From NCBI GenBank assembly GCA_963812135.1, contig CAWETU010000001.1, positions 192,001 to 256,000 on the forward strand: a DNA stretch of 64,000 nucleotides, read 5' to 3'. The notes under the pieces were generated by a model. That model saw nothing but the letters and a program-made list of their open reading frames with translations. It made no database searches and had not been told where the DNA came from. This document shows, one piece after another, positions 1-64,000 of this stretch. The position numbers and the translations under genes are program-made. The stretch is from Vulcanimicrobiota bacterium. GTDB lineage: Bacteria; Vulcanimicrobiota; Vulcanimicrobiia; Eremiobacterales; Eremiobacteraceae. Numbering within the stretch: the stretch's first letter is position 1; every line of letters begins with the position of its first letter.

Positions 1-542
1 ATCTGCAGCACACCGCTATCGCCTTCCCAAACGGTCGCGGCGTTGGCGAGCCGAAGGAGGGCCGGACCGAACGGCAGCGGCAGCGGGTCACTCGTGTTCC
101 ATTTCGCGCCGTCGTCGAGCGGCGGCGGCGATGCGCCTCCGAGCACGAGCGCGGCCGGCGCGATCAGGGCCAGCGGTCCGGCGGCGGCAATCGTTCCATC
201 GGATCGAATGCTGGGACTAGGTTGCAGCGCGCTCGGCGTCGCATCCGCGGCCACCGCCAGTTCGACAACTCCGCCTTCGCCATAGCCCTCGACGGTGAAC
301 GCGACGCTCTGCCGGTCGTCGCGCGACACGGTTTTGTTGACGACGCTGCCATCAGATGAGCGGAAGCGCACGGCGACGGTTTGGTGGCGCTCGATCAAAT
401 AGACGTGCTGCTCGCCGACGCCGAAGACGCGGTTGGCGAGAAATGCGTTCGGAACGGAGCCGGGCGCGGGCGGATCGCCAAGCGCAGCCACCGTCATCGC
501 TGTGGCCGCTGCGAGAGCGCCAAGGCTTGGTACGAGTCTCAC
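1..542 (-). CDS. Secreted hypothetical protein, partial (runs off the left edge)
   Basis: Read manually: GTG at 542, then MRLVPSLGALAAATAMTVAALGDPPAP...VYLIERHQTVAVRFRS..., open to base 1. Signal-peptide-like N-terminus; starts 4 nt after the upstream gene's stop. Confidence 0.7.
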   Translation of the reverse strand, partial: MRLVPSLGALAAATAMTVAALGDPPAPGSVPNAFLANRVFGVGEQHVYLIERHQTVAVRFRSSDGSVVNKTVSRDDRQSVAFTVEGYGEGGVVELAVAADATPSALQPSPSIRSDGTIAAAGPLALIAPAALVLGGASPPPLDDGAKWNTSDPLPLPFGPALLRLANAATVWEGDSGVLQ

Positions 543-546
543 GTCG

Positions 547-1437
547 TTATTGGGTGCGCGGTGTCACCGTCGGGAGCGGCACGGGTGAGAGCTCTGTCGG
601 GACCACCGTCGGCTCCGGCGACGGCAGCGCCGTCTGTTCCGGCGCCGGCGCGGCCGGCGATGCTGCGGCTTGCGGCGTCGTCGAGCGCGCGAACGAGCGC
701 AAGACGATCGTCACGAGTGTCGAGGAATCCACGCTGCCGCCGGACGTCGCGTCCGATACGCTCGAATCGCTGCGCATCGCTTGTCCGACGAACAGGCCGT
801 CGCGCTGATCGTAGTAGTAGGTGCCCGACAGGGCGACGCTGGCCTGGACCGGGTCAGCGACAGCGGCGTAATCGCCGCCGCCGACGGTTTGCACGATCAG
901 CGTCGGCAGACCTTGGAAGGTCTGCTCGCCGCGCAGCGTGCGATTGAACGCGAGGATCATGGGATAGGCCGCGGCGGAGAGACGCCATTGCCAATTCGGT
1001 TGCGCGTGCACGTCGCGCGACGAGATGTCGCGGATGCTCTGATCCGCGAGCGCGATGGTCTGGTCGAGCAGCGGATCGATCGACGACGACGGATGGATCT
1101 CGCCGTTGGGCGCGACCTTGACGGTGAGCGACTTGTGCAAGTTGACCGGTTGCCCGCGCGTGAAGCCGACCAGATCGACCGTGAGATTGCCGTTCGCCGT
1201 GCCGCCTTGGTCGACGCCGACGATCTGCAAAGTCGCCGTGCCGGCGCCGGCGCTCGAATCGCTGCGGTTGCGCGCAGGTGCCGGGCCGCGCTGCGTGGCG
1301 CTGCTCTCGTTCATCTGCACGGTGATATCGTATGTCAGCGTATCGCCTGCCCGCAGGTGCGGCGCATCGGCCAAGCCGGGAGCGCCGATGAGAGCGACGA
1401 TGCAGCACAGCGCGAACGCTGCAGCACGATGGTTCAC
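547..1437 (-). CDS. Secreted beta-strand-rich hypothetical protein with Pro/Thr-rich tail
   Basis: 296-aa ORF with a signal peptide (MNHRAAAFALCCIVALIGAPGLA), an SD-like GGAGG upstream, and a C-terminal PSPEPTVVPT linker. Confidence 0.8.
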   Translation of the reverse strand: MNHRAAAFALCCIVALIGAPGLADAPHLRAGDTLTYDITVQMNESSATQRGPAPARNRSDSSAGAGTATLQIVGVDQGGTANGNLTVDLVGFTRGQPVNLHKSLTVKVAPNGEIHPSSSIDPLLDQTIALADQSIRDISSRDVHAQPNWQWRLSAAAYPMILAFNRTLRGEQTFQGLPTLIVQTVGGGDYAAVADPVQASVALSGTYYYDQRDGLFVGQAMRSDSSVSDATSGGSVDSSTLVTIVLRSFARSTTPQAAASPAAPAPEQTALPSPEPTVVPTELSPVPLPTVTPRTQ

Positions 1438-1627
1438 GCCAATCCTCCGGACCGCTGGGCCGCCTCCTTTGAGGGGGCTCCGAGCGGGGCTAGCGCAACG
1501 TTGGCGCTTCGTCTTTCTTAACCATCGGCTTGGAAGGAAAATTCATGAAGAGAACGCATTTTGCCGCGCTATTGCTCGCGGTGACGGCTCTCACTGTCGA
1601 CTTGCCGAAGGCCGATATCATCAGGAG

Positions 1628-2227
1628 ATGGGTCTGTTGACGCGTTTTGGTCCCCTAGCCCTCGCCGCCCTTGCGCTGGTGATGCCCGCGCGAGCGCTGG
1701 CTGACGACGGCTATGACACGAGTTTCGCGCAGGCGGTGCGCGCGGCGACGCAGACGTACCGGCTCGCCATCTGGGCGCGCAGCGCTGACTACGTGCAGAC
1801 GACTGACTACGTCGATGGCGTCGGGTTGATGTACACCAATCACGCGCGCTTCGATCCGCCCGATCTCGCCCACCCGACGATGCTCGTCTACGATGAGAGC
1901 GGCCGGCTGGTCGCCTGCGGCTACCAGTTCGCGAAAACCACGACAGTGCCGGCGGCATTTGCGAGCGTTCCCGCAAACGCGTGGTACGACATCCAGCGCC
2001 ACGTGCATTACAACGCGGTGCAGGCGGGGCAGACGCATTTCGGTCAGGCTCCGTGGGAAAGCGACGAGCAACCCACCGCAGAGGCGCTGCGCGCGAAGGG
2101 TCTTCTACCCGCCGACGCCACGCTGGAGTTCGCGTTCGTGCACCCGGCGGTCAGAGCGTTCTTGGTGTGGGCCTGGCTGCCGAACGTCGACGGACTTTTC
2201 GCGGGAGAGAACGCGCAACTGCCGTAG
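1628..2227 (+). CDS. Secreted hypothetical protein with His-containing motifs
   Basis: Internal ATG at 1628 of the 1055..2227 ORF, signal peptide ending ARALA-DD; motifs GxGxMYTNH, PxMLVY, HVH, LVWAWLPNxDGLF. Confidence 0.75.
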   Translation: MGLLTRFGPLALAALALVMPARALADDGYDTSFAQAVRAATQTYRLAIWARSADYVQTTDYVDGVGLMYTNHARFDPPDLAHPTMLVYDESGRLVACGYQFAKTTTVPAAFASVPANAWYDIQRHVHYNAVQAGQTHFGQAPWESDEQPTAEALRAKGLLPADATLEFAFVHPAVRAFLVWAWLPNVDGLFAGENAQLP

Positions 2228-3343
2228 TCAGACGACTTTTTCGAGTCGCGGGTTTGGCCGGTACGGCCGCCCGACTTTGTGGCACTCCACCATCTCGCCC
2301 TTCTTCTCGGCGAGTGCGATGTCCGCAGTGAAGTCGTAGATGCCGCGCAGCAGCGCGGACCCGACCGCGTAGGCGTCGACCGGGATCTTGCGGTCTTCGA
2401 ACTGCTTGATCTTCGCGACGTCGAATCCGCCCGACACGATGATCCGCACCCAATCGAACCCAGCAGCGTCGAGCCCGCGGCGCACGTTGAGCACCAGCTC
2501 GGGGTTGACGCCGGTCGGTTTGAACGTGCCCATCGAATGCCAGAGGCTTTTGTCGACCAGCGTTTCGGATGTGTCGAGCCGCACGCCCCAGAGCCGGCGG
2601 CCCAGCCGAGCGGCGACGGCGATCGCCGTGTTGACGCAGTCGTTGTCGAAATCGACGAGCGAGATGACGTTGATCGACGGATCTATGTGCTCCGCGAACT
2701 TCTCGGTGGCGAGCACCGTGTCGCCGCCGTATGCGGCGATGAGCCCGTGCGGCACCGTGCCGACGCCTTTGCTGCCCCACCATTCGGCCTGCGCGTCGGT
2801 GCTGACGCCGAGCGCGCCGCTGACGTACGCGGCGTAGCCGTCGCCGGTCTGCACGAGGTGGTGGTCGAAGCGCGCCGGGAAGAACAACACGTTCTTGCCG
2901 TTGGCCGCTGCCACGACGGCGCTCGTGTTGGTCGCCACTTTCGTGCGCCGCGCCAGCACGCCGAGATAGTCGGTCTCGAGATGCGCGAACAGCGAGTAGT
3001 CGCCTTCGATCGTCAGGACGACATCATACGGTGCGATCTTGTCGCCGTCATAGAGCGCGCGGACGTCGAGCTTGGGCCAACCGTCCTCCCACGATCCGTC
3101 GGGCCGCCGCCGGCCGCTGCACAGCTTGAGGATCGCGATCGCCTCGTCGATGCCGCACAGCACAGCGTTCTTCTTCTGAAAGACCTGCATGAGGACGCGC
3201 GGATGGTGGTTGTCGGACTGCAGAATCTGCACGACGCGGTTGAAGTACGTGTCGGAATAATAGCCGTCGCGCATCTTCTCGACGGGCAGGTTGAGGATCG
3301 CAGGATCGAGCCGTTTTCCCTTGGCCGGCGCTTGGGTCGCCAT
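2228..3343 (-). CDS. pncB: Nicotinate/quinolinate phosphoribosyltransferase family
   Basis: YSDTYF, FPARFDH, GTVPHGLIA, VDFDND, GVRLDTS and SGGF motifs of the type II PRTase fold. Confidence 0.8.
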   Translation of the reverse strand: MATQAPAKGKRLDPAILNLPVEKMRDGYYSDTYFNRVVQILQSDNHHPRVLMQVFQKKNAVLCGIDEAIAILKLCSGRRRPDGSWEDGWPKLDVRALYDGDKIAPYDVVLTIEGDYSLFAHLETDYLGVLARRTKVATNTSAVVAAANGKNVLFFPARFDHHLVQTGDGYAAYVSGALGVSTDAQAEWWGSKGVGTVPHGLIAAYGGDTVLATEKFAEHIDPSINVISLVDFDNDCVNTAIAVAARLGRRLWGVRLDTSETLVDKSLWHSMGTFKPTGVNPELVLNVRRGLDAAGFDWVRIIVSGGFDVAKIKQFEDRKIPVDAYAVGSALLRGIYDFTADIALAEKKGEMVECHKVGRPYRPNPRLEKVV

Positions 3344-3411
3344 GAGGCCGCAAGCGTTCGGGCGGGGCGCCGCATTGGCCTTCGAGAATGCGCCTCACCG
3401 GAGGTTCGCGC

Positions 3412-5140
3412 GTGACCAATGACGACATCGCCGCTCGACTGAACGAGATCGCCGCGCTCATGGAGTTCGACGGCGAGCCGTTCTTCAAGACCAAGGCGTA
3501 CGAACGCGCGGCGCGCAGTCTCGAGGACAGCGAAATTCCGGCTCGCGCGCTGATCGAGGCCGACACTTTGACCGAACTTCCCGGCGTCGGAAAAGCGATC
3601 GCGCAGAAGATCGTCGACATCGAAGCCACGGGCACGTGCAAATACCTCGAGGAGCTGCGCGCGAAGTTTCCGCCGACCATTCTCGAGCTGTTGCGCGTGC
3701 CCGGCGTCGGCACGAAGACGGCGATTACGATGTTCCAGACGCTCGGCATCGCCGGGATCGACGATCTGCGACGTTCGATCGAGGACGGCTCGATCGCGAC
3801 GTTGCCGCGCCTCGGCGCGAAGGGAGTCGAGAATCTCAAGACGGCGCTCTCGCGCATGGCGCAGCGCACGCACCGCATGCGGCTCGGCGATGCCTGGGAG
3901 CTCGCGCAGGAGATCACTGCCGCGCTAGAAGCCGCGAGCATCGCCAAGAACGTCGTCGCGGCCGGCAGCCTGCGGCGCATGGAGCCGACCGTCGGCGATC
4001 TCGATTTCATCTGCACGAGCTCGACGCCGGAAAAGGCGCTCGACTTCTTCTGCGCCATGGGTGATGTCGAGCGGGTCACCGCCAAGGGCGACACCAAGGC
4101 GACGGTCTGGCTGCGCAAAGGCATCTCGGCGGACCTGCGCGTGGTGCCGCATCGCTGTTTCGGCAATCTGCTGCAGCACTTCACCGGCAACAAAGACCAC
4201 AACGTCAAGCTGCGCGAGTACGCGATCCGCAAGGGCCTCAAGGTGAGCGAGTGGGGAATCGAAACGGTCGAGACCGGACGCGTCCGCACGTCGGCGACCG
4301 AAGAAGGCGTCTACGAGATGCTCGGCTTGCCGTTCATCCCGCCGGAGATCCGTCTCGGGCTCAACGAGATCGACCTCGCGCGCAAAGGCCAGCTGCCCGA
4401 GCTCGTGAGCCTGTCCGATATCCGCGGCGATCTGCACGACCATACGACGTGGAGCGACGGCACCCGCAGCATCGAGCAGATGGCGCGCGAAGCCGCAAAG
4501 CGAGGGTTCGCATACCTCTCCATCTCAGATCACTCGAGCGGGCGCTCGGTCGGCAACGGATTGTCCGTCGAGCGGCTGCGCCAACAGATCGCCGAGGTGC
4601 GCAAAGCGGCGACATCGTACGGCATCCGGCTCTTGTGCTCGACCGAGGTCGACATCCGCGCCGACGGCACGCTCGATTTCCCGGATGAGGTGCTCGCGGA
4701 GCTCGACATCGTCGTAGCCTCGATCCACTCCGGCTTCTCCGGCGATAAAGAAAAACAGACCCATCGATTGCTGCGCGCCATCGAGAATCCGTACGTGAAC
4801 ATCATCGGACATCCGACCGGTGCGCTGATCGAGCAACGCGAGGGTTACGATTTTGATGCCGATGCCGTGTTTCGCAGCGCAGCAAAAACCGGCACTGCAC
4901 TCGAGATCAACGCGAACCCAGCACGGCTCGATCTGAGTGCCGCCATGGCGCGGCGCGCCAAAGAGCTCGGCTGCACGATCTCGATCGACAACGACGCGCA
5001 CAGCTTCGAAGATTTCGACAACCTACGGTTTGGGGTCGGCACCGCTCGCAAGGCAGGCCTCACCGAAGAGCGACGTGCTGAACACCCGTGACGTGGAGGG
5101 CGTCCTCGCCTTCGTCGCCGCGAAACGAAAGGCTACCTAG
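3412..5140 (+). CDS. polX: DNA polymerase X / PHP 3'-5' exonuclease (apparent +1 frameshift near 5065)
   Basis: HhH LPGVGK, GSLRR..GDLD, ADLR, HFTG, and a PHP domain (DLHDHT, SDHS, GHPTG, NDAH). The expected C-terminus (KSDVLNTRDVEGVLAF) lies in the next frame and ends at 5140. Confidence 0.9.
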
Positions 5141-5936
5141 ACAAGAGACGCGCGAGCAGCTCGGGCGGCGCCTCGAAGTTCGGATTGACATACGGTCCTT
5201 GGAACCAGCCGTGCCAATCGCTGCCGCACGAGTAGAGCTTGCCGCGACGCAACGCGAGTTCGCGCAATTGCGAGCGCCGATCGTCGCCGTACCTAAGGTA
5301 CATGGCTTCAAGTCCGTCGAGTTCGTCGAGCCAGCGCGAGGCGACGCCGGCGTCGACGAGCTCGGCCGGATGCGCGAGGAACGCGACACCGCCCGCAGCC
5401 CGAACGATCGCACCGGCTTGCCCGGGCGTCGGCAGATCGCCATATGCCTCTGGCGGCAGCGCCGCGAAGAACTCGCGGAACGCCGCGTGGCAGCGCTGCG
5501 GATCGCCGTCCGTGAAACCGCGCAGGCACAGTCGCTCGATCAGCACCGGCAGGCGGACGGGCGCATCCGGGAAGTCCCGGTCCCAACGGATCGGCGCTCC
5601 TTGAGATTCGAGCGCCTCGATCCAACGCCGCTGATTTTCGCCGAACACGCGCGAGGCGACGCCGTTCGCGAACGCGAGTTCTTTGTCATCAGTGGCCACG
5701 CCGATCCCAAGGACGTGCACCACGCGGCCGCCGCCGAACGTCGTCATCTCGACGCCGCCGACGAAGCGGATGCCGCGCTCGCTTGCCCGCTGCGCCGCAG
5801 CGGCGTGGCCGGCCGTCGTGTCGTGGTCGGTCAGCGCGACGAGTCCGACGCCTGCAGCCGCCACCGTGTCGATCAGCGCTTCGGTGGCCAACTCACCGTC
5901 GCTGCGATCGCTATGAAGATGCAAATCACAGAGCAT
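5133..5936 (-). CDS. PHP-domain phosphoesterase (TrpH/YciV-like)
   Basis: DLHLHSxxSDG, LTDHDT, AHP and GSDWHG motifs. Confidence 0.9.
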   Translation of the reverse strand: MLCDLHLHSDRSDGELATEALIDTVAAAGVGLVALTDHDTTAGHAAAAQRASERGIRFVGGVEMTTFGGGRVVHVLGIGVATDDKELAFANGVASRVFGENQRRWIEALESQGAPIRWDRDFPDAPVRLPVLIERLCLRGFTDGDPQRCHAAFREFFAALPPEAYGDLPTPGQAGAIVRAAGGVAFLAHPAELVDAGVASRWLDELDGLEAMYLRYGDDRRSQLRELALRRGKLYSCGSDWHGWFQGPYVNPNFEAPPELLARLLSR

Positions 5937-5993
5937 GCGTGGCGGCTGCTTCGGCGCGGGTGACGCCGCCCCCGCGCGAGAAGCATCCATTTG

Positions 5994-7106
5994 ATGGCAA
6001 CCTTCGTCAAGCTACGCCTTTCGAAGGCCGCGCACACGCTTGCCGGCCGGTACTACACGTCGAATGAGGTGTTCGAGCAAGAGCGCGAGCGCATCTTCAC
6101 GCACGACTGGATCTGCGTCGGCCGCGAGGAGCACCTCGAGCAGTCCGGCAGCTACTTCATCGCGAACGTCGGCGGCGAGAGCCTGATCGTCGTGCGCGAC
6201 GCGAACGGCTCGATCCATGCGCACTACAACGTCTGCCGCCATCGCGGCACGCGCCTTTGCGAGACGGCCGGCGGCAAGTTCACCGGATCGATCGTCTGCC
6301 CGTATCACGCGTGGACGTACGGACTGGATGGACGTCTCATGGCCGCGCGCAATATGCGCGACGTGCCCGATTTCCAGGAAAGCGATTTCCCGCTGCACAG
6401 CGCCGCGATCACCAGCTGGGAAGGCTTCTTGTTCGTCAACTTAGCGGAACGGCCGCAGGCATTTGCGACCGCGCTCGCGCCGCTCGTGGGCCGTTTCGAT
6501 CGTTGGAATATCCGCGCGCTGCGCGAAGCCAAGCGCATCGACTACGAGCTGGCCTGCAACTGGAAGCTCATCTTGCAGAACTATTCGGAGTGTTATCATT
6601 GCCCGCTGGTGCATCCGCAGCTCGATAAAGTGTCGCCGTGGGATAGCGGCCGCAACGATCTCGGGAGCGGGCCGGTGCTCGGCGGTTTCATGTCGCTGCG
6701 GCAGGGCACCGACAGCATGACCTTGAGCGGCCACAGCGCGCGCCCGGCATTGCCGGGGTTAGATGCCGAGGACCGCGAGCGCGTCTACTACTATGAGATC
6801 TTCCCATCGCTGCTCTTGAGCCTGCACCCAGACTACATCATGGCGCATTATCTGACGCCGGTCGCGGTCGACCGCACCCGCGTGACGTGCACGTGGCTGT
6901 TCGACCCGGCCCAGATGGCGCAGCCCGATTTCGATGCGAGCGATGCGGTCGAGTTCTGGGATATGACGAATCGGCAGGATTGGCACGTCTGCGAACTGTC
7001 ACAGCTCGGCGTGAGCTCGCGCGCGTACACGCCGGGACCCTACGCGCATGCGGAGGGTCTGCTGCACGCGTTTGACACACACTACTTGGGCGTTATGGAG
7101 TCGTGA
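5994..7106 (+). CDS. Rieske non-heme iron oxygenase alpha subunit (choline monooxygenase/GbcA-like)
   Basis: Rieske ligands CRH...CPYH; mononuclear Fe site NWK...ECYHC..VH; late QD motif. Confidence 0.9.
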   Translation: MATFVKLRLSKAAHTLAGRYYTSNEVFEQERERIFTHDWICVGREEHLEQSGSYFIANVGGESLIVVRDANGSIHAHYNVCRHRGTRLCETAGGKFTGSIVCPYHAWTYGLDGRLMAARNMRDVPDFQESDFPLHSAAITSWEGFLFVNLAERPQAFATALAPLVGRFDRWNIRALREAKRIDYELACNWKLILQNYSECYHCPLVHPQLDKVSPWDSGRNDLGSGPVLGGFMSLRQGTDSMTLSGHSARPALPGLDAEDRERVYYYEIFPSLLLSLHPDYIMAHYLTPVAVDRTRVTCTWLFDPAQMAQPDFDASDAVEFWDMTNRQDWHVCELSQLGVSSRAYTPGPYAHAEGLLHAFDTHYLGVMES

Positions 7107-7612
7107 TGCGGTTCAATTCGAAAATGCTGGTCGCTCTCGCGCTGTGCGCCGTCGTGCTCGGTGCGCAGGTTCAGACAGCACGCGCGGCGGCGGGCGGCAG
7201 TTTGTCCAGCATGGCGTTCATGCTCGGAACGTGGCTGTGCACGAGCAAGGCGCTCGACGGCAGCACGATCCACACGACGCTGGTCACCCGGCTTTCCAAC
7301 GACGGCACACGTTTGGTCACCCGCGACACGCAGGGGGCGGGCACGACCACGATGTGGTGGGATCCGGCGAAGAAGCAATGGATGCAGACCACCGCCACGA
7401 GCAAGGGCTCAGGCGTTCAGACGTCGCCCGGTTGGACGGGCAACTCGTTGGTGTTCGTCGGAACCCAAGAGGTGAACGGCGTCCCCGTCGGTTTTCGCAA
7501 CACCACGACGAAGGTGAGCGACACGCAGATGCAGGCGATGGACGAGCTTTCCCCGCCCAGCACCGGCCAGTGGGTGACGGTCGATACGACGGTGTGCGCG
7601 AAAGCGCACTAG
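7106..7612 (+). CDS. Secreted hypothetical protein (DUF1579-like beta-barrel, tentative)
   Basis: Signal peptide ending ARA, then L..M.F.LGTW.C, WD...KQW and S.GW.G motifs; overlaps the upstream stop. Confidence 0.7.
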   Translation: MRFNSKMLVALALCAVVLGAQVQTARAAAGGSLSSMAFMLGTWLCTSKALDGSTIHTTLVTRLSNDGTRLVTRDTQGAGTTTMWWDPAKKQWMQTTATSKGSGVQTSPGWTGNSLVFVGTQEVNGVPVGFRNTTTKVSDTQMQAMDELSPPSTGQWVTVDTTVCAKAH

Positions 7613-7619
7613 GCGAAAG

Positions 7620-8360
7620 TTAGCGGCCGAATCGACGCTGGCGGCGTTGGAATTCGGCGACCGCCATTCCGAAGTGATCGCGCGAGAAGTCCGGCCAGCA
7701 CACGTCGGTGACGTAGAGCTCCGTATACGCGCATTGGTAGAGCAAGAAGTTCGAGAGGCGGTACTCGCCGCCGGGCCGGATGAGCAGGTCGGGGTCCGGC
7801 ATTCCCTTAGTATAAAGGTAGGCGCCCAGCGTCTGCTCGTCGATGGTATCCGCGTCCAGCACGCCGCTGCGGACGTCGCCTGCGAGCGCGTGCACGGCAT
7901 CGCGCAGCTCGGTACGCGCACTATAGTTGACTGCGATGTTGAGCACGGTGCCGTCGTTCGCGGCTGTCTTCTCCATCAGGTTCTCGAGCGCGCGGCGCGG
8001 CCGCTCCGGCAACGCCTCATACTTGCCGATCACCTGTACCCGCACGTTGTCGCGACGCAGCCCTTCGAGCTCTTGATACGCGAACGCGCAGCACAGGTCG
8101 AATAAGACCGAGATCTCGGTCCATGGCCGCGACCAGTTCTCTTCCGAAAAGCCGTAGACGGTGAGCATGCCGACGCCGTAGTCGCGGCAGGCGCGCACCG
8201 TTTCCCGCAGCGTGGCGATGCCGCGCCGATAGCCTTCGGCGACGGGCAGGTTGTGCTCGCGCGCCCAGCGCCGGTTGCCGTCCATGATGATGGCGATATG
8301 CGCGGGGATCGGCGCATCGGCGAGTTCGATCAGTGTTGGTTTGGGTTTGCTCGAGATCAT
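7620..8360 (-). CDS. uppS: cis-prenyltransferase / undecaprenyl diphosphate synthase
   Basis: HIAIIMDGNRRWA, FSEENWSR, NYSAR, PDPDLLIRPGGEYRLSNFLLYQ, RQRRFG. Confidence 0.93.
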   Translation of the reverse strand: MISSKPKPTLIELADAPIPAHIAIIMDGNRRWAREHNLPVAEGYRRGIATLRETVRACRDYGVGMLTVYGFSEENWSRPWTEISVLFDLCCAFAYQELEGLRRDNVRVQVIGKYEALPERPRRALENLMEKTAANDGTVLNIAVNYSARTELRDAVHALAGDVRSGVLDADTIDEQTLGAYLYTKGMPDPDLLIRPGGEYRLSNFLLYQCAYTELYVTDVCWPDFSRDHFGMAVAEFQRRQRRFGR

Positions 8361-8402
8361 CGTGAGGACCTGACGTGCCTTTCGGTTGAGCGTGAGCGCA
8401 TT

Positions 8403-8825
8403 TTAGGTGGTCGCCAGCCGCGCTGCGGAGCGGCCTTCCGCGTTCGCGTGGCTTTGCGCTTTGGCGTGCACTTCGCGGACGACGGACTCGAGTTCGTCGA
8501 TGTACGAGAGAAAACGCGTGCGGCCGGCGTTGGTGATGCGGCAGATCGTGGTCGGGCGGCCATGGCCGCTCTCTTTGGTGATGGTGACCACGCCCATGTC
8601 GGCGAGCGCCGTCAGGTGCCGGCTCAGGTTGCCGTCGGTGAGACCGCACGCGTCCTGAAGATCGGTGAAGCTCAAACCTTCGGGGTGCGCCACCAGACAC
8701 GTGCACACCGCGAGCCTGCCGCGCTCGTGGAAGATGCGTTGCAGTCCGGCATAGGCATACGGCGCCTCGCGCGTGCCGGTACGCACCGGTTTCTTGGCGC
8801 TCTTGCGAGCGTTTGTTGAGTTCAT
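8403..8825 (-). CDS. Winged-helix transcriptional regulator (HTH_34/ArsR-MarR-like)
   Basis: FHERGRL...SFTDLQ..GLTDGNLSRHL..L...G...RPTT...T..GR..F..Y pattern. Confidence 0.88.
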   Translation of the reverse strand: MNSTNARKSAKKPVRTGTREAPYAYAGLQRIFHERGRLAVCTCLVAHPEGLSFTDLQDACGLTDGNLSRHLTALADMGVVTITKESGHGRPTTICRITNAGRTRFLSYIDELESVVREVHAKAQSHANAEGRSAARLATT

Positions 8826-9457
8826 GAGGAAGTCTCCGAGAGAGCGCCGCTCTGTTCCACGCCCTCAAGCGCGATGAGCCAAGCGATCCAGAATTGTCCG
8901 ATAGCGAAGCCGAGAGCCATCACCCACCACGCCAGCGCGGGCCATTGATTGGGCATGAGCAGCAACGCGGCGCCGACGAGTCCGAACATCGCCGAGACCG
9001 GCAACACTCCTTTGGGCAGATGCGTGCGCGAGGCGAAGAGGCCAAGACCGTAACATGAGAACCAGATGCCGGGCAGCATCGCGGGCACGCCTTGCAGGTA
9101 CACCGCAAGACTCAGCACCGCGCCCAGAGCAAGCGCAGGCAGAATGCTCAAGCTGACTGTCTTCGATTGATACCGCGCCTGGCGCCCGTTGTTACGCAAG
9201 TACCAGCCGAGCAGGTTTCCATAGTAGACGGCGAGCGCGGCAGCGAGGCAGCAGAGCCAGATGGCGACATATGCCCGCACGTCCGATGTCGAGCTCGGGT
9301 GCGGCACGATCCGCGATTGCACCAGTCCGCCCGCGAGCGCGATGCCGCCGCTCAGCGCGGCGACGCGGCTCGAATAGCCGCGGAAACGCTGCACGCTTGC
9401 TAGGCGGTCCCGGACCTCGGTAAGATCCGCTAAGGCGCGCTCGACCTCGACGTTCAT
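8822..9457 (-). CDS. Six-TM membrane protein, hypothetical
   Basis: 211 aa with several hydrophobic segments; ATGA overlap with the regulator gene. Confidence 0.8.
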   Translation of the reverse strand: MNVEVERALADLTEVRDRLASVQRFRGYSSRVAALSGGIALAGGLVQSRIVPHPSSTSDVRAYVAIWLCCLAAALAVYYGNLLGWYLRNNGRQARYQSKTVSLSILPALALGAVLSLAVYLQGVPAMLPGIWFSCYGLGLFASRTHLPKGVLPVSAMFGLVGAALLLMPNQWPALAWWVMALGFAIGQFWIAWLIALEGVEQSGALSETSS

Positions 9458-9464
9458 GCTTTAT

Positions 9465-9495
9465 ACTTTGTACCACAAAGTGATGGAGAATGCAA
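9465..9495 (-). promoter_or_regulatory. Sigma70-type promoter with overlapping palindromic operator
   Basis: Minus strand TTGCAT-N17-TACAAA; inverted repeat ACTTTG-N5-CAAAGT (9465-9481) covers the -10 element. Confidence 0.65.
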
Positions 9496-9516
9496 CGGGC
9501 AAAGGACCCAGGACGA

Positions 9517-10698
9517 TCACCCCGAGTGATGCTCGCAACTGGACGCCGGGGAGTGCTCGTCCTGCGGTTTTGAGCGGGCCGCCCACCACAGCAGCCCGAG
9601 GACCAAGGCGGCGAACACGATATTGAGGACGGTCGTGTAATTCAGGCTGATCTGCTCGACCTCCATGAGCAGGTTGCTCGTCATCTGCGGGATGTGCCCG
9701 CTCCACGCGAAGAGCAGCTCGACGATGAGACCCGCGACGACCATCGCGAGATAGAACACGCCTGTCATCGAGAGCGCGAGCTTCCAGCCGTAGTACTTTC
9801 GGTAGATATCGATGAGCGGCAAGACGATGAGATCGGCGTATAAGAACGCGACGACGCCGCCGAAGCTCGAGCCGCCCTGCCACAAGACGGCGGCCAGCGG
9901 TACGTTGCCGATCGAGCAGACGAAACTCAGGACCGCGATGATCGGGCCGACGAGCGCGTTCTCGAGCGTGCGCCACAATGGCGGCGCGCTCGTGATGAAG
10001 AGATGCTGCCACCACGTGTTGGGCACCGCCACCGCCAGGAAGCCGGCGATCACGAATCCGAGGATCAGGTCGTTCTGCAGCATCGACCAATCCATGCGGA
10101 AATAGTGCGCGACGTAACGCCAGCCTATCGGAGATCGCAATTTTTCGAGCAGCGTCGCGCCTGGCGCGATCATATCGCCGTGATCGTGCTCGTGCGGCCC
10201 CCCGTCAGTCGCCTCCACATGTGCTCGGCCTTCTTCGATCAGACGCGGTGGTATCAGCAGCCGGGCCAACACGACGAAGACGGCGATCAGAACGAGGCCG
10301 CCGATCCATTCCGCGATCACGAACGGCCAGCCCATGAGGCGCCACAGGACAAGCCCAAGTTCGATCACCAGATTCGTCGAGGCGAACATGAAGACCATCG
10401 CGGTGGTGAACGCCGCGCCGCGTTTGAAAAGCGATTTGGCGGTCGCGGCCGCAGCGTAGCTGCACGACGAGCTGGCCGCCCCCAAGACCGTCGCAAGCCC
10501 GATTTCGCGCAATCCCACCTTGCCGAGCGCGTGGCTCAGACCATCCTTGGGGACATACGCTTGGATCATCGCTGAGATGAGAAAGCCGAGCAGCAGCGAC
10601 CATATGACGGTCCAGAACATCGCCGCCGACGCGAGCGCCCAGTGCCAGGCGAAAAGGCCCAGCCCCGCAAGAGTGATGGCTGCAAGGACGGTCGACAT
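9517..10698 (-). CDS. Permease (DUF318/ArsP family)
   Basis: GAASSSCSY, ASTNLVIELG and SFVCSIGNVP motifs; His-rich loop; many TM segments. Confidence 0.88.
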   Translation of the reverse strand: MSTVLAAITLAGLGLFAWHWALASAAMFWTVIWSLLLGFLISAMIQAYVPKDGLSHALGKVGLREIGLATVLGAASSSCSYAAAATAKSLFKRGAAFTTAMVFMFASTNLVIELGLVLWRLMGWPFVIAEWIGGLVLIAVFVVLARLLIPPRLIEEGRAHVEATDGGPHEHDHGDMIAPGATLLEKLRSPIGWRYVAHYFRMDWSMLQNDLILGFVIAGFLAVAVPNTWWQHLFITSAPPLWRTLENALVGPIIAVLSFVCSIGNVPLAAVLWQGGSSFGGVVAFLYADLIVLPLIDIYRKYYGWKLALSMTGVFYLAMVVAGLIVELLFAWSGHIPQMTSNLLMEVEQISLNYTTVLNIVFAALVLGLLWWAARSKPQDEHSPASSCEHHSG

Positions 10699-10906
10699 TT
10701 GGCTAGCGGCTGCCCTTTCGGTGCGTCGAAATGCTGGCCACGTGCACGGTCAAACGCGCGTGGCCGCGTCGTATATTTGGAGGGAAGTGGCTTTCTGGAC
10801 GACGCTTGCTCAACCCGCTGGCGCGTCCGGTTTCGCGCGAGCGAGGGCAGTGCCGTCGTTGTGCGGAAAGTCGTTCGTAGGCTGAGCTGATAGGAGAGAG
10901 CACGGA

Positions 10907-11881
10907 ATGGACCTCGACAAGCTGATCATCTACCGCGGTGGCGAGTTCGTACCGTACGCCGACACGAAGGTCGGCGTCCTTGCGCACGGGCTCAACTATG
11001 GTACCGGATGTTTCGAGGGCATCCGCGGCTACTGGAACGCCAAGGCCGGACAACTCTATTTCTTCAGATTGCTCGAGCACTACGAGCGCCTCGCGTCCTC
11101 TGCCAAACTGCTGTTGATGGATCTGCCAGAGTCGCCCGAACGGTTGTGCGCGCGCACGGCCGAGCTTGCGCGCCTCAATAACTTCCGGCAGGATCTCTAC
11201 GTCCGGCCGCTGGCCTATAAGAGCGCCGAAGAGATCGGCGTCCGGCTCCACAACGTCTCGCACGAATTCACGATCACGGCCGTCCCTCACAAAGCCTACT
11301 TCGATTCATCGATGGGCCTGCGGGCTTGCATCTCATCGTGGCGGCGCATCGACGACAACGTGGCGCCGGCGCGCGCCAAGCTCACCGGCGTCTACGTCAA
11401 TTCGGCGCTTGCCAAGACCGAAGCAGTCTCGAACGGCTTCGACGAGGCCATCATGCTCAATAAGGAAGGCCACGTCGCCGAGGGCAGCGCGCAGAACATC
11501 ATGATCGTGCGCAACGGAACGGTGATCACGCCGCCGGTGAGCGACGGGATCCTCGAGGGCATCACCAGACGCACTATTATTGAACTATGCCAAAAGGATC
11601 TCAACGTCGAAGTCGTCGAGCGAAGCATCGATCGCAGCGAGCTTTATGTCGCGGATGAGGTGTTTTTGGTAGGGACAGCCGTCGAAGTGACTCCGGTGAT
11701 CGAGGTTGACCACCGCCCGGTCGGCAGTGGCAAGGTCGGCCCGAAGGCTACGAAGCTCCGCGAGATGTACCGCAAAGCCACTGTTGGCGAGCTTTCCGGC
11801 TACCGCCATTGGCTGACCCCAACCTACGATGTCGGCAATAGCGCCAAAATCCACCAGGCGGAAAGAGCGGCAGCTTCCTAG
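10907..11881 (+). CDS. ilvE: Branched-chain amino acid aminotransferase (PLP class IV)
   Basis: LNYGTGCFEGIR, YVRP, AKLTGxY, EGSAQN, LEGITR, GTAVEVTP. Confidence 0.95.
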   Translation: MDLDKLIIYRGGEFVPYADTKVGVLAHGLNYGTGCFEGIRGYWNAKAGQLYFFRLLEHYERLASSAKLLLMDLPESPERLCARTAELARLNNFRQDLYVRPLAYKSAEEIGVRLHNVSHEFTITAVPHKAYFDSSMGLRACISSWRRIDDNVAPARAKLTGVYVNSALAKTEAVSNGFDEAIMLNKEGHVAEGSAQNIMIVRNGTVITPPVSDGILEGITRRTIIELCQKDLNVEVVERSIDRSELYVADEVFLVGTAVEVTPVIEVDHRPVGSGKVGPKATKLREMYRKATVGELSGYRHWLTPTYDVGNSAKIHQAERAAAS

Positions 11882-11933
11882 TTTCTTCCCAGAACGTTCT
11901 TGCGGGAGCTTGTTTGCCCCACCTATAATGAAA

Positions 11934-11949
11934 TGTGAGCAGCGTCACG
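11934..11949. promoter_or_regulatory. CRP/FNR-family-like binding site upstream of the small peptide gene
   Basis: aaaTGTGA-gcagcg-TCACG, a 9/10 match to TGTGA-N6-TCACA. Confidence 0.55.
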
Positions 11950-12181
11950 TCTAAACGCTGTAACAAACGATATCAATTGTTAGTCGCGGTCACTCTTGCG
12001 AAACTGTTTGGCAGAACATATCCAAGACGCGATTTGAATGGTATCGTCGGAACACTTGGGGGGCTGATTCCACATCTTGAGCTTTAGAGAGTCGTAGAAA
12101 ATGCGACCGCACCGCCTGGCAGAGGCGGTGCGATCTAAGGCGTTGTGGCGTCCTCTCCGAGTTCGCAGCTGGAGGCTAACC

Positions 12182-12358
12182 ATGCACGAGCTAGGTGGAT
12201 TCCCTCACGCCTTTTCTTTACACATCGGCTTCTATCTGAGCCAACTCGCTGGTTGGGCACATGAGCTTGAGACGTTGATCACAGCAGGGCCAGCGCACAC
12301 TGCTGAGACTCTCATTACAGCCAACGTGCACACCGCCGAAACGCTGATCACGCAGTAG
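12182..12358 (+). CDS. 58-aa peptide with three tandem HxxETLIT cores (putative signal/precursor peptide)
   Basis: SD GGAGG 6 nt before the ATG; MHELGGFPHAFSLHIGFYLSQLAGW-AHELETLITAGP-AHTAETLITAN-VHTAETLITQ; the repeats are conserved as protein but use different synonymous codons. Confidence 0.8.
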   Translation: MHELGGFPHAFSLHIGFYLSQLAGWAHELETLITAGPAHTAETLITANVHTAETLITQ

Positions 12359-12373
12359 CGACATCGGATTAGC

Positions 12374-13696
12374 CTACGCGATCTCGCGGCACAGCAAGTC
12401 GACAAGAGCTGGGTCGTATTGGACCCCGGCGCGTGCCGCGATGGTGCTTAGAGCTTCTTGTTTGCCAAGAGCCCTAGCGTTGTTATGTCCAGTCAGAAGT
12501 TGTAGGTAGTCGCGGGCGATCGCGATTATGCGCGAAGGCGCGGGGATGCGTGAACCCCGCATTCCATGCGGGTACCCACTGCCGTCGAACGCCTCGCACT
12601 GGTGCTCAACCGCGTAAGAAACATCCTCAGGAATAATCTTGGTAGCCTTGCGTAGGACCTGTGCTCCTAGCATAGGATAACGCAGGGCTTCGCTTTGCTG
12701 GGCCGGCGTTAGATTGACGCCTCCACGCACTTCGGGTCCTAGCTTGCATTTGCCGATCTCGTGGAACTCCGCTGCCCACCCAAGGCTCTCCAATTCAGTT
12801 TTGGACATCTGTATTTTCCGACCGATTTGCATGGCAAGATAGCGTACGTCGCCTGCAAATTGTGCGTCTTCGGGACTCATGAGACCGACGAATTCGCGAA
12901 TCATCTCGTGGAACTGGTTCGCCACGAACTCACGCTCGTCACGGGCTTCAACTGCTTGAATAATACGCTCGAACATTCTCGTATGGGCTACGACGTAGTA
13001 AAAGACGATGGCGCCAAGAATCCCGCCGAACGTGTACATTCCGGCTAAGAGATACGCCCATAGCGCTGCAACGAATCCGGCTCTCCAGTACCGCACAAAC
13101 GAAGCAGGCTGCCCGAGAATCGCGAATCCGGTGATCACGAGCCCGTTGTTTACAGTCTGCCAGACCATCCCAATGCCGACGATCCCGACGAACACCAGGA
13201 TAGTGGAAAGAAAATGAGGCGCGTGAGGAATGATTGCCGACACCGCGGAGTAGCTGTAGATCATCGCGTAGATCGCGAGCACTGTGATCCCAAGTTGCCC
13301 GGCCAATGCGTTCACAGCCGCTCCAAGCGGACGGCCTGCCTCCCTCAATCGGACGTGAACCGCACTGAGGCCTATGATCCCTAATGGTAGAGCCCACCAG
13401 CCGATGGTAGCCGCAGCGGCCGCCAGAATCGCAGCGACGGGAGCGTGGACCGCCCGGAAGCTCTCTTGCGGGCGTTCATTTAGCGCGAGAAAAACAGCGA
13501 CGACGGCAACAGTAAAGAGCGTCATTGGCGAAAAGAAATCGAAGTGCGGCGGAGCTACCTTAAGCAGCACCGCGCCAGCCCCTAACAACGCCCAGTAATA
13601 GGCTGCTTTGACTCCCTGGCGCCACGCGACTACGTCTCGTGTTTGAACGCCAGCTGTGCCGATCCGATCGAGTTGCGCCTGCCCTGCCATGGCCAT
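12374..13696 (-). CDS. Multi-TM sensor with a degenerate HD-GYP domain
   Basis: About 7-8 hydrophobic segments, then HEIGK (for HDIGK), HP-like YPMLG, EHQCEAFDGSGYPHG, SRIIAIARDY and GVQYDP. The start could be 13696 or 13690. Confidence 0.88.
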   Translation of the reverse strand: MAMAGQAQLDRIGTAGVQTRDVVAWRQGVKAAYYWALLGAGAVLLKVAPPHFDFFSPMTLFTVAVVAVFLALNERPQESFRAVHAPVAAILAAAAATIGWWALPLGIIGLSAVHVRLREAGRPLGAAVNALAGQLGITVLAIYAMIYSYSAVSAIIPHAPHFLSTILVFVGIVGIGMVWQTVNNGLVITGFAILGQPASFVRYWRAGFVAALWAYLLAGMYTFGGILGAIVFYYVVAHTRMFERIIQAVEARDEREFVANQFHEMIREFVGLMSPEDAQFAGDVRYLAMQIGRKIQMSKTELESLGWAAEFHEIGKCKLGPEVRGGVNLTPAQQSEALRYPMLGAQVLRKATKIIPEDVSYAVEHQCEAFDGSGYPHGMRGSRIPAPSRIIAIARDYLQLLTGHNNARALGKQEALSTIAARAGVQYDPALVDLLCREIA

Positions 13697-13796
13697 GACG
13701 CTCACCAGAACCTTTCGTCGGTACGCTACGCCCGGATAACGAACGGTCACACGAACGTTAAATGGGCTCGCGACCCTGTGTATAGTTTATCGAACA

Positions 13797-13854
13797 TGTG
13801 ACCCGCGTCCCCGCATGATTGTGACGCGGCTAACACAGTATGACGCAAGTCACG
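13797..13854. promoter_or_regulatory. Three tandem CRP/FNR-like sites upstream of the HD-GYP gene
   Basis: TGTGA-N6-TCCCC (13797), TGTGA-N6-TAACA (13820), TATGA-N6-TCACG (13839). Confidence 0.5.
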
Positions 13855-13887
13855 CACATATGTTCGACGAACGGACTTTGTGTATAA

Positions 13888-14865
13888 CTAATTTGAGGGT
13901 GAAGGGTCGGGGCTCGCCATCAGGTCATCAGGGCTCGAGGTCGGCTGGGCTTGAGGAGCCGCATCAGTTTCCGCAGCGAGGAAAGTGTCGTAGGTGGCCT
14001 TCGAGGCGCGCCGGATGAAACGGGCCCCGTCATCGAGGTCCTCGAGGTGGGTCGTGATCACGCAGATGATGTAGGGCGACCCCTCGAGGTTGACAATGCC
14101 GACGTCGTTGAGCGTGTCGTGCAGCGTCCCCGTCTTGTGTTCCACGACGACGCCCCTGGGGAGCGGCTTCGGCAGCAGATCGTTATGCCGCTGGCCGGCC
14201 AAGATCGAAAGCATCAGGTCGCTCGCGGTTTCATTCACCAGCCTGCGTGCGGCGATCATGGAGAGCAGCCGCATCATATCGTTGGTGCTCGTGCGCAGCG
14301 TCCGAATGCTGCGATCGGACGCGTGAATGCTGTCGCCGAGCCGCGTCTGCGTTAACCCAAGCCCGTCCATCGTCGCGTTGATGTTCTGCCGACCGACCAG
14401 CCGGATCAGCATATTCGTCGCGGTGTTGTCGCTGTTCGCGATCATGATACGGACGAGGTTGAGGACCGAGAAGCGCATGCCGGCGTCCATGTCGCACAAC
14501 GCGCCATATCCGCAGTCTCTATCTTGCGGCAACAGCGTCACCTGGCGTTCGAGCCCGAAACGGCCGAGCCATACTTGACGCATGACCTCGACCATCACCG
14601 CGAGTTTGATGACGCTCGCAGCCGGTAGGTTCTCATCGCCGTTGATGTCGATCGGCGTCTGGCCGTCCGCGTCAGAGACAGTGATTGCCACTAATCCGGG
14701 GGTGTCATTCGCGAGGCGACGCAATTGCGGTTCGAGCACATGCAGGCGCACTTCGAGCGCGGTCCGCGGTGAACCAACGACCTGCAGATCTGAACCGGTC
14801 GACGCACTGCTGACGGCAGCAACCAGTGCCGCCGCGATAAGCACTGCCAAGAATGCGAAACGCAT
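13888..14865 (-). CDS. Secreted serine hydrolase, class A beta-lactamase-related
   Basis: Signal peptide; ASVIK (SxxK), SDN and HKTG motifs. Confidence 0.9.
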   Translation of the reverse strand: MRFAFLAVLIAAALVAAVSSASTGSDLQVVGSPRTALEVRLHVLEPQLRRLANDTPGLVAITVSDADGQTPIDINGDENLPAASVIKLAVMVEVMRQVWLGRFGLERQVTLLPQDRDCGYGALCDMDAGMRFSVLNLVRIMIANSDNTATNMLIRLVGRQNINATMDGLGLTQTRLGDSIHASDRSIRTLRTSTNDMMRLLSMIAARRLVNETASDLMLSILAGQRHNDLLPKPLPRGVVVEHKTGTLHDTLNDVGIVNLEGSPYIICVITTHLEDLDDGARFIRRASKATYDTFLAAETDAAPQAQPTSSPDDLMASPDPSPSN

Positions 14866-14950
14866 AGCTGTAGACGTGCCTTCCCGCCCCAAAATGTGGC
14901 CGCCTCCGTCCGTGCAAGAATCGAGGCCTACGTCACGAACCGACCAGCCG

Positions 14951-15850
14951 ATGCCCGATGTGGATATTATCGGCGTGCCGATCGATTATGGTGCCGGCCG
15001 TCACGGCGTTCGGCTGGGACCTGACGCGGTGCGCGAGGCCGGCCTCACGGAAAACCTGGAGAAACTCGGCCTCAAAGTCCATGATTGCGGCAATGTCGCC
15101 GTGCCCGAATCCAACGAAACCGCGCCTGGCGGACCGAATAAGCCGCGCCACGCGATGGCGGTGCGCACCGCCGTCGAGCACACGGCCCACGCGGTCGAGC
15201 GGTCGGCACGAGACGGTCGTTTTCCGCTCGTCATCGGCGGCGACCATTCCATGGCCATCGGCGTGCTCTTCGGCCTGGCGCGCGCACTCGGGCCCCAAGG
15301 CGTCATCTGGATCGACGCGCACGCCGACTTGAACACCCCTGCCACCAGCCCGACCGGCAATATCCACGGCATGTCGGTCGCAGCGGCGCTCGGAGAGGCG
15401 CCCGAGCTGTTCCCGCCCGGCCGTTTCCCCGTCCCCTCGGTCGACGTGTCGCGCTGCGTGTTTGTCGGCCTGCGCGATCTTGACCCCGGTGAACGCCGTT
15501 CGTTGCGCGAGCGCGGGTTTACGTGCTTCACGATGAGCGACATCGATCGCCAGGGGATGGGAGACGTGATCGAGCAGGCCATCACGATCGCGAGCCGCGG
15601 GCCGAAAAGCGTGCACGTGAGCCTCGACATCGACTCGCTCGACCCGAGCCTCGCTCCGGGCACCGGCACGCCCGTGCCTGGTGGACTCACCTACCGAGAG
15701 GCGCACCTCGCGATGGAGATGATCGCGTTGAGCGGATGTGCCAACTCGCTCGAAGTCGCCGAGGTCAACCCGGTGCTCGACGAGCACAACCGCACGGCCG
15801 CGATCGCGGTCGAGCTGATCTGCTCGGCCCTCGGCAAGAGCATCCTGTAG
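14951..15850 (+). CDS. rocF: Arginase
   Basis: GGDHS, WIDAHADLNT, GNIHGM, SLDIDSLDP, GTGTPVPGG, EVNP. Confidence 0.95.
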   Translation: MPDVDIIGVPIDYGAGRHGVRLGPDAVREAGLTENLEKLGLKVHDCGNVAVPESNETAPGGPNKPRHAMAVRTAVEHTAHAVERSARDGRFPLVIGGDHSMAIGVLFGLARALGPQGVIWIDAHADLNTPATSPTGNIHGMSVAAALGEAPELFPPGRFPVPSVDVSRCVFVGLRDLDPGERRSLRERGFTCFTMSDIDRQGMGDVIEQAITIASRGPKSVHVSLDIDSLDPSLAPGTGTPVPGGLTYREAHLAMEMIALSGCANSLEVAEVNPVLDEHNRTAAIAVELICSALGKSIL

Positions 15851-15861
15851 GAGGAGCGGCG

Positions 15862-16848
15862 ACGCACGACTGGCTCGTCATCGCGATCGTGGTGAGCGCG
15901 CTCGCGTTCAATGTGATCGCGGGCATCAACGACGGCGGCAACCTGCTCGCCTCGGCCGCTTCGAGCCGCACGATTCCGGTCGTCATCGCGTTCGTCATCA
16001 TTATCCTCTGCGCGTTCGCCGGACCGCTCGTCTTCGGTACCGCGGTCGCTGCGACGTTGGGTGCGGGCATCGCCGATTACTCGCACGTCGGTCTGCCGTT
16101 CTTGCTGGCGGCCGTCGCCGCATCGCTCATGGTGGTCTTCGTTGCGAACCGCATCGGTTTTCCGACGTCGATGTCGTTAGCGCTCGTCAGCGCGATGGTT
16201 GGATCGCTCGTCGTCGGCGCTGGCCCGCAGACGGTGCACTGGTCCGGCGTGATCAAGGTGGTTGGCAGCGCGTTCGGGTCGGCCTTCGTGGGCTTCCTGA
16301 TGGGCGCGGCCGTGTACGGTGTGCTTCACCTGCTGTTGCGGCCGGTTACGCGCCGGGTCGGCGATCGCATCATGCAGCTGCAGTATGGCACGGTGGCGCT
16401 GCAGGCGCTCGGGTACGGCGCCAACGATGCGGAGAAGATGATGGGTTTCATGGCCGCGGCGGTGTCGGTGCACGCGCCCGGTCAGCCTTTCACCGTGCCA
16501 CTGTGGGCGATCGGGGCTGCCATCGCCGCATTCGCCGTCGGCATGGTGCTGGGCGGCATGCGGGTGGCCAAGACGATCGGCGGCAGGCTGTTCACCATCA
16601 GACCGGAGTACGCGCTCGCATTCCAAGCCGCCGCCGGCATCACCGTGATCGGCGCGTCGCTCGCCGGAGCGCCGCTGAGCACCACCGAAACGACGGCCAG
16701 CGCGATCGTCGGCACGGGCGCGGCGGCTCGTCCGCGCCGCGTCCACTGGCAAGTGGTCGGGCGCCTCGTGAGCGCTTGGTTCATCACAGTGCCCGCCGCG
16801 CTCGCCGCCGGCGCCATCGCTGGAGTCGTGTTGCGGTTGATCCATTGA
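15862..16848 (+). CDS. Inorganic phosphate transporter (PiT family); start uncertain
   Basis: GINDGGN and GANDAEK signature repeats, PLSTT. A strong SD (AGGAGG) precedes an in-frame ACG at 15862. Confidence 0.88.
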   Translation, partial: THDWLVIAIVVSALAFNVIAGINDGGNLLASAASSRTIPVVIAFVIIILCAFAGPLVFGTAVAATLGAGIADYSHVGLPFLLAAVAASLMVVFVANRIGFPTSMSLALVSAMVGSLVVGAGPQTVHWSGVIKVVGSAFGSAFVGFLMGAAVYGVLHLLLRPVTRRVGDRIMQLQYGTVALQALGYGANDAEKMMGFMAAAVSVHAPGQPFTVPLWAIGAAIAAFAVGMVLGGMRVAKTIGGRLFTIRPEYALAFQAAAGITVIGASLAGAPLSTTETTASAIVGTGAAARPRRVHWQVVGRLVSAWFITVPAALAAGAIAGVVLRLIH

Positions 16849-16867
16849 ACGCGAGGGGATTCTCATC

Positions 16868-17488
16868 ATGATGTGGCTATCGGACATCCTCACCGCCCGC
16901 AAGCAGAAGCATTTCTTGCTATTGCACTTGGAGCATTGCGGCTTGTTGCTTCGCGCGGCCCAGACGCTTGAGCGATTCATGCAGAGCCCGACGGCCGATG
17001 CAGCCGACCAAATAGCGCAACTCGCCAAGGAGAGCGACCGCGTGCTCAAGGAGACCATCAGGGCGCTTGCCGACACGTTCGTCACCCCGTTTGACCGTCA
17101 GGACATCTACGGTCTCGCGATCGACATCGACGACATGATAAGCTATCTTGACAGCGCCGCCGGGGAGATAATGCTCTTCAAGGTCGAGCCGACGCCGCAG
17201 ATGGTCGAGATCGCCAAGCTCATGGCCGGCGCGGCGGCAGAGATCAACACGAGCCTTCAATTGATCGAGCGCGAACCGCTCGCGGCCGTCGATCACGCGA
17301 CCCGCGCGAGCGACGCCGAGAATCAGGTCGAGGATATCTATCGTCATGCGCTCGCGGGACTGTTCGAAACCACGGACGTCCAGCGCATCTTCAAGCTGCG
17401 CGAGATCTACCGGCACCTCAGCAACGTCGCCGATCGCGCGGACTCGATCGGCAAGATGTTGGGCAAGATCGCCGTCAAGGTCGCCTGA
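16868..17488 (+). CDS. DUF47 / PhoU-like phosphate transport regulator
   Basis: TFVTPFDRQDIY.L...DD, EN..EDIYR and KLREIY..L...ADR; adjacent to the PiT gene. Confidence 0.9.
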   Translation: MMWLSDILTARKQKHFLLLHLEHCGLLLRAAQTLERFMQSPTADAADQIAQLAKESDRVLKETIRALADTFVTPFDRQDIYGLAIDIDDMISYLDSAAGEIMLFKVEPTPQMVEIAKLMAGAAAEINTSLQLIEREPLAAVDHATRASDAENQVEDIYRHALAGLFETTDVQRIFKLREIYRHLSNVADRADSIGKMLGKIAVKVA

Positions 17489-17508
17489 CCGGGCTCAGCG
17501 AGCGGGGA

Positions 17509-18246
17509 TCACACCAACGCGAGCCGGTTGAGCTTGCCGGTGAGCGTTTCGCCGGGTTTGAGATCGATGATCTGCAGTCCGTCGATGTCTGTGGTGAGCG
17601 CGCGTAACTGGTCGGGCGTGCCGGTGAGCACCGGGAATGTCCCATAGTGCATCGGCACGACGATCTTCGTGCCGAGCAGCCGGATCGCATAAGCCCCCTG
17701 GACCGGGTCCATCGTGTACAGGTCGCCGATCGGCAGCAGCGCGATGTCGGGATCGTAGAGCTCGCCGATGATCTTCATGTCGCTGTGCACGCACGTGTCG
17801 CCGGCATGATAGATCTTCACGCCGTTCTCGAACGTGATCACGTAGCCGCACGCCTCGCCGCCGTAGATGACTTGATCGCCGTCTTGGATGCCGCAGCTGT
17901 GCGCCGCGTGCACCATCGTGATCTTCATGCCATCGTGCTCGATCGAGCCGCCCTTGTTCAACCCGATCACCTTGGAGACGCCCTTCTTCCCCAACCACAG
18001 CGCGGTTTCAAAGATCGCGACGCATGTCGCGTTGTGTTTTTTCGCGATGCCGACCGCATCGGCGATGTGGTCACCGTGCCCGTGCGTGATCAGGAGCGTG
18101 TCGACCTTGGCCGGGTTCTTCAGACGCGGCGGACAGGCCGGATTTTGTTCCAGCCACGGGTCGATGATGACATGCTTGCCCGAAGGCGTCTTGAAACTGA
18201 ACGCGGCGTGGCCGCAAAAAGTGATTTCGAGCGATCCGAGATCCAT
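17509..18246 (-). CDS. Metallo-beta-lactamase-fold hydrolase (UPF0173)
   Basis: GHAAF, IDPW, THGHGDH, AAHS, YHAGDT, PMHYGTF. Confidence 0.92.
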   Translation of the reverse strand: MDLGSLEITFCGHAAFSFKTPSGKHVIIDPWLEQNPACPPRLKNPAKVDTLLITHGHGDHIADAVGIAKKHNATCVAIFETALWLGKKGVSKVIGLNKGGSIEHDGMKITMVHAAHSCGIQDGDQVIYGGEACGYVITFENGVKIYHAGDTCVHSDMKIIGELYDPDIALLPIGDLYTMDPVQGAYAIRLLGTKIVVPMHYGTFPVLTGTPDQLRALTTDIDGLQIIDLKPGETLTGKLNRLALV

Positions 18247-18336
18247 GATACAGCGTTTTCCTCCGAGGCGGTTGGGGCGGGCCTGCCACCTTCGCCTGCC
18301 CAAGGCGCAACGACTGCCTACAGCGTAGCGGTCGGC

Positions 18337-19068
18337 ATGGCTTTTGAGGCGGAGGCGGGCGACGTCGCACGACGCTTGCGCGCAGCCAAGCGCGCTGCCG
18401 CCTTGTCGGGCGCGGGGATGTCGGTCGAAAGCGGCTTGCCGACGTTCCGCAGCGGCTCAGGCGCGCTTTGGCGCGACCGGGACCCGATGACACTCGCGAC
18501 GCCGGAGGCCTTCGCGCGCGATCCCGCGCTCGTCTGGGAATGGTATCGAGAGCGGCTGCGAGCCCACGCGGCCGCGGCGCCCAATCCAGGCCACCTCGCG
18601 TTGGTTGAATTCGAGCGGCGCGTGCCGTCGTTCACGGTGATCACGCAAAACGTGGACGGCTTGCACCTGCGCGCCGGTTCCACCGACGTCATCGAGATCC
18701 ACGGCAACGTGCGCACGTCGCGCTGCACCGCATGCGGACGCAGCATGACGACACCGCTCGAAGGCGAGGTCCCGCCGCGTTGCGAGTGCGGCGCGCCGCT
18801 GCGCCCGAACGTCGTGTGGTTCGGTGAAGCCCTGCCGGCGGGAGCGTTCGATCGTGCGCGCGAGGCGGCGAGCAGCGCTGAGGTGTTCATCGTCGCCGGC
18901 ACCTCGGCCATCGTCTATCCGGCGGCGGGCTTGGTCGAAGTCGCGCGCCAAGCCGGCGCGTTCGTCGTCGAGGTCAATCCCGATGAGACGCCGGCGAGCG
19001 CGAGCTGCGATCTGTCAGTCCGCGCGCCGTCAGGCGCTTTCTTGCGCCTCGTCGCCGAAGCGCTGTAG
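18337..19068 (+). CDS. cobB: NAD-dependent protein deacylase (sirtuin)
   Basis: GAGMSVESGLPTFR, TQNVDGLH, IHG, Zn ribbon, RPNVVWFGE, GTS.VYPAA. Confidence 0.93.
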   Translation: MAFEAEAGDVARRLRAAKRAAALSGAGMSVESGLPTFRSGSGALWRDRDPMTLATPEAFARDPALVWEWYRERLRAHAAAAPNPGHLALVEFERRVPSFTVITQNVDGLHLRAGSTDVIEIHGNVRTSRCTACGRSMTTPLEGEVPPRCECGAPLRPNVVWFGEALPAGAFDRAREAASSAEVFIVAGTSAIVYPAAGLVEVARQAGAFVVEVNPDETPASASCDLSVRAPSGAFLRLVAEAL

Positions 19069-20223
19069 CGCGAGCCCGACCTCTTCGCGGACCCAGGCGT
19101 CCGGCTCGCGCGCCTGCAGCTCGAGCAGCGCGGCTTTGGCGCGCGCCAGGAGCTCGCCCGCGCAGACCTCGCGGAGCCGGCCGAGCGCCCATGCCGCATG
19201 CCCGCGCACCAGCGCTTTGCGATCGGCGAGCGCTTCGATCAGCGGCTCGACCGCTTGTGGATCGCGCGAGTTGCCGAGCGCCACGGCGGCGTTGCGCTGT
19301 AGTACCGCCTTGCCGCGCCATGCCATCGACGTCGGGCCGAACCACGCGCGGAACTGCGACTTCGTCATTTGCAGGACCGCCGGCAAGTCCATCGCCACGC
19401 CGACGTGCGGCAGTGGGGCGAATTCCTCACGTGCCCTCGCTTTTGCGGCTAGCGACTTGCGTTCGTTGACCGGACACACCGTCTGGCAGTCGTCGCAGCC
19501 CCAGAGACGATTGCCGATCGACGCCCGCAGTTCGCGCGGGATGGGCGATTTCAGTTGGGTCAGATCGGAGATGCAGCGTCTGCCGTCCACTCGGCCATCG
19601 GGTCCGATCGCGCCGGTCGGACAGCGCACGATGCACTCGACGCACTGGCCGCACGACTTCGACAGCGGCTCGTCCGGCGGCAGCTTGAGCGTCGTGATGA
19701 GCTCGCCGAGTAATACCCACGATCCGAACTCACGCGTCAGCACGTTCGCGTTCTTGCCGAACCATCCGATGCCGGCGCGCACCGCTGCCGCGCGGTCCAC
19801 CATCGGCCCGGTGTCGACGCATGGCACGCAGCGCTCGCCGGGAAATGCGTCGACGATGAAGGCCGCGAGCCGGCGCAAGCGATCGCCGATCGTGCGATGG
19901 TAGTCGCGGCCCCACGCGTGAGCGGAGACCGCCCCTTTGAGACCTGGCGCATATGGATCGTGCGGTTCAAACTCGGTCAGATACGACGTCGCCGTGCAGA
20001 TGATCGACTTGGCGCCGGGCAGTGAGCGTTGCGGCTGGCATAAGCGTTCGACGGTCTCATCCGGGTAGGACCAGTTTGCGAGCAATCCATCGGCGACGCG
20101 CTGCTTGAAGACCGGCTCGACATCGGAGAGCGCATCGGCGGTCGTCACGCCGACGATATCGAACCCGATCTCCCTGGCGCGCGCGAGGATGCGCTCTTTC
20201 GGCGATGCCTCGAGCGAGATCAC
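19030..20223 (-). CDS. queG: Epoxyqueuosine reductase
   Basis: GRDYH, VDTGP, GWFGKN, CGQCVECIVRCPTGA, GCDDCQTVCP, HEAT-like tail. Confidence 0.93.
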   Translation of the reverse strand: MISLEASPKERILARAREIGFDIVGVTTADALSDVEPVFKQRVADGLLANWSYPDETVERLCQPQRSLPGAKSIICTATSYLTEFEPHDPYAPGLKGAVSAHAWGRDYHRTIGDRLRRLAAFIVDAFPGERCVPCVDTGPMVDRAAAVRAGIGWFGKNANVLTREFGSWVLLGELITTLKLPPDEPLSKSCGQCVECIVRCPTGAIGPDGRVDGRRCISDLTQLKSPIPRELRASIGNRLWGCDDCQTVCPVNERKSLAAKARAREEFAPLPHVGVAMDLPAVLQMTKSQFRAWFGPTSMAWRGKAVLQRNAAVALGNSRDPQAVEPLIEALADRKALVRGHAAWALGRLREVCAGELLARAKAALLELQAREPDAWVREEVGLALQRFGDEAQESA

Positions 20224-21017
20224 GTCGTGGCGGTGGCCGCTTGCGGGATGTCGATCGTGCAGGTGCCATGCACCGGCAAGCCGTTGAGCGTCGCAGGCTT
20301 ATAGGTCGATTTGCGCGCCGCGTCGATGGCAGCCGCGTCCAGCACGGCGTCGCCCGACGATTGCACGATGCGCACGCTGAGCACGTCGCCGTCGGGGCCT
20401 ACTTCGACTTCGAGCCGCACGTGGCGGCCGTTGGGAGCGCTTGCGGGGCTGCCGGTCAGCGAAGCGACGGCGAGCACGCGCGGCGGGTTGTCGTCGCCCC
20501 AGACGACCGTGCCCGACACTCTGCTCTTGTCCGCCCCGGTATCCGCCTGCGCGGTCTGGGCGTGCGGCGGCGAGGTGGCCGGGATGACATCGGTCGCGGC
20601 GGCGGCGTCGGGTCCTGCGGTCGGACTCGGGCCGACCTCCGGATGAACGGAAAGCATCGAGGTGCGGCGGGCCGGCGGTCTGATCGCGCGACGAATCGAA
20701 TTCGAGCCGAATTCAAGGTACTTCAGCGGCGCGAGGTTCGCGATCGTACGGCGGAAGATCTTCGGCGGCGGCGTTGGTGTCGGTGTGGGCTTGACCATCG
20801 CGAGCTTGGCGCGCGACAGGGTGATGATCGAAACGCCTTGCTCCGGCGTGTCGGGCGTACGGAACATCGGCGACATCGCCGTGACGGTGGGACCCATGGT
20901 CAGATGCACGGCGAGCGACAAGATGATGAACGACCACAATACGATAAATGCGCGCCGTCGGAATCGCGCGGCGCTGCCGGGAGATGTCGGGATGTAGCCT
21001 GTCTCGGGTTTGCTCAT
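20220..21017 (-). CDS. TonB-family protein
   Basis: N-terminal TM with S-xxx-H, PT repeats, and a C-terminal V.V.PDG.V....SSG...LD.AA..A....YKPA..NG.PV domain. Confidence 0.85.
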   Translation of the reverse strand: MSKPETGYIPTSPGSAARFRRRAFIVLWSFIILSLAVHLTMGPTVTAMSPMFRTPDTPEQGVSIITLSRAKLAMVKPTPTPTPPPKIFRRTIANLAPLKYLEFGSNSIRRAIRPPARRTSMLSVHPEVGPSPTAGPDAAAATDVIPATSPPHAQTAQADTGADKSRVSGTVVWGDDNPPRVLAVASLTGSPASAPNGRHVRLEVEVGPDGDVLSVRIVQSSGDAVLDAAAIDAARKSTYKPATLNGLPVHGTCTIDIPQAATATT

Positions 21018-21063
21018 TGCGAACCACCCACGGCGCCCTGGAGGAGCGGAACTTCGCGACCCG

Positions 21064-21855
21064 CTAATTGGCCGCCTTTGGCCGCGCTGCCGCTTGCATG
21101 TCGAGGAGCTCCTGGTACTTCTTCGGCATGCCGGGCTCGTAGGTCAGGAACGAGGGGATGGGGTAACGGATGCCGCCCTTCTGGGTGCCCTCGAGGCCGG
21201 CGATGAGGTCCTCGATCTTGTGCCAGGGCAAGCTGAACGCCATCTCGTCGTCCTGGGCGCCAGCGAAGATACGATCGCCGTTGCAAGGGAGGATGACCTG
21301 GTAGTCGTCCGTCCGCAGCGGCACGACGAGGTGATCCGAACAATCCATCCGGGCTGCGAACGTCGAGGCGATGCGCCCGCCGTCTTTCCACAGGGCGGCA
21401 GCGACCAAGCGCATCACTTGCGCTGCGTTTCCATAAATGATAAGGACGTGCGGCTCGTACTCTGCTCGAGCAAGCGGTCCGAAGACGATCGCATCGATCT
21501 CGCCGGGCGCGAATTTCTCGACCGACGCCTCGCTGCGCGCGCCTGCGGCTTCGTCTTTGGTGTACATGCCGGCGCACAAGTTCCCATCTTCATAATAGGC
21601 GTTGGGCGCGGCAAACCCGGCGACGAGCGCGCCGAGCGGACATTTCATGTCTTCGGCACGCAAGACGGTCGTCCAACCGTACTTGCGCGCGATGCCCCAT
21701 CCTTGGCACACGGTGACATGGCGATCCATGTCCGCAAGCGGCCGCTTGGCTTTGGGCGGCGGCGCCTCGCCGTTTCGCAAGAATCGAACGGCGACCGGGA
21801 AGGTCGTGGGGCGGATGAATTCCTCGAGCTTGGCAGTAGCTGTCGCTGTGTCCAT
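21064..21855 (-). CDS. DUF169 family protein
   Basis: PVAVRF, TVCQ, CPLGA..GF, N.AQ.MRL, PCNGDR.FA..DDEM. Confidence 0.85.
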   Translation of the reverse strand: MDTATATAKLEEFIRPTTFPVAVRFLRNGEAPPPKAKRPLADMDRHVTVCQGWGIARKYGWTTVLRAEDMKCPLGALVAGFAAPNAYYEDGNLCAGMYTKDEAAGARSEASVEKFAPGEIDAIVFGPLARAEYEPHVLIIYGNAAQVMRLVAAALWKDGGRIASTFAARMDCSDHLVVPLRTDDYQVILPCNGDRIFAGAQDDEMAFSLPWHKIEDLIAGLEGTQKGGIRYPIPSFLTYEPGMPKKYQELLDMQAAARPKAAN

Positions 21856-21894
21856 CGTTGCGCCGCATTCGACTGCCGGCGGCCAGCTTCCGGC

Positions 21895-23244
21895 CTAGTA
21901 TTCGGCGGCGGCGCTCGATCCGACGTCGAAGAACGAGAAGTCTTGCATATCCGTGGGATAGTTGAAGTCCGAAAACGCGTAGGTCAGGCCGTCATACCCG
22001 CGCGACGACGTCCCCTCCGAAAGCCCGCCAACGCGCAACGTCGCGCTCGTGGTCTCCTCGGCCATGAGCCAGTAGCCGCGCGCGATCGTGTAGGTGACGG
22101 TCCAGGGCACGGTTGAGGCGGGCCCCTTTGGGAAGATACCGGCGCTGACGATCTTCCATGGCACGAACGTCTGCGTGTCGACGAGCATTTCGCGCAGCCG
22201 GTATTCGTCGGGGCTCTGGCGGGGCACGAGCTTCAGATGGTAGACCCAACGCACGCGGAATTTCTCGACGCCCACAAGTGTGACGTCGTAATCCTGCTCG
22301 GTGGCCTCGACGCGGCCAAGCGACCGAAGATCGGTCGGCTCGGGCTCCGGCGTCGGCATCAAAGGAAGCGACTCGCCGATCGGCCGCAGGCCGAACGAGT
22401 AGAGCGGCGAGATCTGCGGCACGCCGAAGGGCTCTTCTTGATATCCTTTGGTGTGCGTCGGGAAGGTGAACCCCAAGATCGCGATGTTGGTGCCGTACGG
22501 ATTGTCCGGCTTGCTAGTGCTCTCGATCGGCGTCTTGTGCGTGAGCACGATATCGTCTCTCGAGCGCACGATCGACCGGAACGATTCGAGGAACGGCTTG
22601 CCGCCGGTGTTCGAACGCGCGTGGACGATGAACGAGATGAATGTGGGATAGCGCACGGTGCGCAAGACGTCGCGCGAGCGATCGAAAACGGCCTGACCCA
22701 CCATGGTCGCCGCGGCGCCGGTCGGCGGCAGGTCGGGCGTATCGGCGAAATCGCCGAAGGCGTCGAGCGCGGTGGCGGCCTCGGTGGTGAAGAACCCGAC
22801 ACGTTCGGTGAGCTCCTTCGGGCAGCCGGGCGATTCCATCGTGCGCACGACGAAAATGAGCTCGTATGTGGTCGAGGCCGCTAAGTTCTTAGGTGAAATC
22901 GCGCCGAGGGCCGCCGGCTTGCCGTACAGCGATGTGAATTCGATCCCGCTTAGCGCGTCCGGACGAGAGGACACGTCTTGCGGGCGCAAGTCGAGGGCCT
23001 TGCCCGAGTCTGGGACGAGCCGGACGCGCTCGACCGCGCCGAAGTTGTCGGCATCGGTGGCGACGACCAATCGCGGCGCCTTGAACGGCACGTCGGTCGC
23101 GTCTTCGGCCGGAGCGACGAGGCGGAACAGCGGCTGCGGCACGACGAATGAGGGGTCGCACGTCGCTGCGGCGACCTTCGAGCACACGGCGATAGCGGTG
23201 GCGGCCGCGACACACGCAGCCGCGCTTCGCGCATACGTATTCAG
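21895..23244 (-). CDS. Secreted two-domain hypothetical protein; likely CTG start
   Basis: The ORF extends in frame upstream of 23187 to CTG 23244 (GGAG upstream), which completes a signal peptide MNTYARSAAACVAAATAIAVCSKVAAA. The C-terminal YHLKL.P...LREM.VD..TF region is beta-rich. Confidence 0.75.
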   Translation of the reverse strand: MNTYARSAAACVAAATAIAVCSKVAAATCDPSFVVPQPLFRLVAPAEDATDVPFKAPRLVVATDADNFGAVERVRLVPDSGKALDLRPQDVSSRPDALSGIEFTSLYGKPAALGAISPKNLAASTTYELIFVVRTMESPGCPKELTERVGFFTTEAATALDAFGDFADTPDLPPTGAAATMVGQAVFDRSRDVLRTVRYPTFISFIVHARSNTGGKPFLESFRSIVRSRDDIVLTHKTPIESTSKPDNPYGTNIAILGFTFPTHTKGYQEEPFGVPQISPLYSFGLRPIGESLPLMPTPEPEPTDLRSLGRVEATEQDYDVTLVGVEKFRVRWVYHLKLVPRQSPDEYRLREMLVDTQTFVPWKIVSAGIFPKGPASTVPWTVTYTIARGYWLMAEETTSATLRVGGLSEGTSSRGYDGLTYAFSDFNYPTDMQDFSFFDVGSSAAAEY

Positions 23245-23271
23245 GTGGCGCTTGGCTCCGTCTACGAAGCG

Positions 23272-24588
23272 TTAGGCGTAGATGCCGCGCGTCTGGTAAC
23301 ACTCGACGACGCGGCGGATCGCCAGCATATACGCCGCTTGGCGCAGCGGCGCTTTGTAGCGCTCGGCCATCTGCCACACTTCGTCGAAGTTCTCGCGCAA
23401 GAGGTCTTTCAGACGCTCGTTGACCTCGCTCTCGCGCCAATAGTAGCCCATGCGGTCCTGTACCCACTCGAAGTACGAGACCGTGACGCCGCCGGCGTTG
23501 GCGAGGATGTCGGGGATGATCGTAACACCCGCATCTGAGAGGATGCTGTGCGCTTCGGGCGTCGTCGGACCGTTCGCTCCCTCGGCGATGAGAAACGCCT
23601 TGATGCGCTTCGCGTTCTTCTCCGTGATCTGGTTCTCGATCGCAGCGGGCACGAGGATGTCGCAATCGAGCTCGAGCAGCTGCGTATTGCTCACCTGATC
23701 GGGGCCGGGGAAGCCTTCGAGGCTGTGCTTGGTGTTCTTCGGATCACCGAGGTAGGCGATCGCAGCGTTCGGATCGATTCCCAGTTTGTTGTGCAATCCG
23801 CAGAACGCATCGCTGATGCCGACGATCACGGCGCCTTGCTCGTGCAGCAGGCGTGCGGTGATCGAACCGACGTTGCCAAACCCTTGGACCACGACGCGCT
23901 GCCCGCGCAGCTCCTTGCCCATCTTCTCGAGCGCCGCCTGGATGCAGATCATGACGCCGCGGCCGGTCGCTTCGACGCGCCCGCGCGACCCGCCGACGCA
24001 CAGCGGCTTGCCGGTGACCACGGCCGGCGTGTGCGCGCGCAGGTGCATGGAGACCGTATCCATCACCCACGCCATCGTCTGCGCGTTGGTGCCGACATCC
24101 GGCGCAGGCACGTCCTTATCGGGGCCGATGACTTCGATGATCTCCGCGGTGTAGCGGCGCGTGAGACGCTCCAGCTCGCCGAGCGACAGCTTCGATGGAT
24201 CGCAGGTCACGCCGCCTTTGCCGCCACCGAACGGGAGGTCGACGACCGCGCACTTCCAGGTCATCCAAAACGCGAGGGCCGTGACTTCGTCCAGCGTCAC
24301 ACCGGGATGGTAGCGGATGCCGCCCTTGGCGGGACCGCGCGCGAAATTATACTGCACGCGATATCCGGTAAACACCTCGAAATCGCCGTTGTCGCGCTGG
24401 AACGGGATGGAGATGATCACCTGGCGCGACGGATGCGTGAGGATACGGCGGATGGTCTTTGGCAGGTCAAGGCGATCGGCAGCTTCATTGAAATATGCGA
24501 TCGCCTCGCCGAATACGCCGGGCTCATGCGCGTAACGCTCTTTGGTCTGAAGACCGGCGGGCTGGCTGTTCTCGACTTTGGTTGCCAT
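23272..24588 (-). CDS. gdhA: Glutamate dehydrogenase (Glu/Leu/Phe/Val family)
   Basis: GPAKGGIRYHP, PFGGGKGG, PAPDVGT, GFGNVG, EGANGP, NAGGVTVSYFEW. Confidence 0.95.
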   Translation of the reverse strand: MATKVENSQPAGLQTKERYAHEPGVFGEAIAYFNEAADRLDLPKTIRRILTHPSRQVIISIPFQRDNGDFEVFTGYRVQYNFARGPAKGGIRYHPGVTLDEVTALAFWMTWKCAVVDLPFGGGKGGVTCDPSKLSLGELERLTRRYTAEIIEVIGPDKDVPAPDVGTNAQTMAWVMDTVSMHLRAHTPAVVTGKPLCVGGSRGRVEATGRGVMICIQAALEKMGKELRGQRVVVQGFGNVGSITARLLHEQGAVIVGISDAFCGLHNKLGIDPNAAIAYLGDPKNTKHSLEGFPGPDQVSNTQLLELDCDILVPAAIENQITEKNAKRIKAFLIAEGANGPTTPEAHSILSDAGVTIIPDILANAGGVTVSYFEWVQDRMGYYWRESEVNERLKDLLRENFDEVWQMAERYKAPLRQAAYMLAIRRVVECYQTRGIYA

Positions 24589-24598
24589 GTTCGATTCC

Positions 24599-25690
24599 TT
24601 ACACGTTGAACCTGAAGTTGACCACGTCGCCCTCTTGCATCACATAGTCGCGGCCCTCGGAGCGCAAGAGGCCTGCTTCGCGGACGGCTGCTAGACTGCG
24701 TAGGCGCGCGAGGTCGTCGTACGACGCGATCTCTGCGCGGATGAACCCGCGCTCGATGTCGCTATGGATCTTGCCGGCGGCCTGCGGAGCTTTGGTGCCG
24801 CGCTCGATGGTCCAGGCGCGCGTCTCTTTTTCGCCGGCGGTGAGAAACGTCATCAGATTGAGAAGCCGGTAGGCGCCGAGGATCAGGCGATCCAGACCGC
24901 TTTGCTCCACTCCCAACTCTTTCGCGTACGCCGACGCTTCATCTGGCGGGAGCGCCGCCAGCTCGGCTTCGAGCTTGGCGCAGACGACGATGCTCTCGGC
25001 CTGCTCCGAAGCCGCTCGAGCTCGCACGGCAGCGACAGGCGCTGAATCGACGTTGAGGTTGGCTTCATCGACGTTCGCGACGTAAAGAATCGGCTTGGCG
25101 GTGAGCAATGTCAGTTCCTTTGAGAGGGACAGCTCGAGCTCATCGCGAGCGATCGCGCGCGCGGGCTTGCCTTCGTTGAGTCCCGCGCTCAACCGCTCAA
25201 GCGCACCGACTTCTGCCGCCAGCTTCGGGTCTGCTTTGGCGCGCGGCCGCGATTTCTCGAGCCGCTTTTCAACCGTCGCGAGATCGGCGAGCGCCAGCTC
25301 GACCGTGATGATGTCGATGTCGCGCAGCGCGTCGGGCTGCTCCTCGACGTGCACGACGTTGCGATCTTCAAAACAACGCACCACCATCGCGATCGCGTCG
25401 ACCTCGCGGATGTGCGACAGGAATGCGTTGCCGAGTCCTTCGCCTTTGGAAGCGCCGCGCACCAAGCCCGCGATGTCGACGAACGTCGTCGTCGACGGCA
25501 CGATCTGCTTGCTCGCGAAGATGTCCGAGAGCACTCCCAAACGCGGATCGGGCACCGGCACAATGCCGACGTTCGGATCGATCGTGCTGAACGGATAGTT
25601 GGCGGCGGCGACGCTGCTGCGCGTGATCGCGTTGAACAACGTCGACTTGCCGACGTTCGGCAGACCGACGATGCCGCAGGCGAGCGACAT
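24599..25690 (-). CDS. ychF: Redox-regulated ATPase YchF
   Basis: GIVGLPNVGKSTLFNA, ANYPF, DIAGLV.GAS.GEGLGN, and a TGS domain ending FRFNV. Confidence 0.97.
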   Translation of the reverse strand: MSLACGIVGLPNVGKSTLFNAITRSSVAAANYPFSTIDPNVGIVPVPDPRLGVLSDIFASKQIVPSTTTFVDIAGLVRGASKGEGLGNAFLSHIREVDAIAMVVRCFEDRNVVHVEEQPDALRDIDIITVELALADLATVEKRLEKSRPRAKADPKLAAEVGALERLSAGLNEGKPARAIARDELELSLSKELTLLTAKPILYVANVDEANLNVDSAPVAAVRARAASEQAESIVVCAKLEAELAALPPDEASAYAKELGVEQSGLDRLILGAYRLLNLMTFLTAGEKETRAWTIERGTKAPQAAGKIHSDIERGFIRAEIASYDDLARLRSLAAVREAGLLRSEGRDYVMQEGDVVNFRFNV

Positions 25691-26557
25691 CAGGCGGGAG
25701 CCGTCGGGTTCGAAGGCGGCGCCGGCTGCGGTGCGGGCGCGTCGCCGTTGAGCCAGCCCTTGGCTTGCAGCGCGGCAGCGATGCGTTCGCGCAGCGGCCC
25801 TTCGTCGACGTCGATGAGCGCCGTGCGGATGGAGATGCGGAACACCGCTTTGTTCGTGTCGAAGTCGTCGAGCGACACTTTCACGCCGTCCGCGTCGATC
25901 TTCGCCTCGATCGCGCCCGGCGGTCGCGTCTTTGAGGATCTCGCGCTTCATCGCGTCGACGGTGCCGCGCCACGGCAGCGAGAGCACGATATCGAGCCGC
26001 CGGACGCCTTTGCTCAGATTGGTCGAGGCGTAGATGTTGCCGTTGGGGATGAACACCGTGCGCCCGTAGCGGTCGACGAGGCGCGTCGTGCGCAAGCCGA
26101 TCGCCTCCACGACGCCGGCGATCTGGCTGTTGATGCCCGTCGTGATCTCGATGCGATCGCCCACGTCGAATTGATTCTCCGCGAAGATCGAGTAGCCCGC
26201 GAGCAGATCGCGCACGACCCACTGCGCGCCGAACGCGAGGACCGCGGTGATCGCGCCGGCCGACCAGACCGCAGGGCCGATGTTAACATCCCAAATGTTG
26301 AGCAGGATGAGCCCAGTCACCAGCAGGACGATGAATCCGGTGATCGACTTGATGGGGCTCAGATATGTCGAGATGCGGGGATGGCGCAGCAGCAATCGCT
26401 TAGCGAAAAAGCGGTCGATGCCGGCGTAGGTGAGCCGCCATACGACAAAGCCAGCGACGAGCGCGATGGCCGTCTCGTAGCCTTGTACGATGATCGTGGC
26501 ATGTGAGGACCACGGCGTGGTCGATAGCGCCGCGTTCGGCGAAGGTGTCGCTTGCAC
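25690..26557 (-). CDS. mscS: Small-conductance mechanosensitive channel (apparent +1 frameshift near 25917)
   Basis: FGAQ.VVRDLLAG..I..ENQF.VGD.I, G.VE.IGLRTT, IPNG. The C-terminus continues in the 25690..25884 frame; the start is uncertain. Confidence 0.82.
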
Positions 26558-26657
26558 GGCCCGCGGCCTTCCAGAGCGCCTCCGAGCGGTCCTGCGCCGC
26601 ATCTCGGGTGACGATAGGAACCGCCAATTTTTGGCGCGAAGGCCGCGTCGATTTCCA

Positions 26658-27137
26658 ATGCGCCAAATGAAAGTGGATAAACTCGGCATCGACCTGCTCA
26701 CGCATGATCCTGTCGTCATTTTGAAGGACCTTGAAGGCAGGCGATACTTACCGATCTTGATCGGAGCGTTCGAGGCCACCGCGATTCAACTCGCGCTCGA
26801 AGGCCAGGCGGTGCCGCGTCCGCTCTCACACGATTTGATGAAGTCGATGCTCGACAGCCTCAACGCCAAGCTGACCAAGATCGTTATCCACGACATCCGC
26901 GACAGCACGTTCTTCGCCAAGCTCGTGCTCGAATGCAACGGCGAGGATCAGGAGATCGACGCTCGGCCGAGCGACTGCATCGCGCTCGCGTTGCGCGCGA
27001 ACGCGCCCATCTATGTCAGCGACAAGATCGTGCTCGAGGAATCAGTGTACGACAAAAAGGCTGAGGAAGAAGAGATGCAGCGCTTCAAAAAATATATCGA
27101 AAGCCTCAAGCCCAGCGACTTCAAGACCGAATCCTGA
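26658..27137 (+). CDS. Bifunctional nuclease family (DUF151)
   Basis: LPI.IG.FEA.AI, RPLSHDL, DARPSD.IALALR. Confidence 0.93.
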   Translation: MRQMKVDKLGIDLLTHDPVVILKDLEGRRYLPILIGAFEATAIQLALEGQAVPRPLSHDLMKSMLDSLNAKLTKIVIHDIRDSTFFAKLVLECNGEDQEIDARPSDCIALALRANAPIYVSDKIVLEESVYDKKAEEEEMQRFKKYIESLKPSDFKTES

Positions 27138-27140
27138 CGC

Positions 27141-27944
27141 GTGAAACATACGGCCGAGATCGGCGTCTTCGGTGGCTCGGGATTCTATGCGCTGCTCGAA
27201 GGCATGCAAGAGGTCAAAGTCGAGACGCCCTATGGCGCGCCCTCAGACGTCGTCGCGATCGGCGAGATCGGCGGGCGGCGCGTCGCGTTCTTGCCGCGCC
27301 ACGGCAAGACGCACTCGTTGCCGCCGCACATGATCAACTATCGTGCGAACCTGTTCGCGATGAAGGAGCTCGGCGTCACGCGCATCATCGGGCCTACCGC
27401 TGCGGGGTCGCTGCAGGGCTGGGTCAAGCCCGGTGATTTCGTCGTCTCGGATCAGCTCGTCGATCGCACGAATGCGCGCAAGGATACCTTCTTTGACGGA
27501 CCGGTGACGACGCACGTCTCGTTCGCGCATCCGTATTGCCCACAAGTCCGCGACTTGGCGATCGAGGTGATCGGCAAGCAAGGCATCCCGGTGCACGAGC
27601 ACGGTACCGTCGTGTGCATCCAAGGTCCGCGCTTTTCAAGCGTAGCGGAGAGCCGATGGTATGCGGCGGCCGGCTGGGAAGTCATCAACATGACCCAGTA
27701 TCCGGAGGCGTACCTGGCGCGCGAGCTCGAGATCTGTTACGCGAACATCGCGCTCATCACCGACTACGACGTGGGGCTCGAGGGCGAGGAGGGCATCGAG
27801 CCGGTGACGCACGAGGGCGTCATCAAAGTTTTCACCGAGAACAACGAGCGCGTCAAGCAGGTCATCAACGAGATGGTCGCGCGGATGCCCAAGGAACGCA
27901 CGTGCCATTGCGGCACGGCGCTGCAAGGCGCGCGGCTAGGATAG
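27141..27944 (+). CDS. mtnP: S-methyl-5'-thioadenosine phosphorylase
   Basis: GGSGFY, TPYG.PS, PRHG..H, INYRAN, GPRFS, INMT.YPE, TDYD. Confidence 0.92.
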   Translation: MKHTAEIGVFGGSGFYALLEGMQEVKVETPYGAPSDVVAIGEIGGRRVAFLPRHGKTHSLPPHMINYRANLFAMKELGVTRIIGPTAAGSLQGWVKPGDFVVSDQLVDRTNARKDTFFDGPVTTHVSFAHPYCPQVRDLAIEVIGKQGIPVHEHGTVVCIQGPRFSSVAESRWYAAAGWEVINMTQYPEAYLARELEICYANIALITDYDVGLEGEEGIEPVTHEGVIKVFTENNERVKQVINEMVARMPKERTCHCGTALQGARLG

Positions 27945-29516
27945 TCCGTAGCGGCTCAACTCGTTCGCGATGCGCGTTCCCTGGTAGCGCGCGAGGGTCA
28001 TCACCGAAAGCATCGGGTTCGCGCCGCACGACGTCGGGAACACCGACGCATCGCAGACCACAAGATTGCGCACCCCATGCGTCTCACCGCGCGAGTTGAC
28101 GACCGATCGTTTCGGGTCTTCGCCCATCTTGAGCGTCGCTTGGCAGTGCGCCGATGTGATCAGCGTCTGAAACGGTAAGAACTCGAGCTTGTCGCACTGC
28201 GCCGCGTCTTGCCGTTTCTTGAAGATCGTCGCCGCCATCGTGCCGGGGCGCTCCTCCGACGTCAACAGCGCTTCATTCGCTCCCGCGGCGAGCATGATCT
28301 CGATCCCGACACGCGCGGCGTATCGCAGGCGCGCTTTGTCGGGCTGCGTCAAGCGATAGCGGATAGCGGGCCGGCCGGTGCTGGCATCCCAATCGACGCG
28401 GTTCGCGCTGTCGGGCGTGTCGACGAGCATCGCGCCGAAGCCAGCGAGCTTCGAATATTGCGACATGATCGCGAAGTGGTCGGCTCCGATCCCCGGGATC
28501 GCGATCGCGGCATTCATCGGATGATCGAAAAGGCACTCGTAATAGAAGCCATGGCTGCCGTAGAAGTGATCGCTATAGATCGACCCGGTGATGCCGCGAT
28601 AGTTGACGAGCTGGCGGTCGAAGGTGCCGCCGATCGGCAGACTTGGGTGCAGCACCAGACCCTTGCCCATCAATTGCTGAGGGTCCGGGATCTGAGATCT
28701 TTGCAAGAGGGCTGGTGACGCGATCGCACCGGCGCTGAGGATGACGAGCTTGGCGCGGATGTCCAGCGGCCCGCGATCCACCGAGTTGGCCTCCGAGCCC
28801 GGCGTTGTCGGCCGAACGACGGCTTGCACGCCGGTCGCGAAGCGATCGTTGCCGCGCGCGGCGAAACCGATGCGCTGCACGTCGCAATGGTGCACGAGCT
28901 GCACGTTGCGGCGCTGCGCATCGCGCACATACGTCACCATCGTGCTCAGCTTTCGGTCGTACGAGCAACCTTGTCCGCAGAACCCGCAGCCGATGCAGTC
29001 GATCATGTTGAGCTCGAAGCGCTTGGTCGGTATGCCATTGGCCTTGCAGCCGGCCGCGAACAATTTGTTGTTGTCATTGATCTCGGCATCGCTCGGCGCA
29101 TGCACGTTGATGCGCCGGCGCACGTCGGCCAGACAGGTCGCCATGTTAAGGCCGGTGATGCCGAAGTCGTTCGAACCGCGGTCGAACGAGAACGGCCCGA
29201 CGCCGAACGCGCGCTTCCAGCCGTTCCAGACGTCTCTGATCGGATCGAACGAGAGGGCGTAGTTCACCGTCGTGCCGCCACCGACGCACTCGCCCCCGGT
29301 CACGGGTATCGCGCCGTCCACCGTCGTCCGCGCGCCCCGTTCCGCGAGGAGCACCGTCATGTCGAGCTCGCGCTGGTCGAAGAACTCGTGGGTGAAGTGG
29401 CCGCCCTTTTCAAGGAGGACGATCCGCTGCCCGGTATGCTCGGCGAGCGTCGCCGCCAGGACGCCGCCGGCCGCTCCCGATCCGATGATTACGATATCGG
29501 TCTCGAGCGCGCTCAT
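27936..29516 (-). CDS. GMC family oxidoreductase
   Basis: IIGSGAAGG, VGGGTTVN, CIGCGFCGQGC, LHPS, SAH, DASVFPT..GANP. Confidence 0.92.
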   Translation of the reverse strand: MSALETDIVIIGSGAAGGVLAATLAEHTGQRIVLLEKGGHFTHEFFDQRELDMTVLLAERGARTTVDGAIPVTGGECVGGGTTVNYALSFDPIRDVWNGWKRAFGVGPFSFDRGSNDFGITGLNMATCLADVRRRINVHAPSDAEINDNNKLFAAGCKANGIPTKRFELNMIDCIGCGFCGQGCSYDRKLSTMVTYVRDAQRRNVQLVHHCDVQRIGFAARGNDRFATGVQAVVRPTTPGSEANSVDRGPLDIRAKLVILSAGAIASPALLQRSQIPDPQQLMGKGLVLHPSLPIGGTFDRQLVNYRGITGSIYSDHFYGSHGFYYECLFDHPMNAAIAIPGIGADHFAIMSQYSKLAGFGAMLVDTPDSANRVDWDASTGRPAIRYRLTQPDKARLRYAARVGIEIMLAAGANEALLTSEERPGTMAATIFKKRQDAAQCDKLEFLPFQTLITSAHCQATLKMGEDPKRSVVNSRGETHGVRNLVVCDASVFPTSCGANPMLSVMTLARYQGTRIANELSRYGLS

Positions 29517-30152
29517 TGCGGACGCGGATGGAGCAGCGGGCCGGCATACCCGATGACCGGCCACGATGCGTCAAGCGAATAGGTCGCCACCATGACCAGC
29601 GTCTTCATCGAACGATAGAATCGCCGGCGAACCGCAAGCGCGCTGCGTGCCCAGAGCATCATGTAGGCGCGCTGGTCCGCCAGTCCAAGCTCCGTGAAGT
29701 GCGCGATTCCAGCCGGCCACCGAGCAGTCAGCGCCTGATACGCGCCGGCATCGCGCGTCGACTCGCACGCTCAGCGGCGCAACGGCATCTTTGTCGGACG
29801 CGCTGACGGGGAATTGATCGTTCTCGGCGGCGATCAGCGCCGGCGGCGGAGCCGTGAACAGTCGCAGGTCGTCGAACAGCACGAGGTTCGATTGCACGCC
29901 CGCGTCTTTGTCGATCGAAAAGATATTGTTGGCGCGGTGCTCGATGGTCTCCGGCGCCACCGCGGCGAAGCGAGGATCGTCTGACGGCAAGACCGCCCGC
30001 ACGATCGCGCCGAACACGTCCGGAGCTGCATTGGATACGGTGACCGCGTTGCGATCCAAGGCGACGCGCAGCAGACCGCCGTCGTGCAACCACTGCACCG
30101 ACGATGCGGCCGCGGCGAGCGCTCCAGCCACGACGAACTCTTTTCGATCCAT
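29513..30152 (-). CDS. GMC-associated small subunit with Tat-like signal (apparent +1 frameshift near 29755)
   Basis: Starts MDRKEFVV. After one extra base the frame reads ...FTELGLADQRAYMMLWARS...RFYRSMKTLVMVATYS...WPVIGYAGP and ends in an ATGA overlap with the GMC gene; resembles gluconate 2-dehydrogenase subunit 3. Confidence 0.7.
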
Positions 30153-31246
30153 CACAAACTGCGCAGTTGGATCTGAAGCCAACCCAACGTGGTCGCCGGC
30201 GCGACATTGGTATTGGCGAGTCGCGCCGCCTCGTTGATCGCATCGATCGCGTCCGCGGCACGCCGCGCGGCCGGCGCCCCGAGCGCCTCGACGGTCTTGC
30301 GGTATTCGCCCTCGGCCGATGCGTCGAACAGGAACTGCGTGCCGCCGAGCGCGTTGACCATGACGTCGCGCGCGGTCAGGCGCGCCTGGCGCAGCACTTC
30401 ATCCAGTTGGCGGCGCGCGGTCTCGCGATCGTCCTTCTCGAACTCGGGCATCGGCGGAAGTTTGTCCGGCGCGCGCAAGCACGCCAGCAGCCACTCGCGC
30501 GCCGCGCGCCGCAGGCCAGCGGATGTTTCGTCGAGCTCGGCGATCGCGTCACCGAGGCTGCCTTGCGCACGGCGTGCGATCGCGGCCGCCCGTTCTCGAG
30601 GCTGGCCGTACTCCGATATCAGCTGGCTCTCGATGTCTTCATCACTGATAGGTTCAAAGCGTACGGTGACGGTTCGCGAGCGGATCGTCTCGATGATGCT
30701 CTCGAGATGTTCGGTGGTGAGGAGGAAGAGCTTCCCTGGGTTCGGCTCTTCGAGCTCCTTGAGCAGCGCATTGTAGGTCGCGTCGTTGGTGACGTTGTCG
30801 AAATCGGGCAGAATCGCGACAAGCTTGTCGCCCTCGTAGCTCTTGAGGTTCATGAGCTGGATGATGCGGCGCGACGCCTCGATCCCGATATCTGCCGTCT
30901 TACGCTCTGGATTCCCGGCTAACGCATCGGCCGCGCGCACGAAGTCTTCGTTGACGATAATCGTGTCGCCCGAGCTCCCCGCGAGCCCGCGTTTGCAGGC
31001 GCCGCATTCCCCGCAATAGCCGGTTGGAAACGATTCCGGGTCCTCGCAGTGAAGTGAAAGCGCCAGCGCCAGCGCAAACGTTTTCTTACCCACCCCGCGT
31101 GGCCCATAGAAAAGATACGCATGGGCCAGATTGTCGCGGCCGACCCGGCGGAAGTATTCCACCACGTGGTTTTGATTGACGAAGCGCTTGGGCGCTTGCG
31201 GCCTCGGCGGCGCCTCGATAACGGCTTCGGTCTTGCGCTTCGGCAC
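30152..31246 (-). CDS. holB: DNA polymerase III delta' subunit
   Basis: HAYLFYGPRGVGK, C...CGECGAC, NALLKELEEP, TIRSR; lies downstream of tmk. Confidence 0.88.
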   Translation of the reverse strand: MPKRKTEAVIEAPPRPQAPKRFVNQNHVVEYFRRVGRDNLAHAYLFYGPRGVGKKTFALALALSLHCEDPESFPTGYCGECGACKRGLAGSSGDTIIVNEDFVRAADALAGNPERKTADIGIEASRRIIQLMNLKSYEGDKLVAILPDFDNVTNDATYNALLKELEEPNPGKLFLLTTEHLESIIETIRSRTVTVRFEPISDEDIESQLISEYGQPRERAAAIARRAQGSLGDAIAELDETSAGLRRAAREWLLACLRAPDKLPPMPEFEKDDRETARRQLDEVLRQARLTARDVMVNALGGTQFLFDASAEGEYRKTVEALGAPAARRAADAIDAINEAARLANTNVAPATTLGWLQIQLRSL

Positions 31247-31338
31247 GCGTTGCGATTTCGGCGAAACGCAAGGGCCGGCCTCGTCTCTGGTTTAGGGCGC
31301 GACAGGATGGGCACGTGTATCACACCAGGAGAACCATC

Positions 31339-31737
31339 ATGATTCGATTCTCGAGGCTCTTCCTTATTTGCGCCGGCTTCGCGCTTCTGCCCCTTCCCTC
31401 GCTGGCGGACACCAGTACGCCCGACTTGCATTTCATCGTCAACATCACCCCGCGACTTCTCGGCGGCGTCCCATGGACCGGCGAACTCACGTTCCATGTG
31501 AGTCCGGACGGGATCATCAACGGCACCTACAAGAGCACGTCGGTGAAACCCGACCCCTTCTACGGCAAGATCATCACCGTGACTGGAGCGCTGAGCCAGA
31601 AGAACATCAGGCTCGAATTCGGCTTGCGGGGCAATTTCGCCGTCGACGGCACGTACGAACCTGGAGTGGGGATCGTCGGCACGGCGCTCTCGGCCGGTGG
31701 GGCATGGTACGATTTCGTCGCGAAACAAGTGAAGTAG
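31339..31737 (+). CDS. Secreted hypothetical protein
   Basis: AGGAG SD, signal peptide ending PSLA-D, beta-rich mature part. Confidence 0.75.
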   Translation: MIRFSRLFLICAGFALLPLPSLADTSTPDLHFIVNITPRLLGGVPWTGELTFHVSPDGIINGTYKSTSVKPDPFYGKIITVTGALSQKNIRLEFGLRGNFAVDGTYEPGVGIVGTALSAGGAWYDFVAKQVK

Positions 31738-31765
31738 CCTTGTAGCGGTCGAATTTATTCGACCG

Positions 31766-32395
31766 CTAAGCGCCGGCGCGGCGGGTGAGGATCACCTCGC
31801 GCACCTGCGAGGCGAGCTCCTCTTCCGGTCGCGTGCCATCGAGGACGATCACGCGACCGGGGTCGGCCGCTGCGACGCGCCGGTAACCTTCGGCGACGCG
31901 CTCGTGGAAATCGCGTTTCTCGCGCTCCATGCGGTCCGTCGTACGTTTGCGGCCGCGAAGCCGCTCGCGCGAAATCGAGACGGGGATGTCCAGCAGAAAC
32001 GTCACGTCGGGCGCGAGATTGCGCGCCGCGAACATCGTGATCTGCATGAGCGTCTCGACCGGCAGCTTGCGGCCGTAACCTTGATACGCGAGCGTGGCGT
32101 CCCAGAAGCGGTCGCACACCACGATGCGGCCTTCCTCGAGCGCGGGCTCGATGACCTTATCGACGAGCTCAGCCCGCGATGCCGACAGCAAGAGCGTCTC
32201 GGCCTCACGCGACATCTGGCCCAGCGGGTCGATCAGCAGCTCGCGCAGTTTCTCGCCGAGCGTCGTGCCGCCAGGCTCCCGGGTGAAGATGAACGGGATC
32301 GTGGTCTGCGCGAGATAGTCGTGCAGCAGCTGGACCTGCGTCGTCTTGCCTGCGCCCTCGATACCCTCGAAGGTGACGAACAGCCCTCGAGCTAT
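31766..32395 (-). CDS. tmk: Thymidylate kinase; likely ATA start
   Basis: In frame upstream of the listed [22 protein letters not shown]...TREPGGT; then CDRF.D.T.AYQG and DRME. Confidence 0.93.
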
Positions 32396-34014
32396 TGAAG
32401 CGCTTCCTTGAAGAGGCGCACGCGCCGGTTCGGTTCGGCGCCCGTCGAGCGCGACTGCAGGTTGTATTTCTCCGCCATCTGGTGCTGCAGCCGGCGGATG
32501 TACGAGGATTGCGGCGAGAGCTCGACCGGCTTGCTGTGCAGCATGACCTGGTAGACGGCCTCTTCCGCCTCGCGTAGCGCGAGCTCTTCGTCATCCATGG
32601 TCGGCAGATCGAAAAGATCGCGCATGCACGACTGGATCTGTGAGGTGGTGTTGGTCTTAAGCGCGTAGATCGGCACGTTCTGCGCCGCCATAGCCTTGAG
32701 TTTGCCGTGGTCGCGGCGCTCGAGCGCCTTGAGGGTGAGCACGACGTCGGCATCATCCCAGTGCCGCACTACTTGGGCTGGCACCCGCAGGTTGGAGACG
32801 GCGCGCTCGATCTTCGAGCGGCTCACGCCATAGGGGAACACGCGGACCGTCTCGTTCGCGCTGTCCTCCTCTTCCGGCTCGACCTCGAAGGGCGCGCTCA
32901 ACGCGCGCGCGATCGGCGACCGCGCAACACCGCTCCGGTGGTGCCCATTTCCGTTGCCGCCGTCGTAGCGCGTCTGGACAGTCTGCGCTTCGGCCTGCTG
33001 CACAACTTCGACGCCACCGCGCTCGTTGCGGACGCGGATCTCCGGCTTGGGCTCGTGACCGCGCAGCATGGCATCGACGACGTCGTCGATCGGCGCGTGG
33101 ATGGCCAGCCGGTTGCGGTCTTGGATCTCGATGACGACGTCGAAGGTGGGCGGCGCTTTGCGCTCGAGCACGGTCTTGCGCGTGCCGCGGCGCTTGGCTT
33201 CTTCGTCCGACAGCGTGACCGCGCCGATGCCGCCGATCAGGTCGGACAATGTCGGATTGACCATGAGGTTGTCGAGATCGATGCCGTGCGCGGTGCCGAT
33301 GAGCTGCACGCCGCGCTCGGCGATCGTACGCGCCGCCAGCGCCTCGGCTTCAGTGCCGATCTCGTCGATCACGATCACTTCGGGCATGTGGTTCTCGACC
33401 GCTTCGATCATCACGGCGTGCTGGTTCGAAGGCGTGTCGACTTGCATGCGGCGCGCGTGGCCTATGCCGGCGTGCGGCACATCGCCATCGCCCGCGATCT
33501 CGTTGCTCGTGTCCACTATGACGACGCGTTTGCGCAGATCGCCGGAGGACAGCACGCGCGCCACTTCGCGCAGCATCGTCGTCTTGCCGACGCCCGGCTT
33601 GCCGAGCAGTAAAATGGATTTGCCCGCGCGCACGACGTCGAGGATGATGTCTATCGTGCCATAGACGGCGCGCCCGACGCGGCTCGTCAGACCGACGATC
33701 TTGCCGGAGCGGTTGCGCAAGCACGAGATGCGGTGCAGCGTCTGCTCGATGCCCGCGCGGTTGTCTTTGCCGAACGCCCCGATGCGCCCGACCACGTAGG
33801 CGATGTCGTCCGCATCGACCGGCACCTGCGAGAGGTAGCAGAAGTCATGCGGAAAACGGGCCTCCGGCAGGCGGCCGAGGTCGAGAATCACTTCGATGAG
33901 GTCGTGGAGATTCGAGAGCCGCGTGAGCGCCTGGCGGATAGCCGGCGGAAAGATGTCGAGGAGCGCGTAGAGTTCCCAGTCGCCGCTTTCGTTCGCGGCA
34001 AGGTCCTCTTTCAA
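32392..34014 (-). CDS. Ycf45/SpoIIIAA-like AAA ATPase with C-terminal R3H domain
   Basis: [42 protein letters not shown], and R3H motif RRLQH. Confidence 0.92.
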
Positions 34015-34034
34015 GTAATCGTCACCTCTCGGTG

Positions 34035-35531
34035 TTATTTCTCTGGAAGCACGCGGATGGTGCGCAGCTTATCGTCCACCGGGCCTTGGATGTGGACGCC
34101 GGCTTTGAGCTCCAGCCGCAGATAATCGATGATCTCTTTCGTCAGTCGCTCCCCCGGACACACGATGGGGATGCCGGGCGGATATGGCGTCACCACCTCT
34201 GCGCAGACGCGCCCTGCACTGCTTCTGAACGGTACTTCGACGTGATCGCTCAGGAAGGCCTCCCTAGGCGTCACGACGAGTTCGGGAATCGGGGGTAAAC
34301 GGTATGATTTTTTCTTAATGCGCTCGTCGAGAACGCCCGTCGGGGAGTAGATGTCGATCTGGCGGTCCTCGCGCGCCAGTTCGGCGACGGCATAGACGAG
34401 CCGGTCGATGTGGTCTTGCGTGCTTCCGATGCTGACCAGCGCGACGACATTGAACAGATCCGCCAGCTCGACTTGGACGTTGTAGCGGTTGCGCAGTATC
34501 TGGTCCGCCTCGTAGCCGGTGTAGCCGAGACCTTTGACCGTGATGACGATGCGCGTTTCATCGTAGCCCGCTACCCCGGGCCGGCCGATCTGGTCGGTCC
34601 CCATGCAGTAGACGCCGCGCACCGCGTTGAGCCGCTGGCGTGCGTCGCGAGAAAGCGCCAGCGTGCGGCCGAGCAGCGCTTCTCCCTGCGTCGCCATCTG
34701 CATGCGCGCGACGTCGAGCGACGCCAGCAGCACCTGGTTCGGGCTCGTGCTCTGGAAGATTCGCAGGGTGCTGCGCAGCCGTCCGACGTCGATGCGCGAA
34801 CCACGGGTATGGATCATCGAGGCCTGGCTCATGGCGGACAGCAGCTTGTGGGTCGAGTTGACGCAGACATCGGCGCCGATCGACGTGGCCGAAGGCGGCA
34901 GCTCGGGATGGAAATGCAGGTGCGGTCCCCACGCCTCATCGACCAGGAAGAGTTTGTCCTTGGAATGGGCGAGCTGCTCGATCGCCTGCAAGTCGGCGGT
35001 CGCGCCATAGTACGTGGGGCTCGTGATGAACACGGCCTTGACCTCGGGATGTTCCGCGAGCGTCCGCTCGACGGTCTGCGGCGTCACGCAGTGGTCGACG
35101 TGCAGCGCCTGATCGACTTCCGGCTGCATATAGACGGGACGCGCCGCGCTCATGATGAGCGCGCTGACGGCCGACTTGTGGCTGTTGCGCGGGAGCGCGA
35201 CCGCGTCTCCTGGACGCAACGCGGTCATCAGCATCGCCTGATTGCCGGCCGTGGAGCCGTTGATGAGGAAGTGCGTCGTGTCGGCGCCCCATGCGTGGGC
35301 GGCGAGCTTGTGCGCGTCGAGCAGCGGACCGGACGGCATGTTGAGGTCGTCGAGATTGCCGACCTGCGTCAAGTCGATCGCCGTGACGTTGTCGCCGATG
35401 AAGTCGCGCAGGCGCTTGTGCATGCCGATGCCCTGCTTGTGGCCAGGCGTGTGGAACGGGATCGTGCCGGAGGTGACGTAGTCCATGAGCACGTCGAAAT
35501 AGGGCGTACGGCGCTGATCGAGTCGGGGCAC
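34035..35531 (-). CDS. Orn/Lys/Arg decarboxylase (PLP fold I)
   Basis: FHTPGHK, NGST, RNSHKS, DEAWG, STHK, STSP, PYPPGIP; SD AAGGAG before GTG 35531. Confidence 0.93.
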
Positions 35532-35623
35532 GAGGTTCGGCTCCTTTAAATGATGTGTAGAGCCCGAGCGAATGCTCGGGTGTTCCTGCAAGCGGACGCT
35601 CGCAGGCGCGCGAGGAGCCTAAA

Positions 35624-35701
35624 TTACCAGAATTCCCAGAACTGCCGGCAGACGGGGAGCAGCCGGTGAAGTTGATCGAGACGGGCGACGTGCCGATCCA
35701 T
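35624..35701 (-). CDS. Putative 25-aa leader peptide MDRHVARLDQLHRLLPVCRQFWEFW
   Basis: uORF read manually inside the roughly 245-nt leader of the decarboxylase; no strong SD seen. Confidence 0.5.
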   Translation of the reverse strand: MDRHVARLDQLHRLLPVCRQFWEFW

Positions 35702-35780
35702 GAAGGTACGTTTTTCGGGATTGTGGCTCCGCGCCCTTTCATCACAGTTTGAACACTCGGCGGCACGGAGCGTCGATCTG

Positions 35781-35813
35781 TGTTACACTACGAGGACAAC
35801 GATATATCGTCAA
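35781..35813. promoter_or_regulatory. Bidirectional promoter with palindrome
   Basis: Minus strand TTGACG-N17-TAGTGT; plus strand extended -10 TG-n-TACACT; palindrome ACGATATATCGT at 35799-35810. Confidence 0.6.
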
Positions 35814-35864
35814 TCTTACGGAGCGGCCGCAATCGCGGCCGCTCCTCATTTTCTAGGAGGCCCC

Positions 35865-36035
35865 GTGCCAACCACCATGCTCACGCCCGAAAACGAATCG
35901 ATCGATCCAGGCGACGAGATCGCCCATGAAATCGCCCAGCACGGGGACCCCGTGTTAGGTTTTGCGCGAGTCATCACGCACGTACACCCGACCGCAAATG
36001 TCTTCCGTGGCTGGGGCCCAAAGGTCTTGGCCTAA
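35865..36035 (+). CDS. 56-aa small protein of unknown function
   Basis: AGGAGG before GTG 35865 (alternative ATG 35877); preceded by an 11-bp hairpin. Confidence 0.6.
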   Translation: MPTTMLTPENESIDPGDEIAHEIAQHGDPVLGFARVITHVHPTANVFRGWGPKVLA

Positions 36036-36058
36036 GCCAGGAGAAGGGCGGCGTCCTG

Positions 36059-37039
36059 ATGAGAGCGCTGCGCATCAGCAAGCCCGGCGGCCCCGAGGTG
36101 CTCGAGGTCGCTGACGTACCGGCGCCGGAACCAAAGCGTGACGAGTTGCTCGTCCGCGTGCGGGCCGCCGGCGTCAATCGCGCGGACACGATGCAGCGGC
36201 GCGGCCACTATCCCCCACCGCCTGGATTCCCCGAAGATATCCCCGGACTCGAATTCGCGGGCGAGGTTGCAGCGACCGGCTCGGACGTCCGGCACCATCG
36301 CGTCGGACAGCGTGTATTCGGCTTGACAGGTGGCGGCGCGCAAGCCGAGTACTTGGTCGTTCCCGAGACGCTCGCGCTTCCCACGCCCGAGGGGCTTTCC
36401 GACATCGAAGCGGGTGCGATCCCGGAAGCCTACATCACCGCACACGATGCGCTCTTGACGCAAGGATCGCTGGCGCCGGGTGAGACGGTGCTCATCCATG
36501 CCATCGGTTCCGGAGTTGGGCTTGCGGCGCTGCAGATCGCGCATGCTATGGGCTGCAAGGTGTTGGGGACGTCGCGCAGTCCCGCAAAGTTGGCGGACGC
36601 GGTCGCGCTCGGATTAGATGTGCCAATCGACGTCGCTACAGAGCTGTTCGACGACGCGGTGATGCGCGCGACGCACGGCCGCGGCGTGGACGTCATCATC
36701 GATTTCATCGGCGCCGATTATTTCGAGCGGAATCTCAACTCGCTGGCGACCAAAGGCCGTCTGATCTTCGTCTCAACGCTCAGCGGGACCGAGGTCGCCC
36801 TGTCTATCCGGGTTTTGATGGCGAAACGGCTCCGGCTCGCGGGAACGATGCTGCGCCACCGCTCGCTCGATGAGAAGGTCGCGGCGACGCGCGCGTTTGC
36901 CCACCAGGTGTTGCCGTTGCTGGCGAATGGCGCGATCAAGGTGCCGATCGACCACGTCTATCCGGTGGCCGACGCGGCCGCCGCCCACCGGCGCATGGAA
37001 GCGAACGAGAACTTCGGAAAACTGGTGCTCGAGATCTGA
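36059..37039 (+). CDS. NAD(P)H:quinone oxidoreductase (PIG3/zeta-crystallin MDR)
   Basis: GGPEVL, AAGVNRAD..QR.G.YPPP, GLEFAG, SGVG.AA.Q, N.GK.VL. Confidence 0.92.
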   Translation: MRALRISKPGGPEVLEVADVPAPEPKRDELLVRVRAAGVNRADTMQRRGHYPPPPGFPEDIPGLEFAGEVAATGSDVRHHRVGQRVFGLTGGGAQAEYLVVPETLALPTPEGLSDIEAGAIPEAYITAHDALLTQGSLAPGETVLIHAIGSGVGLAALQIAHAMGCKVLGTSRSPAKLADAVALGLDVPIDVATELFDDAVMRATHGRGVDVIIDFIGADYFERNLNSLATKGRLIFVSTLSGTEVALSIRVLMAKRLRLAGTMLRHRSLDEKVAATRAFAHQVLPLLANGAIKVPIDHVYPVADAAAAHRRMEANENFGKLVLEI

Positions 37040-37045
37040 CGCGAG

Positions 37046-37735
37046 CTACGCGGTCGCGGGCCTCCACGCGTCGCCTTTTCGGACCGTGCCGCCGTTGACG
37101 ACTGAGCAATAGACGCCGAAGATGCCGTCGTGCTTCTCGACGATGAAGCGCAAGAACGCGGGGTCGATCTCCAACGTTTCCGGGTCGATCGTCGGTATCG
37201 CGCAACGCAGGTTCGGTTTGGCCGCTTCGAGTTCGACGTCTCCCACCGTAAAGCGCTTGCCGATCCATTCAAGCTCGGCATACGGTTTTGCATCCGGTCC
37301 GTCGAGCACGATGTTCGGCCGAAAACGCTTGTAACTCCGAAGCGATCCGTACTCTTGCGACAACGCGCGCGCCGATGCCAGGTTGATCACCAACACGTCT
37401 GAGTCGTCGTGGTTGTCGCCGGTCGTGTCTTCGTGCAACGCCATCGGCCGCCCAACTAGTGCCTGCAACGACTTCTCGAAATCCGGCGCGTCCGAGCGCA
37501 GCCGCGTGCCGTCAGGGGCGGCCACTGTGACCGCGCCGCCTTCGATGGATGCGGCGAAGCCGAGCAAATCTGGAACGTCGCGCGCTGTCAGGCGCTTGCC
37601 TGCGCGCAGCTCGCTCTGATCGACGAGCATGAAGCGGCGATCGCCTTCAGGTCCGCCTGTGTTGAAACGCAACGCGCCGAGCCGCTCGCCTTTGAACGAC
37701 TTCACCGGATAGCGCCACAGTTCGGCGACGTTCAG
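37046..37735 (-). CDS. MOSC domain protein; likely CTG start
   Basis: In-frame N-terminus NVAELWRYPVKS lies upstream of the listed start; GDRRF, RFRPNI, RC, G.V..GD. Confidence 0.88.
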   Translation of the reverse strand: MNVAELWRYPVKSFKGERLGALRFNTGGPEGDRRFMLVDQSELRAGKRLTARDVPDLLGFAASIEGGAVTVAAPDGTRLRSDAPDFEKSLQALVGRPMALHEDTTGDNHDDSDVLVINLASARALSQEYGSLRSYKRFRPNIVLDGPDAKPYAELEWIGKRFTVGDVELEAAKPNLRCAIPTIDPETLEIDPAFLRFIVEKHDGIFGVYCSVVNGGTVRKGDAWRPATA

Positions 37736-38262
37736 GATTCGATCCGCTCTTCGATCGACACGTCGTACAGGAACAGGAACTTATACCACTCGCCCGGCAC
37801 GGTGTGACGCTTGACCTGGATCCACGGGATGTACTTCGGCCGGCGCGGCTTGCGCAGCAGATGCAGGTTCGCGTCTTGCGGCGTGCGGTTGTTCTTGCGG
37901 TTGTTGCACGTCAGACACGCGCAGACGAGATTCTCCCACGTCGACGGACCGCCCGCGCTCTTGGGCACGATGTGGTCGACCGTCATGGGACCGTTCGACT
38001 TGTGGCCGCAATACTGACAGCGATAGTCGTCGCGCAGCAGCACGTTCTTCTTCGTGAGCGCGACCTGTTGGCGCGGCCGGCGGATGTAGTACAGCATGCG
38101 GATGATCGAGGGCATGCGCATCTGGAACGTCGCCGCGCGCAGTAGCCGCTCGTGCTGGTGGAGCACCTCGGCCTTGCCGGCGAAGACGAGCTTGACCGCG
38201 CGCTGCAGCGACGTGACGTTGAGCGCTTCGTAGGTTGCGTTGAGGACCAGCACGTCTGTCAC
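37732..38262 (-). CDS. HNH endonuclease family protein
   Basis: VLVLNA.YE, RD..RCQYCG, TVDHIVP...GG.STWENLV.AC..CN..K. Confidence 0.92.
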   Translation of the reverse strand: MTDVLVLNATYEALNVTSLQRAVKLVFAGKAEVLHQHERLLRAATFQMRMPSIIRMLYYIRRPRQQVALTKKNVLLRDDYRCQYCGHKSNGPMTVDHIVPKSAGGPSTWENLVCACLTCNNRKNNRTPQDANLHLLRKPRRPKYIPWIQVKRHTVPGEWYKFLFLYDVSIEERIES

Positions 38263-38337
38263 GACGCCTGCTCCCTACCTGCGGCTCGCATGGTACTACT
38301 GTCTTGGGCGCTTGGGGGGAGGTCGCCCTGCTAACCC

Positions 38338-38940
38338 TTATCGGGCGGCCTTCGGCGCGGCCCGCTCGACGAGCTCTATGAACAGCTTGTGGATGCGCGG
38401 ATCATCGGTCAATTCCGGGTGGAACGAGGTGCCGAGCAAGTTGCCCTGGCGCACCATGACCCCTTTGCCGTCCAGCGAAGCGATTATCTTCGCATTATCC
38501 CGCGCCGCTTCGATCCACGGCGCACGGATGAACACGCCCGGAAACGGTTTGCCGCCAAGACCGGCGATGGTCAGCGGCACTTCTGCGCTCTCGACTTGGC
38601 GGCCGAACGCATTGCGCTTCACGTCGATGTGCAGCAAGCCGAGCGTCGGCTGCTCGGATCCGATGACCTTTTCAGCCATCACGATCATGCCCATGCACGT
38701 GCCCCACACCGGCATGCCCTTCTTGACGCGCTCGAGGAGCGGCTTGGTCAGTCCGAAGCGGTTGAGCATCGCGCCGACCGTCGTCGACTCGCCGCCGGGG
38801 ATGATGAGCCCGTCGACGCGGGCAAGCTCCTCGCGCGTCTTGACTCGGACGCCCTCGACCTTGCAATGCTCGAGCATCGCGAGGTGTTCTTCGACGTCGC
38901 CTTGCAGGCTGAGCACGCCTATGCGAAGCGTTTGATTCAC
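38338..38940 (-). CDS. pdxT: PLP synthase glutaminase subunit
   Basis: GVLSLQG, PGGESTT, GTC.G, RNAFGRQ, FIRAP, FHPELT. Confidence 0.96.
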
Positions 38941-39866
38941 CAACCCCGGCCGGCGAGCAATTGTTCTTTGGGGATCTGGCTGATCTCCAAGCCGGGCATC
39001 GCGGCGCCGAGCTCTTTGCTCACTTCGAGGACGACCTTCGGATCGTCGAAGTAATGCGTCGCCTCGACGATCGCTTTCGCGGTCTTCGCGGGGTTCGAGC
39101 TCTTGAAGATGCCAGAGCCGACGAAGACGCCTTCCGATCCGAGCTGCATGCACAGTGCCGCGTCGGCCGGCGTCGCGATGCCGCCGGCGACAAACGTCAC
39201 CACCGGCAAGCGGCCATGTTCGGCGACTTCGCGCACGAGCTCGACCGGCGCGCCGAGGTCTTTGGCAGCGGCCACGAATTCTTCTTCGGACAACGTGGAG
39301 AGCCGGCGGATCTCGCTGGTCACGTCGCGCAGGTGGCGTATCGCTTCGACGATATTGCCGGAACCGGCTTCGCCCTTGGTGCGGATCATCGCCGCGCCTT
39401 CGGTGATCCGGCGGAGCGCTTCGCCCAGATTGCGCGCGCCGCATACGAACGGCACGGTGAACGGACGTTTGTCGATGTGGTAGTGCTCGTCGGCGGGCGT
39501 GAGCACTTCGCTCTCGTCGATGAAGTCGACGCCGAGCGCCTCAAGCACTTGCGCCTCGACGAAGTGGCCGATGCGCGCCTTGGCCATGACGGGGATCGTG
39601 ACTGCATCCATGATGCGCTGGATGACCTCGATCGCGGCCATGCGCGCCACGCCGCCTTCTTTGCGGATGTCGGCGGGCACGCGTTCCAATGCCATCACGG
39701 CGACCGCGCCGGCCTCTTGGGCGATCGTCGCCTGCTCGGGCGTCGTGACGTCCATAATGACGCCGCCTTTGAGCATCTGCGCGAGACCGCGCTTGACTTT
39801 CTCCGTGCCCTTGTGTTTTTGGACCTTCTCTTGTTGCTTGTCAGCTTTTTCCGCTTTGTCAGCCAT
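38937..39866 (-). CDS. pdxS: PLP synthase lyase subunit
   Basis: [47 protein letters not shown]. Confidence 0.97.
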
Positions 39867-39973
39867 GATGATTCCTTCGTTGCGCGATGTCGGTCGAATA
39901 AATTCGACCGCTACCATGATTCTATAGCGCCGGGATGGTGCTCCGTAACCCCTCTAGATACAACCAGGACGCC

Positions 39974-39998
39974 AAAAAGGCGGCCGTAGCCGCCTTCT
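39974..39998 (-). terminator. Intrinsic terminator after pilT
   Basis: Minus strand AAGGCGGC-TACG-GCCGCC followed by TTTTT. Confidence 0.75.
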
Positions 39999-40019
39999 TG
40001 ATCCGTCGCGGGACGCGAC

Positions 40020-41150
40020 CTAGAAGGTCGCCGAGCCCTGCAGATCCGCACCGCTCGTGATGTGCCCTTCGATCGCGAGCCGGAATTCTGTCGGTTTGTC
40101 TGCCTTCGAAAATGCTTCTTTTTCCGTGACAAGGCCGCTCTGGTACAGATCGAGCAGCGACTGCGTGAAGGTCTGCATGCCTTCCATGCGCCCGGTCCCC
40201 ATGTACCCGTACATCTCGCTGAACTTGGCCTCCATGATGAGGCTCTTGATCGTCGGCGTGGCGATGAGCACTTCCACGGCGGGCACGCGGCCAGAGCCGT
40301 CGATGCGGCCGAGCAGGCGCTGCGAGATGATGCCGCGCAGCGACGTCGCCAATTGCACCATGAACATCTTGCGGTTCGCTTCCGGCAAAGCGTCCATGAT
40401 ACGCTCGAGCGCTTGGGTCGTGTTCTGGGTGTGCAGCGTCGAGAGCACCAAGTGGCCGGTCTCGGCCGCGGTGAGCGCGGTGATGATCGATTCGGGGTCG
40501 CGCATCTCACCGATGAGGATCACGTCCGGGTCTTGCCGCAGCGCTTGCTTGAGGGCGATCGTGTAGGACTCGGTGTCGATGCCGACCTCGCGCTGCGAAA
40601 TGATCGAAAGCTTGTCGACGTGGATGTATTCGATCGGATCCTCGATGGTCACGATATGACGGCGCTGCGTGGAATTGATGTAATCGATCATCGCGGCAAG
40701 GGTCGTCGATTTGCCCGTGCCGGTCGCGCCGGTGAGCAGGACGATGCCGTCTTGATGCTCGCAAAGATCGCGCAGCGATGCCGGCAGGCGCAGCTCTTCG
40801 AACGACGGGATGTCGAGACGCACGGTACGGTAGGCGGCGCTGATCGTGCCGCGTTGAAAATACGCGTTGACGCGGAAGCGGCCATGTCCGTGCAGGCCGT
40901 ACGCGTAGTCCACCTCTTTGGTCTCGAGAAACTCTTGCTGCTGCGCGCGCGTCATCGAGGAGAAGATCAGGTTCTCGCACTCGGGCAGCGACAGCGGCCG
41001 CTCCGACAGGGGCGTGAGCACGCCGTGCACTCGCGCGATCGGCGGCGCCGCGGCCTTCAGGTGAAGGTCGGAGGCTCCCATCGCCAGCATCTGACGTAGG
41101 AGGCTGTCAAGGTCAAGCGTCGTCGAGGGACGACCGTTGGAACTGTCCAC
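40020..41150 (-). CDS. pilT: PilT/PilU-family type IV pilus retraction ATPase
   Basis: ASDLHL, RFRVN, GATGTGKSTT, TIEDPIE, QREVG, RQDPDVILIGEMRD, TGHLVLSTLH. Confidence 0.92.
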   Translation of the reverse strand: MDSSNGRPSTTLDLDSLLRQMLAMGASDLHLKAAAPPIARVHGVLTPLSERPLSLPECENLIFSSMTRAQQQEFLETKEVDYAYGLHGHGRFRVNAYFQRGTISAAYRTVRLDIPSFEELRLPASLRDLCEHQDGIVLLTGATGTGKSTTLAAMIDYINSTQRRHIVTIEDPIEYIHVDKLSIISQREVGIDTESYTIALKQALRQDPDVILIGEMRDPESIITALTAAETGHLVLSTLHTQNTTQALERIMDALPEANRKMFMVQLATSLRGIISQRLLGRIDGSGRVPAVEVLIATPTIKSLIMEAKFSEMYGYMGTGRMEGMQTFTQSLLDLYQSGLVTEKEAFSKADKPTEFRLAIEGHITSGADLQGSATF

Positions 41151-41263
41151 GAATGGGTACTCCCTTTGTCTTCTTATTATATCGGCATTTCAGGCGTTTC
41201 TCCTCGATGGCGCCAGGGGGCGTGGGACAAGGACGGGCTTTTCAGCCGTCCGAAGGCAGCCGT

Positions 41264-42145
41264 ATGACTGCCGGCCCCCCGCTTGTGCTCCCCGCACGGG
41301 CCAAGCTCAACCTGCGGTTAGACGTGCTCGGCATGCAGCCAGGGGGCTTGCACGGCGTCCGGTCGCTCATCGGGGACCTGGTCTTCGGGGACGAGGTCGA
41401 GATCAGCGAAGCCGATGGTCCTTTCCGAGTGCTGACCGAGGGTGCCATCATCCCCGAGCGCGAGAATCTCGCTTGGTTGGCCGCCACGCGCCTCGGCATC
41501 GATTTACAAGGCTTGACCGTCCGCGTCCGCAAGCGCATCCCGATGCAAGCGGGCCTGGGCGGCGGAAGCTCGGACGCCGCAGCGGTGCTGCGCGGACTGC
41601 GCGACATCTTCGCCAAACGCGGCGCGCCGATCCCCGACGAGCGTATCCGCAACGCGGCCAAAGTCGGCTCCGATGTTCCCGCATGTCTCGTGCGCGGCTT
41701 CAAGATCGTCGAAGGCACCGGCGATCACGTGCGCCGCGTGCCGCTGCCCGCACCGCCGTGGGGTCTGGTGCTGCTGCGGCCTCCCGCCGGCGTGCCGACG
41801 GCCGAAGCATATCGGCTCATCGACGCCGGACGCGCGACCGCGCCGTCGACATCGTCCGAGACGGATCTGCTCGAGCTGATCAAGACGATCGAGATGCACG
41901 ATTTTGCGCGCGCGTGTTCGCTGCTCTACAACGACTTCCAGCCCGTGATCGAACTGATCTTTCCAGCCGTCGCTGAGATCCGCCAGCGGCTGCGCGCGGC
42001 CGGGGCGGCGGCGACGCTGCTGTGCGGCAGCGGGTCGTGCGTCGCCGGCTTTTTCGAGTCGCGCGCCGCGGCGGCCGCGGCGCACAAAGCGCTCAAGACG
42101 AAAGAAGGCGAGTGGGCGACGTCCACGTGCTTCGCCGATGCCTGA
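41264..42145 (+). CDS. ispE: 4-(cytidine 5'-diphospho)-2-C-methyl-D-erythritol kinase
   Basis: AKLNL.L, K.IP.QAGLGGGSSDAAA, GSDVP, GSGS. Confidence 0.9.
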   Translation: MTAGPPLVLPARAKLNLRLDVLGMQPGGLHGVRSLIGDLVFGDEVEISEADGPFRVLTEGAIIPERENLAWLAATRLGIDLQGLTVRVRKRIPMQAGLGGGSSDAAAVLRGLRDIFAKRGAPIPDERIRNAAKVGSDVPACLVRGFKIVEGTGDHVRRVPLPAPPWGLVLLRPPAGVPTAEAYRLIDAGRATAPSTSSETDLLELIKTIEMHDFARACSLLYNDFQPVIELIFPAVAEIRQRLRAAGAAATLLCGSGSCVAGFFESRAAAAAAHKALKTKEGEWATSTCFADA

Positions 42146-42944
42146 TCCGCGCTTCGCGGTCGTCGCGCTCGCGGGCGGCTCGCTCGAAACGGATTTTCGC
42201 GACGCGGGCTACTCGGCCGTCAACAAAGCGTACCTGCCGCTCGGCGGCGAGCTCATGATCGAACGCGTGCTGCGCGCGTTTCGAAACGCGTCCTCGATCG
42301 GGCGCGTGCGCGTCGTGACGCAACCCGACGCGTTTGCCGCGGCGTTCGGCGCGCGGGCGGCTGACTTGTGCGATGAGGTGATTCCGCCCGGCAAGGGTTT
42401 GATCGATAGCATGCTCGCGGGTTTTGCGGGGCTCGCGCCGGACGAGCACGTGCTGGTCTCCGCCACTGACGTGCCGCTGCTGACGCCGCTGGCGGTCGAT
42501 GCGTTCGCGGACCGCGTGCGTGCCGCAGGCGATTGCGACATCGGGTATGGGTTCGTGAGCCGTGCCGCGCATGACGCGAAGTATCCTCAGGTGCGACACA
42601 CGTGGGTCCGCTTGCGCGAAGGGACGTTCTGCGGCGGCGGCATCAGCATGCTGCGCGCAGGCGCCGCGGCGCAGGCGGCCAATCTGCTGCGCCGGGTCGC
42701 GGCGCTGCGCAAGTCGCCGCTGCGTCTTGCGATGTTGTTCTCGCCGGCGACTTGGGCGCGCATGGTGCTCGGCGGCTTGCGCATCAGCGAGCTCGAGCGC
42801 CGCGCCGACGAACTGTCGGGCTTGCGCTGTCGCGGCGTGCTGTGCGACGAGCCGGAACTGGCGGTGAACGTCGACCGGCTCGACGATCTGCAAATGGTCG
42901 AGGACATCCTGCGGGGACGAGCACATGCCGGAATCGCGGGTTGA
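42138..42944 (+). CDS. MobA-like NTP transferase domain protein
   Basis: VALAGG, KA.LPLGG..M, DVPLL, GG, NVD...D. Confidence 0.75.
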   Translation: MPDPRFAVVALAGGSLETDFRDAGYSAVNKAYLPLGGELMIERVLRAFRNASSIGRVRVVTQPDAFAAAFGARAADLCDEVIPPGKGLIDSMLAGFAGLAPDEHVLVSATDVPLLTPLAVDAFADRVRAAGDCDIGYGFVSRAAHDAKYPQVRHTWVRLREGTFCGGGISMLRAGAAAQAANLLRRVAALRKSPLRLAMLFSPATWARMVLGGLRISELERRADELSGLRCRGVLCDEPELAVNVDRLDDLQMVEDILRGRAHAGIAG

Positions 42945-42947
42945 GTA

Positions 42948-43496
42948 TTAGTCTTCGACGAGCTCTTCGTCCACGACGCCGATGCCCTGCGCTCGGTAAT
43001 CTCTCGTGAGGCGCTGATAAGCGAGGGTCGAGACCTCGAGCCACTGCGCGGCGCCGCCTTCGATCTTCTTCTTGATCTTGGCCGGCGCGCCAGCGGCGAG
43101 ATAGCCGGCCGGGATCTCCTGCTCTTCGAGGACGACCGTGCCAGCGGCGATGAGGCTGCCCGCGCCGATCTTCGCGCGATCGAGCACGACCGCGTTCATG
43201 CCGATGAGCGCGTAGCTGCCGACGTGGCACGCCTCGAGGATCGCGCCGTGTCCGATGGTGACGTGATCCTCGATGATCGTGTCGTGCCCTTCGTAGACGT
43301 GGATGACGACGTTGTCTTGCACCGACGTGTGCGCGCCGATGCGGATCGCGGCTTCGTCGCCGCGCAGGACCGCGCCGAACCAGACGCTCGCGCCGTCTCC
43401 GATCTCGACATCCCCGATCAACGCCGCGGTCGGCGCGATGAACGCGCCCTTTCCGATCTTCGGCGTCTTGCCGTTGAACGGGAGGATGCAGGCCAT
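42948..43496 (-). CDS. Gamma carbonic anhydrase family (hexapeptide repeat)
   Basis: IGDV.IG..SVWFGAVLRGD, QDN..IH, TIGH, G.PAK. The third His position reads E (LEAC). Confidence 0.9.
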   Translation of the reverse strand: MACILPFNGKTPKIGKGAFIAPTAALIGDVEIGDGASVWFGAVLRGDEAAIRIGAHTSVQDNVVIHVYEGHDTIIEDHVTIGHGAILEACHVGSYALIGMNAVVLDRAKIGAGSLIAAGTVVLEEQEIPAGYLAAGAPAKIKKKIEGGAAQWLEVSTLAYQRLTRDYRAQGIGVVDEELVED

Positions 43497-43500
43497 CGCG

Positions 43501-46500
43501 CTACTCCTCGTGGTCGTCGAGGCCTTGATGGAACGGCGGATTCAGTTCCGGACGCACGATCTCGGTGTCATCGAGGCGACGCTGCTCGGCGCGCTCGCGC
43601 GCGCGGCGGCGGCGCTCCTCTAGCTCTTGTTCGCTCGAGACGAACAGACTGCGATCGTCCTCGACGCTGCCGAGCGTCACCTCGTACGGCGCCGCGTCCG
43701 CGTCGAATCCGCGATCGACTTCGACGCTATTGACTTCCACTGGCGCTGCCGGGGCGTCCTGATATGGATAGAGCTGACGCACCTTGCCTTTGGGCGGCGC
43801 TTCACCCGCGGCGCTGAAGATCGCACCGTGCGACGGCCGGCGCTTGCCGAACGGCGCCGGCTTTTTCGCCGAACCGTTTTCGGATTCGATGATCGGTTCG
43901 GGTTCCGCGTCCGGCGGCGGATAGAGCTGCTTGACCGGCTGGCTCGGCCGCGATTGCGACCGGCCACCGCCGCGTCCACCGCGTCCACGATCGCCGCGAT
44001 CTCCGCGGCCGCCACGATCTCGATCGCCGCGGTCGCGACCGCCGCGCTCAGGGCGCTCACCATCGCGATCGGCGGCAGGCCGCTCGCCCCGATCCGGCCG
44101 TATGCGGCCGTCACGTCGCGGTTCGCGATCGTCATCGCGGCGCGGGCGCACGGTGTCCGCGGGCACGAACTCGATATCGATCGACGCCGGACGAACCGGC
44201 GCGACGACGGTATCTAGATCATCATCGACGTCCGTTTCGCCGAACGGTTCGGCTGGACGCGCCGGCACGCGACGCGCGTCGCGCGGCGGCCGGATCGATG
44301 CATCTCGCAAGGGCCGGCGTTCGGGCCGCTCGCTCGGGCGCGGACGACGTTCATCGCGCTCAACTGGGCGCCGCTCATCACGCTCGCGCGGGAGCCGCTC
44401 GTCGCGTTCGGTCGGGCGGCGCTCGTCGCGTTCGCGCGGCAATCGCTCATCGCGCTCGCGCGGACGGCGTTCGGTGGCGTCAGGATCGATCTCGACGGGC
44501 GCGCCGTAGAGCTGCCGGATAGGCCCCTGGAATCTGCGCGGTCGGCGCTCGCGTTCGACCGGCTCTTCCCCGATCGGCGCATCTCTGTGTTCGTCAGGCA
44601 GCACTTCAACGTCGACGACATCGCCTTCGATGTCGACGATCGCGTCAGTCTGGACTTCGCCGGTCTTGCGACCGCCGCGTCCGCGGCGCCGGCGTCTCCG
44701 GCGCGGCCCTTCGGCGCTGTCATCTTGTTCGTCACCGGCTCGCGGCGTCGGAACCGCAGCGGCGATCGGCTTGGTCCTGTCAGGCACCACGACCACTGAC
44801 GACTCGTCGTTGTCCTCGTAGTCGATGTCGGATTCGCCGCCGACGACGAGCGGTTTGAAACCGCGCTCTTCGGCGGGGCCGCGACCGCGTCGTCCTTGCG
44901 GACCACGTCCGCCGCGCCCTGGCCCGGAACGAGATTCGTCGCGTCCGCCACGAGCGGTGCGGCTTTCATCGCGGCCACGAGCCGGTGCGCTCGCACGCCC
45001 CGCGGGCGCGCGTCCTGCCGAAGGCCGGCTTGGCGTCGAACTCACGCCGCGCGTGCGGCCCGCGGGCCGGCCACGCATCGTGTAGTCCTCTTCTTCGTCC
45101 TCGTCGAGTCCGAAGACATTGCTCGGCACGACGACGCGATCGAGGCGCGCCGGCTGTGCCGGCGGCAATGGTTTGGCCGCATCCTCGCCTTCAGCCGCGG
45201 CTTTGCCGCGACGGCGGCGGCGGCGTTTGGCGACGGCGAGCGGTTCGGCAAGCTCTGCGTGGACCAAGTTGCCGTCTTCCGACGTGACGCGCAGTTTGAC
45301 CGTCTGGCCGACGCCGTTGGCGGCGTCCTTGACTTCGATGAGCCAGTTGTCGATGACCGCGACGCCTGATGCGGGATCCGGCATGCGCACCGGCAGCAGA
45401 TCGGCTTCGATCTCCTTGCCGACCTGAACGGGGCGCCGTTGACGCTGCGCCGGCTCGATGAGCACTTGCTCGCGATGGCGTTGCGGTTGGACGTACAGCC
45501 GCAGATCGGCGTTGAGCGACTTGCCGAGTTTCTCGAACTCTTCGCGATACCAACCCATCAGCTGGGTGGCGACCGACGGATCGGTCACGAGATCCCAGTT
45601 CTTGACGCTGCCTTGATCGATGCCGTTCTGACGGATCTGGCGGAGCAGGCCGATCGCGAGCGTCTCGCTCGACATGACGTCGCCCAGGCCGTTGCAGTAC
45701 GGGCACTCGGAGCGCAGCTGGCCCGCGAGGTCTTTGCCGACGCGCTTACGCGTGAACTCGAGCAGGCCGAGATTGGAGAACATCTGGATGGTGCTGCGGG
45801 TGCGGTCGCGCCGCAGCGCGTCGGACAGGGTCGTGATGACCTGCTCGCGGCTGCGCTCGTGCGACATGTCGATGAAGTCGACGACGATGATGCCGCCGAT
45901 GTCGCGCAGCCGCACTTGGCGCGCGATCTCGGCCGCTGCTTCGATATTCGTGCGCACGATCGTGTCTTCGAGATTGCGCCCGCCGGTGAACTTGCCGGTG
46001 TTGACGTCGACGACCGTGAGCGCTTCGGTGGATTCGATGATGAGGTGGCCGCCCGAGGGCAGGAAGATCTTCGGCTTGAGCAGCTTTTGCAGCTCGTCGT
46101 CGATGCCGCGGACCTGGAAGAGGTTGCCCGGCCCCTGCCACAGTTTCAGACGGCTCAGATATTGCGGACCGAATAGCGACATCGTCGAACGGATCTCTTC
46201 GTATTGCTCTTTCGAGTCGATGACGACGCTCTCGACGTCGCTCGTGAGGAAATCGCGGACCGCTTTGAAGACCAGATTGAGGTCCTTGTGCAGCAGCGCC
46301 GGCGCAGAGGCGCGGCGGTACGACTCAAGGATGCTGTGCCAGAGCCTGACCTGGACGCCGATGTCGGCGAGCAGTTCGGCTTCGCTCACGCCCGCGGCCG
46401 CGGTGCGCACGATGGTGGCCATGCCTTCCGGACGCATGCGCCGCATGATGTGCTTCAGCCGCTCGCGCTCCTTGTCGTCTTCGATGCGCGATGAGACCCC

Positions 46501-46914
46501 GGAGTACCGGCCGGTCGGCATGAGGACGAGATAGCGTCCGGGCAGGGAGATATTGGTCGAGACGCGTGCGCCTTTGAGGCCGCGCGGCTCCTTGACGATC
46601 TGGACGAGGATCTCGTCGCCGACCTTGAGCATCTCGCCGACGGTGTGCCCGCGGCGGCGCTCGGTCATCTCTTCATCCCCGATATTGATCGGGTCGCGAC
46701 GGATGTCGTCTACATAGAGGAAGGCATTGCGGCCGAGGCCGATGTTGACGAAGCACGCCCCCATGCCCGGGAGGACGTTCTCGACGCGACCTTTGTAGAT
46801 CGAGCCGATGACCTTTTCTTCGCGTTCGAAGTAGATCTCAGCAAGCGCGCCTTCTTCCAGGACGGCGACGCGGTTTTCCCAATCGTCGGTTGAGATAAGG
46901 ATCTCGGTTTTCAA
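43501..46914 (-). CDS. rne: Ribonuclease E/G with TRAM-like region and long disordered C-terminus
   Basis: IYKGRV.NVLPGM, S1 domain, DVNTGK, LRDIGGIIVVDFIDM, CPYCNG, then about 550 aa of R/D/E/G/P-rich sequence. Confidence 0.93.
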   Translation of the reverse strand: MKTEILISTDDWENRVAVLEEGALAEIYFEREEKVIGSIYKGRVENVLPGMGACFVNIGLGRNAFLYVDDIRRDPINIGDEEMTERRRGHTVGEMLKVGDEILVQIVKEPRGLKGARVSTNISLPGRYLVLMPTGRYSGVSSRIEDDKERERLKHIMRRMRPEGMATIVRTAAAGVSEAELLADIGVQVRLWHSILESYRRASAPALLHKDLNLVFKAVRDFLTSDVESVVIDSKEQYEEIRSTMSLFGPQYLSRLKLWQGPGNLFQVRGIDDELQKLLKPKIFLPSGGHLIIESTEALTVVDVNTGKFTGGRNLEDTIVRTNIEAAAEIARQVRLRDIGGIIVVDFIDMSHERSREQVITTLSDALRRDRTRSTIQMFSNLGLLEFTRKRVGKDLAGQLRSECPYCNGLGDVMSSETLAIGLLRQIRQNGIDQGSVKNWDLVTDPSVATQLMGWYREEFEKLGKSLNADLRLYVQPQRHREQVLIEPAQRQRRPVQVGKEIEADLLPVRMPDPASGVAVIDNWLIEVKDAANGVGQTVKLRVTSEDGNLVHAELAEPLAVAKRRRRRRGKAAAEGEDAAKPLPPAQPARLDRVVVPSNVFGLDEDEEEDYTMRGRPAGRTRGVSSTPSRPSAGRAPAGRASAPARGRDESRTARGGRDESRSGPGRGGRGPQGRRGRGPAEERGFKPLVVGGESDIDYEDNDESSVVVVPDRTKPIAAAVPTPRAGDEQDDSAEGPRRRRRRRGRGGRKTGEVQTDAIVDIEGDVVDVEVLPDEHRDAPIGEEPVERERRPRRFQGPIRQLYGAPVEIDPDATERRPRERDERLPRERDERRPTERDERLPRERDERRPVERDERRPRPSERPERRPLRDASIRPPRDARRVPARPAEPFGETDVDDDLDTVVAPVRPASIDIEFVPADTVRPRRDDDREPRRDGRIRPDRGERPAADRDGERPERGGRDRGDRDRGGRGDRGDRGRGGRGGGRSQSRPSQPVKQLYPPPDAEPEPIIESENGSAKKPAPFGKRRPSHGAIFSAAGEAPPKGKVRQLYPYQDAPAAPVEVNSVEVDRGFDADAAPYEVTLGSVEDDRSLFVSSEQELEERRRRARERAEQRRLDDTEIVRPELNPPFHQGLDDHEE
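44340..44470 (-). repeat. Coding tandem repeat (24-nt / 8-aa unit, about 5 copies) in the RNase E tail
   Basis: RERDERLP-RERDERRP-TERDERLP-RERDERRP-VERDERRP. Confidence 0.8.
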
Positions 46915-47445
46915 AAAATTCTACCTTTAGAGAGTCAAAGTGAGAAGAGCGCCCCGATCGAAGATCGGGCGCTGATGAGCCTGTGTGGTCTAACATGAGC
47001 GCGGGCCGTGTGCCTGCGGTCGTCGATCGTGAAATGTGTTGCTCCAACCGGTGGTGTGCGGTCCCCCGCGAGCGGCTGGCTGCCAGTCCGGCGGCCGGCT
47101 CAAGCGGAAACGGGTCCGCAGCTGAGCGCTCCCTCGTTGGGAGCGGCCGGAGGAGCTTTTGTCGCGGTCGGTCGTTGCGTTGTGCTAGAAGAGCGGCTTC
47201 GAAAACTGTTCTCTCTGGCGGCGTCCTCTTATCATTTTCGGGACCATGCGGCGCCAGGCGTGCAACGGGGTTACGCGGTTCGGGCCTCCGGCGGGGTGGC
47301 CCAGCTCATGTCCTTTTCGGGGGAACCCGGTTGTTCGCCTCTCGGGTCGCGCCCTTGGGCCACGACTAAGGTGTTGTCCCTCGAGGCCCGAAGCTTATAG
47401 AATAAGGCCTTTGAAGGTCCCACCTCGCACCGACCGGAGGGTTCC

Positions 47446-48387
47446 ATGCCGAGACGTTTATGCCTCGCTCTTCTTTGTCTTGTGGTCGCCGGCTGTTCAT
47501 CGAAATCCACCTCGCCGACGCCCCCCACACCCCCGCCGTTCACACGGTTGTATGTGACGACGTTCGACACGGCGCCCAACTCGATGTTGGAAGTGTTCGC
47601 GCCTCCGATCACCGCCGCGTCGACCCCGGCCGTCAATGTGACGAGCGCGGCGAGCGGTCTGAATGGCCCTGGCGGTATCGCGATCGACAAATCTGGAAAC
47701 GTCTATGCCGTCAACGATAACGCTCCTCGAAATGTCACCATCTACGCGCAGCCGTTCACCGCGAGCAGCACGCCAACGACGACGATCGTGATACCGGTGG
47801 CGGCGAACAACCCGTATACCATATCGCTCGATCCCGCCGGCGACATTTGGGTCGGGGACCGTTCGGGCGTGAACAGTCACCTCTACGAGTTCACTCCGCC
47901 CTTTAGCAACGCCTCAACGCCCGCGCTCACCCTTACGAATGCGAACGGTCTCACCGACGCGACCGGCACCGCGTTCGACGGGGCCGGGCACATGGCCGTG
48001 GCCCAAGAAGTTTCGAGCAACGTGCTGATCTATAACTTGCCGATCACCGCTGCCAGCACGCCGGCTGCAACCATCGCCTTGGCTGCGAACGGGCAGGGCG
48101 TCGTCTTCGACGGCGCTGGCAATCTCTATGCGACGCTCGAATCAGGCGCGGGCGGTGTCGCGGTGTTTCACCCACCGTTCTCGAATGCGTCCACGCCTGC
48201 GTTCACGTTTGGGAACACCGTCGGCGCATTCCCGACGTTCGACTCGAGCGGAAACCTGTGGGTGCCGGACTTCTCACTGCACGTGCTCGAGTATTCGCCG
48301 CCGTTCTCCGCGGCGACAACGGCCGCTGTGACACTGCCGGTAGCGGATGCGACCGGGTCGGCGGCGGGCGCCGCGTTCGGGCCGTAG
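47446..48387 (+). CDS. Lipoprotein with NHL-like beta-propeller repeats
   Basis: Lipobox VAGC; repeated D.SGNLY/W...PPF(S/T).ASTPA units of about 43-45 aa; GGAGG SD. Confidence 0.82.
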   Translation: MPRRLCLALLCLVVAGCSSKSTSPTPPTPPPFTRLYVTTFDTAPNSMLEVFAPPITAASTPAVNVTSAASGLNGPGGIAIDKSGNVYAVNDNAPRNVTIYAQPFTASSTPTTTIVIPVAANNPYTISLDPAGDIWVGDRSGVNSHLYEFTPPFSNASTPALTLTNANGLTDATGTAFDGAGHMAVAQEVSSNVLIYNLPITAASTPAATIALAANGQGVVFDGAGNLYATLESGAGGVAVFHPPFSNASTPAFTFGNTVGAFPTFDSSGNLWVPDFSLHVLEYSPPFSAATTAAVTLPVADATGSAAGAAFGP

Positions 48388-48396
48388 TCTCTTGGA

Positions 48397-49026
48397 TCAG
48401 CGGCGGTTGAGGAAACCGCCGCGGCCGGGAGTGCAGTACGGGCGGGTCGCATCCGGAATCTTATCGCCGAGCGTGCCGCCGCTCGCGGGCTTATCGGTCC
48501 AAACTGATCCGCCGCCGTTTTGAGGTGTCGAATCGCCGGAGTCTCCAGGTCCAGAACCACCCGCGCCGTTCACGCCGGATGCGGCGGTGCCATTCGCCGA
48601 TGCGGTCGCGCTCGTGGCCGAGGCAGACGAGGCCGATGCGGTTTGAGGCTGCTGGCGGGCTGCTGAAGCGGGTGCGCTCGCAATCCCAGGGGCAGCCGAC
48701 TGCGCGGCGATCGCGCCGCGCGTGTGCTCGACCATGCGATGCACATGCGTCGGCTGAGAGACGCCGATCCGGATGGGTTTCTCGGGATGAATCGGTTGCG
48801 TGATCCGGTGGAGTTGCGTCGCGATGTGCGGCGTCCGTGAGAGCGTCTGGATGATGACGTTGTGCGAGTTCTGTGGCGAGAACGCGGGGTTGGTCGACAC
48901 GAAGTAGGCCGCCGCCGCGAAGAAGATGCAGATCGCCACTACCACGTGCAAACTGACGGACGTGCCGACGCCGAGCGGCAGATCTCGCCGGTTCTCGCTT
49001 TTGGTGGTGAGCGGTCGTTCGCTCAA
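48397..49026 (-). CDS. Membrane-anchored low-complexity protein (TonB/TolA-like N-terminus)
   Basis: AGGAGG plus TTG start, TM with SVSLH, Ala/Ser/Gly-rich stalk, no TonB C-terminal domain. Confidence 0.7.
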   Translation of the reverse strand: MSERPLTTKSENRRDLPLGVGTSVSLHVVVAICIFFAAAAYFVSTNPAFSPQNSHNVIIQTLSRTPHIATQLHRITQPIHPEKPIRIGVSQPTHVHRMVEHTRGAIAAQSAAPGIASAPASAARQQPQTASASSASATSATASANGTAASGVNGAGGSGPGDSGDSTPQNGGGSVWTDKPASGGTLGDKIPDATRPYCTPGRGGFLNRR

Positions 49027-49109
49027 CCTACGAACCTCCTACGCTGGATTGTAACTACTTGCGCGAGCTGCGCCGATCCGCCTTCGACGGCTTCCGCGTG
49101 TTGAAATAA

Positions 49110-50219
49110 CTAGTCGAATTGCATCTTGTCGCGCTGCAGGTGGATATTGAGCAAGATGCCGACCGCCATGAAGCACGTGATGAGACTCGAGCCGCCGTAC
49201 GAGATAAATGGAAGCGGGATGCCGGTGACGGGCATGATGCCGACGGTCATGCCGATGTTCACGAGGATGTGGAACGCGAACATCGCGATAATGCCGGCCG
49301 CCACGAGAACCCCGAACTTGTCGCGCGCGGCGGTGATCGCGAGGGTGCCCGTGCCCAGCAGCACGCCATAGAGCGACAGCAGCAGCAGCGCGCCCAAGAA
49401 CCCGAGCTCCTCGCCGATGACCGCGAAGATGAAATCCGTCGCATGCTCGGGCACGAAGCCGAGTTGGGTCTGGGTTCCGTGGTACAGCCCCTTGCCGGTC
49501 AGCTCGCCCGAGCCGACGGCGATCTTCGATTGGATGAGGCTCCAGCCGGCGCCCTGAGGGTCGTGTTTGGGATCCAAGAACACGAGCAGCCGTTGCCGCT
49601 GATATCCTTTTAAGAAGTAGGGCGTGATCACGGCGATCGTGCCGGCGGCGGCGATGGTCGCCGCGTAGGCCGCGAAATGCAGCAGATTCGGCAGGGCGAA
49701 GAACAGCATCGCCGTGAGGATCGCCATCAGGACGAGCGCCGTTCCAAGATCCGGTTGCTTCATCACGAGCGCCGCGGGTATGGCGACGAGTACGAGCGGC
49801 AGCCACAAGTCGCGCAGGCGCGACCAACTGCGGCGTGGGTCGGCGAGGATCGCGCCAAGCGCGAGAATCGTGAAGAGCTTGGCCGGCTCGGACGGCTGGA
49901 ACACGAACGGACCGAATCCGATCCAGCGCTGCGCGCCAAGCGCCTGGTGGCCTGCGAGCGCCACGGCCGCCAGCATGAGTATGTTCACGATGTAGATGGG
50001 CCACGCGAGCCGCTGCCACAGATGATAGTCGATGAACGCAAGCGCGATCATCAGCAGCACGCCGATGATGAGATACGCGAGCTGGTGGACGAAGTCGCTG
50101 TGACCGCCCGGCAGATGCAACGTCGCGCTCTTGATGATCACCAGGCCGAAGACGCCGAGCGCGATCGCCGACGCGGCGAGCGGATAGTTGAACGATTGAT
50201 ACCACGGGCGCTCGAGCAT
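49110..50219 (-). CDS. rodA: Rod shape-determining protein (SEDS)
   Basis: GAQRWI, QPSE..K, QPDLGT, YQ..R, TDFIF..IGEELGF, TGIPLPFISYGGSS; follows minE. Confidence 0.95.
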   Translation of the reverse strand: MLERPWYQSFNYPLAASAIALGVFGLVIIKSATLHLPGGHSDFVHQLAYLIIGVLLMIALAFIDYHLWQRLAWPIYIVNILMLAAVALAGHQALGAQRWIGFGPFVFQPSEPAKLFTILALGAILADPRRSWSRLRDLWLPLVLVAIPAALVMKQPDLGTALVLMAILTAMLFFALPNLLHFAAYAATIAAAGTIAVITPYFLKGYQRQRLLVFLDPKHDPQGAGWSLIQSKIAVGSGELTGKGLYHGTQTQLGFVPEHATDFIFAVIGEELGFLGALLLLSLYGVLLGTGTLAITAARDKFGVLVAAGIIAMFAFHILVNIGMTVGIMPVTGIPLPFISYGGSSLITCFMAVGILLNIHLQRDKMQFD

Positions 50220-50258
50220 AGAGTTCGAGCTTTCGATGGGGCGGCGGACCGCCCTGCG

Positions 50259-50690
50259 CTATGGCGTGGTCGGCTCGTCCGGCGGCGGCTGTTGCTGCGA
50301 CTGATCCTGCGCTGAGTGCTTGCGCCGGCGGCGCCTGCGACGCGTGCGCGGCTGCGCGGCTGAACCGTCGAGCAAAAGCGCGCCGTTTTGGTGTCCGCCA
50401 TTGGCCGCCGCTGCTTGCGTAGGCTCGGCCGTCAACGGCTTGACCTTGAGCACCGGGATATTCGCCAGCAGCATGAACTGGCGCTCGGCATTTTCGAAGT
50501 GGACGTCCAGACCACGTTCGTCGATGTCGAGGTAGCGACGCACGACGCTGAGCATCTCGCCCTTCATCGAGTCGAAGACTTCTGGCGCGAGCGAGACGCG
50601 ATCGGACATGAGCACGAGGCGCAAGCGTTCTTTGGCCTGCGTCTTGCTCGTCTCTTCTTTGCGGAAGAACTTGTTGATGAAGTCAATCAT
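50259..50690 (-). CDS. minE: Cell division topological specificity factor with extended basic tail
   Basis: AKERLRLVL..DR and LANIP motifs, plus about 55 extra residues including RTRRRRRRRK. Confidence 0.93.
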   Translation of the reverse strand: MIDFINKFFRKEETSKTQAKERLRLVLMSDRVSLAPEVFDSMKGEMLSVVRRYLDIDERGLDVHFENAERQFMLLANIPVLKVKPLTAEPTQAAAANGGHQNGALLLDGSAAQPRTRRRRRRRKHSAQDQSQQQPPPDEPTTP

Positions 50691-50696
50691 TGCTGT

Positions 50697-51656
50697 TTAT
50701 CTCCCGCCCGCGCGCGGCTTGCCGAAGCCGAACGTCGACTTCACGCGCGACACAAAATCGTCAGGTGCTTGGAAGGATGGGATCGCGACCTGCTCGCCGA
50801 GCAGGCGTTTGACGATCCGTCTGAACGCTGCACCGGTTTGCGAGCCTTCGATGTCGATGACCGGCGTGCCGCGATTCGTCGCGATGATGATCTCTTTCTC
50901 GTCCGGCACGACCCCGACGAGCTCGAGGCGCAAGATGTCGACGACGTCGTTGACGCTCATCATCGTGCCCTTCTTGACCATTGCCGGCCGGACGCGATTG
51001 ACGATGAGCTTGGCCTCGACGTCCGGCGGCAGCAGACCGATGATGCGATCGGCGTCGCGCACCGCGGATACCTCCGGCGTCGTCACGATGATCGCTTCCT
51101 TGGCGCCGACGATCGCATTGCGAAAGCCCTTCTCGATGCCCGCCGGGCTGTCGATGAGCACGAAATCGAAGCGCTCGGCGAGCGTCTTGACGAGCGCCGC
51201 CATCGCGTCGGTCGGCACGTCGTCCTTTTCGCGGTTCTGCGCGGCCGGCAATAGATGCAGCGTGCGGCGGACCCGATCGCGCACGAGCGCGTCATCGAGC
51301 GAGCACTTCTCTTCGATGACGTCGAGCAGGTGCTTGTGGACGCGGTTCTCGAGGCCGAGCACGACGTCGAGATTGCGCAGCCCGACGTCCGCGTCGACGA
51401 CCACGACGTTCTTGCCCGCTTCGGCAAGCCCGGTGCCGAGATTCGCGGTCGTCGTCGTCTTGCCGACGCCGCCTTTGCCCGACGTGATGACGATGGTCCG
51501 GCCCAGCGCTTGCGCGGGTTTTGCAGGTGCGCGCGGTGCGGGGCGCTCGCTCGCGACCGCAGGCGTCGAAGCGGCCGCCGCGATCGCCTCTTCCACCGTC
51601 AGCGCGGCGCGCGGGCGGCTTGTCTCGTTCTCGCCTTGCGTGTCCATCATCCTCAC
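50697..51656 (-). CDS. minD: Septum site-determining ATPase MinD, second copy, with N-terminal extension
   Basis: TSGKGGVGKTT, DADVGLRNLD..LGLE.R, DSPAGIE.GF, TPEVSAVRDADR. The start could be 51656, 51650 or 51647. Confidence 0.92.
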   Translation of the reverse strand: MRMMDTQGENETSRPRAALTVEEAIAAAASTPAVASERPAPRAPAKPAQALGRTIVITSGKGGVGKTTTTANLGTGLAEAGKNVVVVDADVGLRNLDVVLGLENRVHKHLLDVIEEKCSLDDALVRDRVRRTLHLLPAAQNREKDDVPTDAMAALVKTLAERFDFVLIDSPAGIEKGFRNAIVGAKEAIIVTTPEVSAVRDADRIIGLLPPDVEAKLIVNRVRPAMVKKGTMMSVNDVVDILRLELVGVVPDEKEIIIATNRGTPVIDIEGSQTGAAFRRIVKRLLGEQVAIPSFQAPDDFVSRVKSTFGFGKPRAGGR

Positions 51657-52439
51657 GATCCGATGACGAGCCGGCGAAGCTTGCCGAACAAGCCGTCGTC
51701 GGCGAGATTGGTGAACGGCACGTCCTCGCCCAACAAGCGCCGCGCGATCGCGGTGTAGATGCGCGCGAGCCTACGCGTGCCGTCGAGCACGACGGGTTCG
51801 CCGCGATTGGTCGTGTCGATGATCTCCTCGTCGTCAGGCACGACGCCGACGATCTCCCGGCCCAGTATCTCCTTCACGTCGTCGACGCTGAGCATGTCGC
51901 CGCTGCGCACCATCTCCGTCCGCACGCGGTTGACGATGAGTTTGGCGCGCCGGCTGCCGAGCATGCCGAGGATACGGTCCGCGTCGCGGATGGCCGATAC
52001 TTCCGGCGTCGTCACCACGAGCGCTTGATCCGCGCCTGCGACGGCGTTGCGGAAGCCGTGCTCGATGCCGGCCGGACAATCGATCAAGACGATGTCGAAA
52101 TCCACCGCCAGCTTGCGCATCGCGACGCGCATCTGATCTTCGGAGACCGATTCCTTATCCTTGACCTGCGATGCCGGCAGCAGATACAGATCGTCGAAGC
52201 GCCGATCTTTGATGAGCGCTTGGCGCGGCTGGCAGCGATCTTCGACAAGGTCGACGAGATCGTAGACGATGCGTTTCTCGAGCCCCAGCACGAGATCGAG
52301 ATTGCGCAGCCCGATATCGGCGTCGACGAGCGCCACCTTTTGGCCCAACTTGGCGAACGCTCCGCCAAGATTCGCGGTGGTCGTCGTCTTCCCGACGCCG
52401 CCCTTTACCCGATGTGACGACGTAGACGGTTCCTGGCAA
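51653..52439 (-). CDS. minD: Septum site-determining ATPase MinD, first copy (apparent +1 frameshift at 52401-52403)
   Basis: TTG 52439 with AGGAG SD gives PGTVYVVTSGKG. Removing one G restores GVGKTTTTANLG, in frame with DADIGLRNLD...DCPAGIE. Confidence 0.88.
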
Positions 52440-52455
52440 TCTTCTCCTCCGCTTT

Positions 52456-53160
52456 TCAGCTTGCGGGTTCGGTCGAGATGCGGCCATCGCGCAAGCGCGC
52501 GACTTCCGGCGCGGCCGCTTTCTTGCGCCGCTCGTCCGGCGCGACCGCGACTTTGCTCGCGATGCGCAGTTGCATCGGTTCGAGGCGCAAGGCGAAGACC
52601 TTTGCCGTTTCGTCGCCTTCCGCTCCGGCGTGCGCCAAGCCGCGCATCGCACCCCAGACGACGATATCGCCGGCGGCGACGAGCTCGCCCCCCGCGTTGA
52701 CGTCACCGATGATCACGATGTTGCCACGCGATGTCATGCTTTGGCCCGATCGGACGGTTCCTTTGTGATACACCGTCTCGCCGGCCGCCGTCGCCTGCCC
52801 GTTACGCGCTTTTCGAGGCGACCGCTCGTCACGGGGCGTGATCCGATCGTCGCGCGAGCGGGGCGCTGCCGCGATGCTCGCGCCGACGAGGCGCAAACCG
52901 GCCGACTTTGCAAGTGCCGCGACGTCATCGGCGTCGCAGACAGCCCCATCTGCGACGATGCCGAACTGCTCGAGCGTCGCGATGATCGCCGCCAGTTCGG
53001 CTCCCTCGGCGGGTTGGGAGCCGAGCAGCAGCACGGCTCGGCTGCCCTTGTAGAAACCCGGCTGGCTCTCAAGGCGGTCGCGCAGCTGCGCGACCGCGCC
53101 GGACAACGGCCGCTCGTGGAGGTGCAGCAGCAACCCCGATTTCGTGCCTTTTATCTGCAA
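52456..53160 (-). CDS. minC: Septum site-determining protein MinC
   Basis: QIKGTKSGL, TVRSGQ, GDVNAGGE..A.G.I.VWG..RG.AHAG, QLRIA, PEVA; start approximate. Confidence 0.92.
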   Translation of the reverse strand: MQIKGTKSGLLLHLHERPLSGAVAQLRDRLESQPGFYKGSRAVLLLGSQPAEGAELAAIIATLEQFGIVADGAVCDADDVAALAKSAGLRLVGASIAAAPRSRDDRITPRDERSPRKARNGQATAAGETVYHKGTVRSGQSMTSRGNIVIIGDVNAGGELVAAGDIVVWGAMRGLAHAGAEGDETAKVFALRLEPMQLRIASKVAVAPDERRKKAAAPEVARLRDGRISTEPAS

Positions 53161-53268
53161 ATCGCCATATTCCGGTCGAATGAATCCGACCGCTCCAAAA
53201 CCGCGCGCACCGACCTGCGTCCCGAGCACAACCCTGCCGATACATTGCGGGGGTTCACGAGTTTCCCT

Positions 53269-53311
53269 TGTGGACAGGGCTGTGAAAGAACTGTGAAAGA
53301 AATGTGGACGA
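53269..53311. repeat. Four phased 9-bp direct repeats (DnaA-box-like)
   Basis: TGTGGACAG (53269), TGTGAAAGA (53281), TGTGAAAGA (53292), TGTGGACGA (53303). Confidence 0.6.
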
Positions 53312-53394
53312 TTTTGAGCACGACAAGCCGGCGGCAGAGGTGCCCGGACGAGGGCCGTCGCAAAGTAGGCCATTCCCTTCTCAGGAGCCAGCCC

Positions 53395-55371
53395 ATGAAA
53401 TTTTGGAAGCGCTTCGTTGCCGGCACGTTGCTGGTCGTCATACCGCTCGCCAGCATGCCATTGCCTGCCGCCGCCGTCTCGACGCAGTCGGAGATCAAGC
53501 AGGGGCAGGATGAAGTCAAGCACATCGACGCCGAGAACGCGATCGTCAACGATCCGGTGCTCAACAACTGGGTCCAGACGATCGCCGACAACCTCAAGCG
53601 CGAGCGGGCGCGCCCCGACATCAACTACACGTTCAAGATCATCGACACCGACGACATCAACGCGTTCTCGCTGCCGGGCGGCTTCATCTACGTGAACTTC
53701 GGACTGCTCAACTTCGTCAACTCCGACGACGAGCTCGCCGGCGTGATGGGCCACGAGATGGGCCACGTCGAGCGCCGTCACGTCGTCACGCTGCCCGCCA
53801 AGGCGCAAGCGCTCAACCTGCTGATCGGGATCCTTTCGATCTTCTCTGTGTTCGCCTACCGCTTTGGCGGACTCATCGGCAGCGCCGCGCTCTACAAAAT
53901 CTCGCGCCAGGACGAGCTGCAAGCCGACCAGTACGGCCTGATGCTCATGAGCCGCGCGGGCTACGATCCCAACGCGATGGTCTCGTTCATGGACCGCCTC
54001 GGCAAGGAGGAAGGTCCGGACGGCGATGTGCTCGCCAAATACTTCGAAGATCACCCTGGTTCAGAAGCGCGCGTCTCGCATCTGCTCGGCTATCCGCAGC
54101 TGTCGAAGACCGACACGCCGCAGATCCTCGCGCAGGCGATCCACGACGAACAAGAGGGCCGCTACGCCTACGCATTGACCAAATATAACGACGTGCTCAA
54201 GACCGACCCGAACAACGACCTGGCGTTGCTGCACAAGGGCCAGGTCGAGCTTGCGCTCGGCAGCATGGAGCAAAGCCAGAACGCGTTGACCCAGGTCGCG
54301 AAGAACCACCAGACCGAGGCGGGCACCGCGGCAGCGCAACATGATCTCGCGATGATGGCAGCCGATCCGGCGCCGAAAAAAGACTTCATGGCGAAGAACC
54401 TCGATCCGTTGCGGAACGCGATCGTGACCGTCCAGAACAACGTGCACAACAACGCGACGGCGATCGACGAGCGCGTCAGGCTCGAGCGCACGGACCTGGC
54501 GAACTTCAATCAGCGGCTGCAAGACCTATCGTACGAGATCCCCGACCTGTCGCAGGTGGACATCCGCCCGGGCAGCCGGCTTGAAGGCGTGGTCTACGAC
54601 CTCGAGCACATGTCCAAAGACATCAACCTGGTGCTCGCCAAGGGCGAATACATCACCATGAACGCCGCCGGTCTTTCCAAGGACATCGTCGGTACGCTCA
54701 ACGAGATGCAAGCGCCGTTGCGTGACGCTGCGCCAAACGGCGTCGCGCTCCGCACGTTCCCGTACTACAACAGTTTGCTAACGCAGCTGAACCAATCGTC
54801 GACCGACTCGTTGACCGCCGTCTCCGCCAGCCGCGGAGCGACGGCGCTCGCGTGGCAGAGCGTGCCCGCACTCGACGCGTACTTCAAGAAGCTCTCGCGT
54901 GCGCAGCTCGACTTCGGAGGCGACTTGTCGCCGTCGACGGCCGCGGAACTCAAACCGCTCGCGGCGGCCGCGATCGCTCAACTCGATGTTGCCGCCGACG
55001 CGGCTGAAAAGTCGCACGCGCTGTACTTCGCGTCGCAGTCGCGCCAAGTCCAAGCGCAGATCACGCTTCTCGGCGTCACCTATCCGGAGATGCGCTACGA
55101 CAGTCTCGCCAGCGCGATCCACGCGCGGTTGGGCATCGACGCGCCGAGCTACGCGGAAGCGCAGCAGCTCGGCATGTCGCCCGGAGACGTCGCAGTCGCG
55201 TCATGGCTCGCTGCCGAAGAGCGCGTGCCGGTCACGAACGTCATCAACGAGCAGCGGCAAGCCAACAAGCCGTTCATCGACCTGGCGCTTTCCAAACAAT
55301 TCGCGCCGGAGTCGCTCGAAGTGACGCTCGGGCTGTGGTTCGAGGGCTACGCCGAGAAACCGTCCGACTGA
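53395..55371 (+). CDS. Secreted M48 metallopeptidase with TPR and long helical C-terminus
   Basis: Signal peptide, INAFSLPGG, HEMGH, E..AD, GYDP, HP....R, then TPR-like helices. Confidence 0.9.
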   Translation: MKFWKRFVAGTLLVVIPLASMPLPAAAVSTQSEIKQGQDEVKHIDAENAIVNDPVLNNWVQTIADNLKRERARPDINYTFKIIDTDDINAFSLPGGFIYVNFGLLNFVNSDDELAGVMGHEMGHVERRHVVTLPAKAQALNLLIGILSIFSVFAYRFGGLIGSAALYKISRQDELQADQYGLMLMSRAGYDPNAMVSFMDRLGKEEGPDGDVLAKYFEDHPGSEARVSHLLGYPQLSKTDTPQILAQAIHDEQEGRYAYALTKYNDVLKTDPNNDLALLHKGQVELALGSMEQSQNALTQVAKNHQTEAGTAAAQHDLAMMAADPAPKKDFMAKNLDPLRNAIVTVQNNVHNNATAIDERVRLERTDLANFNQRLQDLSYEIPDLSQVDIRPGSRLEGVVYDLEHMSKDINLVLAKGEYITMNAAGLSKDIVGTLNEMQAPLRDAAPNGVALRTFPYYNSLLTQLNQSSTDSLTAVSASRGATALAWQSVPALDAYFKKLSRAQLDFGGDLSPSTAAELKPLAAAAIAQLDVAADAAEKSHALYFASQSRQVQAQITLLGVTYPEMRYDSLASAIHARLGIDAPSYAEAQQLGMSPGDVAVASWLAAEERVPVTNVINEQRQANKPFIDLALSKQFAPESLEVTLGLWFEGYAEKPSD

Positions 55372-55390
55372 CGAACCATCTCGACACGAG

Positions 55391-55423
55391 ATCCCGGCCT
55401 CTTAAAAGGCCGGGATTTTTTGT
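55391..55423 (+). terminator. Intrinsic terminator
   Basis: ATCCCGGCCT-cttaaa-AGGCCGGGAT followed by a T-run. Confidence 0.88.
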
Positions 55424-55464
55424 TGCAACAAGGTCGCCTCGAAGTGGGTACGGTACATAGCGTT

Positions 55465-56484
55465 ATGTCATCTGACCTTCCGGCGCTTCCACGGGCTGAC
55501 GGTCCCGGCGCCCAGCTCTCGCAATGGGTCGCGCATTTCCGCGAGCGCGTCAATCTCAGCGTGCTCGATGCGCAAGCCGCCCGGCCCGTGCGTTTGCTTC
55601 TCGCAGGCGAGGGCGCAGCGGAGCTTGCCGACGTCTTGGATCCCGAACGAGCGGCTCGGGGTTCAGTGCTCCAGACGCTCGACGACGCCCCCGGCTGGAT
55701 GGTCGCTGACAGCGCGAGCCGCGTCATCATCTATTGTCCGCTCGCCGGCACTGTGCCCGAGGAAGCACTGGCGCATTTCGAATCGTCGAGCTTGCCGGTG
55801 TTCGTCGTCGACAGGCCGCCACTTGGCGGGGCAGATGGCGTGCGCCCGACCGCGCCGCACTCGCACAAGCCGGGTCCGGGCACACCGGCGCGATATTATG
55901 TCAGCGCGCTCAACGCAGCGGAAGTCGTCAAATACCTGCTGCCCGACATCGTGTCGGCGTGCCGCGACGTCGAGATTTCCCTGGCCGCGCATTTGCCGAT
56001 CTTCCGCCCGAGCGTCGCGGCGAAGATCACCGTCGACTGCGCGCTGCGCAGCTTACAGGTAGCGGGCGCTTCAGCGCTCGTCGACCACGTGCCGGTGCTC
56101 GGTCTCATCCTCGGCAGCATCGCGTCCGCCGGCGACACCATCGCGATCACGGGCATGCAAGTCAACATGCTGCTGCGCATCGCCGCGGCGTACGGCAAGA
56201 AGGCGGAATTCGCGCGCATCGCCGAGCTGATGCCGGTGATCGGCGGCGGGTACGGCTGGCGCGCGCTCGCGCGCGAGGCCTCGGGCTTCATCCCCTTGGC
56301 GGGTCCGGTGATCAAAGCCGGTATCGCGTACGCCGGCACGCTCGTGATCGGCCAGGCCGCCGCGTTTTACTACGAGACCGGCAACAAGATGGCGCCGGAG
56401 AAGATCGGCGCGCTATATCGCGAGGCGGTCGAGCGCGCCAAGAACGTCGCCGTCGAATTCATCGAACGCCTGCGCAAGAAATAA
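55465..56484 (+). CDS. DUF697-like protein
   Basis: C-terminal D...IT..Q...LLRIAAAYG...E...VIGGG.GWR.LAR...IP..G..IK.GIAYAGT..IG. Confidence 0.75.
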   Translation: MSSDLPALPRADGPGAQLSQWVAHFRERVNLSVLDAQAARPVRLLLAGEGAAELADVLDPERAARGSVLQTLDDAPGWMVADSASRVIIYCPLAGTVPEEALAHFESSSLPVFVVDRPPLGGADGVRPTAPHSHKPGPGTPARYYVSALNAAEVVKYLLPDIVSACRDVEISLAAHLPIFRPSVAAKITVDCALRSLQVAGASALVDHVPVLGLILGSIASAGDTIAITGMQVNMLLRIAAAYGKKAEFARIAELMPVIGGGYGWRALAREASGFIPLAGPVIKAGIAYAGTLVIGQAAAFYYETGNKMAPEKIGALYREAVERAKNVAVEFIERLRKK

Positions 56485-56485
56485 C

Positions 56486-57085
56486 TCAGAGCGTCCGCCT
56501 GCCCTCGAGCGCGCGCGCCAGCGTCGTCTCGTCGGCGTAATCGAGCTCGCCGCCGATCGGCAATCCATACGCGAGGCGCGTGACCTTCACGCCGGCCGGC
56601 TCGATCAAGCGGTGCAGGTACAAGGCTGTCGATTCGCCTTCCGCGTTCGGATTGGTCGCGATGATGACTTCTTTGACGCCTTCGGGCGCGAGGCGATCGA
56701 GCAATTCCTTGACGTGCAGCTGTCCGACGCCGATGCCTTCCATGGGCGAGATGAGGCCGCCGAGCACGTGGTAGCGTCCGTTGAACGTCATCGCGCGCTC
56801 CACCGCGTACACATCCTTGGCCTCGCCGACCACGCAGATGAGCGACGGATCGCGCCGCGGATCCAAGCAGATCGAGCACTCGTCGCCCTCGGTCAGACTG
56901 AAGCAGCGTTTGCAGAACCGTATCTTGTCTTTGACCGCGACGATCGCGTCGGCCAGCGCCTGCGCGTCTTGCCGGCTCGCCGACAGCAAATAGAAGGCGA
57001 GCCTTGCGGCGGTCTTCGGTCCCACCGTCGGCAGCTTCTCAAGCTCGCCGATGAGCGACGACAGCGGGCCTGCGAGATGGTCCAA
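56486..57085 (-). CDS. recR: Recombination mediator RecR
   Basis: LP.VGPK.A.RL, C4 zinc finger, YHVLGG.ISP, EGE.TA.Y, G.P.GGEL.Y.D. Confidence 0.97.
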   Translation of the reverse strand: MDHLAGPLSSLIGELEKLPTVGPKTAARLAFYLLSASRQDAQALADAIVAVKDKIRFCKRCFSLTEGDECSICLDPRRDPSLICVVGEAKDVYAVERAMTFNGRYHVLGGLISPMEGIGVGQLHVKELLDRLAPEGVKEVIIATNPNAEGESTALYLHRLIEPAGVKVTRLAYGLPIGGELDYADETTLARALEGRRTL

Positions 57086-57092
57086 GGAGTGG

Positions 57093-57395
57093 CTAGAAGC
57101 CGGGGATGCCGAGACCGCCGGCGAGCGGCCCCATGCGCGAGCGCGACAGCTCGGTGACTTTGGCTTGCGCGTCTTTGAACGCGATGCCGATCAGATCTTC
57201 GAGCGTCTCGACGTCCTGCGGATCTGCGGCGGCCTTGTCGATCTTCACGCCGCGCAATTGGCCATGGCCATCGAGCGTCACCGTGACTGCGCCCGAGCCG
57301 GCCGTGCCCGTCACCGTCTCGTTGCCCAGCTCTTCTTGGATCTTGGCGAGCTGCTGTTGCAGCTCGCGAGCCTGTTTCAAAAGGTTAGGATTCAT
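57093..57395 (-). CDS. ybaB: YbaB/EbfC nucleoid-associated protein
   Basis: G.AG.GAV.V, DP.D.E.LEDLI; located between dnaX and recR. Confidence 0.93.
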   Translation of the reverse strand: MNPNLLKQARELQQQLAKIQEELGNETVTGTAGSGAVTVTLDGHGQLRGVKIDKAAADPQDVETLEDLIGIAFKDAQAKVTELSRSRMGPLAGGLGIPGF

Positions 57396-57398
57396 CGG

Positions 57399-59093
57399 CT
57401 ACAAGAGCTCCGTTCCAAGGACCGACTCGGCGAGCGCGAAGCCGGAATTTTCGTCGCGAACCGTCGCGGCTTGGCGCGGCGGCGCGCTGCCGAGCTCGAA
57501 CGCGATGCGCGGCCTGATCCCGCTGACATGTTCGATCGCGCCGGCGATCAGGGCGCTCGTGCCGGCGTCGCTCAAGCTCTCCAGGAAATGTTTCTTCGTG
57601 ACGGAGAGCGTCACCGTTTGATCGTTCGCGTCGGTGACCGTCGCGTGCTGCAGATACGCGAACACCGTATTCGAACGTTCGCGCACGGCGGTCATGACGA
57701 GATGCCACATCGCGCGCAGCTTTGTCGGCGTCAGCGATCCGGCCGCGTTGACACCCGGTGATGGCGAGACTTCGGGGACGGGGGCGCTCGCTGGAGACGC
57801 AGCGCTCTTGCCGGTCTTGCGCGCCGCCGGCGCCGCAGCAGCGGGCGTCGGCGCGGGCTTTGCCGGAGCTGGAGCGCCGCCAGATGGCGTGCTGGACGAT
57901 CCCGAGCGCTCCTCGAGCGACCGCAGCCGGTCCGAGAGGCCTTGCAGGGTGAGTTCGTCGGCCGGCACGATGATGCGCGTCAACGCGAGTTCGAGATCGA
58001 TGCGCGGCTGAGTCGACCAACGCTGCGCGACGCAATCGGAAAGCACGCGCAGCGCGGCCATGATCTTGGCGCGCCCGAGCGCGGCGGCACGCGTCGCGAT
58101 CGCCTCCGCCTCGTCCGGCGGCGCTTCCATGTCCAGCACTTCGCGGCTCGTCCGAGCGAGCAGCGCCAACCGGAACCAACGCAGCAGCTCTTTGGAAAGC
58201 CATGCCGCGTCCACGCCCATCGCTCCCGAGTCCGCGACGGCCTGCAGCGCCGCACCCGCATCCGACGCGATGACTGCGTCCACCAAGCGCTCGACGATCT
58301 CGCGATGCGACTCGCCGAACGCGGCGTCGAGCACCTGCGCGTCGATCGTTTTGCCGCCGGCAAATCCGCGCGCCTGTTCGAGCAGCACGAGCGCGTCGCG
58401 CAACGCGCCGTCGGCGAGGTGCGCGATGCGACGCGCCGCCGCGTCGTCCAACGCGATCTTCTCTCGCTTGGCCACCTCTTCGAGGCGTTTCGCGATCACC
58501 GGCGGCGTCATGCGCCGGAACTCATAGCGCTGGCAGCGCGACAGAATGGTGGCGGGCACGCGGTGCAGCTCGGTGGTCGCCAGCACGAACACGACGTATT
58601 CGGGCGGCTCTTCGAGCGTCTTGAGCAACGCGTTGAACGCTTCCGAGGTCAGCATGTGGACCTCGTCGATGATGTAGACCTTCTTGCGGAACTGCGAGGG
58701 GGCGAACTGCACGCGGTCGCGCAGCTCGCGGATCTCGTTGATGCCGCGATTGCTGGCGGCGTCGATCTCGACGACGTCGAACGCGGTGCCGGCGGCGATC
58801 GAGGTGCACGCCTCGCAGATCCCGCACGGGTCCGGCCGCGGTCCGTTGGTCAAGCAATCGAGGCACTTGGCGAGGATGCGCGCAGCCGACGTCTTGCCGG
58901 TGCCGCGCGGCCCGGAGAAGAGGTATGCGTGCGCGACGCGGCTCGATTTGACGGCCGACGTGAGGCCCTGCACGACCGCCGGTTGCCCGACGAGTTCGTC
59001 GAACGCAGCAGGGCGGTGTTTGCGATAGAGCGTCAGCGGTGCAGATGAGGCGGTTTCAGGCACGTTATGCGCTTCGGTCGATTCGCGCCGCAT
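57399..59093 (-). CDS. dnaX: DNA polymerase III gamma/tau
   Basis: LYRK.RP..F..LVGQ, HAYLFSGPRGTGKTS, EIDAASN, IIDEVHML, TI.SRCQ, G.LRDA. Confidence 0.96.
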   Translation of the reverse strand: MRRESTEAHNVPETASSAPLTLYRKHRPAAFDELVGQPAVVQGLTSAVKSSRVAHAYLFSGPRGTGKTSAARILAKCLDCLTNGPRPDPCGICEACTSIAAGTAFDVVEIDAASNRGINEIRELRDRVQFAPSQFRKKVYIIDEVHMLTSEAFNALLKTLEEPPEYVVFVLATTELHRVPATILSRCQRYEFRRMTPPVIAKRLEEVAKREKIALDDAAARRIAHLADGALRDALVLLEQARGFAGGKTIDAQVLDAAFGESHREIVERLVDAVIASDAGAALQAVADSGAMGVDAAWLSKELLRWFRLALLARTSREVLDMEAPPDEAEAIATRAAALGRAKIMAALRVLSDCVAQRWSTQPRIDLELALTRIIVPADELTLQGLSDRLRSLEERSGSSSTPSGGAPAPAKPAPTPAAAAPAARKTGKSAASPASAPVPEVSPSPGVNAAGSLTPTKLRAMWHLVMTAVRERSNTVFAYLQHATVTDANDQTVTLSVTKKHFLESLSDAGTSALIAGAIEHVSGIRPRIAFELGSAPPRQAATVRDENSGFALAESVLGTELL

Positions 59094-59095
59094 TC

Positions 59096-60655
59096 CTAGA
59101 CGCGGCGCGACGCGATGCGTGCGAGCTCGACGTAGTCGACCTTCGCGTTGTGCCGTTTATCCACAGGGATGTGCGGCAGCAGCGCGATCTCGTCGAGCTG
59201 CGCCCATGCGAGACGCCGTTTCAAAGCATCCCTGTCCAGCTTGACGCCGGCCGCGGGTTCGACGAACAGGACGCGCCGCTCTTTGATGCGTGCGATGGCG
59301 CAGCGGGCGACGCCGGTCGCATCGCTGGCGGCGCATTCGACGGCGAACGGATAGAGCGTGCCGCGGTCGTCGCGGATCGCCCCGGCGCAGCGCCCCAACA
59401 GCCAAAGGCGGCCGTGCGTATCTCGATAGCCGAGATCTCCGGTGCGATGCCATGCGACGCCGTCGACGCGGAACTTGGTCTCTGCGTCGCCGATGCCGCC
59501 GAGATAGCCCGGCAAGACGTGCGGACCGCTCACCACGATCTCGCCGGGCGTGCCGGCGGGCAACCGCTGCGCTTCGAATTCAGCCGCAGCCATCGCCTCG
59601 ATGGGCGTGCCCCAACGGTTCGGGATGATCGAAAGCTCGATCGAGGGCACGGGGACGCCCGCCAGAAGGCCGGCGCCGGCGTGCATCGCCTCACGATCGT
59701 CCGGCAAGACGTCGTCGCGCGCGATGTCGGCGATCGGCTCGGCCTCGGTCGACCCGTACACCGCGGTGATGCGCGCGCGTGGCGCCGCAGCGGCGGCAAG
59801 ATCGAGTTGCTCCGGAAAGACCGGCGCGCCGCCCGCGAACACGCGGCGCACGCCCTTGAGCGAACGCCCGCGCGAGACGCAATACAGCGCGAGACGCTTC
59901 AGCAGCGCCGGCGACGCGACGATGCTGCGCGCGTCGTACCGCTCCATCTGTTCGAACAGCGCCGCCGGGTCGGCGGCGCCGGGCCGGCGCACGTCGACGC
60001 CGGGGATAAGACTGGTGACGCCGGCGGCGAGATTCGCGAGCAGCACGATCGGCATCGTGGCGGTGTCGACCGTGCCGGCATCGAGGCGCAACGCGGCGGA
60101 CAACGCCGTGAGCTGTGCGGCGAGCACGCCGTGACTGCGCGCGGCTGCCTTGGGCGCGCCGGTGCTGCCGCTGGTGAACGTGATGAGCGCCGGGTCATCG
60201 GGAGCCCGCGGCACGAGGGGCGTCCGCGCGCGCTGCGTCCCAAGCCGGATCGTCGCCGGCAGCGCAGACGCGCTGAACGCGCGCGGGATCGCGCGCACCG
60301 CCGGCGACACGAGACGCAACGCGTGCGCGCGCGGGCTTGCGAAGAGCGCGGCGGGTCGCACGACCGCGCAGCAACGCTCGATGAAGGCCCGGCCGTTCGA
60401 TGGATCGATGAACGCCGCCACGAGCCCGAGGCGCAGCATGCCGACGAGCGCGACATACAAGTCGATCCCCATGGGCGAAAAGACGAGCACCGCGTCGCCG
60501 GCGGATAGGCCGCTGCTCGCAAATGTCGCGGCAGCCGCTTCGCCGCGCGCCGCCAACTGCGCGAACGTGATGCGGCGATCGCGGCCGCCTTCGACGATCG
60601 CGAGCGAATCCGCGCGCTCGATGACCTGCTCGTCGAGCAGCTCGACGACGTTCAC
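59096..60655 (-). CDS. AMP-binding ligase (OleC-like)
   Basis: TFTSGSTG.PK, YGSTEAEP, HRTGD, and C-terminal PVDKRHNAKVDY. Confidence 0.9.
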   Translation of the reverse strand: MNVVELLDEQVIERADSLAIVEGGRDRRITFAQLAARGEAAAATFASSGLSAGDAVLVFSPMGIDLYVALVGMLRLGLVAAFIDPSNGRAFIERCCAVVRPAALFASPRAHALRLVSPAVRAIPRAFSASALPATIRLGTQRARTPLVPRAPDDPALITFTSGSTGAPKAAARSHGVLAAQLTALSAALRLDAGTVDTATMPIVLLANLAAGVTSLIPGVDVRRPGAADPAALFEQMERYDARSIVASPALLKRLALYCVSRGRSLKGVRRVFAGGAPVFPEQLDLAAAAAPRARITAVYGSTEAEPIADIARDDVLPDDREAMHAGAGLLAGVPVPSIELSIIPNRWGTPIEAMAAAEFEAQRLPAGTPGEIVVSGPHVLPGYLGGIGDAETKFRVDGVAWHRTGDLGYRDTHGRLWLLGRCAGAIRDDRGTLYPFAVECAASDATGVARCAIARIKERRVLFVEPAAGVKLDRDALKRRLAWAQLDEIALLPHIPVDKRHNAKVDYVELARIASRRV

Positions 60656-61581
60656 GCGCCCGCGAGCTCCTTCGCGAAGAGCGTATAGCCGCGCATGGTG
60701 GCGCCGAAACGCTCGCTCAGATCGACCGATGCGTTCTCGTCGTACATCAAGGCGTGGATGCAGCGCGTGTAGCCGCGCGCGTGCGCCGCGCTGCGACAGC
60801 GCTCGAGCAGCACGCCTCCAAGGCCCGTGAAGCGCGCATGCGGATCGCGCGCCAGCGTCTTGACGATCATCGTATCGGCCGGCAGCCCGCGTTTGGGACG
60901 CAATAGATCCGGCAATCCGAACACGAAACCGGCGACGCGGGCGTCGTGCTCTGCGATGAAGACGATCGCGGGATCGATCATCTCGCGCAGCGGCGCGTAC
61001 ATCGCCACGAACTCCTCCTCGCCGATCGGACTGTACAGGAAGTTGCTCGCGAAGCTCGCCAGCGACACGCGGTGGATCGCGCGCATCTCGGTCTCAAAGC
61101 GCTGCAGATCGAGCGGCCGGATGCGGACGCCGCTCGATGCGAGCCGCTGTTCGATCTCGGGCGCTTTGGGATCGCGGATCTCCAAGCCGCGGTCGAGCGC
61201 CGACGTGTAGTGGGCCAGCGGCTCGAAGCCGGCCGCGCGGAAATACGCGGGCCACTCATCGGGATTGTGCGGTTCGAGGAAAAACGGCGGGTCGGCGCCG
61301 CGCTCGGTGACGAAGCGATACGAATGCCAGGTGCTGCCGTCCATCGGCCCCACCGCCAGCGTGCAGCCTTGCGCTGCGAGCTGCTCGGTCGCGCGAGCGA
61401 GCACGATTGCAGCAGCGCGCTCGCCGTCGGCTTCGAAATCGCCGATCCGTCCGACGCGGTGCGCGGCATACGCCGGCGGGTCGTTCCACCACACGCCGCA
61501 GCGCGCGTGCTGCCCGCCCTCGATCTCCACACGCACCTGCGCGTCGGCCCGCTGAGATGGTTGTGCGGGCTGTCCGCTCAT
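60652..61581 (-). CDS. GNAT-family N-acyltransferase
   Basis: GPMDGSTW.SYRF, FFLEP.NP, F..NFLY.PI, KTLA..P...GLG, HALM. Confidence 0.82.
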   Translation of the reverse strand: MSGQPAQPSQRADAQVRVEIEGGQHARCGVWWNDPPAYAAHRVGRIGDFEADGERAAAIVLARATEQLAAQGCTLAVGPMDGSTWHSYRFVTERGADPPFFLEPHNPDEWPAYFRAAGFEPLAHYTSALDRGLEIRDPKAPEIEQRLASSGVRIRPLDLQRFETEMRAIHRVSLASFASNFLYSPIGEEEFVAMYAPLREMIDPAIVFIAEHDARVAGFVFGLPDLLRPKRGLPADTMIVKTLARDPHARFTGLGGVLLERCRSAAHARGYTRCIHALMYDENASVDLSERFGATMRGYTLFAKELAGA

Positions 61582-62972
61582 GGAAGTGCAGGCGCTCCAG
61601 CCGCGGATCGAAACGCCCATAGGACTGCGAGGCCCGCCGCAGACACGAGCAGCGCCACAATGCCTTGCCGCACCCAGCGCGTTTCCATCTGATAATCGTT
61701 GACGCTGGGCTGCACCCAATAGAAAACCTGCACCCCCGCGGCCACGAACGGCAGGGCGAGCAACCCTGCGTCGACCCACGCACGCGTTTCGTGCACGTAT
61801 GCGAAGAACGGGATGATCGGCGCAAAGATCGCGAGCCAGCTCACCAACGACGCGGCGATAAGCGCCCGGACGCGCCCGAGCGTGGGTCGCTCGTGCATCG
61901 TGTGCCTCGCCTCGAAGATCGCCATGTGGATGGCGAAGCCCAACATATACGCGAAGAAGAACGCCGGTTGTCGCACGCCAAGCGGAAGGTGTGGATCGCC
62001 GTACGTCGCCGCGAGCACCACCCAGATCACCCCGGCGAGACTCACGCTTTCGACCGTGTGGACATTGTGGCGGCGATATCCCTCGTCTTTTGCGGAGACG
62101 CGGACGCCGTGGCGAGCATCGTTGATCACGATCGCCGCCGGCGCGAGCAGCCACATCCATCCGCCGAGCGCCCAGGCGACGAACGCGAACAACACGCATG
62201 CCATCAGTGCGTCGTCGTCGAGCGTCGATTGACGCCGTAGCGCATAGGAGAATGCGACAAACGCTAGCACGACGGCCAGTCGTATGACGAGCTCGGGCCA
62301 GCTCAAGTGGATGAAGTTCTGGAGCAGCGCGAAGCCGGCCAGCGGAATGGTGAGGTTGTCCAGGCCGCGCCACGCGATCGCCTCGACCAACATGACCAAG
62401 AAGCCGAGGATGACGGCGATGAGCAGCGCTTCCAGCCGGCCGGTCGTCGAGAACAGCAACAACGGGATATGGACGCACAGGAACGCGACGCCGAAGCACG
62501 CGAGCGAACCTTCGACGCTCTTGATGCCGTCGGGTGTGGCGAAGCGGACAGAACCGTAGCGCACGCCGACCAATGCCGCGACGGCGTCGGCGAACGTCAG
62601 CGTGAGGATCGGGATGCTGAACAGCAGTTTGTCGCCGTGCGATAGCACGAACAGCGTCGCAACGCCGATCGTATAGAAGAACTCGCCGAACGACTCGCGG
62701 TTCACCGCGTGCAGCACGCTGCCGAACTCGCGCTTCATCGCGGGCAACACCCGGATCGAGAGCAACGCCAGCGCTGCGAGCGAGGACAGGACGATGACCG
62801 GCCACGTGGCCGAGAAGATCCATGGCAGCGTGAGGCTGACCAGACCCATCCCTAGGTGCAACAGCTTGCGCGCGAGCTCCGGACCGAGCCTCGAGCGCGC
62901 CGCGCGCAGGCCGAGGAAGAGCGTGCCGAACGCGCCGAGCACGAGCGCGATGCCGAGCAGCGGCGGTATCAT
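61578..62972 (-). CDS. Phytol/dolichol kinase-like polytopic membrane protein
   Basis: ELARKLLH...G, S.GE, AD..AAL.G..YG, KS.EGS, E.....GLDNL.IP; extra C-terminal TM half. Confidence 0.85.
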   Translation of the reverse strand: MIPPLLGIALVLGAFGTLFLGLRAARSRLGPELARKLLHLGMGLVSLTLPWIFSATWPVIVLSSLAALALLSIRVLPAMKREFGSVLHAVNRESFGEFFYTIGVATLFVLSHGDKLLFSIPILTLTFADAVAALVGVRYGSVRFATPDGIKSVEGSLACFGVAFLCVHIPLLLFSTTGRLEALLIAVILGFLVMLVEAIAWRGLDNLTIPLAGFALLQNFIHLSWPELVIRLAVVLAFVAFSYALRRQSTLDDDALMACVLFAFVAWALGGWMWLLAPAAIVINDARHGVRVSAKDEGYRRHNVHTVESVSLAGVIWVVLAATYGDPHLPLGVRQPAFFFAYMLGFAIHMAIFEARHTMHERPTLGRVRALIAASLVSWLAIFAPIIPFFAYVHETRAWVDAGLLALPFVAAGVQVFYWVQPSVNDYQMETRWVRQGIVALLVSAAGLAVLWAFRSAAGAPALP

Positions 62973-64000
62973 GCGCGCACCTGCTCGACCACCAGCGCGT
63001 CATAAAAAAACGCTTTGTCTTGGTCGTGCAGGCGCGCCGCCTCGTCGATGAGCGGGAGCAGACGATTCGCCATCGCTTCGGGGCGGCTGCGCGGCACCAT
63101 CATGTTCCAGTAGACGAGGCGAGCGCCAGGCGTGCACGCGCCGGCCACCTGCTCGAGCAACGCGGCGTAGTTCTCGGCGGACATGTATTCGAAGATGTCG
63201 CTCAAGTTCGCGCCGTCGAATGCCGGCACGCTCGCTTGTTGCAGGTACGTCTCCAGCGGCAGGCGGTGCCACTCCAACCGATCGAGGTTGGCGCGGATGC
63301 GCTCGAAGTTCTCGGCGCGCAGCGCGAAGGGAAGCGCGTCGCCGTGGCGGCCGGTAAGGATCCAATGCAGGTAGGGGTTGGCGGCCGGCTCGAGATCGAC
63401 GAGCGCGTGGCGGCTGCGCGCGAGCAGGCGGTCGCCGATCGCGCCGTCGACGTAGTCGAAGAATCGCGGGTCGCGCCCGAAACGCCCCATCACCGTGCGC
63501 GAGAAGAACAATCTGAACAGCATGCGCCAACGCCACGAATCCCACGTGCGATCGTAGAACTCCGCGCGGCTCGGCGCATCCTTCGGCTCGAGCAGTTCGT
63601 CGACCGTGCGGCGCGAGTGCAGCATGGGCAAGACGCGCGAGCGGAACAGGGCGAAGTAATCTTCGAACTTTCCGGCGGCGCCGATGCCGTGCGCGATCGC
63701 GTCAACACGATCGTCCCAGAACGAGCTGGCCTCGCCGGAGAGTTGCGCGCGACATCGTTGATACAGGACGGGCCGGCGTTCGCTTGGGGTCGAGCCGATG
63801 AGCTCGAGCAGCTCTGCATGCGAGAGCGTGCGGTACGCAGCCACGCGCAGCTCCAAGCATGCGAGCTGCGCCTGCGAAAGATCGAGCGCCACCACTTTTT
63901 GCGGACCGCAGGCGAGCAGCGCGAGGGCGTTGTCGCCAGCGGATGCGATCGAGAGATACCTCTTGCCGGGCTGCACCTGCAGCGCTTGCAGCAGGACGTC
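62969..64000 (-). CDS. DUF3419 / BtaA-like SAM-dependent transferase, partial (5' end off window)
   Basis: LSIASAGDN.L, D.S..Q...LEL, GKFE.YF, NPYL, LSDIFEYM, D..FFY. Confidence 0.88.
   Translation of the reverse strand, partial: DVLLQALQVQPGKRYLSIASAGDNALALLACGPQKVVALDLSQAQLACLELRVAAYRTLSHAELLELIGSTPSERRPVLYQRCRAQLSGEASSFWDDRVDAIAHGIGAAGKFEDYFALFRSRVLPMLHSRRTVDELLEPKDAPSRAEFYDRTWDSWRWRMLFRLFFSRTVMGRFGRDPRFFDYVDGAIGDRLLARSRHALVDLEPAANPYLHWILTGRHGDALPFALRAENFERIRANLDRLEWHRLPLETYLQQASVPAFDGANLSDIFEYMSAENYAALLEQVAGACTPGARLVYWNMMVPRSRPEAMANRLLPLIDEAARLHDQDKAFFYDALVVEQVRA

Follow-up and report, generated by a model that had tools for sequence, protein, structure and literature searches.

The peptide signals known so far are read by histidine kinases or by RRNPP proteins. 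In the agr and ComQXP systems, pherotype cassettes consisting of a variable signal and its membrane receptor are exchanged among relatives inside conserved flanks. According to the available text of the respective sources, group III SHPs are cut before Asp or Glu (PMC3679016), and an intragenic duplication of the penta- or hexapeptide signal is reported for the Phr and NprX autoinducers (PMC5199041). Proteins combining a MASE9 domain with HD-GYP include T. maritima TM1467 and S. venezuelae HdgA, and a degenerate 6TM form, HdgB, is known; the available parts of these sources give the ligand of MASE9 as unknown and thought to bind within the membrane (bioRxiv 10.1101/2021.11.05.467447; PMC6205966). 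Catalytically inactive HD-GYP regulators exist, an example in the accessible text being HnoD of Shewanella, a soluble response regulator (bioRxiv 10.1101/2021.11.05.467447). The S-components of ECF transporters have a six-helix pocket fold that, in the excerpt at hand, is closed by loops L1 and L3 (PMC4820897).

The window is a stretch of 64,000 nucleotides from a Vulcanimicrobiota bacterium, and the block at positions 11882-13888 is the subject of this analysis. Our best reading of this block, to which we assign a probability of about 0.6, is that it encodes a species-specific two-gene signal/receptor module in which a processed signal peptide would be read by a new class of receptor. The features of the block and of its flanks are the following:

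10907-11881, + strand: Aminotran_4 gene, ilvE-type aminotransferase; neighbour in 23/23 loci, outside the module
11900-11929, + strand: probable sigma-70-type promoter of the peptide gene (TTGCGG, 18 nt, TATAAT at 11924-11929), with a putative start site
11934-11949, no strand: CRP-type box TGTGA-N6-TCACA with 1 mismatch, spanning the putative start site, an operator position
11950-12181, + strand: long structured 5' leader with two UGGCAG-loop hairpins, at about 12005-12018 and 12105-12135
12105-12135, - strand: possible terminator of the receptor mRNA, a terminator-like hairpin with T-run
12182-12358, + strand: peptide precursor gene, 58 aa, GGAGG 7 nt ahead of the ATG
12182-12268, + strand: precursor leader, aa 1-29, His-rich and amphipathic, lacking a basic n-region
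12269-12283, + strand: core 1, E-T-L-I-T, aa 30-34, His at -3
12305-12319, + strand: core 2, E-T-L-I-T, aa 42-46, His at -3
12338-12352, + strand: core 3, E-T-L-I-T, aa 53-57, His at -3
12374-13696, - strand: receptor gene, 440 aa (8-TM domain, linker helix, degenerate HD-GYP domain)
12377-12889, - strand: HD-GYP-fold domain, a probable pseudo-enzyme, aa ~270-440
12983-13618, - strand: membrane domain, aa 27-238, MASE9-like with a predicted ECF S-component-like fold; pocket loops apparently cytoplasmic
13797-13812, 13820-13835 and 13839-13854, no strand: three CRP-like boxes upstream of the receptor, within 13797-13854
13888-14868, - strand: Beta-lactamase2 serine hydrolase, class A beta-lactamase fold; neighbour in 20/23 loci

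A sequence-only reading had described an AT-rich block holding only two convergent genes between ilvE and the serine hydrolase, and this is indeed what is found: the 58-aa and 440-aa genes have their stops 15 nt apart, and the GC content of the block is 55.9% against 64.1% for the genome, a level as low being reached by 0.8% of 1394 2-kb windows. A recent horizontal import of the low-GC block was considered and rejected, because ilvE adjoins the pair in all 23 loci and the receptor has a lower GC content than its flanks in 13 of 15 relatives. The serine hydrolase is a usual neighbour, with no evidence of a role in the module. The reading had also seen no RiPP maturase or peptide exporter adjacent, and none was seen among the neighbour clusters of the 23 loci, which were inspected by eye.

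We found the pair only in one family of uncultured soil bacteria of the Vulcanimicrobiota (Eremiobacterota), where it is single-copy and occupies a fixed chromosomal site. Receptor homologues lacking a neighbouring peptide, or a peptide travelling with other genes, had been named beforehand as observations that would speak against a partnership; instead, a convergent peptide is present in 28/28 receptor loci having downstream DNA, and the peptide profile finds the peptide only beside the receptor. Weak matches of this profile in 11 of 371 genomes outside the family (E 0.02-0.1, two of them with stops inside the match) were treated as chance.

The 58-aa ORF contains three H-x-x-E-T-L-I-T units, and because its three cores differ from one another at silent sites only, it is, judging by its codons, a real gene. 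Over 10 precursors, core-versus-core codon differences within the same precursor amount to 84 synonymous and 4 non-synonymous; pN/pS of the peptide gene is 0.43 (12 pairs), and the core appears to be under selection. In public data the peptide is called as a protein and 102 further homologues are available, with 42 distinct core 5-mers among them, so that the core varies from species to species. Peptides of the family are 35-64 aa long and consist of an amphipathic leader, which in most other genera carries tandem GGVL motifs, followed by an acid-first hydrophobic core; Asp or Glu occurs within the last 14 residues of 102/102 homologues, a feature that the search profile itself contains. The earlier description of a multi-core peptide holds for this locus with its three units, but the multi-core form is an exception, since 17/27 loci have a single core; core duplication is independent in two genera. 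Most precursors have no Cys, which is found in 11/102 homologues. Pfam and NCBIfam searches with 27 peptides returned nothing meaningful, and an Atlas search of the peptides gave a 0.77 match only.

The prediction of about 7-8 TM segments followed by an HD-GYP domain was correct in outline, with 8 probable TM segments and an HD_5 match at residues 284-431, although the HD-GYP domain is degenerate. HD_5 is found in 32/32 aligned rows, and the fold aligns with 4mcw (Z 20.8, rmsd 3.0, 183 aligned). The metal ligands of HD-GYP domains are the His of HSxRV, HD, the His of xHP, HHE and the Asp of ADxF. In the 32 rows the HSxRV His is always replaced by Phe (F280) and the xHP His always by Tyr or Phe (Y340 in 30/32); the HD Asp has become Glu in 29 (E313) and Gln in 1, being kept in 2; the second His of HHE is lost in all rows and the first in 18; and the ADxF Asp is Arg in 31 (R395). 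Of the two c-di-GMP-binding motifs, RxxK has Y or H at its position in 31/32 rows and KPG is not conserved, while GxP is kept and the active site consists of fixed new residues. Since most metal ligands are gone in all 32 rows, the domain is, on its residues, a pseudo-enzyme and not a phosphodiesterase. The coupling to c-di-GMP that had been proposed is therefore unlikely to operate by hydrolysis, and any such coupling would be indirect.

The layout of the membrane domain is of the MASE9 type, with 8 TM segments, a short hairpin and a fused HD-GYP, and its Atlas feature score to MASE9 clusters, of whose members 35% and 13% carry MASE9, is 0.91 with 196-200 shared features. The MASE9 profile (PF20972) matched 0/32 rows and nothing in the genome, whereas the control was positive in T. 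maritima and T. thermophilus; the domain is thus best called MASE9-like, by its sequence not a member of MASE9. In VIA comparisons it aligned with 4m5c (Z 13.3, rmsd 3.3, 181 aligned) and with four further S-components (Z 11.5-11.9); ten S-component entries in all scored Z 8.6-13.3 over residues ~27-229 of a whole-protein model, a range that helical bundles can reach by chance. Foldseek with the membrane part gave no clear match. The aligned ranges and loop charges make the pocket loops of the model appear cytoplasmic, on the same half as the conserved polar residues E74, R75, Q134, Q180, N184 and R205, and not turned to the outside, an orientation that does not support the sensing of an exported peptide as first worded. 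In the search for specificity residues only sites 110 and 130 were common to two independent comparisons. Co-folding of the membrane domain and the complete precursor returned no answer (score 0.00, mark 0.32).

Co-variation of peptide and receptor is seen in sister pairs, in the receptor tree and in DNA identity. Genomes G071 and G087 are 0.94 identical in both the ilvE and the hydrolase protein but 0.54 in the receptor TM domain, and have the cores ETLIT and DQMIN; for G134 and G227 the values are 0.91, 0.91 and 0.58, with ETIIA and ESLVN; in G000 and G278, which both have ETLIT, they are 0.82, 0.73 and 0.73. Arginase, PiT and DUF47 were left out of this comparison, their rows having been read in a wrong frame. 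At the DNA level, G071 and G087 share 0.84-0.90 identity as far as the start of the peptide; the value is 0.48-0.77 across both ORFs and 0.94 immediately upstream of the receptor. In two sister pairs the breakpoints enclose no more than these ORFs. The receptor tree follows core type, with grouping by core in two parts of the family; AU tests rejected four flank- or genus-based clades (p 8e-7, 4e-5, 1e-3 and 1e-11), these clades having been picked after the discordance was seen and the LG+G4 model being one that rejects some true clades. Four-fold silent-site divergence of the receptor, 0.57-0.77, is high in all 7 pairs, so it cannot tell exchange from fast change. Together, the confined divergence and the core-type tree form what looks like the pattern of specificity types in peptide signalling, and suggest that peptide and receptor are swapped between species as a matched pair. 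Joint exchange shows that each gene needs the other, and is not proof that the peptide leaves the cell. Toxin-immunity pairs are likewise exchanged jointly.

Similar CRP/FNR-like boxes had been noticed upstream of both genes, and they proved to be rare: the 2.79-Mb genome has no more than 27 sites with zero or one mismatch, and 11934-11949 and 13820-13835 are two of them. Of the 27 regions upstream of the peptide gene, 26 have a CRP-type box, which is perfect in 17, has a single mismatch in 8 and two mismatches in 1; the remaining region is too short. In 17/27 loci a TATAAT-like box lies 2-8 nt ahead of the CRP-type box, although a consensus promoter scan did not report the promoter at 11900-11929. 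On the receptor side, all three boxes are kept in 6/6 loci of the same genus, and at least one, with up to 2 mismatches, in 17/21 loci. CRP-type boxes are also found upstream of pilin and GGDEF-EAL genes, and CRP is present in 30 of 31 family genomes.

The 5' leader is strongly folded (z = -4.3 for 12054-12200, with 0/200 shuffles equally stable); TGGCAG occurs in 21/27 leaders, and 5/5 stem pairs show changes on both sides among 13 hand-picked leaders. A pyrimidine tract at about 12151-12160 could pair with an upstream G-run or with the ribosome site. Rfam assigned the leader to no family at gathering score, with one chance-level match (E 0.2). A wider regulon of UGGCAG hairpins was not supported, as the genome shows no excess of hairpins with this loop: with stems of at least 6 they occur at 2/1130 sites, against 0-0.9% for 24 permuted hexamers. 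On the opposite strand, the hairpin with T-run is found in 9/9 loci of the same peptide type and only in the genus of the studied genome; if it terminates the receptor mRNA, this would run antisense over the peptide ORF.

The idea of an exported, processed peptide is not supported as originally worded. None of the 27 leaders (and 4/102 further homologues) has Lys or Arg within the first 8 residues; the C39 peptidase was not found in 31 family genomes, AgrB was not found in the studied genome (98% complete), and DUF5317 (PF17248) occurs in 0/401 phylum genomes. A double-glycine leader or RiPP would call for a C39 peptidase-transporter or a linked modifying enzyme; beyond the negative C39 search in the 31 genomes, neither was seen among the neighbours at the 23 loci. 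The receptor is not a kinase, so that the agr-type combination of AgrB with a histidine kinase is absent. Among possible helper genes the genome has M50 proteases at 5 loci and 17 SBP_bac_5 matches, and among signalling genes 6 GGDEF, 2 EAL and 4 class III cyclase matches. Genes for M50 proteases and oligopeptide-binding proteins are widespread and serve housekeeping functions.

A species-specific signal/receptor module could work as follows. The amphipathic leader would carry the precursor to the membrane, where a cut ahead of the conserved Asp or Glu, for which a housekeeping intramembrane protease like RseP or Eep is the likeliest candidate, would yield an acid-first hydrophobic peptide of 5-10 residues, here in three copies per precursor. 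The peptide would exit the cell and reach the S-component-like pocket of a matching receptor, probably from the cytoplasm once an oligopeptide transporter has taken it up again, or else from inside the membrane. Binding would move the linker and the dead HD-GYP domain, which would act on the cyclic-nucleotide network by protein contact or by non-catalytic nucleotide binding; both promoters are probably under a CRP-type regulator, which could complete a feedback loop. In this scheme the gene, the fixed pairing, the joint exchange of the ORFs, the loss of catalytic residues and the conserved boxes are read from the sequences, while cleavage, export, re-import, direct binding, pocket side and output are inferred. 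We see an even chance that this amounts to a third peptide-receptor class, with an inverted ECF S-component-like pocket taking an acid-first peptide of dozens of types and a dead HD-GYP feeding a CRP-controlled pilus and cyclic-nucleotide network.

The absence of export or processing genes and of a basic n-region could be explained if the peptide never left the cell, and an unprocessed micro-protein on the inner leaflet plugged its acidic core into the pocket from the cytoplasm, as a CRP-controlled feedback with no cell-cell signalling. It would work like MgrB on PhoQ. This is unlikely in our judgement, yet it agrees with the cytoplasmic pocket loops and polar residues, with all 5 core-class-discriminating sites of the studied genus lying in that half, and with the TM-like leaders of some genera (mean hydropathy up to 2.2). 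Two other small comparisons, however, spread the discriminating sites over both membrane halves, tandem cores that each have a spacer and a His at -3 are easiest to understand if freed singly, and a private pair would have little reason for dozens of types exchanged between species.

We regard as quite improbable a toxin/immunity pair, in which the peptide would be a membrane-active antagonist or type I toxin, curbed by its structured leader together with the convergent transcript and neutralised by the membrane protein. The amphipathic helix, the strongly folded leader, the possible antisense read-through in the studied genus and the paired exchange would suit it; but with 0-3 Lys/Arg the peptides are neutral or acidic, the short core and not the helix is variable and duplicated, a single copy of the pair sits at the same chromosomal site throughout the family, and the partner retains a conserved signalling-type domain. 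Two linked, hitch-hiking genes with no direct partnership, the peptide having another target and the receptor another ligand, are a highly improbable explanation: adjacent genes may be exchanged together for physical reasons, but this would not account for breakpoints that in two sister pairs enclose nothing but these ORFs, for a receptor tree that in two parts of the family sorts by core, or for the joint absence of both genes from G041 (97% complete, with ilvE mid-contig). That a His-rich peptide brings metal to a NikM/CbiM-like pocket, the pair sensing metal or acidity, is hardly credible: each precursor has 2-7 His and the membrane domain is best matched by 4m5c, a component of a transition-metal transporter, CbiM matching too, but the positions of the His residues vary, S-components that bind vitamins reach scores similar to those of the metal ones, and variable, co-exchanged cores are not predicted.

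The whole thus points, on sequence grounds, to an undescribed species-specific peptide signalling system; none like it was found in the mostly open-access literature searched on MASE9, HD-GYP, peptide signalling, agr genes, S-component folds in sensors and Eremiobacterota. The locus offers candidate ligands that are short and simple to synthesise, together with receptor pairs that are naturally matched or mismatched, and this makes the ligand question for such membrane sensors directly testable. If true, MASE9-like sensors would gain their first ligand class, and specificity-typed peptide communication would extend to the Vulcanimicrobiota, a soil phylum with few cultured members, as a means of kin recognition; a transporter-type pocket and a dead phosphodiesterase would have been re-used as a receptor, and the UGGCAG-loop leader RNA would be new besides.

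With group III SHP/Rgg, as far as the available text of PMC3679016 goes, the locus shares a small gene that lies downstream of the receptor gene in convergent orientation, and a hydrophobic precursor with a C-terminal acid-first core, the mature SHP beginning with Asp or Glu; processing of the Eep type and oligopeptide re-import would fit genes present here. Pfam and NCBIfam searches with the 27 peptides found no sequence relation to SHP. It differs from SHP/Rgg in its leader, which has no basic N-terminus, and in its phylum, and from SHP/Rgg and other RRNPP systems in that the receptor is an 8-TM HD-GYP-fold protein and not a cytoplasmic Rgg- or TPR-type regulator. Rap-Phr and NprR-NprX, in the accessible part of PMC5199041, resemble it in signal duplication, in diversified specificity and in a receptor acting by protein contact, which is here only proposed; unlike this peptide, Phr carries a secretion signal and its gene runs in the same direction as rap, and Rap is a soluble TPR protein. 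The exchanged signal-receptor cassette in conserved flanks and the membrane receptor recall agr and ComQXP, but this locus comes with neither histidine kinase nor response regulator, AgrB nor modifying enzyme, and Cys is mostly absent. MASE9-HD-GYP proteins likewise have 8 TM with short hairpin segments before HD-GYP, and degenerate TM-HD-GYP forms exist; the Pfam MASE9 model is unmatched here, the available text describes no peptide partner for those proteins (bioRxiv 10.1101/2021.11.05.467447; PMC6205966), and the active site is here replaced by fixed new residues, GxP being kept. As in HnoD, going by the excerpt seen, a dead HD-GYP could control an active c-di-GMP enzyme by contact, but HnoD is a soluble response regulator and no partner enzyme is linked to this locus. 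The modelled membrane domain may share the six-helix pocket fold of ECF S-components, as given in the available part of PMC4820897, from which it departs by its extra helices, its fused HD-GYP and pocket loops that seem to be cytoplasmic.

The sequence-only reading had placed two convergent genes in an AT-rich block between ilvE and a serine hydrolase, and both are present:

12182-12358, plus strand: ORF of a 58-aa peptide (the precursor)
12374-13696, minus strand: ORF of a 440-aa membrane protein (the receptor)

Their stop codons are 15 nt apart, an aminotransferase of the ilvE type lies on one side of the pair and a serine hydrolase with a beta-lactamase fold on the other, and the GC content of the block is 55.9% against 64.1% genome-wide, a value equally low in 0.8% of 1394 windows.

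Of 29 further family genomes, 24 were found to have the membrane part of the receptor; of 371 from outside the family, none was. When 1.84 billion representatives were searched with a profile, the top 150 matches comprised about 15 close rows over the membrane part, a single distant full-length match (P0114) and, for the rest, HD-domain matches. Named relatives put the organism in Vulcanimicrobiota/Eremiobacterota, and one peptide homologue carries the label Ca. Eremiobacteraceae. Receptor homologues had been expected to have a neighbouring peptide that does not travel with other genes, and this was borne out. Of the distinct loci whose sequence extends downstream of the receptor (duplicates and the contig-edge loci of genomes G344 and G393 excluded), 27/27 have an ORF of 35-64 aa that runs convergent to it, carries a ribosome-site motif and stops between -96 and +20 nt relative to the receptor stop; with genome G380 the count is 28/28. 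Matches to the peptide profile, single copy in 23/29 genomes, invariably adjoin the receptor. The unpublished genomes G128 and G232 are included in the alignments and counts, and G344 in the range count. Genome G227, which belongs to this genus, has a second pair of g5 type on a 2.9-kb contig (L031/L057, G227:C32), either contamination of the bin or an additional type gained by acquisition. Both genes are absent from G041, G277, G355 and G381; G041 is the sole informative absence (97% complete, with ilvE inside a contig and further genes after it), and the others are less telling because ilvE is likewise not found in G277 and G355 and lies at a contig edge in G381. Behind ilvE in G041 (L090:2525-3350) stand two near-duplicate ORFs in tandem, each of ~130-140 aa and without an assigned family. 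The receptor frame is broken in three few-contig assemblies (L006, L026 and L028/L030; G071, G261 and G389), either by sequencing indels or by real loss. Since ilvE adjoins the pair in 23/23 loci and most genus-level groups are common to the receptor and ilvE trees, the module is old and resident in the family.

The precursor consists of a His-rich, amphipathic leader of 25-30 residues, with tandem GGVL motifs in most genera, and a C-terminal core in which Asp or Glu is followed by hydrophobic residues (E-T-L-I-T in the window); Lys or Arg occurs within the first eight residues of 0/27 precursors. Three to four cores are found in nine loci of this genus type and a single core in 17; in a different genus, the core of one locus was doubled in an independent event. 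All 102 further homologues have Asp or Glu within the last 14 residues, with 42 distinct 5-mers, in a search whose profile itself contains the acid feature and in which some 5-mers begin at an earlier acid; two of them have exact repeats. P0234, P0235 and P0246 have three GGVL repeats instead of two, which suggests that the leader unit duplicates too. Cores within one precursor differ by 84 synonymous and 4 non-synonymous codon changes over 10 precursors (pairwise, non-independent), and pN/pS is 0.43 over 12 non-overlapping pairs, so the ORF is under selection as a protein, and its cores are kept identical inside a precursor, yet differ between species.

Co-variation of peptide and receptor, suggested earlier as a check, was found in sister genomes, in the tree and in the DNA profile: core type and receptor membrane domain change together. 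Genomes G071 and G087 share 94% identity in both ilvE and the hydrolase, and the receptor membrane domain is 54% identical, with cores ETLIT and DQMIN; for G134 and G227 the values are 91%, 91% and 58%, with cores ETIIA and ESLVN. The source genome and G278 are more distant (82%, 73%), both have ETLIT, and their membrane domains are 73% identical. Results on the first two pairs are independent of G128, G232 and G344. The receptor tree, of 15 rows, unites the four E-T-x-I cores at 98/98 and, at 100/99, the two D-x-V-G-W cores, which come from separate genera, the latter grouping depending on G232. AU tests (model LG+G4; clades picked after discordance was seen) reject flank- or genus-based clades with p of 8e-7, 4e-5, 1e-3 and 1e-11, the last also dependent on G232. 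DNA identity between G071 and G087 is 0.84-0.90 from ilvE through the leader RNA, 0.48-0.77 over both ORFs and, in the stretch directly ahead of the receptor, 0.94; the profile of G134 and G227 is similar and weaker (0.74 upstream of the receptor). Receptor silent sites are highly diverged in 7/7 pairs, which neither confirms nor excludes exchange. The simplest reading of these alignments is that both coding regions were exchanged as a matched unit within fixed regulatory flanks. The pair is real and family-wide and, on this reading, co-exchanged, and a direct partnership of some kind between peptide and receptor is highly probable.

The receptor model has a pLDDT of 83.5 and a pTM of 0.58. 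Of the HD-GYP domain proposed earlier the fold stands (Z 20.8, rmsd 3.0, 183 residues aligned to 4mcw) and an intact catalytic site does not: most metal-ligand positions carry fixed replacements (Phe280 32/32, Glu313 29/32, Tyr340 30/32, Arg395 31/32), none of the 32 rows, near-duplicates among them, keeps the second His of HHE, and RxxK and KPG are gone. According to a review of the HD-GYP domain, catalysis and binding require these residues, and dead members of the type of HnoD work by contact (bioRxiv 10.1101/2021.11.05.467447); the domain is therefore a predicted pseudo-enzyme with a putatively re-purposed site. The genome encodes another membrane protein, 27% identical to the receptor, whose HD-GYP domain is degenerate in part (L003:1444-2787, minus strand; G000:C1 near 1050800-1052100). 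Its gene has a cupredoxin-like gene on one side and a histidine kinase gene, convergent with it, on the other, with no small peptide seen, and the protein is possibly a paralogue or partner.

The membrane domain, of eight helices, does not match the Pfam MASE9 profile and resembles MASE9 by language-model features (0.91) and layout. The N-terminus of NikM-type proteins plugs their pocket; the receptor tail M-A-x-A-G (13670-13696, minus strand), conserved in most of the family though outside the membrane helices, might by analogy do the same. ECF S-components align with the membrane domain as well, 4m5c at Z 13.3 (rmsd 3.3 over 181 residues) and four others at Z 11.5-11.9, scores close to the chance level reachable by helical bundles. 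In FolT, loops L1 and L3 shut off the pocket, and these loops face outward (PMC4820897). The matching receptor loops carry 1.4, 2.9 and 2.3 Lys/Arg and the alternate loops 0-0.6, and parity with the cytoplasmic HD-GYP domain points the same way; in the model the receptor pocket would therefore open inward. Conserved charged and amide residues lie in the predicted cytoplasmic half, as do 5/5 sites by which core classes of this genus are told apart; two further comparisons, both small, place such sites in both halves.

In 26/27 loci the peptide gene has a CRP-type box (17 perfect) at a distance of 205-306 nt upstream of its start; in 17/27 a TATAAT-like box stands 2-8 nt ahead of this box, which would place the CRP-type box over the start site. 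For the receptor, 17/21 loci have upstream boxes with at most two mismatches, and CRP is found in 30/31 family genomes. The source genome (G000) has 27 near-perfect sites, among them the following (genes read by eye):

G000:C1:1495049, 1850063, 1850136, 1871047, 1515875, 445308; C5:225749: boxes before pilin, minor-pilin, sigma, LysM and two GGDEF-EAL genes

The type IV pilin lies beside the CRP gene, within the pilin cluster, and the minor-pilin operon is preceded by two perfect boxes; the minor-pilin site and one GGDEF-EAL site are likewise perfect in G071. This suggests a CRP-controlled pilus regulon in the family. The leader RNA of the peptide gene (11950-12181) is strongly folded (z -4.3) and matches nothing in Rfam. 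A UGGCAG-loop hairpin occurs in 21/27 leaders, with both-side changes in 5/5 stem pairs (13 hand-picked leaders); the hexaloop sits on variable, covarying stems in the window and in leaders L006-L037, in two copies in this genus, and the five g5-type loci have a UGGGC pentaloop instead. The structured leader is a candidate new cis-regulatory RNA or protein-binding site. In this genus the leader hairpin at 12105-12135 is also, on the minus strand, a terminator-like element for the receptor transcript, whose 3' end would then be antisense to the whole peptide ORF.

We favour, with a probability of roughly 0.6, a processed core that is released, read by the matching receptor and passed on via the dead HD-GYP domain. 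The precursor would be cut in front of the acidic residue and the short core released; it would then probably be read within the membrane or, once re-imported, from the inside; the domain would relay the signal by contact to cyclic-nucleotide enzymes, and CRP would close a loop. General parts occur in the genome (M50 proteases at 5 loci, 6 GGDEF, 2 EAL and 4 cyclase matches), together with 17 SBP_bac_5 matches, oligopeptide-type binding proteins, a large set for 2.8 Mb. AgrB was not found in this genome, C39 in 0/31 family genomes, and DUF5317 in 0/401 genomes of the phylum sample; MASE9 and DUF5317 occur in the same two control genomes. The main rival, an unprocessed modulator acting in the same cell, is unlikely: the inward pocket and the lack of export genes agree with it, but it accounts badly for tandem cores and for the exchange of types. 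A toxin-immunity pair, mere linkage of both genes and metal sensing fit worse, and each is improbable, metal sensing the most so.

Compared with a released core read by its receptor, the closest system in working is SHP/Rgg, in which, in the text available, the gene is convergent in group III and the mature peptides are Asp/Glu-first (DIIIFPPFG, DILIIVGG, ETIIIIGGG; PMC3679016). Intragenic duplication of the signal, as here, is described for Rap-Phr in the accessible part of PMC5199041. HdgB is a known degenerate membrane HD-GYP protein, with no peptide partner described in the portion available (PMC6205966), and riboswitch-controlled small membrane proteins, as far as the available text describes them (PMC13724677), differ in arrangement. 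No description of such a peptide-receptor system was found in the literature searched, whose coverage leaves out most subscription papers. The pair falls outside the SHP/Rgg, Rap-Phr, agr, double-glycine and active HD-GYP families; because neither peptide nor receptor appears to belong to a known signalling family, we rate the pair as new at the level of a candidate receptor class.

Follow-up and report, generated by a model that had tools for sequence, protein, structure and literature searches.

Background

To our knowledge, the bacterial peptide signals described so far have TPR regulators or histidine kinases as their receptors, and come mostly from Bacillota. Among streptococcal SHP/Rgg pairs, which belong to the RRNPP systems, the mature SHPs begin at a conserved Asp or Glu and are re-imported, and the shp genes of group III are convergent with the receptor gene, according to the account in PMC3679016. 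The Phr genes of the Rap-Phr systems are described in PMC5199041 as duplicating their signal motif internally and moving between lineages. On the side of possible receptors, the MASE9-HD-GYP proteins TM1467 and HdgA are treated in a preprint (bioRxiv 10.1101/2021.11.05.467447) that proposes ligand binding within the membrane; the same source describes HnoD of Shewanella oneidensis as an HD-GYP protein with no c-di-GMP hydrolysis of its own, which acts as an inhibitor of another phosphodiesterase. The 5TMR kinases have an NxR motif at the loop that joins core helices 1 and 2, and it is towards this loop that the cavity of the S-component fold opens, as described in PMC11109136.

Here we describe a small peptide gene and a convergent gene for a membrane protein, found in the window (the whole stretch of 64,000 nucleotides that was analysed), which likely constitute a previously undescribed strain-specific peptide signal and its receptor. 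The literature searched, in which subscription journals are mostly uncovered, gave no account of this pair, nor of any membrane HD-GYP or MASE9 protein with a peptide as its ligand. The features of the locus are collected in Table 1.

Table 1. Features of the peptide-partner locus (window coordinates)
Feature	Position	Strand	Remarks
Likely promoter: weak -35 (11900-11905), 18-nt spacer, TATAAT (11924-11929)	11900..11929	+	not called by a consensus scan
Palindrome TGTGA-N6-TCACA, presumed CRP/FNR-type	11934..11949		one mismatch; immediately downstream of the -10
9-bp hairpin with UGGCAG loop	12108..12132		within the long 5' leader; resembles a terminator on the minus strand
Ribosome-binding site GGAGG	12171..12175	+	purine-rich upstream site in the 26 loci of the family search
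Peptide precursor gene, 58 aa	12182..12358	+	open reading frame and orthologues
Leader, 29 aa	12182..12268	+	His-rich, moderately hydrophobic, free of Lys/Arg
Core 1 (ETLIT)	12269..12283	+	codon 30
Core 2 (ETLIT)	12305..12319	+	codon 42
Core 3 (ETLIT)	12338..12352	+	codon 53
Partner membrane protein, 441 aa from ATG	12374..13696	-	open frame reaches GTG at 13750
Degenerate HD-GYP domain	12377..12874	-	HD reads HE, HHE reads QCE
Membrane domain, 8 helical segments	12980..13642	-	predicted S-component fold, MASE9-like
Second box, presumed CRP-type	13820..13835		one mismatch; upstream of the partner gene

The peptide gene

The first-pass annotation proposed a real 58-aa gene carrying three ETLIT cores, and both the open reading frame with its stop and upstream GGAGG and the three copies, with exactly the codons quoted there, were confirmed. 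ETLIT occurs three times only in the six-frame translation of the 2.79-Mb genome, always within this gene; any 5-mer appeared in triplicate in one of 200,000 residue shuffles of the peptide, and among 1,559 small ATG-initiated open reading frames with a ribosome site no other has a triple 5-mer of at least four different residues. A plain DNA repeat is excluded by the synonymous divergence between the core copies. All 11 orthologue pairs have a pN/pS of 0.08-0.64, and the gene is under purifying selection, so that the proposed selection at the protein level is borne out by these ratios, by the relatives and by the divergent codons of the cores. Homologues preserving the reading frame, which that annotation had named as a check, came from a profile search in which 8,000 candidates were scored and 98 protein clusters of the peptide recovered. 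A single-sequence search recovered the peptide itself alone; it has no match in NCBIfam, none in Pfam bar one weak chance hit, and an unconvincing best score of 0.77 in the ESM Atlas.

The upstream neighbour of the peptide gene encodes a branched-chain aminotransferase (ilvE, 10907-11881), the stop codons of the peptide gene and the convergent partner are 15 nt apart, and beyond the partner lie genes for a class A beta-lactamase-like protein, an arginase and a phosphate transporter. The G+C content is 53-59% over 11800-14000 of the window, as against about 64% genome-wide.

Anatomy of the peptide family

We compared 44 distinct peptides from loci and the 98 clusters. The comparison replaces HxxETLIT, originally taken as the conserved unit, by a leader of 25-36 residues, His-rich and moderately amphipathic, followed by an Asp or Glu that opens a mostly hydrophobic tail. 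An acidic residue follows the leader in 98 of 98 clusters, a count that reflects a parse which itself searches for one and that does not imply cleavage. It is at this residue, rather than at the His first proposed, that the core boundary falls: His lies 3 or 4 residues ahead of the acid in 72/98 clusters, being usual in relatives and not obligatory. For the peptide of the window, the separation of the cores stands with spacer lengths corrected to 7 and 6 residues, His included, and the leader is moderately hydrophobic and free of a basic n-region as annotated, measuring 29 aa to the first Glu instead of about 25. The leader is conserved family-wide. Lys and Arg are absent from the first 8 residues in all 43 peptides inspected of the 44 distinct ones, and neither a Sec signal nor a basic PptAB-type leader is recognisable. 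The cores, by comparison, fall into 37 distinct five-residue types among the 98 clusters; position 2 is Thr or Ser in 77 of these, and no residue is invariant apart from the first acid.

The number of cores varies from one to four, with a single core in most members, three in the genus of the window and four in one metagenome locus (L100). Peptides of the g5 type, named after a second genus, have one, two or three cores, each unit beginning at Asp, and judging from the sequences the repeats expanded independently in two genera. The repeat period is 7 to 13 residues across the family, and later cores usually restore the His-x-x-acid junction of the first. Comparing the core copies within genes gives 53 synonymous differences over 69 sites and 8 non-synonymous ones over 219, the latter count being biased low by the choice of cores through a protein pattern; the synonymous divergence nonetheless shows that the copies are old and have been kept alike by selection.

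A leader followed by repeated cores is the layout of some RiPP precursors, and an orphan RiPP precursor had been the alternative offered initially. The modifying enzymes would then be encoded elsewhere and the membrane protein would be a sensor or an immunity factor, and the frequent Thr or Ser at core position 2 would suit such a product as well as the layout does. Several observations make this reading very improbable: the partner gene is constant; the neighbours scanned (ilvE, the class A beta-lactamase-like protein, the arginase, the phosphate transporter and a permease) include no recognised co-encoded modifying enzyme or dedicated leader peptidase; neither a C39 exporter nor AgrB (PF04647) was found in the genome; and beyond the first acid the core has no invariant residue.

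The partner membrane protein

Pfam assigns the partner to HD families alone in 21 of 21 sequences, HD_5 being matched in every one. An HD-GYP fold is supported by Foldseek matches of the predicted model to 9rbz, 4mcw and 4r8z (E about 1e-6), and a GYP-type motif is present. The catalytic HD is kept in 0/21 partners, as is HHE, and in an alignment to V-cGAP3 further metal ligands are seen to be replaced. On the strength of these motifs the partner appears to be a pseudo-phosphodiesterase that has lost its catalytic residues. It shares the degenerate HD and HHE motifs with HnoD as described in the preprint, and differs in having a membrane domain where HnoD has a receiver domain as input.

Predicted models and the hydrophobicity profile indicate eight segments in the membrane, a short hairpin among them, joined to the HD-GYP domain. 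This arrangement is that of the MASE9-HD-GYP proteins as the same preprint describes them, and the ESM feature score of the membrane domain to MASE9 clusters is 0.93. Unlike those proteins, the partner has lost its catalytic motifs, and the MASE9 profile (PF20972) matches none of the 21 partners and nothing else in the genome, in which DUF5317 was likewise not found. The profile of the partner's own membrane domain has only 20 matches among 1.84 billion representatives. The model of this domain (pLDDT 86) superposes on chains of ECF transporters, which fill the top 14 rows of the comparison with Z from 13.1 to 7.8 (at best an rmsd of 3.3 A over 180 aligned residues), the next unrelated row having Z 7.6; a Foldseek search with the membrane domain gave nothing at E 0.001 and weak ECF-type matches. 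As the comparison concerns a helical bundle and a predicted model, the proposed S-component fold carries moderate weight. The partner shares with the 5TMR-LYT sensor kinases and the ECF S-components, as these are presented in PMC11109136, a six-helix core with an extra N-terminal helix and an Arg motif that is conserved where core helices 1 and 2 are linked, here a Glu-Arg pair conserved in 19/21 sequences at the loop. It departs from them in its HD-GYP output, in its proposed peptide ligand, and in an extra C-terminal hydrophobic segment which, together with the charge bias, predicts the opposite orientation. The charge bias is seen in all 21 sequences: 8-11 Lys or Arg lie in the N-terminus and loops L1, L3 and L5, as against 0-4 on the opposite side, and the cavity is on this account likely to face the cytoplasm; residues 182-220 are also predicted as one helix, by which the canonical orientation would be possible. 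Conserved residues of the partner include Arg57, Arg187, Gln116 and Gln162 in the numbering of alignment A1.

Outside the window, another gene for a membrane HD-GYP-like protein, which converges on one resembling a histidine kinase gene, was seen at G000:C1:1050843-1051973 and in L007; no small peptide was seen alongside it.

Distribution of the pair

The partner has orthologues in five of six relatives within the genus, each with a tail-to-tail three-core peptide. The search across the family covered 32 genomes, of which 25 yielded 26 loci that include the 3' end of the partner, and a tail-to-tail peptide is present at all 26. Two of the 32 genomes hold fragments alone, G025 appearing solely as such a fragment, and five are without an orthologue: three have no ilvE match, one has a contig ending in ilvE, and the fifth is G008. 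This genome, which is 97% complete, keeps ilvE; no receptor open reading frame lies within 1.5 kb downstream of that gene, the peptide profile has no match, and neither member of the pair was found. Since G008 retains ilvE without receptor or peptide, ilvE is unlikely to be a component of the system. Downstream of ilvE in the same genome (L060:2477-3347) there is a twice-repeated stretch where relatives carry peptide and partner. Among 34 metagenome loci, 24 were parsed, all with a peptide; of the remaining 10, five have a peptide, and the other five have the partner cut off or unparsed, or are L090, where no peptide passed the filter.

The partner (E 1e-25) and the peptide profile match the same 20 of 301 genomes of the phylum, all of one family, Eremiobacteraceae by the names on the records; the profile was built from those same loci, and the informative part is that no further genome matched. 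Two unpublished genomes, G015 and G031, supply rows in alignments A1-A4, are counted in the family and 301-genome tallies and enter one pN/pS pair, and one locus in the family-wide comparison of cores and receptors carries a peptide identical to that of G015; no conclusion depends on these two genomes alone.

The system occupies a single chromosomal site, beside ilvE and, where the contig extends far enough, a serine-hydrolase gene. A second ilvE-peptide-partner locus in G001 (L008, contig C32) lies on a contig of 2.9 kb and has a peptide like those of genus g5; it is probably misbinned and was not counted as a paralogue. The partner is frameshifted in L006 and L009 (G005), L029 (G024) and L031 (G020), all in few-contig assemblies, and sequencing errors are the likely cause. 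In genus g5 (L020, L021, L023, L025) the partner is extended C-terminally, and the coding region of this extension reaches into the 3' end of the oppositely oriented peptide gene.

Co-variation of core and proposed receptor

Within the genus, G003 and G005 have different cores and flanking proteins that are 93% (IlvE) and 94% identical, and their membrane domains are 54% identical; G001 and G004, again with different cores, have flanking proteins at 91% (IlvE) and 92% and membrane domains at 59%. The more distant G000 and G005 share a core, and have IlvE at 88% and membrane domains at 79%. Within the membrane domain the steepest fall is that of the first helix, whose identity is 77% where the core is shared and 36% where it differs. 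The C-terminal HD part, which was compared with core differences within the six-genome set of the genus, is less divergent than the membrane domain and 69-82% alike in all 15 pairs. The flanks of G003 and G005 are 76-95% identical as DNA; identity is 47-80% between 13675 and 12197 and recovers to 92% immediately ahead of the peptide, so the dip is confined to the coding regions of partner and peptide. The flank pairings fail the AU test for the membrane domain (p 7e-6 and 1e-4) and for the HD part (p 0.001 and 0.014), as does the receptor pairing for both flanks. The receptor tree of the genus is thus discordant with the flanking genes, in the manner of pherotype cassettes. In nearly all loci the gene next upstream of the partner encodes a beta-lactamase2-family protein with a hydrophobic N-terminus (window 13888-14865, minus strand); this gene tracks the flank tree and not the cassette.

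The comparison was extended family-wide with the 26 of 33 loci that could be parsed, from which 67 close pairs were drawn at an IlvE identity of at least 78%. Eight same-core close pairs, one of them a duplicate, have membrane domains 73-100% identical, and close pairs with at least three core differences have 42-61%; in one close pair IlvE is 99% and the membrane domain 57% identical. Over the 67 close pairs, which are not independent, membrane divergence goes with differences in the core (rho -0.70) and not with how alike the leaders are (rho 0.07); over all pairs, membrane similarity tracks the leader (partial r 0.49) above the core (0.16). Linkage within one exchanged cassette can produce such co-variation without binding.

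Rapid paired divergence, exchange and strict co-presence are also what one would expect of a pair resembling toxin-antitoxin or guard systems, in which the peptide would hold the membrane protein off, its loss upon phage attack or translation arrest would be the trigger, and diversification would reflect an arms race. We regard this as improbable, given the fixed single chromosomal position beside ilvE, the separate promoters on opposite strands, and an HD-GYP fold that points to c-di-GMP circuitry.

Regulatory region

The promoter in Table 1 was not called by a consensus scan; a -10-like hexamer stands, by eye, just ahead of the palindrome in most loci. The palindrome, which we take to be of the CRP type, is present with at most one mismatch in 25 of 26 regions upstream of the peptide. 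The genome has 27 sites at this tolerance, including the one ahead of the partner gene, and it encodes two CRP-family proteins above cut-off. A LexA-like palindrome upstream of the partner (window 13853-13866) has a similar form in most relatives; it is one mismatch from the Gram-positive consensus, and it is weak in that 299 sites with one mismatch occur genome-wide.

The non-coding leader region preceding the peptide gene is 230-300 nt long across loci. In the window it is conserved over 11945-12181 and, within the genus, holds two hairpins with a UGGCAG loop; a hairpin of this kind is also met in several other genera. The hairpin of Table 1 is paired in 6/6 genus members with one compensatory pair, a weak signal whose score is reached by 23 of 500 shuffles; a consensus fold for the leader across the family was not obtained, the UGGCAG hairpin alone recurring. 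Rfam gave nothing at gathering level for the window region and 12 related loci, from which we conclude that no known riboswitch, the c-di-GMP types included, is present there. This region is possibly a site for an RNA-binding protein or a new cis-regulatory RNA.

Comparison with RRNPP and agr systems

The propeptide-receptor arrangement of RRNPP systems, with a propeptide of 10-100 aa adjoining the receptor gene, is found here (58 aa, 15 nt between stops). The receptor is a membrane domain with HD-GYP instead of a cytoplasmic TPR protein, and the precursor has neither a Sec leader nor a basic leader as defined for the PptAB type in PMC10075063. The system as proposed would work like RRNPP signalling, yet lies outside RRNPP by receptor and leader. 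With SHP/Rgg, as described in PMC3679016, it shares the short precursor, the convergent receptor gene of group III and, by prediction, a C-terminal, hydrophobic mature part with an acid first that would work as a ligand inside the cell after re-import; it differs in an integral membrane receptor with a dead HD-GYP domain in place of a TPR transcription factor, in a leader without basic residues, in multi-core forms and in a likely diderm host. It resembles Rap-Phr, in the account of PMC5199041, in that the signal motif is duplicated within the gene, specificity has diverged and the pair moves laterally; Sec signal peptide and TPR receptor are absent here, and each genome has one locus. An agr-type system (AgrBD/AgrC), characterised by AgrB, a histidine kinase as receptor and a conserved Cys or Ser, does not fit, as no PF04647 match was found and the partner is not a kinase.

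A proposed mechanism

We consider the core to be probably the ligand of the partner. For the system as a whole we favour, at about an even chance of being correct, a pheromone resembling SHP and Phr that would leave the cell after cleavage, be taken up again and be detected by the partner pseudo-phosphodiesterase. The leader would dock the precursor on the inner membrane, and a protease of the RseP/Eep type may cut ahead of each acidic residue. The released cores would be exported and then returned by Opp-type uptake to the inward cavity of the partner, where the Asp or Glu of the core may pair with a conserved Arg. Binding in the membrane cavity would alter c-di-GMP signalling, the dead HD-GYP domain possibly acting through c-di-GMP binding or on a GGDEF/EAL enzyme, as HnoD does, and a CRP-family regulator may govern both promoters. 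Searches of the genome gave M50 proteases, 17 matches to SBP_bac_5 and 6 to GGDEF; the M50 and Opp-type genes lend weak support, because they are common. An Omp85 gene indicates an outer membrane, and a cultured member of the phylum is described in PMC9758169 as having a Gram-negative envelope; the host is likely diderm.

Passage of the core outside the cell is a weaker step than its role as ligand, because the leader is neither Sec-like nor basic, C39 and AgrB were not found in the genome, and the cavity is predicted to open inwards. With a cytoplasmic cavity, a signal from outside would have to be exported and re-imported or else cross the bilayer. These same points can be read in favour of a peptide that never leaves the cell: left uncut, or cut and retained, with its leader on the cytoplasmic leaflet, it would plug the inward cavity of the partner with its core and report an internal state, for instance by way of the CRP-type promoter or its own turnover, additional cores adding avidity. 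The family-wide conservation of the leader and the lack of a recognised dedicated protease or exporter among the neighbours scanned are consistent with this alternative. On this reading a repertoire of 37 core types is hard to account for, and it explains poorly the tree conflict, the exchange and the presence of very different partners in near-identical backgrounds such as the close pair with IlvE at 99%; a variable repeat period is ill suited to a bridging role, and the usual re-creation of the His-x-x-acid junction in later cores is what a cleavage site would lead one to expect. On balance we find the retained peptide rather unlikely.

The exported pheromone, if taken together with the predicted structure of the partner, raises the tentative prospect, to which we give somewhat less than an even chance, of a new class of signalling systems: polymorphic multi-copy pheromones that are read on the cytoplasmic side by a receptor with an inverted S-component fold and a dead HD-GYP domain, with dozens of pherotypes passing among the lineages of a diderm family from soil.

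Implications

If true, this proposal would tie peptide quorum sensing directly to c-di-GMP, and would suggest that orphan MASE9-like sensors are peptide receptors. The dozens of natural cognate and non-cognate combinations of peptide and receptor make the question of a ligand for such orphan sensors testable with synthetic 5-9-mers. It would also reveal kin-specific signalling in a mostly uncultured soil lineage.
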